A stretch of DNA of 64,000 bases. Source: Candidatus Eiseniibacteriota bacterium. GTDB lineage: Bacteria > Eisenbacteria > RBG-16-71-46 > CAIMUX01 > VGJL01. The stretch spans positions 224,001 to 288,000 of the forward strand of contig CAWBWI010000002.1 in the NCBI GenBank assembly GCA_963792585.1. Direction: 5' to 3'. Positions 1 to 64,000 of this stretch are shown here, piece after piece. The first letter of the stretch is position 1. Each line of letters begins with the position of its first letter. Position numbers and translations under genes: made by a program. The notes under the pieces are model-generated. The model made no database searches, was not told the origin of the DNA, and saw nothing but the letters and a program-made list of their open reading frames with translations.

Positions 1-862
1 TCGAACATGTCTGCGGCGGCCGGCTCCCCGGCGATGAGCTTGAAGTAGTTCGATCGAGGTGCCGCGGCGCTCGGCCGAGCCGAATCCCTGGCTCTTGTGC
101 ATGCTCCGGCTCTCGCCGGCCAGTTCCGTGTAGGAGCGACCGAGGAGCGCGTTGTAGGCGCCGAGATCGATGGTGAGGAACTCCTTCGCGCTCTCCGCCG
201 GGGGAGGCGCCGTCCAGTTGAAGTAGTTCCAGAGCAGGCGCTTCGACTTCCAGGGCGCGAGCGTCTGGAGCTGCTCCGGAAATCGCGCCGGATCGCCGGC
301 CGCCTCGAACGCCTCGACCGCGAGAAGCGCCGACGCGGTGTGGTGGCCGTGACGGCCCTCGCCGGTGGTCGGGAACCGCATCACGATGACGTCGGGCTGG
401 AAGGTACGGATGACGCGCACGACGTCGCCGAGGACCGCTTCGCGTCCCCACTTCTGCGAGCGTCTCGTCGGGTCCCTTGGAGTAGCCGAAATCGACCGCC
501 CGGGTGAAGAACTGCTCGGCGCCGTCGATCCTGCGGGCGGCGAGGAGCTCCTGCGTGCGGATCACGCCGAGGAGATCGCCCTGTTCGTCGCCGATGAGGT
601 TCTGCCCGCCGTCGCCTCGGGTGAGCGAGAGATAACCGGCGCGCACCAGCTTCTCGTTCTCGAGCCATGTGAGCATGGCCGTGTTCTCGTCGTCGGGATG
701 CGCCGCCACGAAGAGCACCGAGCCCACGACGGTGAGCTTCTCCAGGGCCAGATGAAGTTCGGCGGCGTCGAGGGTGGCGGGGGGACTGTCGGAGGCGATC
801 GCCCCCGGGACGAACGGCGCAAAGAGCATTTGAAGGACGGCCAGGCAGTACGCGACGCGCAC
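1..862 (-). CDS. PIG-L/LmbE family deacetylase, secreted; partial at the window edge, with apparent frameshifts near 455 and 25-50
   Basis: Manual translation from GTG at 862 (GGAGGAGG RBS) gives a signal peptide, then LEKLTVVGSVLFVAAHPDDENTAM...TRGDGGQNLIG...RTQELLAARRIDGAEQFFTRAVDFGYSK. It continues in a shifted frame as KWGREAVLGDVVRVIRTFQPDV...HGHHTASA and SRSMHKSQGFG. Confidence 0.85.
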   Translation of the reverse strand, partial: MRVAYCLAVLQMLFAPFVPGAIASDSPPATLDAAELHLALEKLTVVGSVLFVAAHPDDENTAMLTWLENEKLVRAGYLSLTRGDGGQNLIGDEQGDLLGVIRTQELLAARRIDGAEQFFTRAVDFGYSKGPDETLAEVGTRSGPRRRRARHPYLPARRHRDAVPDHRRGPSRPPHRVGASRGRGVRGGRRSGAISGAAPDARALEVEAPALELLQLDGASPGGEREGVPHHRSRRLQRAPRSLLHGTGRREPEHAQEPGIRLGRAPRHLDRTTSSSSPGSRPPQTCS

Positions 863-1293
863 GGATCCTCCTCCCGATCAAGTGAGGTCCCGGGCCCCGT
901 TACCGAGCGTCACGGCGATGGCCCGTCTGACGAACCCAGGAGGCTAACCGGATCGGCGGGTGGGGCGCAACCTTCGACCCGAAGATGGCGACGCGGCCCC
1001 GGGCGCATGTCGCGTGCCACGTCGCTCGTACTCGGCGCGTCACCATCGGGCGGTTCCATCGACGGTTCGGGCGACCAGCCCTACACAATGGACGCCCTTC
1101 CCGACGATGTGGCCACTCCACCGAGGGAGGGCCTGGCCCGAGGGTCACCACGGGCCGTGTCCTTGGGTGGATGGCTTCCGCCGCCTGACCCCGCCACCGC
1201 CATCTCGCCCGCGCGCTCGCCCTGCGGGGAGGAGTGCCGCCATTGCCTCCGATCGTCCTTCCCCCCCGTCGCGCTCCGCTTCTTCAGAAACTC

Positions 1294-1331
1294 TTAGGGA
1301 TCTTTAGGGTCCTGTAAGGGACCATTTAGGA
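1294..1331 (+). promoter_or_regulatory. Four phased direct repeats (TTAGGG/TTAGGG/TAAGGG/TTAGGA), candidate operator for a winged-helix regulator
   Basis: Hexamers start at 1294, 1304, 1315 and 1326 (10-11 bp period) in an AT-richer patch 55-90 bp upstream of the hemerythrin ATG. Confidence 0.55.
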
Positions 1332-1384
1332 ACAGGTTGCGGCCCGTTACCGTTATCTTCTGGCTAACCGAAGGAGGTTACGCC

Positions 1385-1993
1385 ATGGAACGAATGGATC
1401 TGTTCACAACGGTACACAAGGGTCTGCGTGCGACGATGTTCGAGGCTACGGAGCTGGTCGCCCGAACGGACTTCAGCGAGCCCAGCGCAATCGAGCAAGC
1501 GGCGGCGGCGGTGCGCCGATGCCTGTCCCTTCTCGAGGAGCATGCCCATCTCGAGGATCTCGTGGTCTTTCCGGAGATCGCGCAGATCGGTCCGGCCGTG
1601 TTCGCAGACCTCAATGCAGAGCACACCCGAGTCGGGGGACTACAGACGGAGATCGCCCAGCTCTTGGACCGTCTCCTCGCCGCCCCGCCCGCGGAGCGCC
1701 TGACGCTCGGCAGGCGGTTGCACGAGCGGATGGGTCGGCTGGTGGCCGCGCACCTGCAGCACATGGATGGTGAGGAGACGACGGCCACCCGTCTCCTGTG
1801 GGCTCACCGCACCGATGATGAGCTCCGGGCGCTCCACGGCAGGGTCCTCGGGTCGATCCCGCCGGAGCGGATGCGGATCTGGGCGGAGATTCTGCTGCGG
1901 GCGATCAATCCCGCGGAGCGGGCAGTCCTCCTGGCGGGCCTCCAGGCGAAGTTGCCCGCCGAGGCGTTCGAGCGTTTGTCGAGCGCGGTGTAG
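1385..1993 (+). CDS. Hemerythrin domain-containing protein
   Basis: AAGGAGG RBS. Hemerythrin H...HxxxE...H...HxxxE ligand pattern: VHKGLR, EEHAHLED, AEHTRV, LQHMDGEE. Confidence 0.85.
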   Translation: MERMDLFTTVHKGLRATMFEATELVARTDFSEPSAIEQAAAAVRRCLSLLEEHAHLEDLVVFPEIAQIGPAVFADLNAEHTRVGGLQTEIAQLLDRLLAAPPAERLTLGRRLHERMGRLVAAHLQHMDGEETTATRLLWAHRTDDELRALHGRVLGSIPPERMRIWAEILLRAINPAERAVLLAGLQAKLPAEAFERLSSAV

Positions 1994-2058
1994 GCGCTCG
2001 CGCACGGGTCGGCGGTGACGGGCGGCGCACCGACCTACCCCGACGGCGAACGGAAGCA

Positions 2059-3261
2059 ATGGCCGAGGAGATCGGAGTGATGAAGCGAACTCGCAGCGGG
2101 ATGGAACGCAGCAGGACCGGAGGGGCGCGACGGCTGGGCCTGGCCGGCCTTGCGCTCGCGGCCGTCACTCTTGGCGTTCTACTCGCAGGGACGTCCACGC
2201 GTGCAGCCCTGCCCATACAGCCATCGTCGTTGCGGCCGCCCGAGAGGCTCAGCCAAACCGGTCTCTACGCCGATGTTGCATCCGGACGGGTGGCTCCGGA
2301 CAATCTGCCCTTCGAACCCCAGTATCCACTCTGGAGCGATGGTGCGGGGAAGCGACGCTGGATCCACCTTCCTCCCGGGGCGACGATCGATGCCTCGGAT
2401 CCCGACGAATGGGTATTTCCCGCGGGGACAAAGCTCTGGAAGGAGTTCTCGTTCGGCCGGCGCGTGGAGACCCGATACATGGAATACGTTGGCGAAGGGC
2501 GGTGGACCTACGCAACCTACGTCTGGAATCAGGATGAAACGGATGCGGTCCTCGCGCCCGAGCGTGGCGTACCGGGTGCGCATGAGATCCGCCCCGGGGT
2601 TCGGCACGACATTCCCGGTTACTACGATTGTCTCGCCTGTCACGAGGGGCGGCCGAGTCGGGTCCTCGGCTTCAGCGCCCTGCAACTCTCCTCGGACCGT
2701 GATCGGTTGGCGCCGCACGCACAGGCCCCCGGTCCCGACGCGATCAACCTCGACGTGCTGATCGAACGCGGACTGCTCCGCGGATACCCGAGCGCGCCGG
2801 CGGGGCGCGCGCCCCGGATCAATGCCAAGAGCCCGAGGGCGCGTGCGGCGCTCGGCTACCTCCACGCGAACTGCGGCTCCTGCCACAACGACCGGGGCCC
2901 GCTCGCGAATCTCGGGATGTTCCTCGATGCAAAGCTGGTAGGGAAGGACGGGACCACCCGTTCCCGAGAACTCGTGACGGCCGTCGATCGTCCGAGTCGC
3001 TACCGGCCGCCCGCGCAGTCTGAAGCCGACACGCCCGGCGCAGGCGACTCCCTGAGGATCGCTGCCGGCCATCCCGAGCGCAGCGTCCTGATCGCGCGGA
3101 TGTCCTCGCGCGTCGCCGTGCTCCAGATGCCGCCTCTGGGCACACACATCGTCGACGAAGAGGCCGTAGCACTCATAGATTCCTGGATCCGCAACGACCT
3201 GCATCCGCGGGGCGCTGCAATAGCTGTGAACCACAAACATGTTCCGGAGGAACGGAAATGA
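2059..3261 (+). CDS. Exported diheme c-type cytochrome (SO2930-like family)
   Basis: N-terminal hydrophobic signal and two CxxCH motifs (CLACH, CGSCH). LSQTGLY, PLWSDGAGKRRWIHLP, FPAGTKLWKEF and QMPPLG motifs. The start may be 2080. Confidence 0.75.
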   Translation: MAEEIGVMKRTRSGMERSRTGGARRLGLAGLALAAVTLGVLLAGTSTRAALPIQPSSLRPPERLSQTGLYADVASGRVAPDNLPFEPQYPLWSDGAGKRRWIHLPPGATIDASDPDEWVFPAGTKLWKEFSFGRRVETRYMEYVGEGRWTYATYVWNQDETDAVLAPERGVPGAHEIRPGVRHDIPGYYDCLACHEGRPSRVLGFSALQLSSDRDRLAPHAQAPGPDAINLDVLIERGLLRGYPSAPAGRAPRINAKSPRARAALGYLHANCGSCHNDRGPLANLGMFLDAKLVGKDGTTRSRELVTAVDRPSRYRPPAQSEADTPGAGDSLRIAAGHPERSVLIARMSSRVAVLQMPPLGTHIVDEEAVALIDSWIRNDLHPRGAAIAVNHKHVPEERK

Positions 3262-3905
3262 ACATCCATAAGAAGTCCCATAGGGCGGATCGCCGGTTTG
3301 CCGCCCCGTCGTCGTTCATCTTTCTCTTTGCATTCTCGGCCTTGGCGATCGTGACCGGCGGGCTCGTCCTCGGATCGCTGCCACGCCCCGCGGCCGCCGC
3401 CGATCCCGTAAGCGCCGCCTCCGGCAGCGGCTCCACGCCGGTGGAGCGCGGTCGTTATCTGGTCTCCGCGATGGGGTGTAACGACTGCCACACCCCCTGG
3501 AAGATGGGCGCGAACGGTCCCGAGATGGATATGAGCCGCATGCTCTCGGGGCATCCCGAAGGGCTGAAGATGCCGCCCGCCCCCGCGGTCCCGATGCCCT
3601 GGGGGTTCGCCGGGGCCGCGACGATGACCGCTTGGTCCGGCCCCTGGGGAACGTCCTTCACGGCGAACCTGACGCCCGATGCCGAGACGGGCCTCGGCCG
3701 GTGGACGGAACAGGAGTTCGCCGCCACGATGCACTCGGGCCGGCACCAGGGCCGGGGAAGGCCACTTCTTCCGCCAATGCCGTACTTCAACCTGGGGGGG
3801 CTGACGGACGAGGATCTTCATTCCGTGTTCGCGTATCTCCAGAGCATCCCCGCCATCCAGAACCGCGTTCCGGAGCCCCTGCCTCCTCCCGCCGCGAAGC
3901 CGTAG
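3258..3905 (+). CDS. Exported c-type cytochrome (c-553-like)
   Basis: Signal/TM segment, VERGRYLV..MGCNDCHTP heme motif, NLTPDAETGLGRW and PPMPY. ATGA overlap with the upstream gene. Confidence 0.85.
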   Translation: MNIHKKSHRADRRFAAPSSFIFLFAFSALAIVTGGLVLGSLPRPAAAADPVSAASGSGSTPVERGRYLVSAMGCNDCHTPWKMGANGPEMDMSRMLSGHPEGLKMPPAPAVPMPWGFAGAATMTAWSGPWGTSFTANLTPDAETGLGRWTEQEFAATMHSGRHQGRGRPLLPPMPYFNLGGLTDEDLHSVFAYLQSIPAIQNRVPEPLPPPAAKP

Positions 3906-3932
3906 GGGCCGGCGTCGATAGACCTCGATGTG

Positions 3933-3964
3933 GAGCCGCCATCCCCCTTGGGGGCTGGCGGCTC
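3933..3964 (+). terminator. GC-rich hairpin after the cytochrome gene; possible terminator or processing site
   Basis: GAGCCGCCA...TGGCGGCTC stem with an inner CCCCC/GGGGG stem. No U-tract. Confidence 0.4.
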
Positions 3965-4022
3965 TCCCACGATTGCGGTTAGCGCCCCGCGAGAGCTATG
4001 ATCTCCCGATGGAGAATTTCAC

Positions 4023-4508
4023 GTGAGTCCGCCCGAACTACGGGAGTTCTTGGAATCCGGCGTCTCGATCTTGCTCGGGACGCGGTCCGATCGTCTATTG
4101 CCGGATTGCTGCCGTATTGTCGGTGCCCGACTCGAGGCCGACGGATCCGCGCTGACCGTCTTTCTCCCGGCCGCGACGGCGGAGCGGAGCATCGCCAATC
4201 TCCGGGACAACGGCTGGGCAGCCGTCTGCTTCGCCCGCGCGAGTGACCATCGATCCGTCCAGATCAAGGGCAGAATGCTGACCATCCATGATGCCGATGA
4301 GGAGGATCGGGAGCGGATCGTGCGGTACCGATCCGCCTTGGCCGAAGCATGGGGTGTCATCGGGATTCCACCGAGAATCACCCTGCGCATGGCCCACTGG
4401 CCCTGCCACGCGCTCACGATCCGCGTGGAGTCGGTGTTCGACCAGACTCCAGGTCCCGGAGCGGGGGACGCCTTCGGCGCGCCGCACCCGCTGACGGGGA
4501 CAAAATGA
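4023..4508 (+). CDS. Pyridoxamine 5'-phosphate oxidase-like (FMN-binding split barrel) protein
   Basis: ANLRDNGWAAVCFARASDHRSVQIKG and VESVFDQTPGPGAG motifs. Stop overlaps the next start (ATGA). Confidence 0.75.
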   Translation: MSPPELREFLESGVSILLGTRSDRLLPDCCRIVGARLEADGSALTVFLPAATAERSIANLRDNGWAAVCFARASDHRSVQIKGRMLTIHDADEEDRERIVRYRSALAEAWGVIGIPPRITLRMAHWPCHALTIRVESVFDQTPGPGAGDAFGAPHPLTGTK

Positions 4509-5917
4509 CGCCGCGCCTTCGAGATCTGAACATCTGCTTTCAGGGGATCATCCCATCGGTCATCGCCACCTGCTCGTTGGACGGCGAGCCCAACGTGACC
4601 TATCTCTCGCAGGTCTACTACGTGGACGATCGTCACGTCGCGCTCTCCTGCCAGTTCTTCAACAAGACGCGGCGGAACGTGGACGAGAACCCATACGCCG
4701 CCGTCCTTCTCTACCACCCGGTCACCTTCGAGGCGTGGCGCCTCCTGCTGCAATTCGTCCGTGCCGAGTTCGAGGGGCCAATGTTCGATACGATGGCGAT
4801 GCGTATCCAGGTCATCGCCTCGCACACCGGGATGGCCGGTGTCTTCCGTTTGCTCTCGGCCGACGTCTACGAGGTCCTCTCGATCGATCCCGTCGAGGGT
4901 TTTCTCCTCCCCCCGGATCCGGTGCTGGACGCCGCGCCCGCTCTCCTCCCCTCCGGCCCGCTGACGGAACTGCGCGGCGTGCAGGTCGTCTCCGAACGGA
5001 TCGCGCGGGCGAATGACCTGGAGGGACTCCTGGCCGGGGCCCTCGCCGCCCTTGATGAACTGCTCGGGTTCTCGCACTCGATGGTCCTCGTTCACGAGGA
5101 GTCCTGCAGGCGGCTCGTCGCGATCGCAACCCGCGGCTATGGGACGAATGGCATCGGTGGAGAGGTCCTGGTCGGGGATGGGATCATCGGCACCGTGGCG
5201 GAGCATCGCAGGATGATCCGCGTGGCGGGCATGCGCGATGACCTACGCTATGGCCGCGCGATCCGAGGGCGTGTGGAGAAGAGCGGCGATGCAGAGCGCC
5301 TGGTCCCCGAGATTCCGCTCCCCGGCCTTCCCGATGCACAGGCCCAGCTCGTTCTCCCCATGCTCGTGGGGGAGAGGCTCGTGGGAGTGCTCGCCGTCGA
5401 GAGCCGCGATCCGCTCTGTTTCGACGAGTGGGACGAGGCCTTCCTGCAGATCATCGGAAACCAGATCGCGATGGGGCTCGATCGGATGCAATCCGCGGAG
5501 GATGAGCCCACCGACGGCGCTCCAGAGCCCTCGCCTCGGCGGAGTGCCACGGAACCGCCGGCTTCCCGGCGCGCGGCGCCGGGGCGAGCGACGAGATGCT
5601 TCCTCTACTACCCGCACGATGATTCCGTCTTCGTGGACGGCGAGTACTTGATCCGAAACCTCCCCGGCAAGATCCTCTGGAAGGTCCTGAAGCTCAACGA
5701 GGGTGAAGGGCGGATCGAGTTCACGAATCGTGAGTTGCGGCTGGATCCTTCCCTCGGGCTGCCGCCGATCAAGGACAACCTCGAGAGCCGTCTCATCCTC
5801 CTTCGGAAGCGCCTCGCGGAGAAGTGCCCCGATGTCCGGCTCCTCCCGCTTCGGAGGGGCTGCTTCGCGCTCGAGATGGACTGTGCTGTCGAGCTGACCG
5901 AGAAGAAGGCGGGCTGA
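4505..5917 (+). CDS. Putative one-component regulator: PNPOx-like domain + GAF + C-terminal winged-helix
   Basis: N-term CFQGIIPSVIATCSLDGEPNVTYLSQV...QFFNKTRRNV (split barrel). Central GAF (GDGIIGTVAE, LPMLVGERLVGVLAVES). C-term resembles an OmpR-type wHTH (ILWKVLK...FTNRELRL...NLESRLILLRKRL...RRGCFALE). Confidence 0.75.
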   Translation: MTPRLRDLNICFQGIIPSVIATCSLDGEPNVTYLSQVYYVDDRHVALSCQFFNKTRRNVDENPYAAVLLYHPVTFEAWRLLLQFVRAEFEGPMFDTMAMRIQVIASHTGMAGVFRLLSADVYEVLSIDPVEGFLLPPDPVLDAAPALLPSGPLTELRGVQVVSERIARANDLEGLLAGALAALDELLGFSHSMVLVHEESCRRLVAIATRGYGTNGIGGEVLVGDGIIGTVAEHRRMIRVAGMRDDLRYGRAIRGRVEKSGDAERLVPEIPLPGLPDAQAQLVLPMLVGERLVGVLAVESRDPLCFDEWDEAFLQIIGNQIAMGLDRMQSAEDEPTDGAPEPSPRRSATEPPASRRAAPGRATRCFLYYPHDDSVFVDGEYLIRNLPGKILWKVLKLNEGEGRIEFTNRELRLDPSLGLPPIKDNLESRLILLRKRLAEKCPDVRLLPLRRGCFALEMDCAVELTEKKAG

Positions 5918-6039
5918 GGCGACCGAGCGCTGCGCCGTTGATTCGCGAGGGATCGAGCGGCGCACGGCCTCTAACCTCCGGCAGGGCCGGATCGGGCCAC
6001 CTCAGCCAGCCGAACGATTGTACGTGACAGTTTATGAGT

Positions 6040-6068
6040 TTGCATTGCGTATCCGTAGCCGATAATCT
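6040..6068 (+). promoter_or_regulatory. Putative sigma70 promoter of the metal-efflux operon
   Basis: TTGCAT (6040-6045), 17 nt, TAATCT (6063-6068). This would place the TSS near the ATG at 6076. Confidence 0.45.
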
Positions 6069-6075
6069 TATGGAG

Positions 6076-6372
6076 ATGCGGTTCCTTCTTCTGGTTCTCC
6101 TCGTATTCCTCCTGGTCGGCCAGCATGCCGTCTTGGCCCTGGTCCCCGTTGCCGACTGCTGCGAGTCCGACGAGGCTGCATCTCCAGTAGGGTGCGACGC
6201 ATCCTGTCCGCTCTGTACCTGCTGCATGGAGCGGAGCCCGGTCGATCTGCCGACGCTTGGCGCCCCGGCTCTGAGTCTCGCGCCCGAGGGAGTTCTGGCC
6301 GCGAGCCTCGGTCTGCCGCCATCCCCCGAACCTGCGGAAATCCTCCACGTTCCGAAGTCCGTTCCCGCCTAG
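6076..6372 (+). CDS. Small Cys-rich leader protein (DUF2946/CruR-like architecture)
   Basis: Hydrophobic N-term, then CC...CDASCPLCTCC and a Pro-rich tail ending EILHVPKSVPA. First ORF before the heavy-metal RND genes. Confidence 0.6.
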   Translation: MRFLLLVLLVFLLVGQHAVLALVPVADCCESDEAASPVGCDASCPLCTCCMERSPVDLPTLGAPALSLAPEGVLAASLGLPPSPEPAEILHVPKSVPA

Positions 6373-6559
6373 TTAGCTCCGCGGAATCCCGCCGTCCATG
6401 GCGGTCCAGTCCCTCGATCCAACCGAGGGGGTGCCGCGGAATCGCTCGTAATGCGCCCGGCGCGGATGCCGACGGTCTGCTCAACGCGACAGCTGCGGTA
6501 TCGAGCGAGTCGGACCCGTGGTGCGTCGCCAACAAACCAAGAAACTGGAGGATCGACTC

Positions 6560-6886
6560 ATGAGCAGAATTCTTCTCTCGGCCCTAGTCCTGACCGTGAG
6601 CCTCGCGGGGTGTGGCAGGGAGGCGAAGCAGGAGGGGCCATCGGAAGGGAACCCACCGCCTTCCGCGCTCCACGCCTCATCGACGGTAGTGCCCGGTTCT
6701 TATGAGGATTGGTGCGGTGAGCACAAGGTCCCGGAATCGTCATGTACTCGATGCGACCCGTCGCTCATTCCGGCGTTCAAGGCCACGAATGACTGGTGCG
6801 CGGAACACGGGCTGCCGGAGTCTCAGTGTCTGACCTGCAATCCGGATCTGAAGATCGTTCGGCCGCCGCAGCCGGAGGGCAGATAG
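6560..6886 (+). CDS. Lipoprotein with two C-x-E-H...C-x-x-C repeats (putative metal-binding)
   Basis: GGAGG RBS, lipobox LAGC, then WCGEHKVPESSCTRCDP and WCAEHGLPESQCLTCNP. Confidence 0.75.
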   Translation: MSRILLSALVLTVSLAGCGREAKQEGPSEGNPPPSALHASSTVVPGSYEDWCGEHKVPESSCTRCDPSLIPAFKATNDWCAEHGLPESQCLTCNPDLKIVRPPQPEGR

Positions 6887-8272
6887 ATGCGCGCTATCCT
6901 ATTCGGTCTGATCCTCGCGCTGATCACCTTTTGCACTTCCTGTCAACGCACGGGCAGCTCCTCGGATGCCGAATCCCGAGGTTCCGACTCAGCTGTCCAG
7001 CCCGCTCAGATCGCTTCGAATGCTGAGGGCATGTGTGCTGAGCACGGCGTGCTGGAGGCGGTCTGCACGAAGTGCAATCCGAAGCTCATCCCGATCTTCC
7101 AGGCGAAGGGCGACTGGTGCGCGGAACACGATTTCCCCGAGCCCTTCTGTCCGGTTTGCCATCCTGAGCGGGGTGGAAAGCCCTCAGCAGACGTTGCCAC
7201 GGACGATGCACCGCCCAACGGGCTGCGCGTCGTCCTCCAGTCGAGTGAAGTCGTGGCGGAGGCGGGGATCCGGACGGCGCAGGCCGTCTCCGGAGGGGAG
7301 GCAGGCACCATCATCGCCACCGCGACGATCGTTGCGGACAATGCCAAGAGCGCGCAGGTCAACGCTCGGGCGCCGGGTGTGATCCGCTCATTCAAAGTCG
7401 AACTCGGTTCGCTGGTGGCGAAGGGCGCGCCCCTAGCGGTCATCGCGAGCGCGTCCGTGGCGGATTCGCGCGCCCGACTCAGAGCAGCGCGCGCCCGGGA
7501 GACCGTCGCCGAGGCAAGCCGTGGACGTGAAAGTGGCCTGTACGACCGCGGGATTTCAGCCCAGAAGGAAGTCCAGTCCGCGGAGCAGGCGTATGAAGAG
7601 GCAAAGGCCGAAGTCGCTGCCGCTCTGGCCGCGCTCGAAATGGTGGGTGCCGACGATGGGGAATCGGGAGCGTATGAGCTCCGGGCGCCCATCGGTGGCG
7701 TCATCACGAAGCGTAACTTCACCGTCGGGACGCTGGTCGGCGAAGAGGAGCCCATCTTCGAGATCATCGACACCTCCTCCTTGTGGGCCGACATCGACAT
7801 CCCTGAATCCCAAGCGGGTCAAGTTACGGTCGGCCAGCGGGTCGTTCTGAAGGTGGACGCGCTCGGTGATCGGGAGTTCATAGGGTCCATCCGCTATCTC
7901 GCCCCGCTCATCGATCCTCATACGCGGACGATCCGGGCTCGGGCGGCCCTCGCGAATCCGGATGGGATGCTACGGGCCAACATGTATGCGCGAGCCCACA
8001 TCTTCGCGAGCGCCGGCACCTCTGCCGTTCTCGTGCCGCGCTCGGCCGTCCAGGAAGCGAAAGGGGTTCAGGTCGTCTTTGTCCCCGTCTCCGACCACGA
8101 GTTCGAAACGAGACGCGTGCGGACCAGTCCGTCCGACGGCGAGCTTCTCGCCGTCACGGAGGGTCTCCGCCCGGGGGAAACCGTCGTCACTGATGGGAGC
8201 TTCCTTCTGAAAACAGAGACCCTGAAAGAAAGCATCGGCGCAGGGTGCTGTGATGCCGTCGAGTCCAGATAG
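6887..8272 (+). CDS. czcB: Heavy-metal RND efflux periplasmic adaptor (CzcB/CusB family) with a Cys/His-rich N-terminal extension
   Basis: Membrane fusion protein motifs (RAPIGGVI, IDPHTRTIRARA, LVPRSAVQ, GLRPGETVVTDGSFLLK). N-term CAEH..CTKC / WCAEH..CPVCH and C-term GAGCC. Confidence 0.85.
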   Translation: MRAILFGLILALITFCTSCQRTGSSSDAESRGSDSAVQPAQIASNAEGMCAEHGVLEAVCTKCNPKLIPIFQAKGDWCAEHDFPEPFCPVCHPERGGKPSADVATDDAPPNGLRVVLQSSEVVAEAGIRTAQAVSGGEAGTIIATATIVADNAKSAQVNARAPGVIRSFKVELGSLVAKGAPLAVIASASVADSRARLRAARARETVAEASRGRESGLYDRGISAQKEVQSAEQAYEEAKAEVAAALAALEMVGADDGESGAYELRAPIGGVITKRNFTVGTLVGEEEPIFEIIDTSSLWADIDIPESQAGQVTVGQRVVLKVDALGDREFIGSIRYLAPLIDPHTRTIRARAALANPDGMLRANMYARAHIFASAGTSAVLVPRSAVQEAKGVQVVFVPVSDHEFETRRVRTSPSDGELLAVTEGLRPGETVVTDGSFLLKTETLKESIGAGCCDAVESR

Positions 8273-8284
8273 GAGAGCCGTACC

Positions 8285-11200
8285 ATGCTAGACAGCATCA
8301 TCAGCTGGTCGATCCGTCACCGGATTGCGGTCATCGTCGGAGGGACCATACTGGCCGCCATCGGAGTCGTCGCCTTGTTGCATCTTCCCATCGATGCCTT
8401 CCCCGACACTACGCCGGTGCAGGTCCAGATCAACACCGTGGCCCCGGCCCTCTCTCCGCTCGAGATCGAGCGTCAGATCACCTCCCCGATCGAGCAGGCG
8501 ATCTCGGGTCTGCCGAAGCTCCACGAGGTTCGTTCGCTCTCGAAGTTCGGCCTGTCACAGGTGACCGTCATCTTCGAGGAGGGCTCCGAGATCTACCTCG
8601 GACGGCAGGTGGTGATGGAGCGCCTGCAATCGGTGGAGCTTCCTCAGGGGATCGCGCGTCCCCAGCTCGGTCCCGTCGCCACTGGCTTGGGCGAGGTCTT
8701 CCACTACCTCGTGACCGGCAAGGGAAAGAGCCTGAGCGAACTCCGAACGGTGCAAGATTGGATCATCAAGCCTCAACTTCGATCCGTTCCGGGGGTCGCC
8801 GAGGTCAACACCTGGGGAGGAGACGAGCGGCAGATCCACGTTCTCGTCGATCCCGTGAACCTGGCGAACTACGGACTCACACTCTCCGATCTCGCGACGG
8901 CTCTGGAACAGAACAACGCGAACGTCGGCGGCGGGTCGCTCGATCAGGCGGGCCAATCCGCCCTCATCCAGGGGATCGGCATCATCACCTCGCTAACGGA
9001 TGTGGAGAACATCATCATATCCTCTCGGGACGGCATCCCGACCCGCGTCCGCGACGTCGCGACCGTGGTCGATGGGCGGGAAATCCGGCGTGGAGCCGTG
9101 ACCGCGGACGGAACGGGAGAAGTCGTTCTGGGCCTTGGCTTCATGCTGATGGGTGAGAACAGCCACGATGTCGCTCGAGGACTCCAGGTGCGTCTCGAGG
9201 AGATCAAGAAGAGCCTTCCTCAAGGCGTCGACGTCACCACCGTGTACAACCGTACCGAGCTTGTCGACCACGTCTTGCGCACGGTGAAGGCGAATCTCTT
9301 CGAGGGGGCGTTGCTCGTCATTGCGGTGCTCTTCGTCTTCATGGGCAACGTGCGGGCAGGGCTCATCGTGGCTTCGGCGATTCCGCTCTCCATGCTGTTC
9401 GCGTTCGACCTCATGGTCCGCGCCGGAATCGCCGGCACCTTGATGAGCCTTGGTGCGATCGACTTCGGATTGATCGTCGATAGCTCGGTCATCATGGTGG
9501 AGAACACGGCCCGGCGCCTCTCGGAGGACCGAACGGCACGGTCCAAGACGGACGTCGTGCGGGAGGCCGCGATCGAGGTACGTCGGCCGACAATGTTCGG
9601 TGAACTGATCATCATGATCGTCTATCTGCCGATCCTGGCTCTCGAGGGAGTGGAGGGGAAGCTGTTTCAACCGATGGCGTTGACCGTCATCTTCGCCCTG
9701 ATGGGATCCCTCATCCTCTCCGTCACCCTCATGCCCGCTTTGTGCGCGACGTTTCTTCCCCGCCGGATGCCCGAGAAGGAGAACGCTGTTGTCGCGGGGG
9801 CAAAACGGCTCTACCGGCCTGCCCTGCGCGCTGCAGTGTCGCGGCCCAAGCTCGTTGTGACGGCCGTCGCGTTGCTGGTCGTTGGCGCCGGGGGCTTGGC
9901 GACGCGGCTCGGGTCCGAGTTCGTGCCCCGACTCAGGGAAGGCGCACTCGTGATCAACACGATACGGCTTGCCGGCGTGTCCGTCGATGAATCGGTGCGA
10001 TACGGGCTCCAGATCGAGCGAACCCTCGAGCAGGCGTTTCCTGATGAAATCGAGCGCGTCTGGACCCGCACGGGCACCGCGGAGGTCGCTACGGATCCAA
10101 TGGGCCTGGAGCTATCGGACATCTTCATCACGCTGAAGGACCGGGACCGCTGGCGGCGGGCGAAGACGCAGGACGATCTGGTGCGAGCGATGCAGGAGAG
10201 GCTGTCCGGCCTTCCCGGGATGCGGATGGTCTTCACTCAGCCGATCGAGATGCGTGTGAACGAGATGATTGCGGGAGTCCGCGCGGACGTCGGTGTGAAG
10301 CTGTTCGGGGATGACTTCGAGGTGCTGAAGAGCCGGGCGCGCGAGATCGAGGGTGTGATGAAGCGAATCCCCGGCGCGGCGGACGTCTTCGTGGAGCAGC
10401 TCACCGGGCAACCCGTGCTCGAGATCGCGGTCGACCGCGACGCGATTGCCCGACACGGCATCCCGGCGCACGAAGTGCTCGAGGCGATTGCATCACTCGG
10501 GACTCGCGAGGTCGGTGTGCTCCAGGAAGGCGAGCGTCGTTTTCCCATTGCGATATCGATCGACACGCGATATCGAACGGACGCCGGCGCGGTAGGCCGG
10601 ATTCTGGTGACGGCGACCAACGGCGACCGGGTCCCGCTGGAACGGCTGACCAAGATCCGCATGACGGAAGGGCCGTCCTCGATCAATCGGGAGTGGGGCA
10701 AGCGGCGGGTGGTGATTCAGGCGAATGTTCGGGGGCGCGACGTCGGGAGCTTCGTCTCCGACCTGAAGAGGGAATTGGATACGAAAGTCCCGCTTCCCCC
10801 TGGCTACTACGTACGTTTTGGCGGGCAGTTCGAGCACCTGGAGCGTGCCCGTGCGCGACTCATGCTCGTGGTGCCCCTCGCGCTCCTTCTGATTCTGATT
10901 CTCCTCTACCTCTCGTTTCGAAACCTGTCGGACGCGGCCACCGTCTTTACCGGAGTGCCCTTTGCGGCGGTCGGTGGCATTCTGGCGCTATGGATGAGGG
11001 GAATTCCATTCAGCATCTCGGCGGCCGTGGGATTCGTCGCGCTTTTCGGTGTGGCTGTCTTGAATGGGCTCGTGCTGGTTTCGACCATCCGGGACTCGCT
11101 GGCCCGGAAGGAATCGATGGACGATGCGATCGAGCATGCAGCGGAGCGGCGGCTTCGGCCGGTGTTGATGACCGCTCTCGTTGCGAGCTTGGGTTTCATC

Positions 11201-11350
11201 CCCATGGCGCTCAACACAGGAATCGGCGCTGAGGTGCAGAAGCCCCTCGCCACGGTCGTCATTGGCGGTTTGGTCTCATCAACCATCCTGACGCTCCTCG
11301 TCCTTCCGGTGCTCTACGGGATCCGCGGGAGGATGCGGCGGGCCACATAG
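8285..11350 (+). CDS. czcA: CusA/CzcA family heavy-metal efflux RND permease
   Basis: 1021 aa. LPIDAFPDTTPVQVQINT, MSLGAIDFGLIVD, EGKLFQPMA, RLRPVLMTALVASLGFIPMA and GAEVQKPLATVVIGG motifs. Confidence 0.95.
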   Translation: MLDSIISWSIRHRIAVIVGGTILAAIGVVALLHLPIDAFPDTTPVQVQINTVAPALSPLEIERQITSPIEQAISGLPKLHEVRSLSKFGLSQVTVIFEEGSEIYLGRQVVMERLQSVELPQGIARPQLGPVATGLGEVFHYLVTGKGKSLSELRTVQDWIIKPQLRSVPGVAEVNTWGGDERQIHVLVDPVNLANYGLTLSDLATALEQNNANVGGGSLDQAGQSALIQGIGIITSLTDVENIIISSRDGIPTRVRDVATVVDGREIRRGAVTADGTGEVVLGLGFMLMGENSHDVARGLQVRLEEIKKSLPQGVDVTTVYNRTELVDHVLRTVKANLFEGALLVIAVLFVFMGNVRAGLIVASAIPLSMLFAFDLMVRAGIAGTLMSLGAIDFGLIVDSSVIMVENTARRLSEDRTARSKTDVVREAAIEVRRPTMFGELIIMIVYLPILALEGVEGKLFQPMALTVIFALMGSLILSVTLMPALCATFLPRRMPEKENAVVAGAKRLYRPALRAAVSRPKLVVTAVALLVVGAGGLATRLGSEFVPRLREGALVINTIRLAGVSVDESVRYGLQIERTLEQAFPDEIERVWTRTGTAEVATDPMGLELSDIFITLKDRDRWRRAKTQDDLVRAMQERLSGLPGMRMVFTQPIEMRVNEMIAGVRADVGVKLFGDDFEVLKSRAREIEGVMKRIPGAADVFVEQLTGQPVLEIAVDRDAIARHGIPAHEVLEAIASLGTREVGVLQEGERRFPIAISIDTRYRTDAGAVGRILVTATNGDRVPLERLTKIRMTEGPSSINREWGKRRVVIQANVRGRDVGSFVSDLKRELDTKVPLPPGYYVRFGGQFEHLERARARLMLVVPLALLLILILLYLSFRNLSDAATVFTGVPFAAVGGILALWMRGIPFSISAAVGFVALFGVAVLNGLVLVSTIRDSLARKESMDDAIEHAAERRLRPVLMTALVASLGFIPMALNTGIGAEVQKPLATVVIGGLVSSTILTLLVLPVLYGIRGRMRRAT

Positions 11351-11616
11351 AAGGGGAAATCATGGCGAGCCGGGTTCGCGTTTGCCGGACCCAGCCTCCG
11401 CCGCCCTCCTGCCGACGCGTACCGGAAACGGAGAAATCCACGGGATTGGCAATCCAACCCACCGGGAACCTCGTATTCCCTGGTGACGGGCGCGGGACCA
11501 TGCGGCTGCGCCCGCGAATCAATTCACATTTCGGGTGGGGCCCCGGCGTTGCGAATTCCGTCATCCATGCGAAGGCGGATTGGCAGTTCGCATGTCTCGA
11601 AGGGAGAGGACGGACG

Positions 11617-12888
11617 ATGATCGGTCACCGGGAGTTGGACCTTCACCTGACACCAGAGCAGCGGGCCCTCAAGGAGGGTGTGCACCAGTTCGCCGCGCAG
11701 GTATTGCGTCCCACTGCGACGGCCCTCGATCGGTTGAGCGATCCGCAGCAGGTGATCGATCCGGCATCCCCTCTGTGGACAGCGCTGAAGGCGGCATACG
11801 CGGAGGGGTTCCATACGGCGCTCATTCCGACGCAGTGCGGTGGGCTCGGCCTGCAGGGCCTGAGCCTGCATATTGCGCTCGAGGAACTGGGCTGGGGCAG
11901 TGCGGAGTTTGCCGCGAGTCTCGCCGTGGCCGGATTTCCGTTCGCCTCCGTGGCTGCGAGCGGTCGCCCGGAACTGATCGAGGAGTTCGTCGTGCCCTTC
12001 GTAGCCGACAAGGAAGCCCGCATCGTGGGCTGCTGGGCGATCACCGAACCGAACCATGGCTCCGATCAGTTCATGACCGGAATGCCGCAGTTTCACGACG
12101 CAGCGATCGCGGCCCAGGTCCGTGCGCAGCCGGACGGAGACCACTACGTCGTCAACGGCCAGAAGGCCAGCTGGGTGTCCAACGGGACGATCGCCACGCA
12201 TGCGATCACATATCTCGCCCTCGATGCAGCGAAGGGATTGGCCGGCGGGGGTGTGGCGATGATTCCGTTGAATCTGCCCGGTGTGTCCAAAGGGCCGCCG
12301 CTGGACAAGATGGGTCAGCGCGCCCTGAACCAGGGCAGCATCACCTTCACGAACGCGCGGATTCCCAGGCGGTACGTGCTGGCAGAAGCGGACGCGTACG
12401 AAGCGGTCCTCCAGCAGACGCTGGTGTTGACCAACGGGGCCATGGGGGCCGTATTCACCGGCGTTGCCCGGGCCGCTTATGAAGCGGCTCTGGCCTATGC
12501 CAAGACCCGAGTGCAGGGGGGCAAGCCGATCTGCGAGCACCAGCTGGTCCAGAAGCACCTGTTCGAGATGTTCACAAAGGTCGAGACCTGCCGAGCCCTG
12601 TCGCGGGCCGTGATGGTTTACAACGCCGCCGCGCAGCCCCCTTCCCTCGAGCACGCGATTGCGGCCAAGGTCTACTGCACGCAGGCGTGCCTGGAGGTTA
12701 CCGACACGGCGCTCCAGCTATTCGGGGGCAACGGCCTCAGCCGGGAGTACCCGATCGAGAAGCTCTACCGAGACGCGCGCGCCTCGCTGATCGAGGACGG
12801 CGCGAATGACGTTCTGATGCTGGTGGGCGCGCGGCGGCTGCTGGCGGCGAAGGGAGATGCAACGCCGGCCGAGGTTTTGAGTGCGTGA
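11617..12888 (+). CDS. Acyl-CoA dehydrogenase family protein
   Basis: GCWAITEPNHGSD, VNGQKASWVSNG, YAKTRVQGGKPI and ALQLFGGNGLSREYPIEKLYRDAR motifs. RBS before ATG 11617. Confidence 0.9.
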   Translation: MIGHRELDLHLTPEQRALKEGVHQFAAQVLRPTATALDRLSDPQQVIDPASPLWTALKAAYAEGFHTALIPTQCGGLGLQGLSLHIALEELGWGSAEFAASLAVAGFPFASVAASGRPELIEEFVVPFVADKEARIVGCWAITEPNHGSDQFMTGMPQFHDAAIAAQVRAQPDGDHYVVNGQKASWVSNGTIATHAITYLALDAAKGLAGGGVAMIPLNLPGVSKGPPLDKMGQRALNQGSITFTNARIPRRYVLAEADAYEAVLQQTLVLTNGAMGAVFTGVARAAYEAALAYAKTRVQGGKPICEHQLVQKHLFEMFTKVETCRALSRAVMVYNAAAQPPSLEHAIAAKVYCTQACLEVTDTALQLFGGNGLSREYPIEKLYRDARASLIEDGANDVLMLVGARRLLAAKGDATPAEVLSA

Positions 12889-13136
12889 CCAGCAGATGAG
12901 GGCGATCTCGCGATAGGCCGGGCGCCCGCCAGCGTGGACGAGATCGACATGCATCGCAGGGAGCCGCGGAGCATCGAGCGGGTCCTGACGTCCGGAGTTC
13001 TCCACGAGGATCATAGCCGTGCCCCGATCGGGGAGAGCGTATCAACCTCCACCGGATGGCGACTTCTCACCAGTCGATCCGGCGTCCAGATACGCACGTC
13101 CCTTGCATCGGCATCCACGATTTGGAGGCAGAACCC

Positions 13137-14108
13137 ATGCTCAATCTCGTTTCAGCCCCCAGTCCTGCCGCACGTTCCTTTCTCTGCGAATTCGTCGGTT
13201 TTCTCATAGCGTCCTTGTTTCTCGCGGTTTCCTCAGCAGGCGCCACCGTGACCTTCGCGTCTCAGTTCCGCGACGTCACCACCTTTGCGACCGTGGATCG
13301 TGTCCAGGGCGAGGATCCCTTCTGCACGAGCGACGAATCATCGGATCAGGGCGGAGGATTCGATCAGACGGTCAGCTGCCAGGCCGGCGAGGGTGGGAAT
13401 CGGGCCCTCGGCACCGCGTCGCAACTTTCCTATGTCCAACTCCCGACCCTCATCGCGGAGGGATCCTTCCAGGCGACCGCCGAGATCGACGGCGAAGCGA
13501 CGTTTGCCGAGGGCTTCGGCGGGAGCCGGTTAATCTCCGAGTTCTCTGTCGACGAGCCGATCGAGATCCGCCTCATGGCGACGATCTTCGCCGACGGCAA
13601 CGGGACGGCGAACCTGGTCTTCCGCGTCAAGGACGGAACGCTCTTCGTCTACCGGTCGATTCATGACACCAGCGATTCGATCGATGAGCGGATCACGCTC
13701 CCCCCGGGAGTGTACGAGTTGACGGCCACCGTCGGCGGCTACGGCCAGGCGCTTCAAGGCGGGGGAGGCGAGCCGGCCCGCGGGAGCTTCGCGCTTTCGA
13801 TGCACTTCCCCGACGCGGCGGATGTGGAACCGCCAACCGCCTTTGCCTCGGCCCGCTCGATCCCGGGGATCGTCCCGAATCCCGTGCGCTCCCAAGCGCG
13901 AATCCTCCCCGTTGCCGGATCGGGGCCCTTGGGCGGTGACGTCGACATCCTCAACCTCGCGGGACGGGCGGTGCGACGCCTGCAGGACCTGCCACCGCAG
14001 GGATTGGACTGGGACGTCACGGATGATGCGGGCCGTCCCTTGCCTGCCGGGATCTACTTCGTGCGCGACGCCATGGGCCGATCGAGCAAGGCGATCGTTC
14101 TGCGGTAG
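13137..14108 (+). CDS. Secreted protein with C-terminal FlgD-Ig/T9SS-like domain
   Basis: Hydrophobic signal. C-term VPNPVR...ILNLAGRAVRRL...WDVTDDAGRPLPAGIYFVR...KAIVLR. Confidence 0.7.
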   Translation: MLNLVSAPSPAARSFLCEFVGFLIASLFLAVSSAGATVTFASQFRDVTTFATVDRVQGEDPFCTSDESSDQGGGFDQTVSCQAGEGGNRALGTASQLSYVQLPTLIAEGSFQATAEIDGEATFAEGFGGSRLISEFSVDEPIEIRLMATIFADGNGTANLVFRVKDGTLFVYRSIHDTSDSIDERITLPPGVYELTATVGGYGQALQGGGGEPARGSFALSMHFPDAADVEPPTAFASARSIPGIVPNPVRSQARILPVAGSGPLGGDVDILNLAGRAVRRLQDLPPQGLDWDVTDDAGRPLPAGIYFVRDAMGRSSKAIVLR

Positions 14109-14277
14109 AGCGATCCCGAACACGAGGTCGACCGCCCGGGACCGACCGAATCTCGATCCGCCCGATGCGCCGGAACCCCTGTCTCGGGTTCCGGCGCCGC
14201 CGCGTTTCTCGAGACCCCGGTTCGGATCCAAATGACCTGGAAATCACCTTCCCGTAGAATGACACCCGGAATCACGT

Positions 14278-16326
14278 GTGGGAAGGAGGACCGTTCAGCC
14301 AAGTGCAGGGGTCCCGGCCGTGAAGAGATCGGAGGCTCCACTTCGCCGCATTCATGAAGAGCGACGCAAATCGCCCGGCCCCCGTCGACCGAGCGCTCCA
14401 GGCCCGACCCCTTTGATCCGCATTCGGAGCACGGGGCTTCGGGCCGCACGCGCGCTTCTCGGCCGCATCCTCTTGGCGTCGGCCATCGCCGCGCTCGCCG
14501 CTGGCAAGGTCGTTACCGCTCCAGCCGTGCCCTCAATGTCGACCGATATCCTTCAGCAGCCCTCCCCGCGCGTCTTGGTGCTCTTCTCGGGCGACCGTCT
14601 GTCCCCGGCCAACATCCTTTTCGACGAGGCGTTTCGCCGCGCCCTCTCCGCCGGCCCCGGGGAGCCGGTCGAGTCCTCCGAGGAATTTCTCGACGAGGTG
14701 GATTTCCCCGTGCGTTACCAGGACCGCATGGCGGGCCTCCTCCGCGAGAAGTACGGGGAGCATCCGCCCGATGTCATCGTCACTCTTGGTTCGTCGAGTT
14801 TCGACCTCGCCCTCCGGATCCGTCCGCCGCTCTTCCCGAATGCTCCGATTGTCTTTGCGGGCCTGAGTCATGACCCCGCGGGAGGAGCGAGAGAGCCCGG
14901 CGTGACCGGGGCGTTCTCGAGCGTCGACCTGCCGGCGACCCTACGCCTCGCGATGCGCCTCCATCCTCGCACCCAGCGGGTGTTCGTGATCTCGGGGAAG
15001 ACTGGGCCCGCCACACCGGATTCTGTACGGGCGCAGTTCCTAGGTGCGGACTCCGGGGTCTCTCTCCACGTTCTCCAGGCGTTGTCCCTCCCCGATCTCC
15101 AGCGAGCATTGTCGAGTCTGCCCGAGCACAGCTTGGTCATCGATCTGTCCGACCTGGGAGGTGATTCCGCGAGTTGGGCTCACCGGGAGGAGTCGACGCG
15201 ACGCATGGCGGCGGCCACGAATGCGCCGATCTACGGGGTCTCGGATCCGCTGGTCGGATGGGGTCTCGTAGGAGCCGTCGTGACGCCGGTCGACTCGATC
15301 GGACAGGCGGCGGCGGCCATGACCCGCGAGATCCTTTCGCGTTCGTTCGAGGATCAACTACCCGTGGTGCGGAGATTGGAGGCGGCGCCGCTGGTCGATT
15401 GGCGCCAGGCGCGCCGCTGGCACGTGCACAAGAACCAGATCCCCGCGGGGAGTATCCTGCGAAACGAGTCCCGCTCCTTCTGGCAGCAGTACCGCTTGCT
15501 GGTGACCACATGGGGCGGGCTCTTCCTGCTGCAGAGCGGTCTCATCATCGCCCTCGTTCTCCAGAGTCGTCGCCGTCGCCGCGCGGAGCTGGAAGCCCGC
15601 AGACGGCGCGAGGAACTCGCACACATGACCCGCGTGGCGACCATGGGGGAGCTCACAGCGTCGCTGGCCCACGAGATCAACCAACCGCTGGCCGCGATTC
15701 TGAGCAACGCGCAGGCGGGCACCCGACTCCTCGCGAACGACGATTTCAACCTGGACGAGATCCGCGAAATCCTCTCCGATATCGCAGCGGACGACCTGCG
15801 CGCAGGTGAAGTCATCCGCCGCATGCGCACCTTGCTCCGCAAGGGGGAGTTCCGTCCGACGGAGCTGGACGTGAACGATCTGGTCGAAGAAGTCGTAGGG
15901 CTCGTTCGGGGAGAGCTGATCCTGCAGAATGTCGTCCTCACGCTCGATCTCACTCCCAGGCTGCGTCCCGTCCACGGCGACCGGGTTCAGTTGCAGCAGG
16001 TGCTCCTGAACCTCATGATGAACGCACTGGATGCGATGAAGGAAGTCCCCGATGGAAGTCGCCGGGTCCTGGTCCGTTCCACACTATCCGACGCGAACTT
16101 CGTCCAGGTCTCCGTCGATGACACAGGCGCCGGCATTCCCGCGGGCGATCTCGAGAAGTGCTTCGAGCCGTTCGTCACGACCAAGGCGCACGGATTGGGG
16201 TTGGGGCTTTCGATCTGCCGCTCGATCATCCAGGCCCACGGCGGGCGTATCGGATCGAAGAACAATTCCGGCCGGGGAGCAACCTTCTGGTTTACGCTGC
16301 CGGCCGTGGACGAGAAGAAGCCATGA
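14278..16326 (+). CDS. Membrane sensor histidine kinase with ABC substrate-binding-like sensor domain (start uncertain)
   Basis: TM segment, H-box ASLAHEINQPLAAI, N-box LQQVLLNLMMNA, DTGAGI and TTKAHGLGLGLSIC. Confidence 0.9.
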   Translation: MGRRTVQPSAGVPAVKRSEAPLRRIHEERRKSPGPRRPSAPGPTPLIRIRSTGLRAARALLGRILLASAIAALAAGKVVTAPAVPSMSTDILQQPSPRVLVLFSGDRLSPANILFDEAFRRALSAGPGEPVESSEEFLDEVDFPVRYQDRMAGLLREKYGEHPPDVIVTLGSSSFDLALRIRPPLFPNAPIVFAGLSHDPAGGAREPGVTGAFSSVDLPATLRLAMRLHPRTQRVFVISGKTGPATPDSVRAQFLGADSGVSLHVLQALSLPDLQRALSSLPEHSLVIDLSDLGGDSASWAHREESTRRMAAATNAPIYGVSDPLVGWGLVGAVVTPVDSIGQAAAAMTREILSRSFEDQLPVVRRLEAAPLVDWRQARRWHVHKNQIPAGSILRNESRSFWQQYRLLVTTWGGLFLLQSGLIIALVLQSRRRRRAELEARRRREELAHMTRVATMGELTASLAHEINQPLAAILSNAQAGTRLLANDDFNLDEIREILSDIAADDLRAGEVIRRMRTLLRKGEFRPTELDVNDLVEEVVGLVRGELILQNVVLTLDLTPRLRPVHGDRVQLQQVLLNLMMNALDAMKEVPDGSRRVLVRSTLSDANFVQVSVDDTGAGIPAGDLEKCFEPFVTTKAHGLGLGLSICRSIIQAHGGRIGSKNNSGRGATFWFTLPAVDEKKP

Positions 16327-16943
16327 ATGCCTCTGGATCGATCGTATTCGTAGTCGACGACGAGCCGTCCGTCCGCAAGAGCCTGGGAAGGCTTCTGAAA
16401 GCGGCCGGCTACAGGACCGAGGCATACGCGTCGGCGCGCGAGTTCCTGCAGCGTTGGAAGGGGGACGAGGTCGCGTGTCTGGTGCTCGACGTCCAGATGC
16501 CCGACCTGAACGGGATGGAGCTGCAGCAGGTTCTGGCGAGGTCGGACCATCCCGTCTCGATCGTATTCATCACGGGCCACGGGGACATCCCCACGAGCGT
16601 GCGGGCCATGAAGGCCGGAGCGACCGATTTTCTGTCCAAGCCCTTCGACGAGAAGGACCTGCTCGACGCCATCGAACGGGCGCTGCAAAAGGCGGCCTCC
16701 GAGCTCGATGACCAGGCGGCCGGCCGCGAGGCGCACCGGCGTCTGGCGACCCTGACGCCGCGCGAGCATGAGGTGCTGCTGCACGTGCTCGCGGGCGAGT
16801 TGAACAAGCAGATCGCCACGGCGCTTGGCGCTTCCGAGAAGACGATCAAGGTGCACCGGGGTCGGGTCATGCACAAGATGGGCGTTCGCTCCGTCGCCGA
16901 CCTGGTCCGCCTCTGCGAGAAGGCAGGCATTCGACTGGCCTGA
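16323..16943 (+). CDS. FixJ/NodW-family response regulator (REC + LuxR HTH)
   Basis: VFVVDDEPSVRKSL, LDVQMP, FITGHGDIPTSVRAMKAGA, LTPREHEV and TIKVHRGRVMHKM motifs. Confidence 0.92.
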   Translation: MNASGSIVFVVDDEPSVRKSLGRLLKAAGYRTEAYASAREFLQRWKGDEVACLVLDVQMPDLNGMELQQVLARSDHPVSIVFITGHGDIPTSVRAMKAGATDFLSKPFDEKDLLDAIERALQKAASELDDQAAGREAHRRLATLTPREHEVLLHVLAGELNKQIATALGASEKTIKVHRGRVMHKMGVRSVADLVRLCEKAGIRLA

Positions 16944-16976
16944 GAGCCTCACGCGACGCGATCCTCCGCCCCGCGC

Positions 16977-16992
16977 GGACCAAGGTCCCATA
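16977..16992 (+). promoter_or_regulatory. Palindromic motif GGACC-AA-GGTCC(CATA), candidate response-regulator site 1
   Basis: Perfect 5-bp inverted repeat upstream of the receiver gene. 14/16 identical to the copy at 17439. Confidence 0.55.
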
Positions 16993-17025
16993 GCACGGAT
17001 TGCCTCCAGGGGCCAGAGTCCAGAC

Positions 17026-17394
17026 ATGGCCTCTCGTCTCTTCACGGTCGTCGTTGATGACGATCTCTCCGTATGTCGCGCCCTCCGCCGCCTCCTGCAA
17101 TCCGCAGGAATGTGGGTGGAGACCAACATATCCGGCGAGAGCTTCCTGCAGACCCCTCTGGAGCGAGAGCCGGATTGCCTCATCCTGGACGTCCGCATGC
17201 CGGGGATGTCGGGACCGCAGCTTCGCGACCGGATCCGCGACTTGGGCTGTCAAACCCCGGTGGTCTTCATCACGGCGCATGCGGAGGACGAGAGCGGTCT
17301 GGACGGAATGGATGAGGAAGTCCTCCGAAAGCCATTCGGCGACCAAGCTCTGATCGACGCCATCCATCGCGCCGTGGACCGGCGAGGAACCTGA
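17026..17394 (+). CDS. Single-domain response regulator (receiver only)
   Basis: VVVDDDLSVCRAL, CLILDVRMPGMSG, VFITAH and LRKPF motifs. Confidence 0.88.
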   Translation: MASRLFTVVVDDDLSVCRALRRLLQSAGMWVETNISGESFLQTPLEREPDCLILDVRMPGMSGPQLRDRIRDLGCQTPVVFITAHAEDESGLDGMDEEVLRKPFGDQALIDAIHRAVDRRGT

Positions 17395-17438
17395 ATGCGG
17401 CTCCACCCGTTCCCAAGACCGCCGGAGGGTCCGATGTT

Positions 17439-17454
17439 GGACCAAAGGCCCATA
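17439..17454 (+). promoter_or_regulatory. Motif GGACCAAAGGCCCATA, candidate response-regulator site 2
   Basis: Near-copy of 16977-16992, about 150 bp upstream of the radical SAM gene. Confidence 0.5.
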
Positions 17455-17603
17455 TTCCACCGGTTGTCCGCCCTGTAATTGTGGGTCGAGGCCGGATTGG
17501 CATGCCTCTCGTTTGCGGCGCGCCGGTTGGCCTTGCCGACGGCGAAGCGGGTACGCCCGCTTCGCCCGACGGCATCTCAGACGAAGAAGTTCGAGGAGAC
17601 CCG

Positions 17604-19238
17604 ATGCGCATCCTGTTCATCTGTCCGCGCTTTCCCGATTCGTTGTGGAACTTCCGAGGCATCGAGAAACTCGTTGGCGTGCAGTCCTCGCAGGCGCCGA
17701 TCGGGCTGGCGACGGTCGCCGCCCTCACTCCGCCTGAGTTCGATGTCTCGCTGGTGGACGAGAACCTGGATCCGATCGACTTCGAGGCGGCATGCGACGT
17801 CGTCGCAATCTCGTGCTTCAACGTCCAGTGGTCGCGCGCGCTCGAGATCGCCGGCGAGTTTCGGAAGCGCGGGCGCCTGATCGTGATCGGCGGTCCCTAC
17901 CCGACCCTCTGCCCCGAACGCTTCGTGGGCGTCGCCGACGCCCTCTTCGTGGGAGAGGCTGAGTACACCTGGCCGAGATTCTGCCGGGACCTGCTCGAGG
18001 GCAGGACGCCGGACTCCACCTATGAACAGGAGCGGGGGAAGGTCAAGATGACCGACTCTCCCATCCCACGTTACGAGCTGTTGTCAGCGGAGAGATATCT
18101 CTATCACTATGTCCAGACCACGCGGGGCTGCCCCTTCCAGTGCGAGTTCTGCGACATCATCGTGACCGACGGCCGCGTCCCCAGGACCAAGACCGTGGAG
18201 CAGGTGATGAACGAGGTGGAGACGATCCGCCGGCTCGGGGCCCGGTACATCTCCTTCTCCGACGCCAACCTGATCGCCAACCCGAAATACGCCGAGCGAT
18301 TGCTCACCGCGCTGAGGGATTTCGGCGCCGCCAACGGCTACCCGATCCGCTTCTCGGGGGAGTTGACGCTGAACGTCGCGGAGTTCCCGAAGATCCTCGA
18401 ACTTCTGCGTGACAGCAATTTCGAGAGCGTCTTCATCGGTGTGGAGTCGCCGCGGTCGGAAAGCCTCCTTGAAGCGGGAAAGGGACAGAATGTTCGCGGA
18501 TCGCTGATCGATCGCATCCGAACGGTTCAGTCCCACAACCTGCTCGTGATCGCCGGGATGATCGTCGGCTTCGACACCGACGACGTCGGGATCTTCCAGG
18601 ACACCTTCGACTTCCTGCAGGATGCCGGCATCGCCTTTACGACCGCCGGGGTGCTCTTCGCCATCGAACACACACCGCTGCACACGCGCCTGCAGAACGA
18701 GGGCCGCCTCCGGGAGTTCGATATCAGCAAGGCGCAGGTTCACGGGAGCGCCGATCTCAACTTCGTGCCCAAGGGAATGACGGCCGAGGAGTTGCTGCAC
18801 GGATACCGATGGATGATCCGCGCCCTGTACCGGTACGAAGCCTACGCGGAGAGGCTGGTGCGCGGGTTGGAGGCGTACGGCCCGACTCCGGCCGCCGCCC
18901 GGGGATCCGCAAAGCAGCCGGGAACAAAGCAACTTGGCGCGGTCGGGCGGATCCTTTCCTACTTCTTGTGGACGCGGGACGCGGCCAGGCGGCGGTTCTT
19001 CTTGAGAACCGTGTGGCGGGTCATGCGGCGGCGTCCCTCCATGCAGAAGCTCGTCATCGCCGTGACCTACATGACGGTCCACAAGCACTTCCATGAGTAC
19101 GTAGAGCGCATCCACGGCGAACCGGAGACCTCGGACCGCCAATCCCCGTTTTCGGTGGCCGGGGGAGCAAAGCTCCCGGTCCGAGCGGTTGCACGCTTGC
19201 GCGCCTCTCGGGCGCCGGCCGACACCGTGAGCGTGTAG
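17604..19238 (+). CDS. Cobalamin-binding radical SAM protein (HpnP-like/DUF4070 type)
   Basis: N-term B12-binding domain (PIGLATVAALTP, GGPYPTLCP), CxxxCxxC motif RGCPFQCEFC, GMIVGFDTD. GAGGAG RBS. Confidence 0.88.
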   Translation: MRILFICPRFPDSLWNFRGIEKLVGVQSSQAPIGLATVAALTPPEFDVSLVDENLDPIDFEAACDVVAISCFNVQWSRALEIAGEFRKRGRLIVIGGPYPTLCPERFVGVADALFVGEAEYTWPRFCRDLLEGRTPDSTYEQERGKVKMTDSPIPRYELLSAERYLYHYVQTTRGCPFQCEFCDIIVTDGRVPRTKTVEQVMNEVETIRRLGARYISFSDANLIANPKYAERLLTALRDFGAANGYPIRFSGELTLNVAEFPKILELLRDSNFESVFIGVESPRSESLLEAGKGQNVRGSLIDRIRTVQSHNLLVIAGMIVGFDTDDVGIFQDTFDFLQDAGIAFTTAGVLFAIEHTPLHTRLQNEGRLREFDISKAQVHGSADLNFVPKGMTAEELLHGYRWMIRALYRYEAYAERLVRGLEAYGPTPAAARGSAKQPGTKQLGAVGRILSYFLWTRDAARRRFFLRTVWRVMRRRPSMQKLVIAVTYMTVHKHFHEYVERIHGEPETSDRQSPFSVAGGAKLPVRAVARLRASRAPADTVSV

Positions 19239-19275
19239 TCCGCGCACCGGCGACGGTTCCGGCGCCGCGCGAATC

Positions 19276-21138
19276 TCAGTTCATCAGAGACGCGATCTTC
19301 GCCTCGGCATCCGCGTGCAGGGTCGGCGGCGCCCCGAAGAAGGTGGCCGTCGAGCGGCCTTCGCGATCGAAGAGAAGCAGGGTCGGCAGAGCGCTCACGT
19401 CGCCAAAGGAGCGCGCTGCCTCCGGAGTGCCCATCGCCCAACGGAGGTCTTGTCCGAGCCCGCCGACGAATGCGCGAACTTTTCCTGGATCCGACTGGAC
19501 CGCCAGCGCGAGCACGACGAGGCGGTCTCCGTATTGCCGCTTCAACCCCCCGAGCCAGCGGAGCGTGGTTCGACATGGGGGGCACCACGGAGCCCAGAAA
19601 TCCACGATGACCACCCGCCCACGGAGTTCCTCACGGGTGATCGGCACGCCCTCGAGATCCGTCAGGCTGAAGTCGGGGAGATCGGTGATTCGGGCGTCGG
19701 CGGCCGGTCTCGCCTCGCGTCTGGCCTCTTCCTGTCGACCTTCGAGAATCAGGCCGATCGTACGGGAGAGATCGCCACGGAAGCGGGCATGGCTCTCCGG
19801 CGTCTGGAGCGGGGCGTATCGACCCCCCGACTCCGACTCGCCCTTGCCGTAGAAGCCGAAGTCGTTCGGCGTGGCGACCAGCACGTCGTCCACGAAGATC
19901 GCGGGGTAGCGGGTCACCCCGAATCGCTTGGCCAGCTCCGAGTCGCCGTAGTTCTCCTCGACGAACCGCGCTTCTCCGCCGAACTCCTTCACCACGCCCT
20001 GAGCCAGCAGACCTGCCGGATCGGAGAGGTTTCAGGTGTAGGGCCAGCGAACGAGCGTGACGGTCACCCGCGGTGTCGGCTTCCCGTCTGGTGGTGGCGC
20101 CGGCTCGAACAGGGCGAGGTAGCGGGGCAGGACATCGGTGTCGACGGCAATCGCGACGGCAGATGCCGTGTCGGCCGTCGAACCCGCGAGGTCCGCCTGC
20201 GCGATCTCCAGGAAGAGCCGACCGAGCGTGTGATCCACCTCGCCGGGCGACAGACGCCGATCCCACTCCACCAGGCGCGCCCTCATCTCATTCGCGTCGA
20301 CCCCCGCCCCGTTTCCGCGGATGGGAGCGAAGCGGAGGGCCGCCTGCAGGTAGCGGAGCGCCGCGCCATGGCGAAGCCCGGCAGCATTCAGTTCTCGGGC
20401 TTCCTTGAGGCTCGAGCCGAGCGTGATGAACTCGGCATGGCGGTCGATCGAAGCCGGTGGACGATAGGCGCGGAGCACCGCGTCCTCGAGGGCGTCGAGC
20501 TCGGGGTCGAGCGGCCGCAGTTCCCGGACGGTCGGTCCGGGGGGGATCGAGAGGGTGCGGCAGAAGGCCGCGAGATCGCGTTGCGCGCGCGCATAGCCCA
20601 GGTAGAAGAAGCCGGAAGCCGGGTCCGTGGCCCGTTCGAAATCGACGCTCGCCTCATAGTAGACCTTCACCTGGGGGAGGGCCGTCTCCAACAGCGCGCG
20701 CACTGCGGCCGGATGCACATCAACCTCGGCATCGGGCGAGATCGTCGTGAGCTCTGCCGCCAAGTCCGACCCCATCCGCTTCCACTCGGCAAGGAATGCG
20801 GTCGAATCCCGGCTCTCCGCGGCCGGGATCCCCTCCACGTACTTCGTTGCCGCGAGGTTCCCCTGCGCTGCAACCAGGCGGGAAAGGGCGAGCCAGCGGC
20901 GCCCGTCGTGAAGCGCCTCCGCCGCACGCTCCAGCACCGGCCCGCTGACCTGCTTGACCTGAGTCCACATCTCGTCTGTAGACGGATTGTCCTGGATGTA
21001 GGAACTCCAGCGCGCAATCTCCGCCTCGATGGGGTCGCGCACGGGCGCCCCGTCACCGCCCGCCGAGATGGCGGGGATCGGCAGAAGGCAGGCCACTAGG
21101 GTCGCGCCGGACAGGAACCTCCTTCGCACAAAGCGCAT
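19276..21138 (-). CDS. Selenoprotein (620 aa): Tat-like signal + helical domain + thioredoxin-like UxxS domain + TlpA/ResA CxxC domain; UGA at 20032-20034 read as Sec
   Basis: ORFs 20032..21138 and 19276..19995 are in frame and separated only by one TGA. Read-through gives VTVTLVRWPYT-U-NLSDPA...ELAKRFGVTRYPAIFV (Trx fold) and later VDFWAPWCPPC. A SECIS-like hairpin follows the UGA. Confidence 0.85.
20004..20019 (-). promoter_or_regulatory. Bacterial SECIS element
   Basis: mRNA reads UGA AAC CUC UCC GAU CCG GCA GGU CUG CUG G. The hairpin is CCGGCA-GGUC-UGCUGG. Its core GCAGGUCUGC starts 15 nt after UGA, as in the E. coli fdhF SECIS. Confidence 0.8.
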
Positions 21139-21197
21139 CGGTCACCTCGGCGCGATCGCCGATCCCCGGTGCCCGCGGGCCGGCCGGCATCCGGGCG

Positions 21198-23252
21198 TCA
21201 CCAGATGCTCACCCGCTTCGACTCCTCGCGATACATCTTGTCCCCCGGCTTCACGCCGAAGGTCGTGTAGAACTCCGGGATGTTTGGAAGGGGACCGTTG
21301 ACGCGCAGGAAGTCAGGGGAGTGCACGTCGGTCATGATGAGTTGGGCGAGCATCTCGGGGCGCATGTGTCCCAGCCAGGAAAGGGAATAGCCGAGGAAGA
21401 AGCGCTGGTCCGGGGTGAGGCCGTTGATCACCTCGCCGGTCTTCCACTGATCGGTCTTCTTGAAGGCGTCATAGGCGATCACGACCCCGCCGAGGTCGGC
21501 GATGTTCTCGCCAAGGGTGGCGAGCCCGCGCACGTGCAGGTCGCCTACGACGAATTCGTTGAATTGCTCCACCAGCATCTGCGCCCGTTGGGCGAACTGC
21601 GAGGAATCGGCGGACGTCCACCATGGGCGCATGTTCCCATACGCGTCGTACTGCCGCCCCTCGTCATCGAAACCGTGGGTCAATTCGTGACCGATCGTGG
21701 ACGCTCCCGCGTATCCGTAGAGGATCGCATCGTCCAGGAGCGAATCGGGAACCCCCGGCACGAAGAAGATCGCCGCGGGGAGCACGATCTCGACCTTCGA
21801 ACCGTCGTAGTAGGCGTTGTATGTCTGCGGCGTCATCGACCACTCGGTCAGATCGACCGGTTTGCCCAGCTTGTTGGCCCCATAGCGGAACCACCACTCG
21901 TTGACCCGCAGCTGATTGCGAACGTACGAGTCGGTCTCGATCGAGAGGGCGGAATAGTCCCGCCAGCGATCCGGATAGGCAACCTTCCGCCCGACGCGGC
22001 CGAGCTTCTCGAGGGCCTTCTCCTTTGTCGGCTGGCTCATCCATGTCAGTCTCCGGATCCGGTCGCCGTAGGCGGTCACGATCTCTGCCTCGAGTTTCTC
22101 GTAGCGCGCCTTCGTGGCGGGCGAACAATACTTCCCGACCCAGACCTGGCCCAGGAGTTCCCCAACCGATCCCTCCGTGGCCTCGAGAACCCGCTTCCAC
22201 CGGGGGCGCTGCTCCGTCGTGCCGGTCATGAGGGTGCCGTAGAACCGGAAGTCCTGCCTGTCAAAGGGAGTGCTCAAGTGGTCGGCGAGGGTGTTGATGA
22301 CGCTCCAACGGAGGTAGTCCTTCCACGCCGCGAGCGGAAACGCGTTGAGCGTCGAGTCTGCGCGCGTGAAGAATTCGGGCTGGCCGATCACGAGCGAGTC
22401 GAGGGGTGGGATCCCCATCAGCCCGAGCTGCTCCCTCCAATCGATCGAAGGGGTGAGCTGCGACAGTTGATCCATCGACATCTTGTTGTAGTTCGCGTAT
22501 GGATCGCGCCTTTCCTCCATCGTGCGGGACGCTTCCGCGAGCGAGGTCTCGATCGAGAGGATCGAACGGGCGGCCTCGCGCGCGCGCGCTTCGTCGTCGC
22601 CGAGAAGGCGGAACATCGCCGCGACATGGTCCGGATACGCCTCGCGGATCTTCTTCGTCGTGGGATCGTCGGCGAAATAATAGTCCCGGTCGGGCAGCCC
22701 GAGACCGCCCTGATGGAGGAACACGACGTGGGCGGCGCTGTTCTTGTCGTCCTGTCCGATGTAGAAGCCATAGAGGCTGCGAATGCCAATCACACGCAAA
22801 GCCGCGACGGTCCGAAGCAACTCGTCGCGGGATTGGATGGCGGCGATCCGGTCGAGCTCGGGCCGGATCGGGGCAATGCCTTGCGATTCGATCGAGGCGG
22901 AGTCCATGCCCGCAGTCCAGAAGTCGCCGACCTTCTGTTCGTTGCTCCCCTTCACGGCCCGCTTGGCGGCTGCCGCCTCGCAGATCTCCCGGAGCTGAAG
23001 GTAGATCTCCCTCTGGATCTCTTTTCCGATGCCCCAGTACCGCTCGCTGGGAGGTATCGGGTGGTCCTTGATCCACGCGCCGTTGGCATGGAGGAAGAAG
23101 TCGTCGCCCGGTTTGACGGTGGGATCCATGTTGCGAACGAGCGGGTCGATCGCCGGCGGCAACTTCGGTCCGGCTCCGACGGGCGCGACGACGGCGAATG
23201 CGGCGAACAGAACCAGACCTGACGTGACCCAAGCGGACCAGCGGCAACCCAT
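21198..23252 (-). CDS. pepO: M13 family metallopeptidase (PepO/neprilysin-like)
   Basis: Signal peptide, PGDDFFLHANGAW, GLGLPDRDYY, NAYY, IGHELTHGFDDEG, TLGENIADLGG and DVHSP motifs. Confidence 0.93.
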   Translation of the reverse strand: MGCRWSAWVTSGLVLFAAFAVVAPVGAGPKLPPAIDPLVRNMDPTVKPGDDFFLHANGAWIKDHPIPPSERYWGIGKEIQREIYLQLREICEAAAAKRAVKGSNEQKVGDFWTAGMDSASIESQGIAPIRPELDRIAAIQSRDELLRTVAALRVIGIRSLYGFYIGQDDKNSAAHVVFLHQGGLGLPDRDYYFADDPTTKKIREAYPDHVAAMFRLLGDDEARAREAARSILSIETSLAEASRTMEERRDPYANYNKMSMDQLSQLTPSIDWREQLGLMGIPPLDSLVIGQPEFFTRADSTLNAFPLAAWKDYLRWSVINTLADHLSTPFDRQDFRFYGTLMTGTTEQRPRWKRVLEATEGSVGELLGQVWVGKYCSPATKARYEKLEAEIVTAYGDRIRRLTWMSQPTKEKALEKLGRVGRKVAYPDRWRDYSALSIETDSYVRNQLRVNEWWFRYGANKLGKPVDLTEWSMTPQTYNAYYDGSKVEIVLPAAIFFVPGVPDSLLDDAILYGYAGASTIGHELTHGFDDEGRQYDAYGNMRPWWTSADSSQFAQRAQMLVEQFNEFVVGDLHVRGLATLGENIADLGGVVIAYDAFKKTDQWKTGEVINGLTPDQRFFLGYSLSWLGHMRPEMLAQLIMTDVHSPDFLRVNGPLPNIPEFYTTFGVKPGDKMYREESKRVSIW

Positions 23253-23586
23253 CTTCTCCTCCATTCCGCGCAAAGACAGCACTCTTCGCACAGAATAGGG
23301 AACCGAACGTCACGGGGCCAGAGAGCGTGTTTGCGAACTGCGGATTCGGACGACAATATCCGTAAGGCCTTTCCTAATCGCTCGGCGACCTCGGGGCCGG
23401 ACCGACAGGCGCCGAACCCGTAATTGCTGCATCTGTTTCGAGTTATCGGCCGGGCGGGCCGAGATTGCTGTCCCCCCGCGCAGGCGGGGGAGGGGCCGAT
23501 CGAAGCCCGAGTTGGCGAACCCGCTGGACAGAATGCCGGACTCGGGAGCGTTTCCTCCCGGATGCGCCCCGGATATACTGCCGGCC

Positions 23587-25185
23587 GTGACGTCAAAACC
23601 GCAGGCGGGCGGCGCGACCCGGTCCGGGCGCTACGCGGCCCTCGTGGCCGCAGGAATCTTTCTGAGCCGGATCGCGGGACTCGTTCGCGAGCGAATCTTC
23701 TCCCACTACTTCGGGCTGTCGGACGCGGGCGACGTGTTCAAGGCCGCATTCAAGATCCCGAATTTCCTGCAGAATCTCTTCGGCGAGGGTGTTCTCTCCG
23801 CGTCCTTCATTCCCGTCTACGCGCGACTGCTCGCCGAGGACGATGAGGTGGCCGCGAAGAGGGTCGCCGGAGCCGTCTTCTCGTTGCTCGCCCTGCTGAT
23901 CTCGATCCTGGTCTTGGTCGGGATCCTGGCGGCGCCCTGGCTGGTCGATGCGATCGCCCCCGGGTTCCCGGAAGAGAAGCGGGCCTTCCTCGTCAAGCTG
24001 GTCAAGATCATCTTCCCGGGCACTGGGTTTCTGGTCCTCTCGGCTTGGTGCCTCGGCGTGCTGAACAGCCATCGCCGCTTCTTTCTCTCCTACTCCGCGC
24101 CGCTTGCATGGAACGCGGTCATGATCGCGGCCCTTCTGGGGTTCGGCAGGCGCATGGGCCCCTTCCCGCTCGCCGAGACGACGGCATGGGCTTCTGTGGC
24201 GGGGAGCGCTCTGCAGTTTCTGGTGCAACTGCCGACGGTCTTGCGTCTGGCGGGCGGTCTCGACCTCGGGTTGCGCCTTCGTTCGGCGCCCGTTCGAAGG
24301 ATTGTGGGCAATTTCGGCCCCGTCTTCCTGAGCCGGGGCGTGGTGCAGATCAGCGCCTACATCGACAACCTGCTGGCCAGCTTCCTTTCAACGGGCGCGG
24401 TGACTGCCCTCTACAACGCCCAGACCCTCTATCTCCTCCCCGTGAGCCTCTTCGGAATGTCGGTTTCTGCCGCGGAACTTCCCCTCATGTCCAGGACCAT
24501 CGGGAGCGACGATGAGGTCCACGCCGCGCTCAGGGGCCGCCTCGAGTCGGGGCTACGACGGATCGCGTTCTTCGTGATTCCCTCGGCCATGGCCTTTCTG
24601 GCCCTCGGTGACATCGTCACGGGTATCGTCTACCAGACGGGGCGGTTCGGCCGCGCGGACTCGGTCTATGTTTGGGGAGTTCTGGTCGGGCCGGCGATCG
24701 GCCTATTGGCGACGACCTCGGCTCGCCTCTACTCCTCGACCTTCTACGCACTGGGGGATACGAGGACGCCGCTGCGCTACGCACTCGTGAGGGTGGTCCT
24801 GTCCACGGGCCTTGGCTACCTGATGGCCTTTCACGTCATCCGCTGGCTTGGACTCGCGCCGCGGTGGGGAGTTGCCGGCCTCACGATCGCTTCCGGGCTG
24901 GTGGGCTGGGTGGAGTACGTCCTGCTGCGGGGAGCGCTCCTGCGCAGGATCGGTCGCATCGATGCTCCCGTACGGGCTCTCGCCGTCCTGTGGGGCATTG
25001 CGATCGTCGGCGCGGCGGCCGCGTGGTGCGTGAAGCTCGGGCTGAGGAACCAGTCGCCGCTCGCGATGGGCGTCATCGCCCTACTGCTCCATGGCGGCGT
25101 CTATCTGACCTTGGCCTACGTTCTGCGCATTCCCGAGGCGAGGGCTATCCTTGCGCGGCTGCGCCGCCGGCCCCGCAACGCCTGA
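23587..25185 (+). CDS. murJ: Lipid II flippase MurJ (MviN); start uncertain
   Basis: LSRIAGLVRE, AFKIPNFLQNLFGEGVLSASFIPVY and FYALGDTRTP motifs. Many TM segments. Confidence 0.93.
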   Translation: MTSKPQAGGATRSGRYAALVAAGIFLSRIAGLVRERIFSHYFGLSDAGDVFKAAFKIPNFLQNLFGEGVLSASFIPVYARLLAEDDEVAAKRVAGAVFSLLALLISILVLVGILAAPWLVDAIAPGFPEEKRAFLVKLVKIIFPGTGFLVLSAWCLGVLNSHRRFFLSYSAPLAWNAVMIAALLGFGRRMGPFPLAETTAWASVAGSALQFLVQLPTVLRLAGGLDLGLRLRSAPVRRIVGNFGPVFLSRGVVQISAYIDNLLASFLSTGAVTALYNAQTLYLLPVSLFGMSVSAAELPLMSRTIGSDDEVHAALRGRLESGLRRIAFFVIPSAMAFLALGDIVTGIVYQTGRFGRADSVYVWGVLVGPAIGLLATTSARLYSSTFYALGDTRTPLRYALVRVVLSTGLGYLMAFHVIRWLGLAPRWGVAGLTIASGLVGWVEYVLLRGALLRRIGRIDAPVRALAVLWGIAIVGAAAAWCVKLGLRNQSPLAMGVIALLLHGGVYLTLAYVLRIPEARAILARLRRRPRNA

Positions 25186-25243
25186 TCGCGAGCGACCCCG
25201 CTTGTAGCGCGCCGCGAGGTCCTGATAACGTCTCCGCAGGACG

Positions 25244-26002
25244 ATGTCCAACTCTTCCCCAACGGTCGCCGGGTTTACCCGCACCGAGTCCCGTGAGCGT
25301 TCCCATGCGCAACTGCTGCGGCGGGCTTTTCTCTACGCCGGCGCGGCGCACCTGCTCCTCGCCCTCGCGATCAACCCGAATTTCATCCTTCGGCTCCTGC
25401 GCCCGGACGTGACGATCGGCTATCCGGGCGAGCCTCGAAGGGGCGAGCTGGCTCCTCAGGGCCTCCAAGGGAAGGACAAGTTCACCTACTTCCGCGTTCG
25501 CAGGTACACGGGGCCTGTGACGCTGACCAGCTACGAGCCGGTCGGCACGAGGCCGGCCGACGACGCGACGAACCCCACGAAGGGTCTGCCCATCGCCGGC
25601 AGTGTCGGAGAGAGCGGCCCGCTCGAGAACAAAGTGGCGGGTCGGTCGGGAGGAACGGGCGGGCCTCTCGTCATCGAGTTGGGCGAGGACTTCGCGGTCC
25701 TCAAGGAAACCGGCCCGCTCGCGCAGTCGGAGAAATTCCAGGCCCTGAAGATCGTCCGCCCCGAGTATCCGAGGTCAGCGGTGGCCAGAGGGATCGAGGG
25801 ACTGGTACGGCTTCGGGTCGAGGTGGACGTGAGCGGTTCGGTCCTCGAAGTGGATGCGATCGAGAACACGTCGCAGGACAGCACCCTCGTGCAGGCGGCG
25901 ATCGAGGCGATGTTCCACTGGAAATTCAAACCCTACAGGATCAAGTCCGAGTTCGTTCCGTTCACCCTGATCGTGCCGTTTCGCTACCGACTGGTCGATT
26001 GA
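25244..26002 (+). CDS. Energy transducer TonB family protein
   Basis: N-term TM with His (AAHLLLAL). C-term PEYPRSAVARGIEGLVRLRVEVDVSG...AAIEAMFHWKFKP. Confidence 0.8.
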   Translation: MSNSSPTVAGFTRTESRERSHAQLLRRAFLYAGAAHLLLALAINPNFILRLLRPDVTIGYPGEPRRGELAPQGLQGKDKFTYFRVRRYTGPVTLTSYEPVGTRPADDATNPTKGLPIAGSVGESGPLENKVAGRSGGTGGPLVIELGEDFAVLKETGPLAQSEKFQALKIVRPEYPRSAVARGIEGLVRLRVEVDVSGSVLEVDAIENTSQDSTLVQAAIEAMFHWKFKPYRIKSEFVPFTLIVPFRYRLVD

Positions 26003-26009
26003 GGGAATC

Positions 26010-27827
26010 TTACCGGAGCAGCAGGACTCTCGTGCACGCCGTCTCGCCCCCCGATCGCAACCTTGCGAAATAGACGCCGCTCGGCAGATGCCGGCCCGCG
26101 GAGTCCCGGCCAAGCCATCGGACTTGGTGACTTCCCGCCGGCATCGAGCCGTGCGCGAGCGTTGCGATCACGCGACCGTCGACCGCCAGGATCGAAAGAT
26201 CTGCCGTTGCGGCGTGCTCGAGCACGTACTGGAGAGTCGGGCCCGCCGGCCCCGGGGTGCGGTCCAGGATGCCGAGGGACAGCCGGCGTCTTTCGTTTCC
26301 GTCCAACGCTCCCGCAGCCGGGTAGCTGAGCATGATCCCCATCCGATCGGCGGCGGCATGCGTGGCATGGGCGGAGATCGCGGAGAAGGAGAAGGAATTG
26401 AATTCGAAAGTCTCGAGATCGTACCCGAGTCCGATCGATCGCTGCTCCCATCCATACGTCGAGCCCGCGAGCGGGGCGTGTGGGGCCGATGCGGGAAGTG
26501 TGGGCGGCATGAAGGCGTGATCGTCGCCAGGCAGCATGAACTCCCAAAGGACCGAGTCTCCGGCGGCGTTTCGCAGGAGCGCCTGCTGGAGATGGACCGC
26601 CGGGCTGCCGTTGGCCAGGTTCGCGGCGTCGTTCCAGGAGAAGCCCCCATCCGTGTACGCCAGGTCCAGCTGCTTGAAGAAACTGCCCATCGACTCCGTG
26701 TAGGTCTGCGGATGTGGACCCCGACTCAGGAGCACCAGCAAGTCGTCACTTGACGACATGCTCACGGTAGCGGCCGGGAAGTACCCCATCCCGGAAAACT
26801 CACCGGCCGCCGGCGTGGTCGTCAGGGAAACCGCTCCGGCGCAGGGGCCCGACCCGGCGGGGCAGGTGAGTGAGTTCAGGCCGAGAGGCACCAGACGGCC
26901 CAGGCCGGTCTGGTCGTCGAGGTCGCCGATGGAGAGGCAGTAGGCCGTCCCACCGTCGGGCACGTTCTCGAGATTCAACGTGACCGTCGTTTGAAGATCG
27001 GGGTCGACGTTCAAATCGGCCGTGGCCATGTCTCCCGTCACCACCAGATTCAACATGTCGGTCTCTCGCCACTGAACGTAGGGGAGCAGCTCCTCCATCG
27101 GCGCCCCCGAGAGGATCGCGTCGGTCGGGATCCTGCCCGAAATCGCCGCGAGCGTGGCCTCGCCGGCGGGCAACCGCAGGACGTAATGGTCCTTGACGAT
27201 CTCGATGAACAACTCCCACTGCTGCGGGATGAAACAATTGGAGGGAACCTCGACCGGCTGCCCCATGACATCGATCGTCTCGGGAGGGCCGAAGAAGTGG
27301 CCAGCGTCGAAGCCAAGCAGGTCATCCATCCGCATCGACGGGACGACGATGGCCATGTCGAGATTGCCGTCCCCCACGTGGAATGAGCCGTTGTTGACGT
27401 CGATCCCGGAGACGGCGTCGCCGACGTTGTAGAGAGGGCCGACCGGGGCGATGGGTGAAAGGGGGATGACGGAGTCGTTCGCATCGACCGAGACGAGCGT
27501 GAAGAAACGGAAGCCCTCGGCCCCGGCGGTGATCATCAGGGGGCCCTGAAGCGCAGGGTTCGTGAAGGTGATTTCTCCGGTGGCCGACGTGAGCCCGTAG
27601 TTGCCCGGATAGAAGGCGCCCGGCATCGTGCCGACCATGACGAATGCGCCCGCCACGGGACTGGTCGTCCCGGCCTGGACGACGCGGACGTGAACCTGCC
27701 CGGCGATGGGGCCTCCTCCCGTGCCGCCCAGCGAGTCCGGCGGCGCCTCGCGAAGCGCCTGTGCTTGACCAAGGCAAGTCACGCTGAGAACCAGAATTGC
27801 ACAAAGTGGGGCGGCGAGCGGTTTCAT
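26010..27827 (-). CDS. Secreted protein with C-terminal FlgD-Ig/T9SS-like domain
   Basis: Signal peptide MKPLAAPLCAIL...AQA. C-term VDGRVIATL...WLGRDSAGRHLPSGVYFARL...RVLLLR. Confidence 0.75.
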   Translation of the reverse strand: MKPLAAPLCAILVLSVTCLGQAQALREAPPDSLGGTGGGPIAGQVHVRVVQAGTTSPVAGAFVMVGTMPGAFYPGNYGLTSATGEITFTNPALQGPLMITAGAEGFRFFTLVSVDANDSVIPLSPIAPVGPLYNVGDAVSGIDVNNGSFHVGDGNLDMAIVVPSMRMDDLLGFDAGHFFGPPETIDVMGQPVEVPSNCFIPQQWELFIEIVKDHYVLRLPAGEATLAAISGRIPTDAILSGAPMEELLPYVQWRETDMLNLVVTGDMATADLNVDPDLQTTVTLNLENVPDGGTAYCLSIGDLDDQTGLGRLVPLGLNSLTCPAGSGPCAGAVSLTTTPAAGEFSGMGYFPAATVSMSSSDDLLVLLSRGPHPQTYTESMGSFFKQLDLAYTDGGFSWNDAANLANGSPAVHLQQALLRNAAGDSVLWEFMLPGDDHAFMPPTLPASAPHAPLAGSTYGWEQRSIGLGYDLETFEFNSFSFSAISAHATHAAADRMGIMLSYPAAGALDGNERRRLSLGILDRTPGPAGPTLQYVLEHAATADLSILAVDGRVIATLAHGSMPAGSHQVRWLGRDSAGRHLPSGVYFARLRSGGETACTRVLLLR

Positions 27828-27984
27828 GGGGGTCCTTTCCGGCGGTGTCGTGCTCCTCGGCCGAGCGGACCGGGCCCGTCGACCGCGATCGATGCCGGAT
27901 GATTCTACCACGAAACCGGTGGCGTGGGTCGCGGGCAAGTCCCGGCTCCCCTCACCCCTGGAGCCGCGACCGGGCTCGGCCCGG

Positions 27985-30651
27985 TCAGATCGGCATCCAG
28001 TAGGTGATCTTCGCGAGGAAGACGTTCTCCGGCTCGTTCTTGAAGAGCGACTCGGTGTTCATCCCGTTGCGAAAACCAGTGGGGTCAGCAGAGAACCGGC
28101 GCTCGACGTACGACGCGCGACCGTGGGTCCAGACCAGGAAGAAGGTGCTCCCCGGACGGTACTCCCAACGGTAGACCGTATTGAGATTCATGGATGCATA
28201 GCGGAAGTCATAGCCTCGGACATCGAATCCGGCAGGCTCGTAGGGGATGAGATGGTATGTGTCCGGTTGGGCGAGTTCCCTTGGCCGCTGATAGCTCCCG
28301 ATCGTGAGGAAGGGTTGGGCGTAGATCTCCAGCGATTGGCTTCGGCTGAACAGCAGGCTGGTCCGTAGGGTCCCATCGAGCGTCTTCTGATCGATCTCGC
28401 CGAAGACGTAGCTCACGCCGCCGATCCCTCCGCCCGGGTTCTCGAAGTTGTCGAGGTGCTGGGTGTCATCCCGGCGCGTCTCGAAGTGGATCTCGAAATC
28501 GTGACGCACGGCTCCGGTCTGGTTCCAGCCGAGCCCGGCGGCGATCTCGCGAACCAGATTCTTCGCCCGGTCGACGGAGTAGGTTCCGTTCATGGAGACG
28601 ATCCAGGGCTTCCGCGTGTCGGTGCTGACCCCGAGCCATGAAGTGTAGGTGGCCGGCTCGCCGATCAGGGGACCTCCGCCGGGAATCGCCGCCTGGCCAC
28701 CCGCCTGGAGGCGGACCGAGTTGCGGGTCTCATAGCGCTGCGTCCCTTCGAACTGGTAGGAGAATCCGCTATCCAACTCCCAGAAGTTGCGGAGTTGTGT
28801 CCACCCGTTCACGTTCGTGGAGGAGAGGCCCCGGTGCCCGCGGCCATACGACCAGGTCCGCTCTCCCGACTGCAGGTCGAGGCCCGTGCGACCCGCGTAC
28901 ATCCAACTCGGATTGGCATTGAAGTTGAGGTTTGCGCGCTTGAACAAGCCGTCCTTGCCGTTCGGGTTGTAGCGCCACTGCACCCAGGCCGATGCGCCGA
29001 TGTCGTCGGATGCTCGCAGATAGCCTGCGTCGTTGAGATTGAGGTGCGTCGAGGTCCAGCGACCGCTCAACGATCCCGACCAGACCGCGCCGCTTCGTTG
29101 GGCGCCCACGTGCCCTCCCGTTCCGTACGAACGGGCCGGCCGGAAGCTCGGATCGGCGGAGCGTCCTTCCGGGGAGATCACCGAACCGACGAACGAACCG
29201 TCGATGCGATAGAGGCGATCCTTGAACAGGACCGAGGCGTCCGCGCCCGTCGTATAGGCTTCCCGGGATCCCAGGTCACCGAATCGATCCCGGCTGCCCG
29301 GCCGCACGACTGCGGTCTGCATGATGTTGAAACGCTGCTTCCCGCCCTGGAATTCCTTCCCGAACCGCCCGACGAAGTAGTTCGCCTGCGGCGAGCCTCC
29401 CATGAACGGGTTGTGCGTCTGGCCGCGTCCCGTGACATCGGTGGTCGCCATGAGGGCGCCGATCGACACCCCGTCTTGCGTCTTTCCGGTTAGTTTTGCG
29501 GCGCCCCGGATGCGCGAGGTCTCGTCCCCGGTACCGATCCGGCGGGAATAGAAGAGATCGAAGGCCTGTTGGTCGAAGTAGCGACTTCCCTCGGTGAAGA
29601 ACGGCCTCTTCTCCTGCAGGAATACTTCGAATGGCGACAGGTTCAAGACGGCCGGGTCCGCCTCGACCTGCCCGAAGTCGGGCTGAATCGTCGCGTTCAG
29701 CGCGAGGTTGGAGGTGATTCCGTACATCAGGTCGGCCCCGACGTTCTGGGACCGGTCGATCTCATCGGTACCGGGGGCGGAGGGATCCGTGCCCCGGGTC
29801 ACGACGTAGGGGAGCAGGGCGAGTTGCCGTGGAGAGCGAACGTCGTGGATGCCCTCCAGGTGGCCGAACCGGCTGACGAATCCCGGCGTCTGTCTGTCCC
29901 AAACGACCCAAGCGTCCATCTCGCCGCGCGCGTGGATCTTCCGAAAGACGTTGAGCCCCCACGACGAAATGTCCGACCGGTAGCGGATGGAGGAGAAGGG
30001 TATCCGCATCTCCGCATACCACCCGTCCTCGTCCTGGGACGCTTCCGCCTGCCAAACGGCGTCCCAGTCCGTATTCTCCTGGCCGTCATCGAACACGGTG
30101 CCGTCCTGCTGGACCCCCGCCGGGTTGACGAAGAAGAAGTACCCCGTCGTCAGGTCGTGGTAGGGATCGATGTAGATGCCGACTCCGTCGGACTCGCTCT
30201 CGCGGTCGCGCCGGGCGAGCTTCTTGGTGATCATCTGCGCATCCGGCTCCACGCAGGAGAAGGCGAAGTAAACCGCATCCTCATCATAGGCGGTCTTGAA
30301 CACGGTGCTCTGGTAGCCTGCGGCGCCGCGCTCCGGATCCCAGGTCCTGAATCCGGTCCCGCCGTCGGCGCTCGCCCACACCGGATCATCGAGCTTTCCG
30401 TCGACCACGATCGTCCCGCCGTTGTCCAGGCGGAGGGCCTGAATCGAGGGAACCTCGATCCCCGGCCCGGCCCCGGCCGGGGGAGGCGCTTGCGCCTCCT
30501 CGGGAGAGAAGGAGCTGAAGGAAGCCCCTGCGGGCGAGGGGAGGGTGAGAACGGCCAGGCAGAGGAGGAGGGGGAGACGCAGGACGCGCAGTTCACGCCG
30601 TGGCGCTCCTCTCCCGATCACCGCCGCCGAGAACATCCTGGCTCTATTCAT
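27985..30651 (-). CDS. CBM9-like domain + DUF5916 outer-membrane protein
   Basis: VDGKLDDPVW, DWDAVW, WYAEMRIPFSSIRY, NATIQPDFGQVEADPAVLNLSPFEVFLQEKRPFF and LFYSRRIG motifs. Beta-strand-rich C-term ending VFLAKITYW. Confidence 0.85.
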   Translation of the reverse strand: MNRARMFSAAVIGRGAPRRELRVLRLPLLLCLAVLTLPSPAGASFSSFSPEEAQAPPPAGAGPGIEVPSIQALRLDNGGTIVVDGKLDDPVWASADGGTGFRTWDPERGAAGYQSTVFKTAYDEDAVYFAFSCVEPDAQMITKKLARRDRESESDGVGIYIDPYHDLTTGYFFFVNPAGVQQDGTVFDDGQENTDWDAVWQAEASQDEDGWYAEMRIPFSSIRYRSDISSWGLNVFRKIHARGEMDAWVVWDRQTPGFVSRFGHLEGIHDVRSPRQLALLPYVVTRGTDPSAPGTDEIDRSQNVGADLMYGITSNLALNATIQPDFGQVEADPAVLNLSPFEVFLQEKRPFFTEGSRYFDQQAFDLFYSRRIGTGDETSRIRGAAKLTGKTQDGVSIGALMATTDVTGRGQTHNPFMGGSPQANYFVGRFGKEFQGGKQRFNIMQTAVVRPGSRDRFGDLGSREAYTTGADASVLFKDRLYRIDGSFVGSVISPEGRSADPSFRPARSYGTGGHVGAQRSGAVWSGSLSGRWTSTHLNLNDAGYLRASDDIGASAWVQWRYNPNGKDGLFKRANLNFNANPSWMYAGRTGLDLQSGERTWSYGRGHRGLSSTNVNGWTQLRNFWELDSGFSYQFEGTQRYETRNSVRLQAGGQAAIPGGGPLIGEPATYTSWLGVSTDTRKPWIVSMNGTYSVDRAKNLVREIAAGLGWNQTGAVRHDFEIHFETRRDDTQHLDNFENPGGGIGGVSYVFGEIDQKTLDGTLRTSLLFSRSQSLEIYAQPFLTIGSYQRPRELAQPDTYHLIPYEPAGFDVRGYDFRYASMNLNTVYRWEYRPGSTFFLVWTHGRASYVERRFSADPTGFRNGMNTESLFKNEPENVFLAKITYWMPI

Positions 30652-30854
30652 CGGTCCATCTCCTTCGACGTGAGGTTCGCTGCGCCTCCGGGTGCGCGGT
30701 CGAGGTCATAGACGGATCCCGCGGCCGCGGCGTTCATCGGAAACGGAGATTGCATCCCGGGAGAAGAATTTCACCTGCGGTGCGCTGCACGTCCGCGCGT
30801 CGAGAGATAGACTCTCCCCGGGGCGGCGGTCGCCCTGAGGGGATGAAGATTCCA

Positions 30855-31412
30855 ATGGACGCGATCGAACTGATCCTCAGCCGCCGAAGCGTGCGGGCAT
30901 ATACGGACGAGCTTCTGGATGACGGACAGATCAACATGCTCCTTCGGGCGGCAATGGCCGCTCCGACCGCGATCAATCAGAAGCCGTGGGAGTTCGTGGT
31001 CGTGACCGACCCCGAAATCCTCGCGCGGCTTCGGGAGCGACTCGTCTTCGGGCGCTACCACGCGCCGTGCGCGATCGCGGTCTGCGGAAACCGGCGCTTC
31101 GCGCATCCGGCCAACGGCTGGTCGTACTGGGAACAGGATTGCAGCGCCGCGACGGAGAATCTGTTGATCGCCGCGGCCGGCCTCGGTCTCGGGACCGTGT
31201 GGATCGGAGTGCATCCGCTGCCAAGCGTGGTTCGATCGGTCTCCTCGATCCTGAACCTGCCCGAGGAAGTCGTTCCCCTGAACGTGGTCTATGTGGGACA
31301 TCCCGCGGAAACGCCGGAACCCCGGACGCAGTTCGACCCTCGGCGCGTTCACCTGCAGGTGTACGAGCCCCGCAAGCCGCGGGCGCGCGAGAAGAACCCT
31401 AAGAAGGGGTGA
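30855..31412 (+). CDS. Nitroreductase family protein
   Basis: ILSRRSVRAY, AAMAAPTAINQKPWEFVVV and DCSAATENLLIAAAGLGLGTVWIG motifs. Confidence 0.92.
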   Translation: MDAIELILSRRSVRAYTDELLDDGQINMLLRAAMAAPTAINQKPWEFVVVTDPEILARLRERLVFGRYHAPCAIAVCGNRRFAHPANGWSYWEQDCSAATENLLIAAAGLGLGTVWIGVHPLPSVVRSVSSILNLPEEVVPLNVVYVGHPAETPEPRTQFDPRRVHLQVYEPRKPRAREKNPKKG

Positions 31413-31417
31413 TCGTC

Positions 31418-31446
31418 GACGGGGGGCGCATCGAACGACCCCCGTC
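31418..31446. terminator. Hairpin between convergent genes
   Basis: GACGGGGG...CCCCCGTC inverted repeat. Confidence 0.5.
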
Positions 31447-31457
31447 TTACGGGATGT

Positions 31458-31952
31458 TCAGTCCTTCCAGCGCTCCACCTGCCGCCGATGACGAAGGAGG
31501 TGGACGATTCCGTGTTCCAGGATCATCTCCGGGTCGTAGGTCGGTCCCCAGCGCACGGTGAAGGTGAGGCGGGCGACCTCCTCATCCGGTGCATCGTAGA
31601 GCCCTTCCAGGGCGCCCTCGGTGTACCGGAGCGCCTCGACCAGGAGAGGCCGGACGTCGAGAGGCGAGGCCACGCGAGCGGGATCCAACTGGAAGCGGTC
31701 GACGAAGGGGAGCCCGCGCGCCTGCCGGATGTAGTCGGCGTACCGGTGGGCGGCCCCGATCGCATGAATGCAGATCGCGCGGATTGAAATCGTGTCGGGA
31801 TCATCACTCGGACGTTCCCGCAGGAACCGTTCCGATGGGAGCGACCCGATCAGGCGGCAGAACTCCTCTGCCGCGCGGGCCGTTTCGTCCATCAGGGCGC
31901 CCAGAGCGCCGGATAGACCTGGGTGCGCGAGAAACGGATCGGGAGCGGACAT
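31458..31952 (-). CDS. DinB family protein
   Basis: SIRAICIHAIGA and EMILEHGIVHLLRHRRQV His pattern. GGAGG RBS. Confidence 0.85.
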   Translation of the reverse strand: MSAPDPFLAHPGLSGALGALMDETARAAEEFCRLIGSLPSERFLRERPSDDPDTISIRAICIHAIGAAHRYADYIRQARGLPFVDRFQLDPARVASPLDVRPLLVEALRYTEGALEGLYDAPDEEVARLTFTVRWGPTYDPEMILEHGIVHLLRHRRQVERWKD

Positions 31953-32097
31953 GACACCTCCTGGTTGGCACGTCATGCAAACCTCGGCCGGGACCGGTCA
32001 TCCTATCGATTCCGTCCTTTCGTGCCGACACATATATGGGTTACCGTACCGGCACCCTGATCGGGCTAATCCGGCCACTGATGCCGACGGAGGAACG

Positions 32098-32994
32098 ATG
32101 GTTCAGATGAAGAGATGCCTCGGCTGGGCTCTCATGGTGGGGATCCTGCTGATCCCGTCCATGGCCCGCGCCCAGATCGAGCCGAACCTGAGCACCTACA
32201 CGGGCCAGAATGCGAACGGGTACCTCGCCCCCCTCGACGAGGCGCTGGCCGCCACCCTGCAGTCGGGGATGTTCCGCTCCGCAGCGATTCCCAAGAGCAA
32301 GTTCACCTTCAGCCTCGGGGCCGTCTCGGCCTTCGTGAAATTCGCGGATGGGGATCGGGTCTTCACGGCCAGGACCGAGGAGGGCTTCTTCCCTGCCTCG
32401 GAGGTGGAGGCCCCGACGGTGATCGGGGATACCATGGCTGTCTCGCTTGCGGGACAGGGAGGAGCGGTCGCGGTCTTTCCCGGAGGTCTCGATGTGAGCT
32501 CCTTCGGTCTGGCGGTTCCTCAACTGACGGTCGGGGGCTATGCGGGCACCGAGGCGACTGTCCGATTCATCGCGGTCGAGACGGGGGACGCCGACGTCGG
32601 TGATCTGAGCCTGATCGGCGTCGGCCTGCGTCATTCCCTCTCCCAGTACTTCCTGCAACCGCCCGTGGATCTCGCCGTCGGCGGGATGTGGCAGCGACTG
32701 AAGGTGGGGGACGACCTGGTCACCGCCACGGCGCTGTCCCTCGGCGCGCAGGCGAGCAAGCGATTCAACGTCCTCGAACCGTACATCGGGCTCTCCTACG
32801 ACACGTTCAAGTCGGAGGTCGAGTACAAGACCGCGGTCAACGCGGACGAGAAGACGAAGATCGACCTTGATGACGTCAACAACGTCCATATCTTGGTCGG
32901 ATTGGGGATCAACGTCTCCATCCTTCACCTGTATGGCGAAATCGGCTCGGCCGACCGGACGGTCTTCGCGGCCGGTCTGAGCCTGGGGAATTAG
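32098..32994 (+). CDS. Outer-membrane beta-barrel-like protein (DUF6588-like)
   Basis: Signal peptide, NGYLAPL, APTVIG, LAVPQLTVG and GVGLRHSLSQY motifs. Amphipathic strands to the C-term. Confidence 0.65.
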   Translation: MVQMKRCLGWALMVGILLIPSMARAQIEPNLSTYTGQNANGYLAPLDEALAATLQSGMFRSAAIPKSKFTFSLGAVSAFVKFADGDRVFTARTEEGFFPASEVEAPTVIGDTMAVSLAGQGGAVAVFPGGLDVSSFGLAVPQLTVGGYAGTEATVRFIAVETGDADVGDLSLIGVGLRHSLSQYFLQPPVDLAVGGMWQRLKVGDDLVTATALSLGAQASKRFNVLEPYIGLSYDTFKSEVEYKTAVNADEKTKIDLDDVNNVHILVGLGINVSILHLYGEIGSADRTVFAAGLSLGN

Positions 32995-32996
32995 CC

Positions 32997-33614
32997 ATGA
33001 GCAATCACAACTGGACAACCCTGAAGAGAGTGGGCGCCGCGCTGGGGTTCCTGGTCCTCTGTATCGGTTTGACAGGGGAGAGTTGCACCCCGGACCGAAC
33101 GATGGAGGTGGTGATCGCAGCCGACCTGATTGCGGACTTCCATGCCCAGGGCAGCGACAACACCTACTCCGGTGAGACCACGATCGACGTCAGCGACCAG
33201 ATCGACATCCAGGAGATCATGGACGACAACGGACTCGAGGAGATCACGGAAATCAGCGTCCAGAGCGTCTTCCTGAAGACGACGGTGAAGGATGGGGCGC
33301 CGAATCGAACCGTGAGCGGCGCGGTCGACGTCCGTCGCGGCGGTGGGGCGGATGGGGCTCTGGTCACGTACTCGTCGGCGGAGGTGAACTCCGTCGAGTA
33401 CGAGGACTGGGTGGCGATCCCTCTCGAGACCCCCGGGGTGACGATCCTGAACGACGCTTTCGCCGACATCATCGACGGCGCGCCGGTTTCCCTGACGTTC
33501 ACCGCATCCGGGACCTCCACGCCGATCGATACCGCCACCGACTTCTGGTGGCAGGCGAAGCTCCGCGTCAACGTGGTCGGTATCAAGAAAGTAACGGTAT
33601 TCGAGCCGCTCTAG
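32997..33614 (+). CDS. Acidic beta-rich putative lipoprotein
   Basis: Signal ending ...LTGESC. Starts 2 nt after the upstream stop. Confidence 0.65.
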   Translation: MSNHNWTTLKRVGAALGFLVLCIGLTGESCTPDRTMEVVIAADLIADFHAQGSDNTYSGETTIDVSDQIDIQEIMDDNGLEEITEISVQSVFLKTTVKDGAPNRTVSGAVDVRRGGGADGALVTYSSAEVNSVEYEDWVAIPLETPGVTILNDAFADIIDGAPVSLTFTASGTSTPIDTATDFWWQAKLRVNVVGIKKVTVFEPL

Positions 33615-33639
33615 CACAGGCAGAACGGCGCCGAGCGAA

Positions 33640-33671
33640 AATCCCCGCGGGCCCTTCGGCCCGCGGGGATT
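33640..33671. terminator. Bidirectional intrinsic terminator-like hairpin
   Basis: AATCCCCGCGGGCC-CTTC-GGCCCGCGGGGATT perfect 14-bp stem between convergent genes. Confidence 0.75.
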
Positions 33672-33705
33672 CGCGTTGGTCGGTGCGCGTCCGCGAACGA
33701 GTCGC

Positions 33706-35034
33706 CTACCGCAGCTTGAACTTCCCGCCCAGCCAGCCCCGGAGATCCCGGATCGCCACGCGATCCTGAACCAGCGTGTCTCGGTCGCGCACCGTCACCG
33801 ATTCGTTTTGGAGCGTCTCCGAGTCGACGGTGATGCAGAAAGGCGTGCCGGCCTCGTCCATCCGACGGTAGCGCTTGCCCACCGATCCCGCCTCGTCATA
33901 GAAGGTGTAGAAGTCACGCTTGAGCTCAGTGGAGATCCGCTGCGCGACCTCCGGCATCCCGTCACGCTTCACGAGGGGGAAGATGGCGGCCTGGATGGGG
34001 GCGAGATCGGGGCTCAAGGAGAGCAGGACCCGTGTCTCACCCTCGACCTCGTCCTCGCGGTATGCATCGACGAGGGCGGTCAGGACGGTGCGGTCGCACC
34101 CGGCCGAGGTCTCGATGATGTACGGCAGGAAGTGCTCCTTCGACTCGTCATCGAAGTACTCGAGCTTCTTACCGGAGTACTCCTGGTGGCGGCCCAGATC
34201 GAAGTCGCCCCGGTTGTGCACGCCCTCGAGCTCCTTCCAACCGAACGGGAACTCATACTCGACGTCGAAGGCGGCGCGGGCGTAATGGGCCAGTTCGTCC
34301 TTCCCGTGTTCGTGGAAGCGGAGCTTCTCTTTGCGCAGACCGACATCCTCCAGGTACCAGCGCATTCTCTCGGCCTTCCAGTGTTCGAACCACTCCGGGT
34401 CGGTGCCCGGCTTGACGAAGAACTGCATCTCCATCTGCTCGAACTCGCGCGTGCGGAAGATGAAGTTGCCCGGCGTGATCTCGTTGCGGAACGCCTTGCC
34501 GATCTGGGCGATCCCGAACGGGATCTTCTGGCGGCTCGTCGTTCGTACGTTGTCGAAGTTGACGTAGATCCCCTGCGCCGTCTCGGGGCGCAGGTAGATG
34601 ACTGACGACTCGTCCTCGACCGGACCCATGAAGGTCTTGAACATCAGGTTGAACATGCGGGGCGCGGTCATCGTGCCGCGGTTGCCGCAGCGAGGGCAGG
34701 GAGTATTCGGGTCGGTCGGATCCGCCGTCAGATCGTCGGCCCGGAAGCGCGCCTTGCACTGCTTGCAGTCGACGAGGGGATCGGAGAAGTTCTCGACGTG
34801 GCCCGATGCGATCCACACGCGCGGGTGCATCAAGATCGCGGCGTCGAGGCCCTCGATGTCGTCCCGCATCTGCGTCATCGCGCGCCACCAGAGCCGCTTG
34901 ACGTTGTTCTTGAGCCGAACCCCGAGCGGGCCGTAATCCCAGCATGCATTGATGCCGCCGTAGATCTCGCTCGACGGGAAAACGAAGCCGCGCCTCTTCG
35001 CGAGAGCGACGAGCTTCTCCATCACCTTCTCCAT
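33706..35034 (-). CDS. glyQS: Glycine--tRNA ligase, homodimeric type
   Basis: LAKRRGFVFPSSEIYGG, YLRPETAQGI, AFRNEITPGNFIFRTREFEQME and SVGKRYRRMDEAGTPFCITVD motifs. True start is 35034; the longer ORF extension overlaps suhB. Confidence 0.96.
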   Translation of the reverse strand: MEKVMEKLVALAKRRGFVFPSSEIYGGINACWDYGPLGVRLKNNVKRLWWRAMTQMRDDIEGLDAAILMHPRVWIASGHVENFSDPLVDCKQCKARFRADDLTADPTDPNTPCPRCGNRGTMTAPRMFNLMFKTFMGPVEDESSVIYLRPETAQGIYVNFDNVRTTSRQKIPFGIAQIGKAFRNEITPGNFIFRTREFEQMEMQFFVKPGTDPEWFEHWKAERMRWYLEDVGLRKEKLRFHEHGKDELAHYARAAFDVEYEFPFGWKELEGVHNRGDFDLGRHQEYSGKKLEYFDDESKEHFLPYIIETSAGCDRTVLTALVDAYREDEVEGETRVLLSLSPDLAPIQAAIFPLVKRDGMPEVAQRISTELKRDFYTFYDEAGSVGKRYRRMDEAGTPFCITVDSETLQNESVTVRDRDTLVQDRVAIRDLRGWLGGKFKLR

Positions 35035-35136
35035 GACCCCTCCCTGCTGTTCACCGGGCAAAAGTACGTTAGACTCTAGCCTTTCACGGCAGGAACGTTC
35101 AACGGTCCCGGTCGCCACATCCGGGGAGGGGCGAAA

Positions 35137-35916
35137 ATGCTGGAGTTTGCGATCGAGGTCGCCCGAGAAGCGGGCGAGATCCTGATGAGCGCCTACGGGA
35201 AGGTCGAGCGCGGGGGAGTCGAGTACAAGGGGTGGCGGAACCTGGTCACCGAGACTGACCTGGCCGTCGAGGACCACCTTGCGCGACGGATCTCGCAGCG
35301 TTTTCCCGAGCACGGAATCCTCGGGGAGGAGCGGGTCGCGCGCGCAGCGACGGGCAGCGGCCCCGCTCACAGATGGGTCATCGATCCGCTCGACGGGACG
35401 ACGAACTTCGTCCACGCGCACCCGATGTTTTGCGTTTCGATCGGTCTGGAACGTGACGGCGAAGGGATCGTCGGGGTCATTTTCGCGCCCTACCTCGAGG
35501 AGTTGTTCACTGCGGAGCGTGGGCGAGGGGCGTTCCTCAACGGATCCCCGTGCCGCGTGTCGGAAGAAGGCGACCTCTCCCATGCCCTGCTGGCTTCCGG
35601 ATTCGCCTATCGCCAGGACGAGGCCTCGAACACGAATCTGGAGAACTGGTCGCGCCTCTCGCTCGTCTCCCGTGGCCTGCGTCGGTGCGGGGCGGCGGCG
35701 CTCGATCTGGCCTACGTCGCGTGCGGGCGCTATGACGGATTCTGGGAGCTCTATCTCTCCCCATGGGACGTCGCAGCGGGCGCGCTCCTCGTCCACGAAG
35801 CCGGCGGCCGCGTGACCGATCTGGCGGGGAGCGATCGGTGGGCCGATGGGCGAGAGATTCTGGCCACGAACGGGCCGCTGCACGAAGCGATCCGGGAGCG
35901 TCTCACGGGGCCTTGA
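35137..35916 (+). CDS. suhB: Inositol monophosphatase
   Basis: LVTETD, ILGEE, WVIDPLDGTTNF, GAAALDLAYVACGR and WDVAAG motifs. Confidence 0.93.
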   Translation: MLEFAIEVAREAGEILMSAYGKVERGGVEYKGWRNLVTETDLAVEDHLARRISQRFPEHGILGEERVARAATGSGPAHRWVIDPLDGTTNFVHAHPMFCVSIGLERDGEGIVGVIFAPYLEELFTAERGRGAFLNGSPCRVSEEGDLSHALLASGFAYRQDEASNTNLENWSRLSLVSRGLRRCGAAALDLAYVACGRYDGFWELYLSPWDVAAGALLVHEAGGRVTDLAGSDRWADGREILATNGPLHEAIRERLTGP

Positions 35917-35944
35917 GGATGGCGCCGGTTGGCCAACGCGGGGT

Positions 35945-38233
35945 CTAGGGGGTCCTGCCCGATCCTTCGGATCCCCTCAGGGCCTGAATGCGCATATCGA
36001 CCTCCTCGTCCTTCCCTCCCAACGAGATGAACCTGCCGTACGCTGCGAGGGCTTCCTGCGGCTTCGACAGCTTGAGGTCGTAGACCGCCCCGAGCGAGCG
36101 GTAGGTTTCGGCGGAGTTTGGCATTTCCTCGACGGCCCTCCGTAGAGCATCGGCGACGCCCACGTAATCTTCGGTCTTCGTGTGCACGCTCGCAATGCGG
36201 CACCACGCGGCCCAGCGATCCAGGGGTTGGGCGGTTCGATCGTTGCCCACGAGCCGGGCGATCTCTTCCGCCTTCGCGCCGGCCCCGAGCGTCTCGAGCG
36301 CGCGCGCCTGCTGCAGGCGCAGCGAGCGCCGCTGATCGTCCGGAACCGACGGCTCCCGCACGAGCGCGCCGGCGAGGGCATCGATGGCCGCGGGCTGGTC
36401 CGACTCGATCATGCACCAGAGGATGTTGTTGAGGATGTCGACCCGGTGTCTGCTGACGTGGAGGGACCCCTTCTCCGTGCGCAATAGCTCGAGATAGGCG
36501 ACCTGGGCATCGTCGCGATACCGGATCTGGAGCGCGTAGTTCGCTCGATAGAAGGGGGCGTAGGGAAAACGCAACGGCGTCAGGAACGACGGACGCTTGC
36601 TCTGCGTGAAACGCACGATCTCGTCGGCCAGCGCCTTCTCGCGCCGGGGATCGCGGGGAGCGGTCGAGAGGAGCTGTCTGGCTTCCCACTTTTTCAGGAC
36701 GGCGACGTTCGGGCCGTTTCTCCTGCAGAGGACGACCGCCGTCAGGTCGACATGGACGGTCCCCCACTCCGGATTGTCGATCGAGAGATAGCGCAGCAGG
36801 GCGGGCATTTCGTAAAAGTCGAGCACGATCGCTTGAAACCTGCGCTCCCGATCGAGCTTCTGCCAGATCGCCGCGATGTTCCCCTCATTTGCCGTGCGGA
36901 TGCTCTGGTAAGCCTCGATCGTTTCCGGAGTGCCGACCCACCGTGCATCCAGGAATGGAAGCAGCCGTGTGCCGTTCTCGAGGACGATCGCGCCGGCCGC
37001 AAGCGGATGATGGAAGATCGGACCCTGGAGCTTCTCCTCCCGCAGAAACCGCGCGGCGTCGAGTCCTGCGAATGCATGGTTGAAACCGAAGGCGATGCGG
37101 CGGTCTTGGTCCTGCCGCAGAAACAGGCGGTTGCTTGCCAGCCCCCAGATTCCCGCGATCCCCACAGCGAGCGTCGTTACGGCCAGCGCGCCCGCCAAGA
37201 TTCGCGAGACGCCGGGACGCAAACGCTCCGTCACCGCCGCGACTGCGACGGGAAGGAAAACGGCAGTGGTCAACGCGAAGAGCGGCATCGCGCGGCGGGC
37301 GCGCGCGGCGAGAACGGCTGTGATCAGCAGGGCGAAGATCGCACCCCATCCGAGTCTTCTGCGGGCGATCAGCGCGATCGCGAGGACGATCGGAAGCGCG
37401 ACCCGGAACGCCCAGACGGCAAATCCCGTCTCGTAGCTGGTGAATGGGCTCATCATCTCGGCAATCTGGAAGGGGAGGGAGTAGTTCTTCCCCAGGAACT
37501 GCACGAGATAGAGCTGACTCTGCCAGGAGGCCGGCCCCGCGGGTCCCACGAAGGTTGCCAGGATCAGGGCGCCGAGGATCTTCGCGTCCCGCCGCAGGTC
37601 TCCTTTCCGATCGAGGCGATCTCCGACGGCGAACGCCGCGAAGAGGGCGGGGAGGAGGCCAAACCAGATGTGCGTGTTCACCCAGACCACTTGGAGGGGG
37701 ACCAGGAGCCACTCGGACCGGGAGCCGCGATGCCTCAATAGAAGCCAGAGGGCGGCGATCCAGGCGAGGAACGAGAAGAGCTCCGGCCGATCCAGGAAGC
37801 GTTCCTGGGAAATGAGGAGGGCGATGAGGAACCCGAAGGCGATCGCCCAGATGGGGGCCCGGAGTCTGCGCGCCAGTAGCAGGGCGGCGGCAAACGCGGC
37901 GATCAAAAGGATCGCGCGCAGGAGGACGATTCCGGAGGGTCCGATCCGGTCGTAGGTCTCCGCGACGGCAATCTGATAGAGCCAGTAGCTGTACGCCTGC
38001 TTCAGGATCTCCGGCGCCTGCCCCATGGTGAGGTGGCGAACACCGCCGAAGTCGGAAAGTAGGAGCCGGCCGATGGCGATGTGCCGACCGAGGTCGGCAT
38101 CGATAATGTCCGTGCAGGCGAGTAGGAGGAGAATGACAGCGCACGCCGCGATCGCCGCCCAGGCCGCGATCGTGAACCGACTCGAGGGGGAGACCTGTCT
38201 GATTTCCGGTTCTTTGCGCCCAAGTTCACGCAT
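35945..38233 (-). CDS. Polytopic membrane protein (GT-C-like) with C-terminal TPRs; start uncertain
   Basis: About 11 TM segments, DADLGRHIAIGR, RPELFS, WVNTH and PFLDAR motifs. C-term TPR (PNSAETYRSLGAVY...EALAAYGRF). Confidence 0.65.
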   Translation of the reverse strand: MRELGRKEPEIRQVSPSSRFTIAAWAAIAACAVILLLLACTDIIDADLGRHIAIGRLLLSDFGGVRHLTMGQAPEILKQAYSYWLYQIAVAETYDRIGPSGIVLLRAILLIAAFAAALLLARRLRAPIWAIAFGFLIALLISQERFLDRPELFSFLAWIAALWLLLRHRGSRSEWLLVPLQVVWVNTHIWFGLLPALFAAFAVGDRLDRKGDLRRDAKILGALILATFVGPAGPASWQSQLYLVQFLGKNYSLPFQIAEMMSPFTSYETGFAVWAFRVALPIVLAIALIARRRLGWGAIFALLITAVLAARARRAMPLFALTTAVFLPVAVAAVTERLRPGVSRILAGALAVTTLAVGIAGIWGLASNRLFLRQDQDRRIAFGFNHAFAGLDAARFLREEKLQGPIFHHPLAAGAIVLENGTRLLPFLDARWVGTPETIEAYQSIRTANEGNIAAIWQKLDRERRFQAIVLDFYEMPALLRYLSIDNPEWGTVHVDLTAVVLCRRNGPNVAVLKKWEARQLLSTAPRDPRREKALADEIVRFTQSKRPSFLTPLRFPYAPFYRANYALQIRYRDDAQVAYLELLRTEKGSLHVSRHRVDILNNILWCMIESDQPAAIDALAGALVREPSVPDDQRRSLRLQQARALETLGAGAKAEEIARLVGNDRTAQPLDRWAAWCRIASVHTKTEDYVGVADALRRAVEEMPNSAETYRSLGAVYDLKLSKPQEALAAYGRFISLGGKDEEVDMRIQALRGSEGSGRTP

Positions 38234-38424
38234 GATCGGCGGCATTCTAGCAGAGGAACGATTCACTGGTCGCGGAATTGGGGGGAGAATCCGTGCCGGG
38301 CATAGCCCCGCCCCCGACCCGCCGGGGCTGCCCAGCCTCAATATATTCGGGCCGGCGCGATTCTCCTGTCTTGACCGGTCGTTCGGATTGGTAGAATCTA
38401 ATCGGTCACATTGATGGAGGTTCC

Positions 38425-40539
38425 ATGGGGGGATACCTCGCCGATTTCTTGACGCCGCGCGCGCGTAGGCGGCTGGCAGTCATCTGGTTCTCGATCGGAC
38501 TGACCGCATCCGGAGTCTGCGCGGCCGGGGTCCATCCCGTGTTGCGCGAGTGGGTGCGCGCCGGCGATCCGGATCGGGGGACGCCGGTCTGGGTCCTTTT
38601 CTCGGATCACGACTTGAATGGGCCGGCGGACCGGTCGGCCGCCCTCGCAGCCGCGCAGGATCGAATCGGCGAAGCGGCCCTGGCGCGCCGGTCGCGCGCG
38701 GGGGCAGCGCTCGCCGACGAATTCGATCTCCCCGTCAGCCGTGCCTATCTGGAGGCGGTCGCGCGCCACGGCGAGCTTCGGCACCAGAGCCGCTGGCTGA
38801 ACGGGGTCAGCGTCGTGGTGAGGCTTGGCGACGTTGCGTCGATCGCCTCCCTGCCGTTCGTGAAGGAGATCCGTCCCGTCGGGCAAGGCCGCCTCGCGGG
38901 GCTCGGACCGGAGCGGGCGCCAGACGGAAGGATCCTGGAACGCTTCGACCCTTCCCTGGCAAGACCGGCGCCCCGCCGGCCGGCCACGTCCTATGGTCCC
39001 TCCTTCGATCAACTCAACGAGATCGGCGTGGTCCAGGCGCACGCGGCGGGGTACGCCGGCTCCCGTGTGATCCTGATGATGCTCGACACGGGGTTTCGGA
39101 AGGACCACCAGGCGGTGTCCAGTCTCCTGCGCATCGCGGAACATGACTTCGTGTTCGGAGACGGCGATACGCAGAATGGAGTGGGGGACGAGCCCACGCA
39201 GCACTGGCATGGCACGGCGACCTGGTCCGCCTGCGGTGGATATGCCCCCGGGACGCTGATCGGTCCTGCCTACCGAGCGGGGTTCATCCTGGCAAAGACG
39301 GAGGACATTCGCTCCGAGACGGTGGTCGAGGAGGACAACTATGTGGCCGCCCTCGAATGGGGCGATTCCCTGGGCGTGGAGGTCACCTCGGCCTCCCTCA
39401 TCTACATGGGATTCGACGACGGCTCGGGCTGGGACTGGCAGGAACTCGACGGCGACACGGCCCCGATCACCCGCGCGCTGGATCGTGCCGCCGCCCGAGG
39501 GATCCTCTGCGTGAATGCAATGGGCAATTCGGGTCCCGCCGAGGGCACGCTGGGAGAGCCCGCCGATGCCGACTCGATCCTCGCCGTGGGGGCCCTTGAC
39601 TGGGACAACCTGATCGCGGACTTCTCCAGTCGGGGGCCGACGGTCGATGGCCGGATCAAGCCCGAGGTTTGCGCCCGAGGCGTGGAAACCTGGTGTGCCG
39701 ACGCGAACGGAATGGACTCCTATGTCGGTGCCTCCGGCACGTCTTTGGCGACTCCCCTCGTCGGCGGGGCGTGCGCATTGCTCCTGGAGGCTCACCCCGA
39801 ATGGTCGGCCCAGCGGGCAAGAAGCGCGCTCATGATGACGGCCGACCGGTCGGGTCAACCGAACAACGACTACGGGTTCGGACGCATCGACCTCTGGGCC
39901 GCGATGCACCAGGCTCCCATCGTCGTGCCCGTCCCCTTCAGTCTTGTCGCCCCTGCGGAAGGCGCCGTGCTCCAGACCGTTCGGCCGACCCTCGTCTGGA
40001 ACCGCTCCACCGACCCGCAGGGCGGCGCAATCACCTATGAGGTTTGGATCGACGAAGATCCTCGATTCGCGACCCCCCTCGTGATCGAGGGTCTGGCGGA
40101 CACGGTCGTGACAACTTCACCGCTCGCCGCAGAGACGCTCTTCCACTGGAGGGTCTTCGCCGAGGAGCCGGACGGGTACCGTCGCATGTGTCGTGAGGAC
40201 CGGACCTTCCGGACACCAGCCGCCGGTTCCGCAGAGGACCTGCCCGCTACCGTCGATGGCTGGAAAATCGAGGTAAGCCCAAATCCGTGGCAAACGAACT
40301 CGGTGATTCGCTGGTATGCTCCTCCCGGCAGTCTGGGGCAAGAAGTGACCCTCACGGTATTCGATCCCGGGGGCAGGCGTCTCGCTCGCGAACGCCGCGG
40401 CGTCGATCGGGAGGGATGGCTCCAGTGGTCATGGAGTCCGGGGATTGGCGACCCGGGCCGGACGTCTGCCGGCGTCTACATTGCCAAACTGAACGCAAAC
40501 GGCCGCGTTGCAACGACGAAAATCGTCTGGCTCCGATAG
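38425..40539 (+). CDS. S8 (subtilisin-like) serine peptidase with Fn3-like and FlgD/T9SS-like C-terminal domains
   Basis: Catalytic LDTG, HGTAT and GTSLATP motifs. FSSRGPTVDGRIKPEV. C-term SAGVYIAKL...TTKIVWLR. Confidence 0.9.
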   Translation: MGGYLADFLTPRARRRLAVIWFSIGLTASGVCAAGVHPVLREWVRAGDPDRGTPVWVLFSDHDLNGPADRSAALAAAQDRIGEAALARRSRAGAALADEFDLPVSRAYLEAVARHGELRHQSRWLNGVSVVVRLGDVASIASLPFVKEIRPVGQGRLAGLGPERAPDGRILERFDPSLARPAPRRPATSYGPSFDQLNEIGVVQAHAAGYAGSRVILMMLDTGFRKDHQAVSSLLRIAEHDFVFGDGDTQNGVGDEPTQHWHGTATWSACGGYAPGTLIGPAYRAGFILAKTEDIRSETVVEEDNYVAALEWGDSLGVEVTSASLIYMGFDDGSGWDWQELDGDTAPITRALDRAAARGILCVNAMGNSGPAEGTLGEPADADSILAVGALDWDNLIADFSSRGPTVDGRIKPEVCARGVETWCADANGMDSYVGASGTSLATPLVGGACALLLEAHPEWSAQRARSALMMTADRSGQPNNDYGFGRIDLWAAMHQAPIVVPVPFSLVAPAEGAVLQTVRPTLVWNRSTDPQGGAITYEVWIDEDPRFATPLVIEGLADTVVTTSPLAAETLFHWRVFAEEPDGYRRMCREDRTFRTPAAGSAEDLPATVDGWKIEVSPNPWQTNSVIRWYAPPGSLGQEVTLTVFDPGGRRLARERRGVDREGWLQWSWSPGIGDPGRTSAGVYIAKLNANGRVATTKIVWLR

Positions 40540-40558
40540 CCCGGGAAGGTGGACAGAC

Positions 40559-41335
40559 ATGTCGGCTTCGTGGACTCATGACAGGATTGTGCGGCTGCTT
40601 CTTGATGCCGCAAGCGCCCACCGCGACGGGGGCCGATTCGAGCGGGCTGAGAACTTGATCGACGAGGCTTCCTCGCTCGCACAAGGGGAGGCGCAGCCCC
40701 CGCTCATCGCCGCCGTCGCCGCGAGTCGCGGTGTTCTCGAAAGAACCGAAGGGGATCTGGATGCGGCCGGCCGCTCCCTGACCGAGGCCCTGCGAATCCG
40801 GCGCGGCCTCACGGATCCTCTGGGAACCGCCCGCGCCCTCGGAGATCTCTCCCGCGTGCACTTCGAGGCGGGGCGAACGGAGGACGCTGCCAGCTGTCTG
40901 GAGGAGGCGATGGAACTGAGCGCCCGGGTCGAACCGGGCCGCACCCGCGCCGAGATCCTGGAGCATGGAGGCGCCCTCCATTCCGGCGAAGGCAACGTGG
41001 ACCGGGCGCGGGCCTGCTACGAGGACGCCCTTGCCGTCTATGAGCAGCTCGGCGACCGGGGCGCAGCCGCCCGAGTTCGAGATGCGCTGGCCCGCGTTGA
41101 ATCGGGGAACGCGCCGGTCAGCCTCGACGATGAACTGCTCGGAATCGAGAAGAATCGCCTGCTGGCCGCTCTCGACGCCGAATCATGGAATCAATCGCGC
41201 GCGGCCCGCCGCCTCGGGGTGACGGAGACACGTGTGCGCAATTTGATGCGCCGCCACGGACTTCGGTCCCGAAATCGACGGGGGCGTCCCCGCAAGGGCG
41301 GCGAGGTCCCGAGCCAAGAGAGCCGTGCGGGGTGA
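40559..41335 (+). CDS. TPR protein with C-terminal Fis-type HTH (no AAA+ domain)
   Basis: TPR-like helices, then SLDDELLGIEKNRLLAALDAESWNQSRAARRLGVTETRVRNLMRRHGL. Confidence 0.8.
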   Translation: MSASWTHDRIVRLLLDAASAHRDGGRFERAENLIDEASSLAQGEAQPPLIAAVAASRGVLERTEGDLDAAGRSLTEALRIRRGLTDPLGTARALGDLSRVHFEAGRTEDAASCLEEAMELSARVEPGRTRAEILEHGGALHSGEGNVDRARACYEDALAVYEQLGDRGAAARVRDALARVESGNAPVSLDDELLGIEKNRLLAALDAESWNQSRAARRLGVTETRVRNLMRRHGLRSRNRRGRPRKGGEVPSQESRAG

Positions 41336-41348
41336 CGAAGAGGGAAGA

Positions 41349-41552
41349 ATGCCGACGATCCATGACAGCGTTCGCGAGATGAAGGAGCGGGATCCCCGGG
41401 TCGAGTCGAAGGTGCTCGAACCGGGGCAGGTCCAGCGGTTCCTGACGAAGCTCGGATACTTGGGGCCGTTCGATCGCTGCAAGTACGATGTGATCTACTT
41501 TCAGGAGAACGGCCGGGAACTCGCGATGGTGATCTGGGGGCTCGTGGAGTAG
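41349..41552 (+). CDS. Small hypothetical protein (67 aa)
   Basis: RBS GAGGGAAG, typical GC3-rich codon use, fills the gap between co-oriented genes. Confidence 0.6.
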   Translation: MPTIHDSVREMKERDPRVESKVLEPGQVQRFLTKLGYLGPFDRCKYDVIYFQENGRELAMVIWGLVE

Positions 41553-41566
41553 GGCGACCATCTTCC

Positions 41567-42673
41567 GTGGACGACCATGCCGTCCTGCTCAGCAGCCTCC
41601 TGGGAGTCCTCTTCGTCCTCATCCTGCTCTACCTCGACAAGTACGAGCGGGAACCCCTCCTGAGGATCGGGATCCTCTTTGCCGCGTCTATCCTGGCAAC
41701 GGGGCTCTATGGCGGAATCCACTCTCGGATCGCCGGCGACCATGACCCCTGGACCCTTGGTCTGGTCTGCATCCGGACACCCCTCCTCGAAGAGGGGCTG
41801 AAGTTCGGGCTCTTCCTCCTTGCGTTCCTGTCATGGCGCCGATGGATCGACGAGCCGTACGATCTGGCCGTCTACCTCGGAATCATCGCCCTGGGATTCT
41901 CGGTCCAGGAGAATATCGGCTACTACGTGATCTATACACGCAACGCGTTCCTGTCCGGGCTGCTCACGGGCGACTTCTCATGGTATGACAGTGCGCTGGC
42001 GGGGATCGCGGTGCGCCGGGCCGTTCCCGGTCATCTGATGATGGGAGTGGTCGGCGCCTGGGTGATGGCGTGTGGATTTGGGAAGCGGAGCTTCCCTCTC
42101 TGGTTCGCGGCGGCATATCTGGCGGCGGTGGCCGTTCACGCGGGGTGGAACTTCTTCGCATTCGCGGGGATGCCGGCGCTCTTCTTCTACTTGATGCCCC
42201 TTGTCGTCTGCACATGTCTGATTGTTCGTCGGCTGCGCGAGGGCTCCGGCTACTGGCGGACGCAGCGAAAGTGGCGCGACGCGACCTCTGGGGTCCTTCA
42301 GGCGCTCGATCGAAGTGCGACGGCCGGGGGAGTGATTCCTCCGGATGAGCAAGCTCTCGTGGAAAGCGGGGGCCGAGGTCTACGACAGATCCAGTGGGTG
42401 CTGCGGGGACTGCCGCTGCGTCCCGGAACGGACCAAACCCGGATCTTCCGCGCCCTGGAAGAAAACCTCCCGGATGGGCGGTCAGCCTTCGACATCCCCG
42501 CCCTGGAAGACCTCGACCGCCGCCTATTGCGGATCGGTGAGGTCTTGGGGCCGTACCGGAATTCGTTTCTTCACTGGACCTACTGGTTCGGGTTCCTCGC
42601 GATCCTCACGAGCCTCGGCTTCCTCGCCACGATCCTGAGTCTCGTGTTGGAGCGGGCGATCGTTCTGTTCTAG
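41567..42673 (+). CDS. PrsW family intramembrane glutamic protease
   Basis: LDKYEREP, LLEEGLK, LGFSVQEN, VPGH and HAGWN motifs. Multiple TMs. Confidence 0.85.
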   Translation: MDDHAVLLSSLLGVLFVLILLYLDKYEREPLLRIGILFAASILATGLYGGIHSRIAGDHDPWTLGLVCIRTPLLEEGLKFGLFLLAFLSWRRWIDEPYDLAVYLGIIALGFSVQENIGYYVIYTRNAFLSGLLTGDFSWYDSALAGIAVRRAVPGHLMMGVVGAWVMACGFGKRSFPLWFAAAYLAAVAVHAGWNFFAFAGMPALFFYLMPLVVCTCLIVRRLREGSGYWRTQRKWRDATSGVLQALDRSATAGGVIPPDEQALVESGGRGLRQIQWVLRGLPLRPGTDQTRIFRALEENLPDGRSAFDIPALEDLDRRLLRIGEVLGPYRNSFLHWTYWFGFLAILTSLGFLATILSLVLERAIVLF

Positions 42674-44163
42674 CCCTTCAGGAGCTGTTCGATCACCCAG
42701 CCGACCTCCTCATCCATGAAGGGCGTGTACCCGACATGCTTGAATCGCATCCGCCCCTGGCGGTCGAGAACGAACAGGGTCGGAATGCCGGAGACTTCGT
42801 AGTTCTTGGCATCGTCGGCGCTCGCCAGTCCGACCGTCATCGGGTACCCGCCCTGGGTCCAGAACGGGACGACCTTCTCTCGCCCCGCGTCGCGCTCCCA
42901 AACATTCATGCAGAGAATCTGGACCGGTTTGTCGGACACCGTCGCCTGTAGCTCCTTGACGAGGGGGAGGGTCATTCGGCAAGGGCCGCACCAGGTCGCC
43001 CAGAAGTCGAGAACGACAACCTTACCCTTCAGATCGGCGAGCCCCACGTTCGTACTGTCGAGGGTCATCACCGAGAAGCTGGGGGCCGGCTTGTCGATCA
43101 TCTTCGCCAGCACCTCTGCGCGAAGCTGCGGGATCTTCTTCTCGCGCGCCTTGGTCATGGTCGCGATCGCCGCCGTGAAGGCCTTGTCGTCTCGAATCTC
43201 CGCGAAATCCTTATCCTGCTTCGCCTGCCGGTAGTTCTCGAATCCGCGCGCGGCCGCTTTCTTCAGCCAATCGAGCGCGCCAGCGCGGTCTTTGTTCTGG
43301 GCGAGAATCGCCGCGGCATTGTACGCCTCTTCCGGATCGTCCTTTGCCTGCTCGGCGAGGGCGATCTGCATCTTCAAGGCATCCTGCGGCCGGTTCGCCG
43401 TGCGATACCCGTTCACGAGCGCCCGCATCGCTTCGATGTTTTCCGGGTGCTCCTTGGCGAAGGCCTCGATCCGCGCGAAGCCCTCCTCGGTGCGACCGGC
43501 CATCTTGAGGTCGCGCGCCTCAGCGTTCACGGGCTGGAAGCTGTTCGGCTCGACGATCTCGTTGAGGCGGCGGGCCTTGATGGCTGATTCGTAGTCCTTC
43601 CCGATCTCGTAACCGAGGGCGATCGCCTGGAAACCATAGGGATGATCCGGCCTCATGCGGGCGGCCTCGAAGAGCAGCGGAAAGGCCTCATCCGGCTTCG
43701 GGGTCGCTCCCGTGAGGAGGGCGAGCCCGAGGCCGCAGTGGGCGGCGTGGCTCTTGGGGTCGATCTGCAGCGCCTTGCGGAAATACGGCTCGGCGTCGGG
43801 GCCGTTCTCGAAGAGCCCGTTGAGATACTGGAGATCCGCGTTCGTTGAGTCCTTGGCCAGACGATCCCGGTAGAGCGGCTTGATCTGGGGCCACATATCC
43901 ACCAGCCGCGTCACCCCGATGTGGTGTCGCTGAAGATCGAGCCAGTCGGGGTGCTTCGCCAGCAGCGCCTCGACCTTGGCGATGTGCGCCCTTGCGCCTT
44001 CCTCGTCACGGAGACCCTCCGCAGCGTCGAGAAGCGCCCGGAGTTCGGGTTGCGGCTTCCATGGGACCGGCTTCAGGTCGTCGGGAAGGGGCGGCGCGGC
44101 GGCCACGGAGGGTGTCACCGAGGTCACCGCGATCAGGAGCGCCAAAGCGAGCGAACGAAGCAT
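42670..44163 (-). CDS. Exported TPR + TlpA/ResA-type thiol-disulfide oxidoreductase
   Basis: Signal peptide, TPRs, then KGKVVVLDFWATWCGPC and YEVSGIPTLFVLDRQG. Confidence 0.88.
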   Translation of the reverse strand: MLRSLALALLIAVTSVTPSVAAAPPLPDDLKPVPWKPQPELRALLDAAEGLRDEEGARAHIAKVEALLAKHPDWLDLQRHHIGVTRLVDMWPQIKPLYRDRLAKDSTNADLQYLNGLFENGPDAEPYFRKALQIDPKSHAAHCGLGLALLTGATPKPDEAFPLLFEAARMRPDHPYGFQAIALGYEIGKDYESAIKARRLNEIVEPNSFQPVNAEARDLKMAGRTEEGFARIEAFAKEHPENIEAMRALVNGYRTANRPQDALKMQIALAEQAKDDPEEAYNAAAILAQNKDRAGALDWLKKAAARGFENYRQAKQDKDFAEIRDDKAFTAAIATMTKAREKKIPQLRAEVLAKMIDKPAPSFSVMTLDSTNVGLADLKGKVVVLDFWATWCGPCRMTLPLVKELQATVSDKPVQILCMNVWERDAGREKVVPFWTQGGYPMTVGLASADDAKNYEVSGIPTLFVLDRQGRMRFKHVGYTPFMDEEVGWVIEQLLKG

Positions 44164-44246
44164 GCGATCCTCCAGGATTCTCGAGAGTTGGGAACGATGG
44201 GACGCAACATTTCAGACTACCCGGTGCGGCGGCCGGCCTTCAAGCC

Positions 44247-44280
44247 GGATCCCCGGCTGGATGGGTCCGGCCGGGGATCC
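44247..44280 (-). terminator. Hairpin downstream of the large secreted protein gene
   Basis: GGATCCCCGGCTGGA-TGGG-TCCGGCCGGGGATCC, a 15-bp stem. Confidence 0.6.
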
Positions 44281-44306
44281 TCGTCAATGACGTCGTCGCG
44301 CGTTAA

Positions 44307-47300
44307 CTACTGGGAACGCACGAGCTTCACGCGCGTTTCCACCGCGCCCGACCGTAGACGGGCGAAGTAGATTCCCGATGCGACCGGCGCGCCGGCATCG
44401 TCACGACCATCCCAGTCGATCGTGTGACGCCCCGCCGGCACAGCCCCCTCGACGAGGGAACGAACCTGTCGGCCCTGGACATCGTAGATCGCGAGGTCGG
44501 TCGGACCGCCCTGCGCCAAGGAGTACTCGAGTGCTGCCTTGCCCGTGAACGGGTTACCCGAGACCGCCTTCAGATCGAACGGAACCGCTTCCGCGCCTTC
44601 GACCGCGCTGGCGGCGGGGTCGAGCACGAGGATCCGGTAGGCTCCACCTGCCGTGTTCTTGTTGTAGATCAACACGCCGTACCAGTCGTCGCGATCGAGG
44701 TAGACGGAGTACGTTTCCGTTCCGCCGATGCCCGCGGCGTCCGACTGCGCGACCGCGGAGGTGCGATCCGCGTAGTAGGCGGCGCCGTTGCTCGCGAAGA
44801 ACGCGATCCCCAAGTCCATGGAGCTACTCAGGTCGCTCACCTCGATCTTGACGTTGCGTCCGCCGCCGACGCCGCCATCGACGTAGATGTCGTGCATCTC
44901 CGCCACGTGGCCGGCCGGCCATACGAGATCGATGGAGGAGAACCCGCCGGGAACATAGGCCAGGGCCTCCGAGCCGCCTTCCCACTCGCAGTCGACGTTG
45001 CCGTACCCGCTGGTCCTGCGGTAACGCGGATAGACCGTCCCGGTCGGGTTGTGGTTGTAGTCGCCCACCACGTACGTGACCGGGTTCGCAGTCTGATCGC
45101 TGACCGCCAAGGTGTTGATCGTGTACGCATCGTCTCCGTAGAGCCAGACGCTCGCCGTCTCGCCGGCTTGCGGGCGGGCGGCGAAGACCGTCCAGTAGAT
45201 CGACGGAACGCTTGCCGATCCCCAGATGAGCTCGTCGGAGCGACTCGTGACGGTCGCCTCGGGCATCGCGACCTTCGCGCCAAGCCAGAGACTGTAAGGA
45301 CCGGATGATTCGTCGTTGACGATCTGATAGACGCCGAACCAGCGAGAGGCGGGTGCGGTATAGGTCAACCACTCGCCGCCCGCTCCCGGCGCCCGGAAGT
45401 TGCTCGCCGCGGCGTACTGGACGCGGCTCTTGAACCGATTCCCGTCGTCCGAGCTGAAGATGTAGATCCCCGTGTCGAGCGGGGTGGAGAAGTCGTGATA
45501 CTCCCGCAGGAAGTAGGTGTCGCCCGCATTCAAGTAGGCGTCCCAGACCTTGCCCAGGTTGGAGGGCACCCAGTTGTCTCCGGGAAGAGCTCCGGAAATG
45601 ATCTCAGGATCCTGCTCCCACTCGGTGCGGTGGTTTCCGCTGCCGCTGTCACGGACCACGCGCAGATAGTCGCGATCGTAGCCGCCGTTGTAGTCGGCCG
45701 CGAAGAACTCCATCGCGCCATCGCCCACGTCATTCGCGATGTCGAGGAGGTACGTGTAGGCGTCATCGGCGTAGAGGCCGACCCTCACGCCCGTACCGCC
45801 GTCCGGCCGCGTGCCCGCAAAGGCCCAGTAGTAGGAGTTCGGGTCGTAGTTGAAGAGGCGTAGGGGAAGCGCGGAGTAGAACGGCGACTCCTCGGCCAGC
45901 GTGACGGGCGTCGGGCCGATCTGAATGCTGAAGTTGCCGGCGACGACCGTGTTGGAATAGATGACGAACCCATAGACGTCATCCGCCGGGACCGTGTACG
46001 TGTACGACTCGCCGCTTCCCGCGCCGTACGAATCGGCCTGCCACACGGAGCTGCTCCGACCGGCCCAGTAAGGGCCGCCGTTGGACTTGAACAGGGCCAT
46101 GCCGAGGTCCATTCCCGCGCCCGGGGCGAGGTTGAAGGTCACGGTTTCCCCGGCGAAGAGGGGAACGTCCCAGATCTGGGCGGTATTGTAGTCGGCCCAG
46201 TACCCGAACCGGTTCTGACCGTCGGGGTAGAGCATCTCATTGCCGCCCTCCCAGGTCAGGTTGTACCAGTCCCAGGCGCCGCCATAGTGGATCAGGCCGA
46301 TGTGCTCGTTGCCCACCGGGCTGTGGTTGTAGTCGCCCACGACGAAGTCGACCTGACCCGTTCCATAGGCGGATGAGGCGTACGGGTAGTTGTGATTGTT
46401 GTCTCCGTAGACGGTCAGATCGTAGTCGCCGGTGGAGGGGCTGCGCAGGCCCACGACGGACCAGTTGTTCCAGCGCTGCGAGACGACCATGCCGTCGGCC
46501 ACGCCATTCCAGTAGAACCAGCCGTTGTGCCACAGCTCGTAGATGTTGCAGTAGCTGTTTCCCGATAGGTGACGCTTGACCGTGTTGAGCTGGCCGTTCG
46601 CGTCGCCGTCGGTCCACCCCCAGTTGTCCAGCGTGTACCCGCAGATGTTGCTGAAGGTGTTGTTGATCATGAGGCAGTTGACGTGCGAGGGGCACTGGGC
46701 GAGCTGGCAGTTGCCGTTGTTGACCTGGTGGTCCAGGTACCAGCTCTGGCATGCGCCGCAATCGATCCCTCCGTTGCACTGACCACCTTCGATGTACTCA
46801 TCGCACGCGCCGTAGAGATGTCCCCACTCGTGGGCAAAGGTGTTCCCATTGCTGTTGGTGTAGAGATACGTCATGGCGAAGCCGTAGGAGGCCCAGGCGC
46901 GGCCGGTCTGCATCGGCTCGAAGCATGCCAGGACGTTGTCCCATCCTCCGCCCCAGTTCTGGAGGTACAGCGTCATGTCGTCCACGCGGGTGCCGTCGCC
47001 GTCGGCATCGCCGAATCCGATATTGGCGAGCGCGTCCTCGACGACGGTCCCGTTCATCCCGCTGTCGCCGATGAAATACGGGACAGTCGCGCCGTAGAAC
47101 CAGTAGGCGTTCGTTCCCTGGTAGTCGTACGAAACGTTCGCGGCGAACGGGGCGTTGTTGATGTAGTGGTTTTTCGCCACGGTCGCGCGTGCGCCCGCGT
47201 CGTCCATCTGGGTGCCGGTCCACGTGCCGCCCGTATGGTTGATGAAGATGTGGATGACCAAGGTCCGACCGCGCTGGTAGTGCGCGGTGTCGTTGTCATC

Positions 47301-47525
47301 CACGAGGCGGATGTCCTCTCTCGCGGCGGGGTCGGTGCCCATCGACGGGGAGAGCTCGAATGCTTCCACCGGCGTACCGGCGGTGCGGGCGCTCTCGTCC
47401 TCCGCGTGCTGAAGCGCCGCCGGGCTGAACGTCCGCGTACTCGGCTCGAGCGGCTCCGCATGAACGAGCCCCGCGGCCGTCCCGAGCAGGGTCAGGCAGA
47501 GGGCTGCAAGTAGGGAGAGTCTCAT
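44307..47525 (-). CDS. Large secreted zinc-metalloprotease-like protein with three internal repeats and a FlgD-Ig/T9SS-like C-terminus
   Basis: Signal peptide, TFAHEWGHLYGACDEY, Cys-rich segment, three repeats containing (G/A)DYN, and IYDVQGRQVRSL...WDGRDDAGAPVASGIYFARL. Confidence 0.8.
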   Translation of the reverse strand: MRLSLLAALCLTLLGTAAGLVHAEPLEPSTRTFSPAALQHAEDESARTAGTPVEAFELSPSMGTDPAAREDIRLVDDNDTAHYQRGRTLVIHIFINHTGGTWTGTQMDDAGARATVAKNHYINNAPFAANVSYDYQGTNAYWFYGATVPYFIGDSGMNGTVVEDALANIGFGDADGDGTRVDDMTLYLQNWGGGWDNVLACFEPMQTGRAWASYGFAMTYLYTNSNGNTFAHEWGHLYGACDEYIEGGQCNGGIDCGACQSWYLDHQVNNGNCQLAQCPSHVNCLMINNTFSNICGYTLDNWGWTDGDANGQLNTVKRHLSGNSYCNIYELWHNGWFYWNGVADGMVVSQRWNNWSVVGLRSPSTGDYDLTVYGDNNHNYPYASSAYGTGQVDFVVGDYNHSPVGNEHIGLIHYGGAWDWYNLTWEGGNEMLYPDGQNRFGYWADYNTAQIWDVPLFAGETVTFNLAPGAGMDLGMALFKSNGGPYWAGRSSSVWQADSYGAGSGESYTYTVPADDVYGFVIYSNTVVAGNFSIQIGPTPVTLAEESPFYSALPLRLFNYDPNSYYWAFAGTRPDGGTGVRVGLYADDAYTYLLDIANDVGDGAMEFFAADYNGGYDRDYLRVVRDSGSGNHRTEWEQDPEIISGALPGDNWVPSNLGKVWDAYLNAGDTYFLREYHDFSTPLDTGIYIFSSDDGNRFKSRVQYAAASNFRAPGAGGEWLTYTAPASRWFGVYQIVNDESSGPYSLWLGAKVAMPEATVTSRSDELIWGSASVPSIYWTVFAARPQAGETASVWLYGDDAYTINTLAVSDQTANPVTYVVGDYNHNPTGTVYPRYRRTSGYGNVDCEWEGGSEALAYVPGGFSSIDLVWPAGHVAEMHDIYVDGGVGGGRNVKIEVSDLSSSMDLGIAFFASNGAAYYADRTSAVAQSDAAGIGGTETYSVYLDRDDWYGVLIYNKNTAGGAYRILVLDPAASAVEGAEAVPFDLKAVSGNPFTGKAALEYSLAQGGPTDLAIYDVQGRQVRSLVEGAVPAGRHTIDWDGRDDAGAPVASGIYFARLRSGAVETRVKLVRSQ

Positions 47526-48124
47526 CGCGCGCCCCCGTTCTTCTCGACATCCGCGATCTTCTCGATCTCGGCGGGCGTCAGTTCCGGAGGACCGACCAGC
47601 TGGATCGGCGCCACTTCCGTGCCGGCGCCGGCCGCGGGGTCGGGTGAGAGCTGCGCGGGTGGCGTGGTTCGAAGGATGTTCATCTTCGCCTGAGTGGCCT
47701 CAGCCGAAGGATCGGAGTGCGCGTTCACGGACGGGGCGATGAAAAGCGTCCCGGCGGCGCGGGCTCTGTCGACGGCGGCACGCGCCATGTCGAGCTTCGC
47801 CTGTTCGAGGACCGTCGGGGACGCGGCGGGAAGGCCGAGTCCCATATCTGTGTAGATGGAGGCCTTGTCGGAGGTGCCGATCGGCGGAAGTGCCCGGTAG
47901 AAGAGCTCCGCCTCCGTCGGCGACGTGGCCCCGCCGACGGATGTCTCGTCAATCGTCGGTGCCTGAATGGCGTCGACCTCCTGGGGGGGGAAGGCCTGGG
48001 CGGGGCCGTGTTGCGGCCCTTCTGCGGCGGAGTCCGCGATCGCCGATCCGCTGGCGGCGAGCATGATCCATGCTGCAGCGGCGAAGCGAACCACGGCGCG
48101 ATTACGCGTGGGGCTGAATATCAT
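47522..48124 (-). CDS. Secreted Pro/Ala-rich hypothetical protein, translationally coupled to the metalloprotease
   Basis: AGAGGA RBS, signal peptide, ATGA overlap at 47522-47525. Confidence 0.65.
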   Translation of the reverse strand: MIFSPTRNRAVVRFAAAAWIMLAASGSAIADSAAEGPQHGPAQAFPPQEVDAIQAPTIDETSVGGATSPTEAELFYRALPPIGTSDKASIYTDMGLGLPAASPTVLEQAKLDMARAAVDRARAAGTLFIAPSVNAHSDPSAEATQAKMNILRTTPPAQLSPDPAAGAGTEVAPIQLVGPPELTPAEIEKIADVEKNGGAR

Positions 48125-48434
48125 GACGATTCCTCTCTTGTCTTTCATTTCTAGATTTGGAGACGTCGGCCGAGCGGCCTCACCGGAAGAGGGCGGGTCT
48201 CGAGCGTCGTCGGATCGCACCATGACCCGTCCGAGTTTACTCAGTGACCGCGGAGGATAATGCGTGCGCCCATGACGTATCAATGGGAATCCGCTCGAAC
48301 ACAATGTGAAAATAGGCGCAAGAGGCTGTGACGGCGCGGTCGTGCCGTGTCCATCCGACGATGGGAAATGTCAAAGAGGACTTAGCGGATCGTCACCGCT
48401 GGACGCCGCATGGTTTGAATGCTCTCGGGTGAAC

Positions 48435-51398
48435 TCAGGGACTCGCGGCGCTCCAGGAATCCTGGTGCAAGGCCCCGCGCAGCAAAGCGCGAAGGGCTTG
48501 TGGGGGCGCGAAGGGCGTCGAGATCGGGAGGCCCGTCGTGATGCGCCAGGACCAATCTCCATTCGGGTTCGCCTTGCCGAACGGCCTGCCCCATGCAACG
48601 ACCGGGACGAGACGAAGGGGGCCGAGGCGCGCTGCGAGACGTGCCTCGAGGCCGAAAGTGACGCGCGTTCTCTCGTCTCGGAAGCTCCCGGAAGTTCCAC
48701 CCCAAGGGTGGGCACCCTCGAGGAAGGGGGCGAGGGTCCCTGCGCCCAGCGCCACCCCGGGGCCGCGCAACCCGAGATCGGGGAGGATCGGCAAGCGGGC
48801 TTCGATATCCGCATGCAGTGCGTGCGTGGCCGCGCGGGCCTTATCCCAACCCCGCACGAACGTCGTGCCCTCGAGTCCCGGCCAGCCTGCGATCCACTCG
48901 TGGCTCGGATCTGCATCGATTCCCTCGAACTCCTGCGGCGGCAGATCGGGGGAGAGACCTCGGTAGCCGATCTCGGTCCAGACCGAAGAGGCGAAGGGCC
49001 AGGTGACCTCGCGCGCGTGGAAGAGGCGCATCGAGCCGCGGAAGAAGCGTGAGGACTCGGGAAGGGGATCGAGTCCACCACGCAACCGAAGGTTCATCCC
49101 CGACCCTTCGTGGATCGCCGTCGCACCGACCGCGTGGGGCGGAACGCTCGTGTATCCGAATTCGCCGCCGATCACGAAGCTCGACCAAGCCCGAGGCTGG
49201 CCGAGCGGCGCCTGCATCGAGCGGCCGTCATAGCGCGGGCGGTGGCTTTCCGCCTGCGCGTAGAGATCGAGCCAGCCATCGAAGTTCGGATCCGCGCTCC
49301 GCTGCAGGGGGGCGAGCAGGCCCGCGCCGCTGATCTCCTTCCGCTCCCAAAGGACACGGTCGTTCAAGATCCTTCGGGGGAGATTCTGGGACGAGTGATA
49401 GAGCCCCGCATAGGGTCCCCACCGGGTCGTGAGATAGAAGAGGCTCACGTCGGGATGGCCCGTCTGATCCGCGTTCGCGTAGAGCATCCCGCCCCAGGCA
49501 TGGCGCAGCAGCGGATCGGCCCAGAACCCCAGAGCGCCAAGCGCCGGCTGCGCGGCCTGCGGACCAAGGAGTGGCAGGCGAAGCCAAGGTCGAACCTCAC
49601 CAAGCGCTCGATAGGAGAAGGGACCATCGATGGAGACCTCCCGATCCTCGGGCTCAACGGCGGCTGCGTTCGGGAAGGGATAAGGATCCCGTTCGACGGC
49701 GCGGGCGGGCATTCTCCCCGGCTGCAGCCGGAGAATCGGGGTCCGCAGCCGCGAGGAACGATCGAGGACCAACAAGGAGTCGCCCTGCCTTCCGGCAAGA
49801 TCGACGCCGCTGCCGGCCCCCGTCCGCAGCGCGATTTCCTCCAGGGCGCTCCCCAGCGGCCAGCGCGCCGAGTAGATTTCGGCGAGTCCACTGCGGTGCG
49901 AGACCCAAGCAAGCCGATCGTTGTCGATCCAGACGCTGCTGCGCTCGTCGGTCCGACCCCACGACAGGCGGAGAGTATCCGCCCCCCACGGTCGGGGGCC
50001 CGAACCTGTTCCGGACCCCCAGAGACCGCGACGTCCGTCGGGATGGACGCCGGAGAGGACGATGCGCATTCCATCCGGTGAGGCGGCGAGGCTGTGCAGA
50101 CCCCAGCCGTGGGGCCAGCGTCGCACGCTCTCGGGATGAAACATGCGGTCTACCGGTGAGATCGTCCCCTGGTAGATTACGGGGCCCTTGGGAGTATCGC
50201 CGATCGCGACGACTCGATCTCCCGCGACCAACTCCGCCTCGCCGATCCGCGCCCCGTGGGTCACGAACCTGGATCCCTCCGATGGGTCCCAGAACGCCAG
50301 ATCCTGCACCCAGGAGCCGTGCGCCGCCCGATGATAGCGGGGGACGATCACGCAGCCTTGCGGGAGAGGGACGGGGGTCCCGGTGACGGCCCCGGCCAGG
50401 ATGCGCTGTCGTTTCTCCTTCCCCATGCGCAAGAAGAGGGACGATTCTCGCGGGCCCCGCTTCTCCTGCCCCGTGGACCATTCGTTGCGTGCTCGCGACA
50501 CGATGCGCGACGGGAACCGAAGTCCGCCGTCAACCGGCGTCCCGATCGAGTCGGGTGACTCACCCCGACGGTACCTCTCGCCGTAGAAGGCGGTCATGCT
50601 CCGCCGAAACCGCTCCCATACGGATTCCGACTTTCCGGCGAGCGCGCGTGCTTCCGCCGCGCCGTAGCTGTACTGGCCGAACCCCCCGAAGGGTCGGATC
50701 AGGGCGCGCACGACGCTGTCGCCGTACGCGGAGACGAGCCAGCGCACGCGCGCGTTGCCGCGGGCATATAGGAGGGCCCCGTCTCCCGGGACCCCCGGGG
50801 GAGTCCGTTCGATCGATCCGTCCAGCACCGCCGCGGAGAGGGTGCCGTCCCCGCGATAGACGTTCCACGTCTCGGCCGTCCACTGGGCAATCCCCTCCTG
50901 GAGCCAGCGGGGGGGGGCGGCGCCGATCAGGTAGGCCGCGTTGCCCAGCCATGTCTGCGATGCGCGTGCGACCAGGATGTGCGTGTACTCATGGATCAGC
51001 ACTTCCTCGAACCAGGGCCGGCTTCCCGAGAAACTCCGGAGCGCAGGGTAGGAGGGGATCCAAACGAAGAAGTAGTCGGCCCCCACCGCCGCCCCGTTCG
51101 CGATCTGGTCTTGATCGGATAGATAGACGCGTGTCGGGCGCTCGGGCGCGACGTCGAGTTGCCGACAGAGCGGGGCATGAAAGCGTTCGAGAATCGACGA
51201 CGCTTCCCGGGCCCATGGCTCGAGCGGATCATGGTAGAAGACGCGGAAGTGCTCGGTGCGCAGTTCCTTCCATCGCAACTCCGGGTGGTTCCGGCCGTTC
51301 AGGAGAACGAACGCTCCCTGCCCGAACGACGCGGATGCGGTCGGCAGGAGGATTGCAAGCGTGAGGCACGCGACGAATAGGAATCGGGACGTCTGCAT
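48435..51398 (-). CDS. Outer-membrane protein: peptidase MA-like HExxH domain + beta-propeller + BamA/TamA-like barrel
   Basis: Signal peptide, LRWKELRTEHFRVFYH, VLIHEYTHI..PPRWLQEGIAQW, LAASPDG repeat and a C-term barrel with VRGW. Confidence 0.65.
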   Translation of the reverse strand: MQTSRFLFVACLTLAILLPTASASFGQGAFVLLNGRNHPELRWKELRTEHFRVFYHDPLEPWAREASSILERFHAPLCRQLDVAPERPTRVYLSDQDQIANGAAVGADYFFVWIPSYPALRSFSGSRPWFEEVLIHEYTHILVARASQTWLGNAAYLIGAAPPRWLQEGIAQWTAETWNVYRGDGTLSAAVLDGSIERTPPGVPGDGALLYARGNARVRWLVSAYGDSVVRALIRPFGGFGQYSYGAAEARALAGKSESVWERFRRSMTAFYGERYRRGESPDSIGTPVDGGLRFPSRIVSRARNEWSTGQEKRGPRESSLFLRMGKEKRQRILAGAVTGTPVPLPQGCVIVPRYHRAAHGSWVQDLAFWDPSEGSRFVTHGARIGEAELVAGDRVVAIGDTPKGPVIYQGTISPVDRMFHPESVRRWPHGWGLHSLAASPDGMRIVLSGVHPDGRRGLWGSGTGSGPRPWGADTLRLSWGRTDERSSVWIDNDRLAWVSHRSGLAEIYSARWPLGSALEEIALRTGAGSGVDLAGRQGDSLLVLDRSSRLRTPILRLQPGRMPARAVERDPYPFPNAAAVEPEDREVSIDGPFSYRALGEVRPWLRLPLLGPQAAQPALGALGFWADPLLRHAWGGMLYANADQTGHPDVSLFYLTTRWGPYAGLYHSSQNLPRRILNDRVLWERKEISGAGLLAPLQRSADPNFDGWLDLYAQAESHRPRYDGRSMQAPLGQPRAWSSFVIGGEFGYTSVPPHAVGATAIHEGSGMNLRLRGGLDPLPESSRFFRGSMRLFHAREVTWPFASSVWTEIGYRGLSPDLPPQEFEGIDADPSHEWIAGWPGLEGTTFVRGWDKARAATHALHADIEARLPILPDLGLRGPGVALGAGTLAPFLEGAHPWGGTSGSFRDERTRVTFGLEARLAARLGPLRLVPVVAWGRPFGKANPNGDWSWRITTGLPISTPFAPPQALRALLRGALHQDSWSAASP

Positions 51399-51626
51399 CG
51401 CGAATCAAGGTAGCGACCCTCCGGCGCCAAGTCCATCCCTTGCCCGTCCCCGGATCGGGTCCGCTTGACGACTTGGGTCCCCGCGCGGTAGTCTGCCCGT
51501 CGTTCCGGAGCCGCCCCCCACGGATCGCCGGATCACGACCGGGTCCGCTTCTCGGGATCGGACCCGATTGGTTGCGGTGGAGGAACGCTCCCCCGCCCGC
51601 CTCCCAGAAACACCTTCGATGCGTCT

Positions 51627-53903
51627 GTGCAAGGAATTCACGGGAGGCCGGTCATGGTGCATCTTGCGGGCGATATCAAGCCCGAGTTCCTCGACGAACC
51701 CAGATCCCACGCAGTGCTTCGATCCCGCGCGCGCTCCACCGCTGCGGTTCAGCTATCCATGGAAGGAATCCACCGTCCACAGGGGGCTCCCCTCACGAAG
51801 CTCGAGCGAGGCGCGCGAATGCTCCTCGACCGGACGCGTCGGGCCTTCTCCGGCGACGGTTCCGATGTCCAGGGCCGCCTCGAGACGATTCGCGCTCTCG
51901 CGATCGCGCACCCCGATCACGACACCTACGTGGCCGCGTCCGCGTCGCTCGCGCTCCTCCAACTCGAGCGAGGGCACTGGGCCTCGGTCATCGACATCCT
52001 CGATTCAGCCCTCGGCGAAGGGCTACCCCCGACCGATGAAGCATTCAGCGTGTACGTTCAGTGTCTCGCGCGCTCCGAGGTCGGCCCCCCCTCGGCCGTG
52101 GTGACAGGCTGCGCTCGCGCCCTCAAGCTCCTTGCCTTTGCGGAGTTTCCTTCGCTTCGGGCACGGATCCGGCGGCTGGCGCTCGACGGGTACCGGCTGC
52201 AGGGGGATCGCCTGCGGGCTCGCAGGGTTCTGGACCGCATGCGGGATGCGGGGCCTGCGGAGGAGACCGAGGCTCTGCTTCGGATCGCCGAATGCGACCT
52301 CCTCCACTCCGGTGGGCGGCTGGAGGCCGCGGAGGCGGCCGCGCGGGACGCGTGGGCGATCTCGCGCCGTCCGGGGAATCCCGGCGCGCCACATGTCCCC
52401 GGGACGGCCGCGGTCATCCGACGCCTGGCGGCGATTCTCCTGGACCTGCAACGCCCCGACGAGGCCCGGCGCAAGGCGCTCGAAGCAATGGAAGGACTCG
52501 ATCCCGCCTGCCCGAGCGATCGGCGGGAGATCGCCCGGCTTCGCAGCATCATGGCGCGGATCGATCTGGAGGAGAACGATGAGTCGCGCGCGTGGGAGTC
52601 GCTTCGCATTGCCGAGCGCTTCTTTCGGCAGACGCACAGTCACCGCGATCGCGCCGACCTCCTGGTCTTCTGGGGTGAAACGGCCGCCGTCCGTCAAGTC
52701 GAGACGGCGCTCCGCCGGGAGGCGCGCGAAGGGCTCTTCGAAGCCCGGGCGATCTATCGTCGGCTCTGCGCCGAGGAGGGGATCCGGCGTTGTGATCTGG
52801 CCCTCGAATGTCTGCGCGCTCCGGTCGGAAACGGGGATCGTGCGACCGCTCGGCCCCCGCGCCCGCCACGCACGCGCCGTCTCACCCAACTCGGATTCCT
52901 CACGTGCGATCCGGCGGTTCTGCTCGCACTCGAACCACTGGAGGCGTTGGTCGGCACTTCGATCCCGATCCTCATCCACGGTGAGAGTGGAACCGGCAAG
53001 GAGGTTCTCTCCCGCGCGCTCCATCGCGCCGCGGGCGTGCGGGGACCGTTCGTTGCGGTCAACTGCGGGGCGCTCCCGAGTGAACTGCAGGAGAGCGAGC
53101 TCTTCGGACATGTGCGCGGCGCCTTCACCGGAGCGGTCGCCGACAAGGTCGGCCTCTTTGAGGCGGCGGATGGGGGGACTCTCCTCCTCGACGAGGTTGG
53201 GGAGATGACCCCGCGCGCACAGGTGAAGCTCCTTCGAATCCTGGAGCTGGGGGAGGTCCGCCGCGTCGGCGAGACGCGCACACGCAGGGTCCACGTGCGG
53301 GTGATCGCCGCCACGAACGCGGATCTGGCCGAGCAACTGAGGACCGGCGCCTTTCGCCGCGACCTGTTCTTTCGCCTGTGCGGGTTGAAGGTCGCGCTTC
53401 CGGCGCTCCGCGAGCGGCGCGGCGACGTGCCCCTGCTCGCGACCCACTTTGCACGACTCTTCGGCGGCGCCGAGGCCACGCCTTTGTCGATCGCGCCTGA
53501 GGCGCTCGACCGGTTGCTTGTCCACGACTGGCCGGGAAACGTTCGCGAGTTGCGGTTCACGATGGAGAGGGCGGTGGCTCTCTCGCGCGCGCTCGGGCGC
53601 GAGAGAATCGAGGCGGATTGCATCGACCCCGAAGGGCTTCCGGGAGACGCGCTCGAGCCCACGCCCGTCCCGATCACGGAGGATCTGGGGGCCGCAGGCG
53701 GGCTCGACGCCTATCTCATGAACACCGAGCGCCGGTTGATCCTGAAGGCGCTCGAGCAGAACGGCTGGAACCGGACGCACGCGGCCCGCAGCCTGGGTGG
53801 GATCAGCAGGACAACCCTGATCGGAAAGATGAAACGGCTCGGCCTCTTTCCCGAGAGCGGTGGAGAGCCGGCCGCGGGGGCTGAAGCCGTGCCGCTCGGC
53901 TGA
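51627..53903 (+). CDS. Sigma54-dependent enhancer-binding protein with N-terminal TPR-like region (start uncertain)
   Basis: GESGTGKE, ESELFGHVRGAFTGA, LLLDEVGE, RVIAATN, WPGNVREL and a Fis HTH (NGWNRTHAARSLG). Confidence 0.92.
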   Translation: MQGIHGRPVMVHLAGDIKPEFLDEPRSHAVLRSRARSTAAVQLSMEGIHRPQGAPLTKLERGARMLLDRTRRAFSGDGSDVQGRLETIRALAIAHPDHDTYVAASASLALLQLERGHWASVIDILDSALGEGLPPTDEAFSVYVQCLARSEVGPPSAVVTGCARALKLLAFAEFPSLRARIRRLALDGYRLQGDRLRARRVLDRMRDAGPAEETEALLRIAECDLLHSGGRLEAAEAAARDAWAISRRPGNPGAPHVPGTAAVIRRLAAILLDLQRPDEARRKALEAMEGLDPACPSDRREIARLRSIMARIDLEENDESRAWESLRIAERFFRQTHSHRDRADLLVFWGETAAVRQVETALRREAREGLFEARAIYRRLCAEEGIRRCDLALECLRAPVGNGDRATARPPRPPRTRRLTQLGFLTCDPAVLLALEPLEALVGTSIPILIHGESGTGKEVLSRALHRAAGVRGPFVAVNCGALPSELQESELFGHVRGAFTGAVADKVGLFEAADGGTLLLDEVGEMTPRAQVKLLRILELGEVRRVGETRTRRVHVRVIAATNADLAEQLRTGAFRRDLFFRLCGLKVALPALRERRGDVPLLATHFARLFGGAEATPLSIAPEALDRLLVHDWPGNVRELRFTMERAVALSRALGRERIEADCIDPEGLPGDALEPTPVPITEDLGAAGGLDAYLMNTERRLILKALEQNGWNRTHAARSLGGISRTTLIGKMKRLGLFPESGGEPAAGAEAVPLG

Positions 53904-53908
53904 GCGCC

Positions 53909-54505
53909 TCAGGCCGGACCACGGGTTCCCACCCATAGCCGCCCCCCGGCAACCGTCTCTTCATCCTCGATCCGGATGCCGGAGCGCTCGAGGGCTGCAC
54001 GGACGGAAGTGGGGGAGTGCAGGCGGAATACGACCCCGCGATTCATCCACCCGAAGAGCCGCGCCACGAGGTGGGAGGGCCTGCTGTCGATGCGCGTCCA
54101 CACGGCGACTTTGCCGCCATTGCGGACGATGCGTGCGATCTCGCCGATCGCGGGCTCGATGGACAGGAGATGACCTAAGACGCCGAAGCTGACTGCGACA
54201 TCCGCCCCACCGTCGCGCAGGGGAAGGCGCTCCGCGTCCGCGCAGACCAGGCGCGCACCGGGATACTGCCGCCGCGCGAGTGCGAGAAACTCGGGGGCAA
54301 GATCGCAACCGATCACTCCCAGCCCGGGTCTCCAGCGGCGGACGATCCGGAGGAATTCGCCGCTCCCGCATCCTATGTCCACGGTCTGCCCGGTCTCCGG
54401 GAGGCGGGAAGTCACGGATCGGATCATTCGACGGTAGCCCGCCGCGGCGAGGAGGGTTGCCCAGAGGTCGTAGAGGCGCGCATTCCTGCGCCCCCAGAGG
54501 CGCAT
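53909..54505 (-). CDS. Class I SAM-dependent methyltransferase
   Basis: VDIGCGSG, GCDLAPEFL, ADAERLPL and EIARIVRNGG motifs. Start is 54505 or 54556. Confidence 0.85.
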   Translation of the reverse strand: MRLWGRRNARLYDLWATLLAAAGYRRMIRSVTSRLPETGQTVDIGCGSGEFLRIVRRWRPGLGVIGCDLAPEFLALARRQYPGARLVCADAERLPLRDGGADVAVSFGVLGHLLSIEPAIGEIARIVRNGGKVAVWTRIDSRPSHLVARLFGWMNRGVVFRLHSPTSVRAALERSGIRIEDEETVAGGRLWVGTRGPA

Positions 54506-54609
54506 TCCCCGCCTCTGCCGCGAAACGGCTTCTTCGTCTTTTTTTGACTTGCGCATGCCCCCTCGCGGTTCCTATTTTGTGCGTACACGAGAAAGGAGGT
54601 GGTCCATTG

Positions 54610-54645
54610 ATGAGATCTTTGACCTGTGAGGTGCCTGAACGTTAG
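54610..54645 (+). CDS. Putative 11-aa peptide MRSLTCEVPER behind an extended Shine-Dalgarno
   Basis: AGAAAGGAGGTGGTCCA (54590-54606) precedes TTG ATG. Candidate promoter TTGCGC-N18-TATTTT at 54549-54578. Confidence 0.45.
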   Translation: MRSLTCEVPER

Positions 54646-54779
54646 GCGGCTCGACCGCGGAAGTTCGTTGAAGTAGGCCGAGTCGCCTGCGGAATCCAAG
54701 CAGGTAACCGGAACCAGGGGCTCCCGGAATCGGTCTTCCGGGACGAGGATCCGAGAGGATCTGGAAGAGCCCCTGGTTC
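54644..54779 (+). ncRNA. Putative structured RNA: long hairpin plus branched terminal structure
   Basis: Stem 54644-54656/54676-54688. Perfect 13-bp stem 54711-54723/54767-54779 enclosing CCGGAA/TTCCGG and GGATCC-GAGA-GGATCT hairpins. Confidence 0.45.
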
Positions 54780-54806
54780 TCCTCTTGTCCCCGCACGCCC
54801 GGGCTA

Positions 54807-55556
54807 TCACCCCTGGTCGGGAATCTCCTGCAACCAGACCCGCAGGGCATCCGACATCTCCTCGTTCCAGATATGTGTTCCTTGGGTCTCCACGAACCGG
54901 ACGGGGAATCCAAGCCGCTCGACTTCATCTGCGGAACTGCGCGCCTGATCGAGGGGAATCACTTCATCGTCCCGGCCGTGCAGAAAGAGGAACGGGATGC
55001 GCGGGATCGACTCGGCCGCGCGATCCGCCCATCCGGGACGGGCGCGCCCGCCGGCAATCACGATTCCACGGAAACGCTCCGCATGTCGTAGCCCGAGGCT
55101 TCCCGCGAAGTAGGCGCCTTGTGAGAAACCAAGGAGCACCATGCGGGTGATGTCGAGATTCCAGGCCGAGGCGCGATCGGGCAGCATCCCCAAGATCCGC
55201 TGTTCGCTCGCACGCAGCGTCGCCCGGAACGTGGGCGTGTCGCCCTCATACACGTACCATGCGTATCCGATCGAGCGGAGGCCACCCACCCTACGTTCCA
55301 TAGGGTACGAGCCTTCGGGCACGAGCCACGCCCACGGCGCGTCGTAGAGGCTCCGGAACCACCGGGCGAACGGCTCGGGCCGCATCCCCATGCCGTGGAG
55401 CGCGAGGACGGTCGGATGCGGTCCCGCGCCCGAGGACGGGAGAACCGTCAGATCGAGCGGCTGGGTGACGAACGGCGTGCGGGCTACCCGGATGCGTTCG
55501 GCCGACAATCCGATTCGGTCGGCGAGACTCGCGCGTCCGGACGGATCTTCCGACAC
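54807..55556 (-). CDS. Phospholipase/carboxylesterase-type alpha/beta hydrolase
   Basis: [31 protein letters not shown] and GTH motifs. GTG start just after the mutase stop. Confidence 0.85.
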
Positions 55557-55564
55557 GGCGTTTC

Positions 55565-57226
<1,662 letters not shown>

Positions 57227-57371
57227 TCCATCCTCCACGGGGACTGTGGGATCCGAGCAGTGCGGCCTGACCATGTCCAATGACTTGAGATCATAGCAGA
57301 TTGCGGGCGGTTCAGACCTCCGCCTGGAGCATGCCCTGCGGCCGGGCGATGGACCACCCGGCGCCGTGAAT

Positions 57372-57845
57372 CTAGGACGAGAGCTTGAACTCGCCCCGAA
57401 GGGCCGCAAGGGCCTCCTCGGCCCGGACCTCCTCGATCATGCAGGTCACGGAGGACATCGAGGTCGAAATCACCTCGATGTTGATGCCATGGCTGGATAG
57501 GGCGCGGAACATCCGTCCCGCGATTCCCGGCTCGGTGGACAGGTGCTGGCCTACGATGCTGACGAGCGCGACCTTTGCGTTCACCGCCAGCGATCGGGCG
57601 CCGACCTCCTCGCGGATCATGTCGAGCGCGCGCACTGCCGCCTCCTGATCACTGCGCGAGACGGCGAGGCTGATATCGGCCCGACCTCCCGAGCCGCCGG
57701 TGGAGACCACGAGTTCGATGTTGAACCCCTGGCTGCCCAGCGAGCCGAACACTTCGGCGGCGATTCCGGGGCGGTCGGGCACCCCCTCGAGTGTCAGCTT
57801 GGTGATTTCCCGGTTCGCTACGGCGTGCAGCTCGTCCATCGGCAC
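57372..57845 (-). CDS. Stand-alone tandem ACT-domain protein (aspartokinase beta subunit-like)
   Basis: [21 protein letters not shown] and [36 protein letters not shown]. Confidence 0.85.
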
Positions 57846-57903
57846 CTCCCTTCCCGGAATTCCCCGGGACCTGCGTGAGGTTCGCGCCGCCGGACCGCGA
57901 AGG

Positions 57904-58461
57904 TCAACCGGAATCGCGCGAGCGCGGAATCCAGAGCACGTCCGGCAGGCCCGCCTCTCGATTGGCCCAGCGCGCCAGGACGAACAGGAAGTCGGACAGC
58001 CGGTTCAGGTAGCGGAGGACGGCCGTGTCCATCGGCTCGGAGCGAAGCAGCCGAACGACCGATCGTTCGGCGCGCCGACAGACGCATCGTGCCAGGTGGG
58101 CCGCGCAGGCGGCCTCGGAGCCGCCGGGAAGGATGAAGTTCTCGAGAGGGGGGAGTCCCGCTTCCAGTAGATCGATGCCCGCCTCGAGGGATGCGACGTC
58201 GGCGTCACCGAGGGGCTTCGGGGTAGGGCCTACCTCTGCGGGGCGCGCCAACTCCGCGCCCGCTTCGAATAGGAGGCTCTGGATCGACTCGAGCATCGAT
58301 CCGACGCTCGGGTCCTGGATGAGGCGCCGAAGGCTGCCGATCCAGGCATTGACTTCGTCGATTTCGCCGTACGCCGAGACCCGGACATGGTCCTTGGAAA
58401 CGCGAAGGGGGCCGAGGAGCCCTGTTTCGCCCCCGTCCCCCGTTCGCGTGTAGATCTTCAT
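57904..58461 (-). CDS. pduO: ATP:cob(I)alamin adenosyltransferase, PduO type
   Basis: MKIYTRTGDGGETGL, AYGEIDEVNA, FILPGG, ARCVCRRAER and YLNRLSDFLFVLAR motifs. Confidence 0.95.
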   Translation of the reverse strand: MKIYTRTGDGGETGLLGPLRVSKDHVRVSAYGEIDEVNAWIGSLRRLIQDPSVGSMLESIQSLLFEAGAELARPAEVGPTPKPLGDADVASLEAGIDLLEAGLPPLENFILPGGSEAACAAHLARCVCRRAERSVVRLLRSEPMDTAVLRYLNRLSDFLFVLARWANREAGLPDVLWIPRSRDSG

Positions 58462-58479
58462 CCGCCGGCAGATCCTGGT

Positions 58480-61257
58480 CTAGCCGCTGCAACCGCTCGA
58501 CGTGCCGCAGTTATCGCAGAACTCGCAGCTCCCGCGGCGGTGCATGAGCGTTCCGCAGAGCGGACAAGGTGATGCATCGGTCTCCATCTGGTAGGCGACG
58601 CGCGGCGCGGACCGACCCGCGTCGGCCTCGGTCGCTATCCCCGGCGCTTCGGGCGACGGATTCGGCATGCCCGTGTCGCCGTTGATACGATCGTGGTGGA
58701 CGATCTCGTGGTCGGGCAGGAACTTCATCGCCAGCCAGCGGAAGATGTAGTCGGCGATCGACTTCGCGAAGCGGATCTCGGGATTGCCCGTGATCCCGGA
58801 CGGCTCGAAGCGTGTGTGGACGAACTTGTCGACCAGCACCTTCATGGGCACCCCGTACTGCAGCGCGATCGAAACCGACGTTGCGAAGCAGTCGACGAGC
58901 CCGGAAACGACGCTGCCTTCCTTGGCCATGACGACGAAGATCTCGCCCGGCTTGCCGTCTTCGTACAGGCCGACCGTCAGATACCCCTCATGACCGCCGA
59001 TCGAGAACTTGTGCGTGATGGAGGTCCGTTCGTCCGGCAATCGGCGACGCGTCGGACGGGCGGCGATCCGCGATGAGGCGTCGCTTCGATTCCCATCCCC
59101 CTCCATCGAGGTGCTCAGCGGCTGGGTCCGCTTGCACCCATCGCGGTAGATCGCAATCGCCTTCAGCCCCAGCTTCCACGCCTCGGTGTAGACCTGCTCG
59201 ATCTCCTCGACCGTCGCTTCGTTGGGCATGTTGACCGTCTTGCTGATCGCGCCGGAGAGGAACGGCTGTGCGGCCGCCATCATCCGGACATGGCCCATGT
59301 AGTGAATGAACCGCTTGCCGTTTCTCGGCTTGAAGGCGCAGTCGAAGATCGAGAGATGGTCTTCGAGCAGATGGGGCGCCCCTTCGATCGTCTCGTGCTT
59401 CTCGATGTGCTCCAGGATCTCCTTGCGCTGCGTATTGCTGTAGCCGAGGTAGACGAGCGCCTCGGGGACGGAGTTGTTGACGATCTTGAGCACTCCGCCG
59501 CCCACCAGCCGCTTGTACTTGACCAGCGCGAGGTCGGGTTCGATGCCTGTCGTGTCGCAGTCCATCATGAAAGCGATCGTCCCCGTGGGGGCGAGCACCG
59601 TCACCTGGGCGTTGCGATATCCCCACCGCTCTCCGAACTCAAGCGCCTCGTCCCATACCCGCCGCGCGCCGTTCAAAAGAATCTCCGGCACCAGGGTCGG
59701 GTTGATCTTCGCGACATGGCTGCGGTGGCGGGCAATCGCGCCCAGCATCGGCTCACGGTTGACCGCAAACCCGCGGAAGGGGCCCATTACCGAGGAGATC
59801 TCCGCCGACATCCTGTACGCCTGACCGGTCATGAGCGCGGTGATCGCTCCCGCAACATGGCGGCCCGCCTCGCTGTCATAAGCCAGCCCCCTGGACATCA
59901 GGAAGGAGCCCAGGTTCGCATATCCCAGACCGAGGGGACGGAAGTCGTTGCTGTTTTGCATGATCCGTGGTGTGGGGTAGGACGCGCTGTCGACGATGAT
60001 CTCCTGCGCGAGGGTCATGATCTCGACAGCGTGGCAGAAGCCGTCCACGTCGAGATCCCCGCCCGGGGTGCGGAACCGCATCAGGTTCAAGCTCGAGAGG
60101 TTGCAGGCGGAGTCGTCGAGGAACATGTACTCGCTGCACGGGTTCGATGCGTTGATCCGCGCCGTGTTCGGGCACGTGTGCCATGTGTTGATCGTGGTGT
60201 CGAACTGAATTCCCGGATCGCCGCAGACGTGCGCGGCCTCGGCCATCTTGCGGAACACGTCGCGCGCCTTGTAGGTGTCCACAGGCTCGTTGCTCAGAAC
60301 GCCCTTCGTCTGCCAAGGTCCATCCGCCTCGACCGCACGCATGAAATCGTCGGTCACGCGGACGGAGTTGTTCGAGTTCTGGAAGAAGACGCTCGAGTAG
60401 GCGTTGCCCGTGAGCGATCCATCGTAGCCCGCGTCGATCAACGTCCAGGCCTTCTTCTCTTCCTCGGCCTTGCAGGTGACGTACTCGACGATGTCCGGAT
60501 GATCGACGTTCAGGATCACCATCTTTGCGGCGCGGCGGGTCTTGCCGCCGCTCTTGATGACGCCCGCGAAGGCATCATAGCCCCGCATGAAAGAGACGGG
60601 TCCCGAGGCCGTTCCGCCCCCGGAGAGCCGCTCCCGGCTCGATCGCAGGGGGGAGAAGTTCGTTCCGCTTCCAGAGCCCCACTTGAAGAGCATTCCCTCG
60701 GTCTTGGCGAGATCGAGGATCGATGCCATCGTGTCCTCGACGGAATTGATGAAGCACGCCGAGCATTGAGGCTTCTCCTCCACCCCGACATTGAACCAGA
60801 CGGGGCTGTTGAAGGAGGCCATCTGATAGAGCAGGAGGTGCTTCAGCTCGTCGTGGAATGCGCCGGCGTCTTCCTCGCTCGAGAAATACCCGAGCTCACG
60901 CCCCCACCTGGAAATTGTGTCGGCGACCCTGCCGATGACCTGACGAAGGCTCGATTCGCGTCCTGACTTGCCCACTGTGCCGTGGAAGTACTTCGAGGCG
61001 ACAACATTGGTGGCGATCATCGACCACGTCCGGGGGAACTCGACGCCGGGCTGCTCGAAGATCGCCTCGCCGCTTTCGTTCGTGATGACGGCGGTCCGCC
61101 TTTCCCAGCTCACGGTGTCGAACGGATCGACACCCGGCCGGGTCATCACGCGGCGGACTTTCAGTCCCTTCGCGCTCGCGTGCGTTCCGGATTCCTCGAG
61201 TGCCGGGGGAACCGCACTCCTACGCGTTCCTTCGTCGCCGATCTCCCTTGGCGTCAT
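58480..61257 (-). CDS. nrdJ: Adenosylcobalamin-dependent (class II) ribonucleotide reductase
   Basis: FNSPVWFN, PQCSACFI, KSGGKTRRAAKM, ASNPCSEY, APTGTI and GAISKTVNMP motifs. TSCPD-like C-term and a terminal CPLC...CDNCG..SGCS. Confidence 0.96.
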   Translation of the reverse strand: MTPREIGDEGTRRSAVPPALEESGTHASAKGLKVRRVMTRPGVDPFDTVSWERRTAVITNESGEAIFEQPGVEFPRTWSMIATNVVASKYFHGTVGKSGRESSLRQVIGRVADTISRWGRELGYFSSEEDAGAFHDELKHLLLYQMASFNSPVWFNVGVEEKPQCSACFINSVEDTMASILDLAKTEGMLFKWGSGSGTNFSPLRSSRERLSGGGTASGPVSFMRGYDAFAGVIKSGGKTRRAAKMVILNVDHPDIVEYVTCKAEEEKKAWTLIDAGYDGSLTGNAYSSVFFQNSNNSVRVTDDFMRAVEADGPWQTKGVLSNEPVDTYKARDVFRKMAEAAHVCGDPGIQFDTTINTWHTCPNTARINASNPCSEYMFLDDSACNLSSLNLMRFRTPGGDLDVDGFCHAVEIMTLAQEIIVDSASYPTPRIMQNSNDFRPLGLGYANLGSFLMSRGLAYDSEAGRHVAGAITALMTGQAYRMSAEISSVMGPFRGFAVNREPMLGAIARHRSHVAKINPTLVPEILLNGARRVWDEALEFGERWGYRNAQVTVLAPTGTIAFMMDCDTTGIEPDLALVKYKRLVGGGVLKIVNNSVPEALVYLGYSNTQRKEILEHIEKHETIEGAPHLLEDHLSIFDCAFKPRNGKRFIHYMGHVRMMAAAQPFLSGAISKTVNMPNEATVEEIEQVYTEAWKLGLKAIAIYRDGCKRTQPLSTSMEGDGNRSDASSRIAARPTRRRLPDERTSITHKFSIGGHEGYLTVGLYEDGKPGEIFVVMAKEGSVVSGLVDCFATSVSIALQYGVPMKVLVDKFVHTRFEPSGITGNPEIRFAKSIADYIFRWLAMKFLPDHEIVHHDRINGDTGMPNPSPEAPGIATEADAGRSAPRVAYQMETDASPCPLCGTLMHRRGSCEFCDNCGTSSGCSG

Positions 61258-61468
61258 GCCCGAACCTCCTGTTGCGCCACTCTGATCGTCCCTTGTATTT
61301 CTCGGAATGCCCTATGGCTGTCCCGCGTTCTTTCCAGCGCTTGTGACGGTAATCACGCCCCGTACCTGAGGGGCAATGCGGGACGGTAGGACGCAAGAAG
61401 GGGGGACGCAAGCAAAATCCCCCCTCCATCGACTAACAGTTTCTGACGTAGTCGGTTTTGTCGGATCG

Positions 61469-62374
61469 CTACTCCAGGACCTCGGACATGCTCGGCTGAC
61501 CCTCGAGCAAGACTTCGATGAATTTCTCCATGACCTGCGTCTTCTCCTTGCCCTTCTTGCTGATCGCGCCGAGGGGGCGCTTGAGGTCGCCGCCGGTCAG
61601 CTCAACCACCGCTAGGGTGCCGGCTTCCACCTCGCCACGTATGGTGTTCAGCGGAACGATGCTGATTCCCGCGCCGATCTCCACCGCGCGCTTGATCGTC
61701 TCAATGTTGTCGAACTCCATGACGATCTCGACGGGGACGCCGCGCTGCCGGAGAATCCTGTCGATCGCCCTGCGGGTCGGAACGTCACGCTCAAAAGCGA
61801 CGAAACGGCTGCGCGCGAGCTTCGCAAGCTCCAGTTTCCGGGACTTGGCGAGGGGATGATCGGGCTCGGTGATGAGAACGAGCTGGTCCTCTCGGAATAG
61901 CGTGACCTCGATCCCGGACCGGCGTACCGGGTAGGCGACGATCCCGATGTCGACCGTACCGCTGACCAAGTCATCGTAGATCTTGTTCGCGCGGCTGTAC
62001 TCGACGTGGATATTCGCGGAGGGGTAGCGGCGGAGGAACTCCTTCATGTATGGCGGAAGCTCGTGGAGACCGACGCTGTAGATTGTGGCCACCCGGAGGG
62101 AGCCCGCGATCGTTTTGCTTAGGACCTGGATCCGGTTCTCCATAAGCCGATAGCGATCCAAGATCTCCTTCGCGCCCTCATACAGGATTCTCCCGGCCTG
62201 CGTCGGAGCGAGATTGCGCTTCCCCCGCTCGATCAGTTTTCGGTCATACTTTTCTTCCAAGCCGCGGATCTGCTGGCTTACGGCCGATTGACTGATGTAG
62301 TTGAGCATTGCGGCCTTCGAGAAGCTCTGGGTCTCGATGACGTCGCAGAAGATCTTGAGTGTTTCAACTTGCAT
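61469..62374 (-). CDS. LysR family transcriptional regulator
   Basis: LKIFCDVIETQSFSKAAMLNYISQSAVSQQIRGLE HTH and EFDNIETIKRAVEIGAGISIVP. Confidence 0.93.
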   Translation of the reverse strand: MQVETLKIFCDVIETQSFSKAAMLNYISQSAVSQQIRGLEEKYDRKLIERGKRNLAPTQAGRILYEGAKEILDRYRLMENRIQVLSKTIAGSLRVATIYSVGLHELPPYMKEFLRRYPSANIHVEYSRANKIYDDLVSGTVDIGIVAYPVRRSGIEVTLFREDQLVLITEPDHPLAKSRKLELAKLARSRFVAFERDVPTRRAIDRILRQRGVPVEIVMEFDNIETIKRAVEIGAGISIVPLNTIRGEVEAGTLAVVELTGGDLKRPLGAISKKGKEKTQVMEKFIEVLLEGQPSMSEVLE

Positions 62375-62586
62375 CCCAACTCCCTTTCCGCCGGCCCGGC
62401 GATTAGGGGTCCTAATCCGCCGCCCACGAATGCACCTAATGGACTGATATCATAAGCAGACTTGAGTTATCAATAAGAATCCATCTTCCTTGAATGGATA
62501 CAAACGCGCGGGCTTATTGACGCTCCAGGTCCGCGGTCCCTAGGATGACCGGACCCAAGCCGCCGGACGATGGATGGAGCCAAGCA

Positions 62587-63936
62587 ATGCCCGACCCGAC
62601 CCTCGATGTCCCGACCCCAGCCGACACCGGAGGCAATCCGCCGACGGTCGCAGTCCTGAGCCTGGGGTGCCGCGCCAATCAGGAGGAGATCGAGTGCATC
62701 CTGGGATCGCTCCGGGAGCGGGGCTTCCAGCTCACCGACTTCGGGAAGCCGGCCGACTGGGTCGTGATCAATACCTGCAGCGTCACCCGTGCGGGGGAGT
62801 CCGATGCCCGGCAGATGATCCGCAAGGCGGTCCGTCAATCGGCGGGCGGACGCGTCGTGGTGACCGGCTGCTATGCCCAGATGGACCCGGTCGAGGCCGC
62901 GCGGCTCGGTGCGGATCTCGTGGTCGGCAACGCGGAGAAATGGCGCCTGCCGGACCTACTTGCGTCCGCCGCAGCCGGCACCGAGGCCTGCACCGGGATC
63001 CTCTTCGAGCCCGACCCGACCACCCGGCGTTTCCTGCGCCACGGAAACCGAGCGAGCGGCTACCGGACGCGCGCGGCCCTGAAGATCCAGGACGGTTGCG
63101 ACGAGCGCTGCACCTACTGCATCATCCCCTCGCTGCGGGGGAGGAGCGTGAGCCGCGACCCCGAGGAAGTCCTGGGTGAGGCGCGCACTCTCGTCGCCTC
63201 GGGGCATCCGGAGATCACTCTGACGGGAATCCACTCGGCTTCCTACCGGTGGGAGGGCCGCAATCTCGCCGCGCTTCTCTCGCGCCTCCTCGGAGTCCCG
63301 GGCCTCCAACGGATCCGCATCAACTCCCTCGAGCCGCAATGGGTCGACCCGGAGCTGATCGGCGTGATCGCCTCCTCGCCCCGATTTGCGCGACACCTGC
63401 ACCTGCCGCTCCAGAGCGGAGACGCAGGCGTGTTGAAGCGGATGGGGCGCGGCTATTCGCCGGACGATTACCTCAGGGTCGTCGAACGCGCCCGGCAGGA
63501 AATTCCCGGCATTGCGATCGGGGCCGATGTGATGGTCGGTTTCCCGGGGGAGGACGAGGCCGCGTTCGAGAGGACGGCCGCCCTACTGGAAACGGCTCGT
63601 CCCGCGTACCTCCATGTCTTTCCCTACTCGCCGCGAAGGGAGACCGCGGCCCTGCGCCTCCCCGGCGGGGTCGATCCGCGCACGGCCCGCGCACGAGCCG
63701 CACGGCTCGCCCGCCTCGATCGCGACCTGCGGGCGAGCTTCCTGCGGGAGAGCGACGGTGAGGAGCACGAGATCTTGCTCGAGGCGAAGCGGGACCCGCA
63801 AGGGCGCCTCTCGGGGCTGACGGACACGTTCATCCGCGTGGTGGTCGTCACCGATCGGCCGGCGGGCTCATGGGTCCGTGTCCGGCTGTGCTGGACCGGG
63901 GACCCCCGGCAGATGGTCGGGGAGATCCTTCCATGA
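62587..63936 (+). CDS. mtaB: tRNA t6A37 methylthiotransferase MtaB
   Basis: LGCRANQEE, INTCSVT, VTGCYAQ, RAALKIQDGCDERCTYCIIP, HLHLPLQSG and HVFPYSPRRET motifs. Confidence 0.9.
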   Translation: MPDPTLDVPTPADTGGNPPTVAVLSLGCRANQEEIECILGSLRERGFQLTDFGKPADWVVINTCSVTRAGESDARQMIRKAVRQSAGGRVVVTGCYAQMDPVEAARLGADLVVGNAEKWRLPDLLASAAAGTEACTGILFEPDPTTRRFLRHGNRASGYRTRAALKIQDGCDERCTYCIIPSLRGRSVSRDPEEVLGEARTLVASGHPEITLTGIHSASYRWEGRNLAALLSRLLGVPGLQRIRINSLEPQWVDPELIGVIASSPRFARHLHLPLQSGDAGVLKRMGRGYSPDDYLRVVERARQEIPGIAIGADVMVGFPGEDEAAFERTAALLETARPAYLHVFPYSPRRETAALRLPGGVDPRTARARAARLARLDRDLRASFLRESDGEEHEILLEAKRDPQGRLSGLTDTFIRVVVVTDRPAGSWVRVRLCWTGDPRQMVGEILP

Positions 63937-64000
63937 GAACCGATGCCCGCCCCCGAATCTATCTCGAGACCTACGGCTGCCAGATGAACGAGGCCGACAC
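63933..64000 (+). CDS. miaB: tRNA i6A37 methylthiotransferase MiaB, 5' end only
   Basis: MRTDARPRIYLETYGCQMNEAD. ATGA overlap with mtaB. Confidence 0.8.
   Translation, partial: MRTDARPRIYLETYGCQMNEAD

Follow-up and report, generated by a model that had tools for sequence, protein, structure and literature searches.

A 620-codon reading frame with one internal TGA

The window (the whole 64,000-nucleotide stretch of DNA that was analysed) carries on its minus strand a gene that gene callers present as two pieces, a 368-aa ORF at 20032..21138 and the downstream remainder of the same frame (Table 1). Translation of the frame from 21138 to 19276 gave 368 residues up to VTVTLVRWPYT, a single TGA as codon 369, and then a stop-free run of 251 residues, which begin NLSDP, take in RFGVTRYPAIFV, RYPAIFV and DFWAPWCPPC, and end at the true stop (19278-19276). 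This agrees with the initial annotation, which had placed the end of the ORF at a TGA in the active-site position of a thioredoxin (Trx) with the frame open beyond it. As set out below, the internal UGA is almost certainly a selenocysteine (Sec, U) codon, and the two annotated pieces are therefore taken as one 620-residue protein; the single read-through chain that had been proposed has full-length counterparts in homologs with Cys at this site (P0123-P0126). No promoter or terminator consensus was found for the gene. It is flanked in the window by a same-strand M13 peptidase gene (21198-23291, minus strand) 59 nt upstream and by a convergent B12-binding radical SAM gene (17481-19238, plus strand), neither of which is a family-wide neighbour.

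Table 1. Coordinates of the features discussed; positions are those of the window except in the last two lines, which refer to the genome of the window (G000).
Feature	Position	Strand	Remarks
Whole gene, 620 aa, Sec at residue 369	19276..21138	-	True stop TGA 19278-19276
SD-like GAGGTG, 4 nt 5' of the ATG of gene 19276..21138		-	
Predicted signal peptide, about residues 1-27	21058..21138	-	h-region in 201/209 homologs; pLDDT < 50
All-alpha domain, about residues 34-345, 15 predicted helices	20104..21039	-	Model pLDDT 89
Thioredoxin-like Sec domain, about residues 356-470	19729..20073	-	Strand, W-P-Y-T-U-N-L-S, helix; R-Y-P at putative cis-Pro
In-frame TGA, inferred selenocysteine codon U369	20032..20034	-	TGA at 179/180 distinct sites; Cys in 4 protein homologs
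SECIS hairpin CCGGCAG-GU-CUGCUGG	20004..20019	-	nt +16 to +31, U of UGA = +1
TlpA/ResA-like domain, about residues 484-620	19279..19689	-	WCPPC at 19587-19573
Second candidate family, locus in G000	G000:C1:1777334-1777912	-	TGA at 1777540
Second candidate family, other G000 locus	G000:C5	+	TGA at 107461

The TGA is conserved among homologs

With the N-terminal 368 residues as the query we obtained 1027 homologs among 8000 scored candidates; among the N-half matches listed (120, including the query) the end reads RWPYT in 118 and RWPFT in 2. A profile search gave 769 clusters at 50% identity, and the same end motif is found in 128 of the best 150 profile clusters, the others being mostly fragments or frameshifts. 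Of 215 genome loci and 461 metagenome loci, the best 80 of each kind were fetched (79 distinct ones for the metagenomes). Every sequence that covers the Sec column has TGA there (158/158; the 159 loci and the window make 160, and 2 loci end earlier), and 135 of these continue into a WCxPC domain, 21 are truncated at contig ends and 2 are frameshifted. Since the true stops of family genes are mixed (n = 132: TAG, 69; TGA, 48; TAA, 15), the invariant TGA at the Sec column is more than chance. Overall, 180 distinct sites (related rather than independent loci, and a count that leaves out one unpublished genome) comprise 179 TGA and 1 CGA; TAA or TAG, which the initial annotation had named as evidence against itself, was looked for and occurs at none of them. 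Similarly, a class-wide search showed TGA in 45 of 46 matches, the remaining match not spanning the site. The single CGA (Arg) belongs to L174 (G005:C101, a 2.2-kb contig), which has an intact SECIS and a long tree branch, and may reflect decay or error.

Cys stands at the Sec column in the four full-length proteins P0123-P0126 (protein records, codons not seen), three of which diverge from the hairpin-encoded peptide; this is the pattern of TGA or Cys, with conservation on both sides, that had been predicted. In a quick-method tree of low resolution (81 rows; 37 of 78 branches open), from which no donor or direction is claimed, the Cys homologs take four separate positions among the TGA rows. 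The sequences suggest that Sec is the usual state of the family and Cys a sporadic one.

The Sec machinery for which a check had been proposed is present in the genome of the window (G000, 84% complete): tRNA-Sec (selC), selA and selB, both above cut-off, and selD, itself with an in-frame TGA. Among carriers of the family, selA is found in 11 of 12 from the window's own phylum and in 10 of 10 acidobacterial genomes tested; because the baseline is high (182/206 own-phylum and 68/81 acidobacterial genomes), this co-occurrence is non-discriminating. Sec use is near-universal in the phylum of G000, as selA in those 182 of 206 genomes and in 116 of 121 high-quality ones indicates. A relative of about 92% identity spans the gene in one DNA sequencing run (best share 0.20; 40 of 172 differences shown), and the TGA region is crossed by an RNA-library contig, which as a contig cannot show transcription.

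It is extremely improbable that the TGA encodes another residue (Trp, Gly or Cys) through a variant code, or that it is a sequencing error. The CGA of the G005 relative would fit such a reading, but the gene itself terminates in TGA, and independent assemblies from several phyla have TGA at one column together with a SECIS, tRNA-Sec being present.

A constrained hairpin follows the UGA

The fdhF-like SECIS that had been proposed at the same distance from the UGA is borne out by a shared 10-mer and offset, by covariation and by the fit to the bacterial SECIS (bSECIS) model. The 10-mer, GCAGGTCTGC, begins 15 nt past the end of the UGA, and the offset is identical in E. coli K-12 fdhF (NC_000913.3). 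Both genes have this identical apical element within the coding frame, whereas the proteins are unrelated and about 30% of the members of the new family differ from fdhF in carrying a compensatory A-GU-U form. There are 21 copies of the 10-mer in the genome, just one of them 18 nt from the start of an in-frame TGA. In 142 distinct rows the third positions +21, +24, +27 and +30 are fixed in 136, 137, 142 and 142, unlike upstream third positions, which are roughly evenly G or C. Judged from these alignments, nt +16 to +31 are constrained beyond what the protein needs.

The 7-pair helix is paired in 99.6% of cells (76 sequences). Its GU-closing pair swaps between G-C (53) and A-U (22), turning Gly to Ser, a swap that may represent few events, and another pair alternates between A-U and G-U (38/38). 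This level of pairing and covariation was reached by 0 of 500 shuffles, and slid controls were all far lower. Fitted to the bSECIS model that we used as the criterion (PMC13188914, section 5), the element has the loop GGUC 18 nt after the UGA on a 6-bp stem at -11.8 kcal/mol. The folding energy is not better than that of shuffles (z -0.7 to +1.3) and alone is unremarkable, so the case for a SECIS is one of conservation and covariation, not of stability. Searching plasmid DNA with the SECIS region returned 18 weak partial matches, none informative.

A putative U-x-x-S thioredoxin-like domain is followed by a TlpA domain

Residues 356-470 are predicted to run in the order strand, Sec loop, helix, strand, helix, RYP, two strands and helix. 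At the family cut-offs of Pfam and NCBIfam (June 2026) this Sec domain has no match, and its profile matches Trx/PDI weakly (E 0.04-0.1). In the second-ranked profile alignment Ser372 aligns with the second Trx Cys, and the top-ranked alignment implies another register; the U-x-x-S/C register is settled by G240, which reads T-U-T-L-C at the Sec site and so has U-x-x-C. The U-x-x-S register given in the initial annotation is upheld by this variant. The residue three positions after the Sec column is Ser in 179 of the 180 distinct sites and Cys in 1. Thr precedes Sec in 120 of 122.

For the C-terminal domain, a CxxC TlpA domain had been called, and here Pfam Redoxin (PF08534) matches above its cut-off (E 2e-12; 47.6 bits vs. 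26.6), W-C-x-P-C is invariant in the TlpA domains of the family, and VIA aligned 137 residues to 3gl3 (Z 19.6, rmsd 1.8). The domain is like that of TlpA, ResA and DsbE (WCPPC; VIA Z 17.7 to ResA 2f9s). In contrast to those proteins it is fused behind the Sec-Trx and helical domains, the whole-protein NCBIfam scores fall below their cut-offs (ResA, 53/170; TlpA, 47/230; DsbE, 20.5/123 bits), and Thr stands three residues after CxxC, a position at which ResA-type proteins presumably have Glu. The full-length AlphaFold2 model (pLDDT 90, pTM 0.88), obtained with a patchwork alignment of 5 full-length rows, 30 junction fragments, 37 C-halves and 48 N-halves, is compatible with packed domains.

The helical domain matches no family or clear fold

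The helical domain had been called unrecognised, and it remained so by HMM, Foldseek and VIA: the domain scores below the cut-off of every Pfam and NCBIfam (June 2026) family, Foldseek with the domain model returned nothing at E <= 0.001, and the best VIA result (Z 10.9, rmsd 2.2 across 74 residues) is a generic three-helix bundle. There is also no match to PDB sequences (1 row, E 0.7), and hhalign detected no internal repeat. In the ESM Atlas the domain falls with its own unnamed clusters and with OmpL37 at 0.86, which we treat as a lead only. Its conserved residues look mostly structural. In the motif PPxSIxxH, H234 is conserved in 122 of 124; of the four split-locus helical partners read (see below), three have the motif in degenerate form, so that it is less likely to be catalytic. 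Cys193 was considered as a resolving Cys and rejected, being present in 65 of 124, with 51 of 124 helical domains lacking any Cys. Stand-alone helical proteins (P0246, P0264) occur, in addition to those of the split loci.

The helical and Sec domains form the constant unit

Four of the 12 carriers in a sample of acidobacterial genomes described below (G240, G259, G295 and G330) have two adjacent genes in place of one. The first codes for a helical protein, matched by the profile at E 2e-42 to 2e-52, and the second for a fresh signal peptide, V-x-V-T-L-V-R-W-P-Y-T-TGA, Trx and TlpA; in three of these genomes the stop of the first gene overlaps the start of the second. In the class-wide search, 45 of 301 genomes of one acidobacterial class were found to carry the family (G233 included), and G715 represents a fifth split form. 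G250, a further candidate for a split form, was set aside because it has a one-base frameshift and no second signal peptide. In G703 and G640 the chain ends after the Sec domain, and there is no CxxC gene within the next 1.5 kb. In each of the 18 divergent or split loci examined a helical domain is present, either within the same chain or encoded immediately upstream. From the split and TlpA-less loci it therefore follows that the helical and Sec domains are the constant unit and that TlpA is optional. The initial annotation had counted the finding of the parts unlinked elsewhere against itself; the parts do prove separable (5 split and 2 TlpA-less loci), the breaks lying between domains rather than at the TGA.

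These loci also bear on the reading in which the TGA is a true stop, the locus then holding a 368-aa helical gene overlapping a Trx-TlpA gene that restarts at GTG 19995, and the hairpin having another role. Such an arrangement matches the gene-caller annotation, and helical proteins do stand alone (P0246, P0264 and the split loci). The Trx domain would, however, lose its first strand and active loop; the natural splits lie about 20 residues earlier and keep VTVTLVRWPYT-TGA in the second gene behind a new signal peptide; there is no TAA or TAG in 180 sites, and Cys read-through homologs exist. We thus consider a true stop very improbable.

Most genome loci (75/80) are labelled Acidobacteriota or its classes or orders, the remaining five comprising one record each from Planctomycetota, Binatia and Kofleriaceae and two without a name. 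A sample of 301 genomes from the phylum of G206 (Acidobacteriota) contained 12 carriers, among them the unpublished G233, on which no conclusion here depends, and all 12 have TGA. Within the window's own phylum (206 genomes) the family occurs in 12 genomes scattered in the tree, a distribution that would be compatible with transfer and does not show it. No relative was found in the viral contigs searched. There is no conserved neighbourhood (the largest cluster covers 17 of 158 loci, with mixed side and strand), and the neighbourhood therefore gives no substrate clue. Two copies of the gene occur in one locus (L109, L111) or in one genome (G116, G779). A gene that, from its sequence, we take to be cystathionine gamma-synthase/lyase-like lies close to that of the selenoprotein in L203, L208, L216 and L219, four of the 18 divergent loci.

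Export

The signal peptide had been described as twin-arginine-like. An RRxF/L-like motif is present in the 620-aa protein itself but, even by a loose pattern, in only 21 of 209 homologs, and the description does not hold as a family trait. Since the hydrophobic h-region is conserved (201/209) while RRxF/L is not, ordinary Sec-pathway export is more likely. As far as sequence can tell, the 620-aa protein is likely exported and its signal peptide is probably of the Sec-pathway type.

A possible exported monoselenol reductase

On balance we lean, by a modest degree, towards the protein being an exported monoselenol reductase in which Sec369 would be resolved by the fused TlpA domain, itself fed by DsbD. 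SelB-tRNA(Sec) would bind the hairpin, leading to insertion of Sec369, and the signal peptide would export the protein. The Sec369 selenolate would then attack an oxidised sulfur target (a protein disulfide, sulfenic acid or mixed disulfide), with the helical partner domain perhaps aiding substrate binding, the simplest role for a constant partner. Because the resolving Cys is replaced by Ser, an outside dithiol would be needed to release the Se-S intermediate; this could be the TlpA WCPPC in cis or, where TlpA is absent, another envelope thioredoxin. DsbD/CcdA would re-reduce TlpA. A DsbD-family gene lies in G000 (G000:C5:about 62900-64700) and is apparently frameshifted (two frames) in the assembly. 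As TlpA is absent from G703 and G640, recycling in cis is not obligatory.

We infer by analogy that the TlpA domain may recycle the Sec site. In PilB a TlpA-fold domain recycles MsrB intramolecularly (PMC6210582, section 3), a precedent for a fused recycler. Neisseria PilB is an exported protein of several domains, one of them with a TlpA-fold dithiol that serves a fused catalytic domain, as would be the case in the protein described here, and the analogy concerns only how the two would work: PilB has MsrA/MsrB, whereas here the putative catalytic domain has a Sec-Trx fold and not an Msr one, and the domain order is another.

As an alternative, the protein could be a small-molecule peroxidase or reductase (GPx/Prx-like), with Sec369 oxidised by a peroxide-type oxidant and re-reduced by TlpA, and the helical domain structural or an anchor. 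U-x-x-S and U-x-x-T do occur in the peroxiredoxin-like, GPx-like and OsmC-like selenoproteins entered in Table 1 of PMC13188914, and the Thr before Sec is near-invariant. We nevertheless judge this to be unlikely: the Prx motif PxxxTxxU, as given in that source, is absent from the site (W-P-Y-T-U-N-L-S), the Sec domain is nearer to small Trx/PDI domains than to the extended Prx/GPx fold, and an obligate 310-aa partner is not explained by a small substrate.

We hold as quite unlikely a chaperedoxin or trap (CnoX- or ERp44-like), in which the helical domain would hold unfolded envelope proteins and U-x-x-S would tie up their cysteines in lasting protective Se-S bonds that TlpA resolves later. 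CnoX is cytoplasmic. The combination of Trx with an all-helical domain and no resolving Cys recalls YbbN/CnoX as presented in PMC10998233; the mostly structural look of the conserved helical residues and the separability of TlpA would also fit. Against it, Foldseek, VIA and HMM gave no TPR or chaperone match (an unlisted family is possible), and the near-universal use of Sec over Cys would suggest catalytic turnover. The family also departs from YbbN/CnoX in having Sec, a signal peptide and a further domain of the TlpA type.

Beyond the reductase that we favour, we tentatively raise the possibility, doubtful at present, of a selenoenzyme outside the cytoplasm that requires both the helical and the U-x-x-S domain as its two parts, has a substrate chemistry of its own that is so far undescribed, and uses TlpA as an optional recycler. 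On that reading, the product of UGA termination under selenium limitation might function alone, because it is nearly the same as the exported helical protein of the split loci.

Relation to known selenoproteins

Sec at the N-terminal nucleophile of a Trx-like domain is a feature that the family shares with PDO/AhpF-NTD (TIGR02187), SaoT (NF040730), TsoX (NF045809), WAxxUGC (NF041054) and Prx-like UxxS proteins. Scores against the curated HMMs of the first four lie far below their cut-offs (best 13.4/185, 13.5/65, 13.4/52 and 28.3/300 bits). Table 1 of PMC13188914 (119 families) holds no entry with an RWPYTU-type motif, a large helical partner or this architecture, and a literature search by topic and by motif, which had as its scope sources other than the family table of BSepDB (PMC13326102), found no description of the family, the motif leading to unrelated papers only. 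The initial annotation had not recognised this architecture as a characterised family, and no curated family at cut-off or description was found here. We conclude that this is a real, uncatalogued family of Trx-fold selenoproteins, new in its architecture and modularity, with a helical partner domain that belongs to no known family.

With 769 clusters at 50% identity, and carriers among 45 of 301 genomes of one acidobacterial class, the family is a large addition to the bacterial selenoproteome, whose members public gene calling splits in two. Sec is retained almost without exception, so that this redox system of mostly uncultured bacteria, which is apparently exported, depends strongly on Sec. 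Its natural variants (split, TlpA-less, UxxC and Cys) are ready constructs for studying the extracytoplasmic recycling of a monoselenol thioredoxin and the role of the helical domain.

Other candidate selenoproteins in the genome

A second, unrelated candidate selenoprotein family was observed in G000, of about 190 aa and probably exported, with a TGA after a PG-x-G-x-G-like motif. It has two loci in this genome (C1 and C5, handled as L220 and L221; Table 1) and a conserved GACTG-GGTC-CAGTC hairpin, and there is no Pfam or NCBIfam match. Matches occur in 20 of the 206 phylum genomes, and 22 of 25 matches have one TGA; a paralog in G004 has TGC and a decayed hairpin. Finally, at G000:C3:1036040 (plus strand) an in-frame TGA within WWDNIVFT-TGA-ENMLFF is followed by a hairpin, in what may be a MerB-like selenoprotein.
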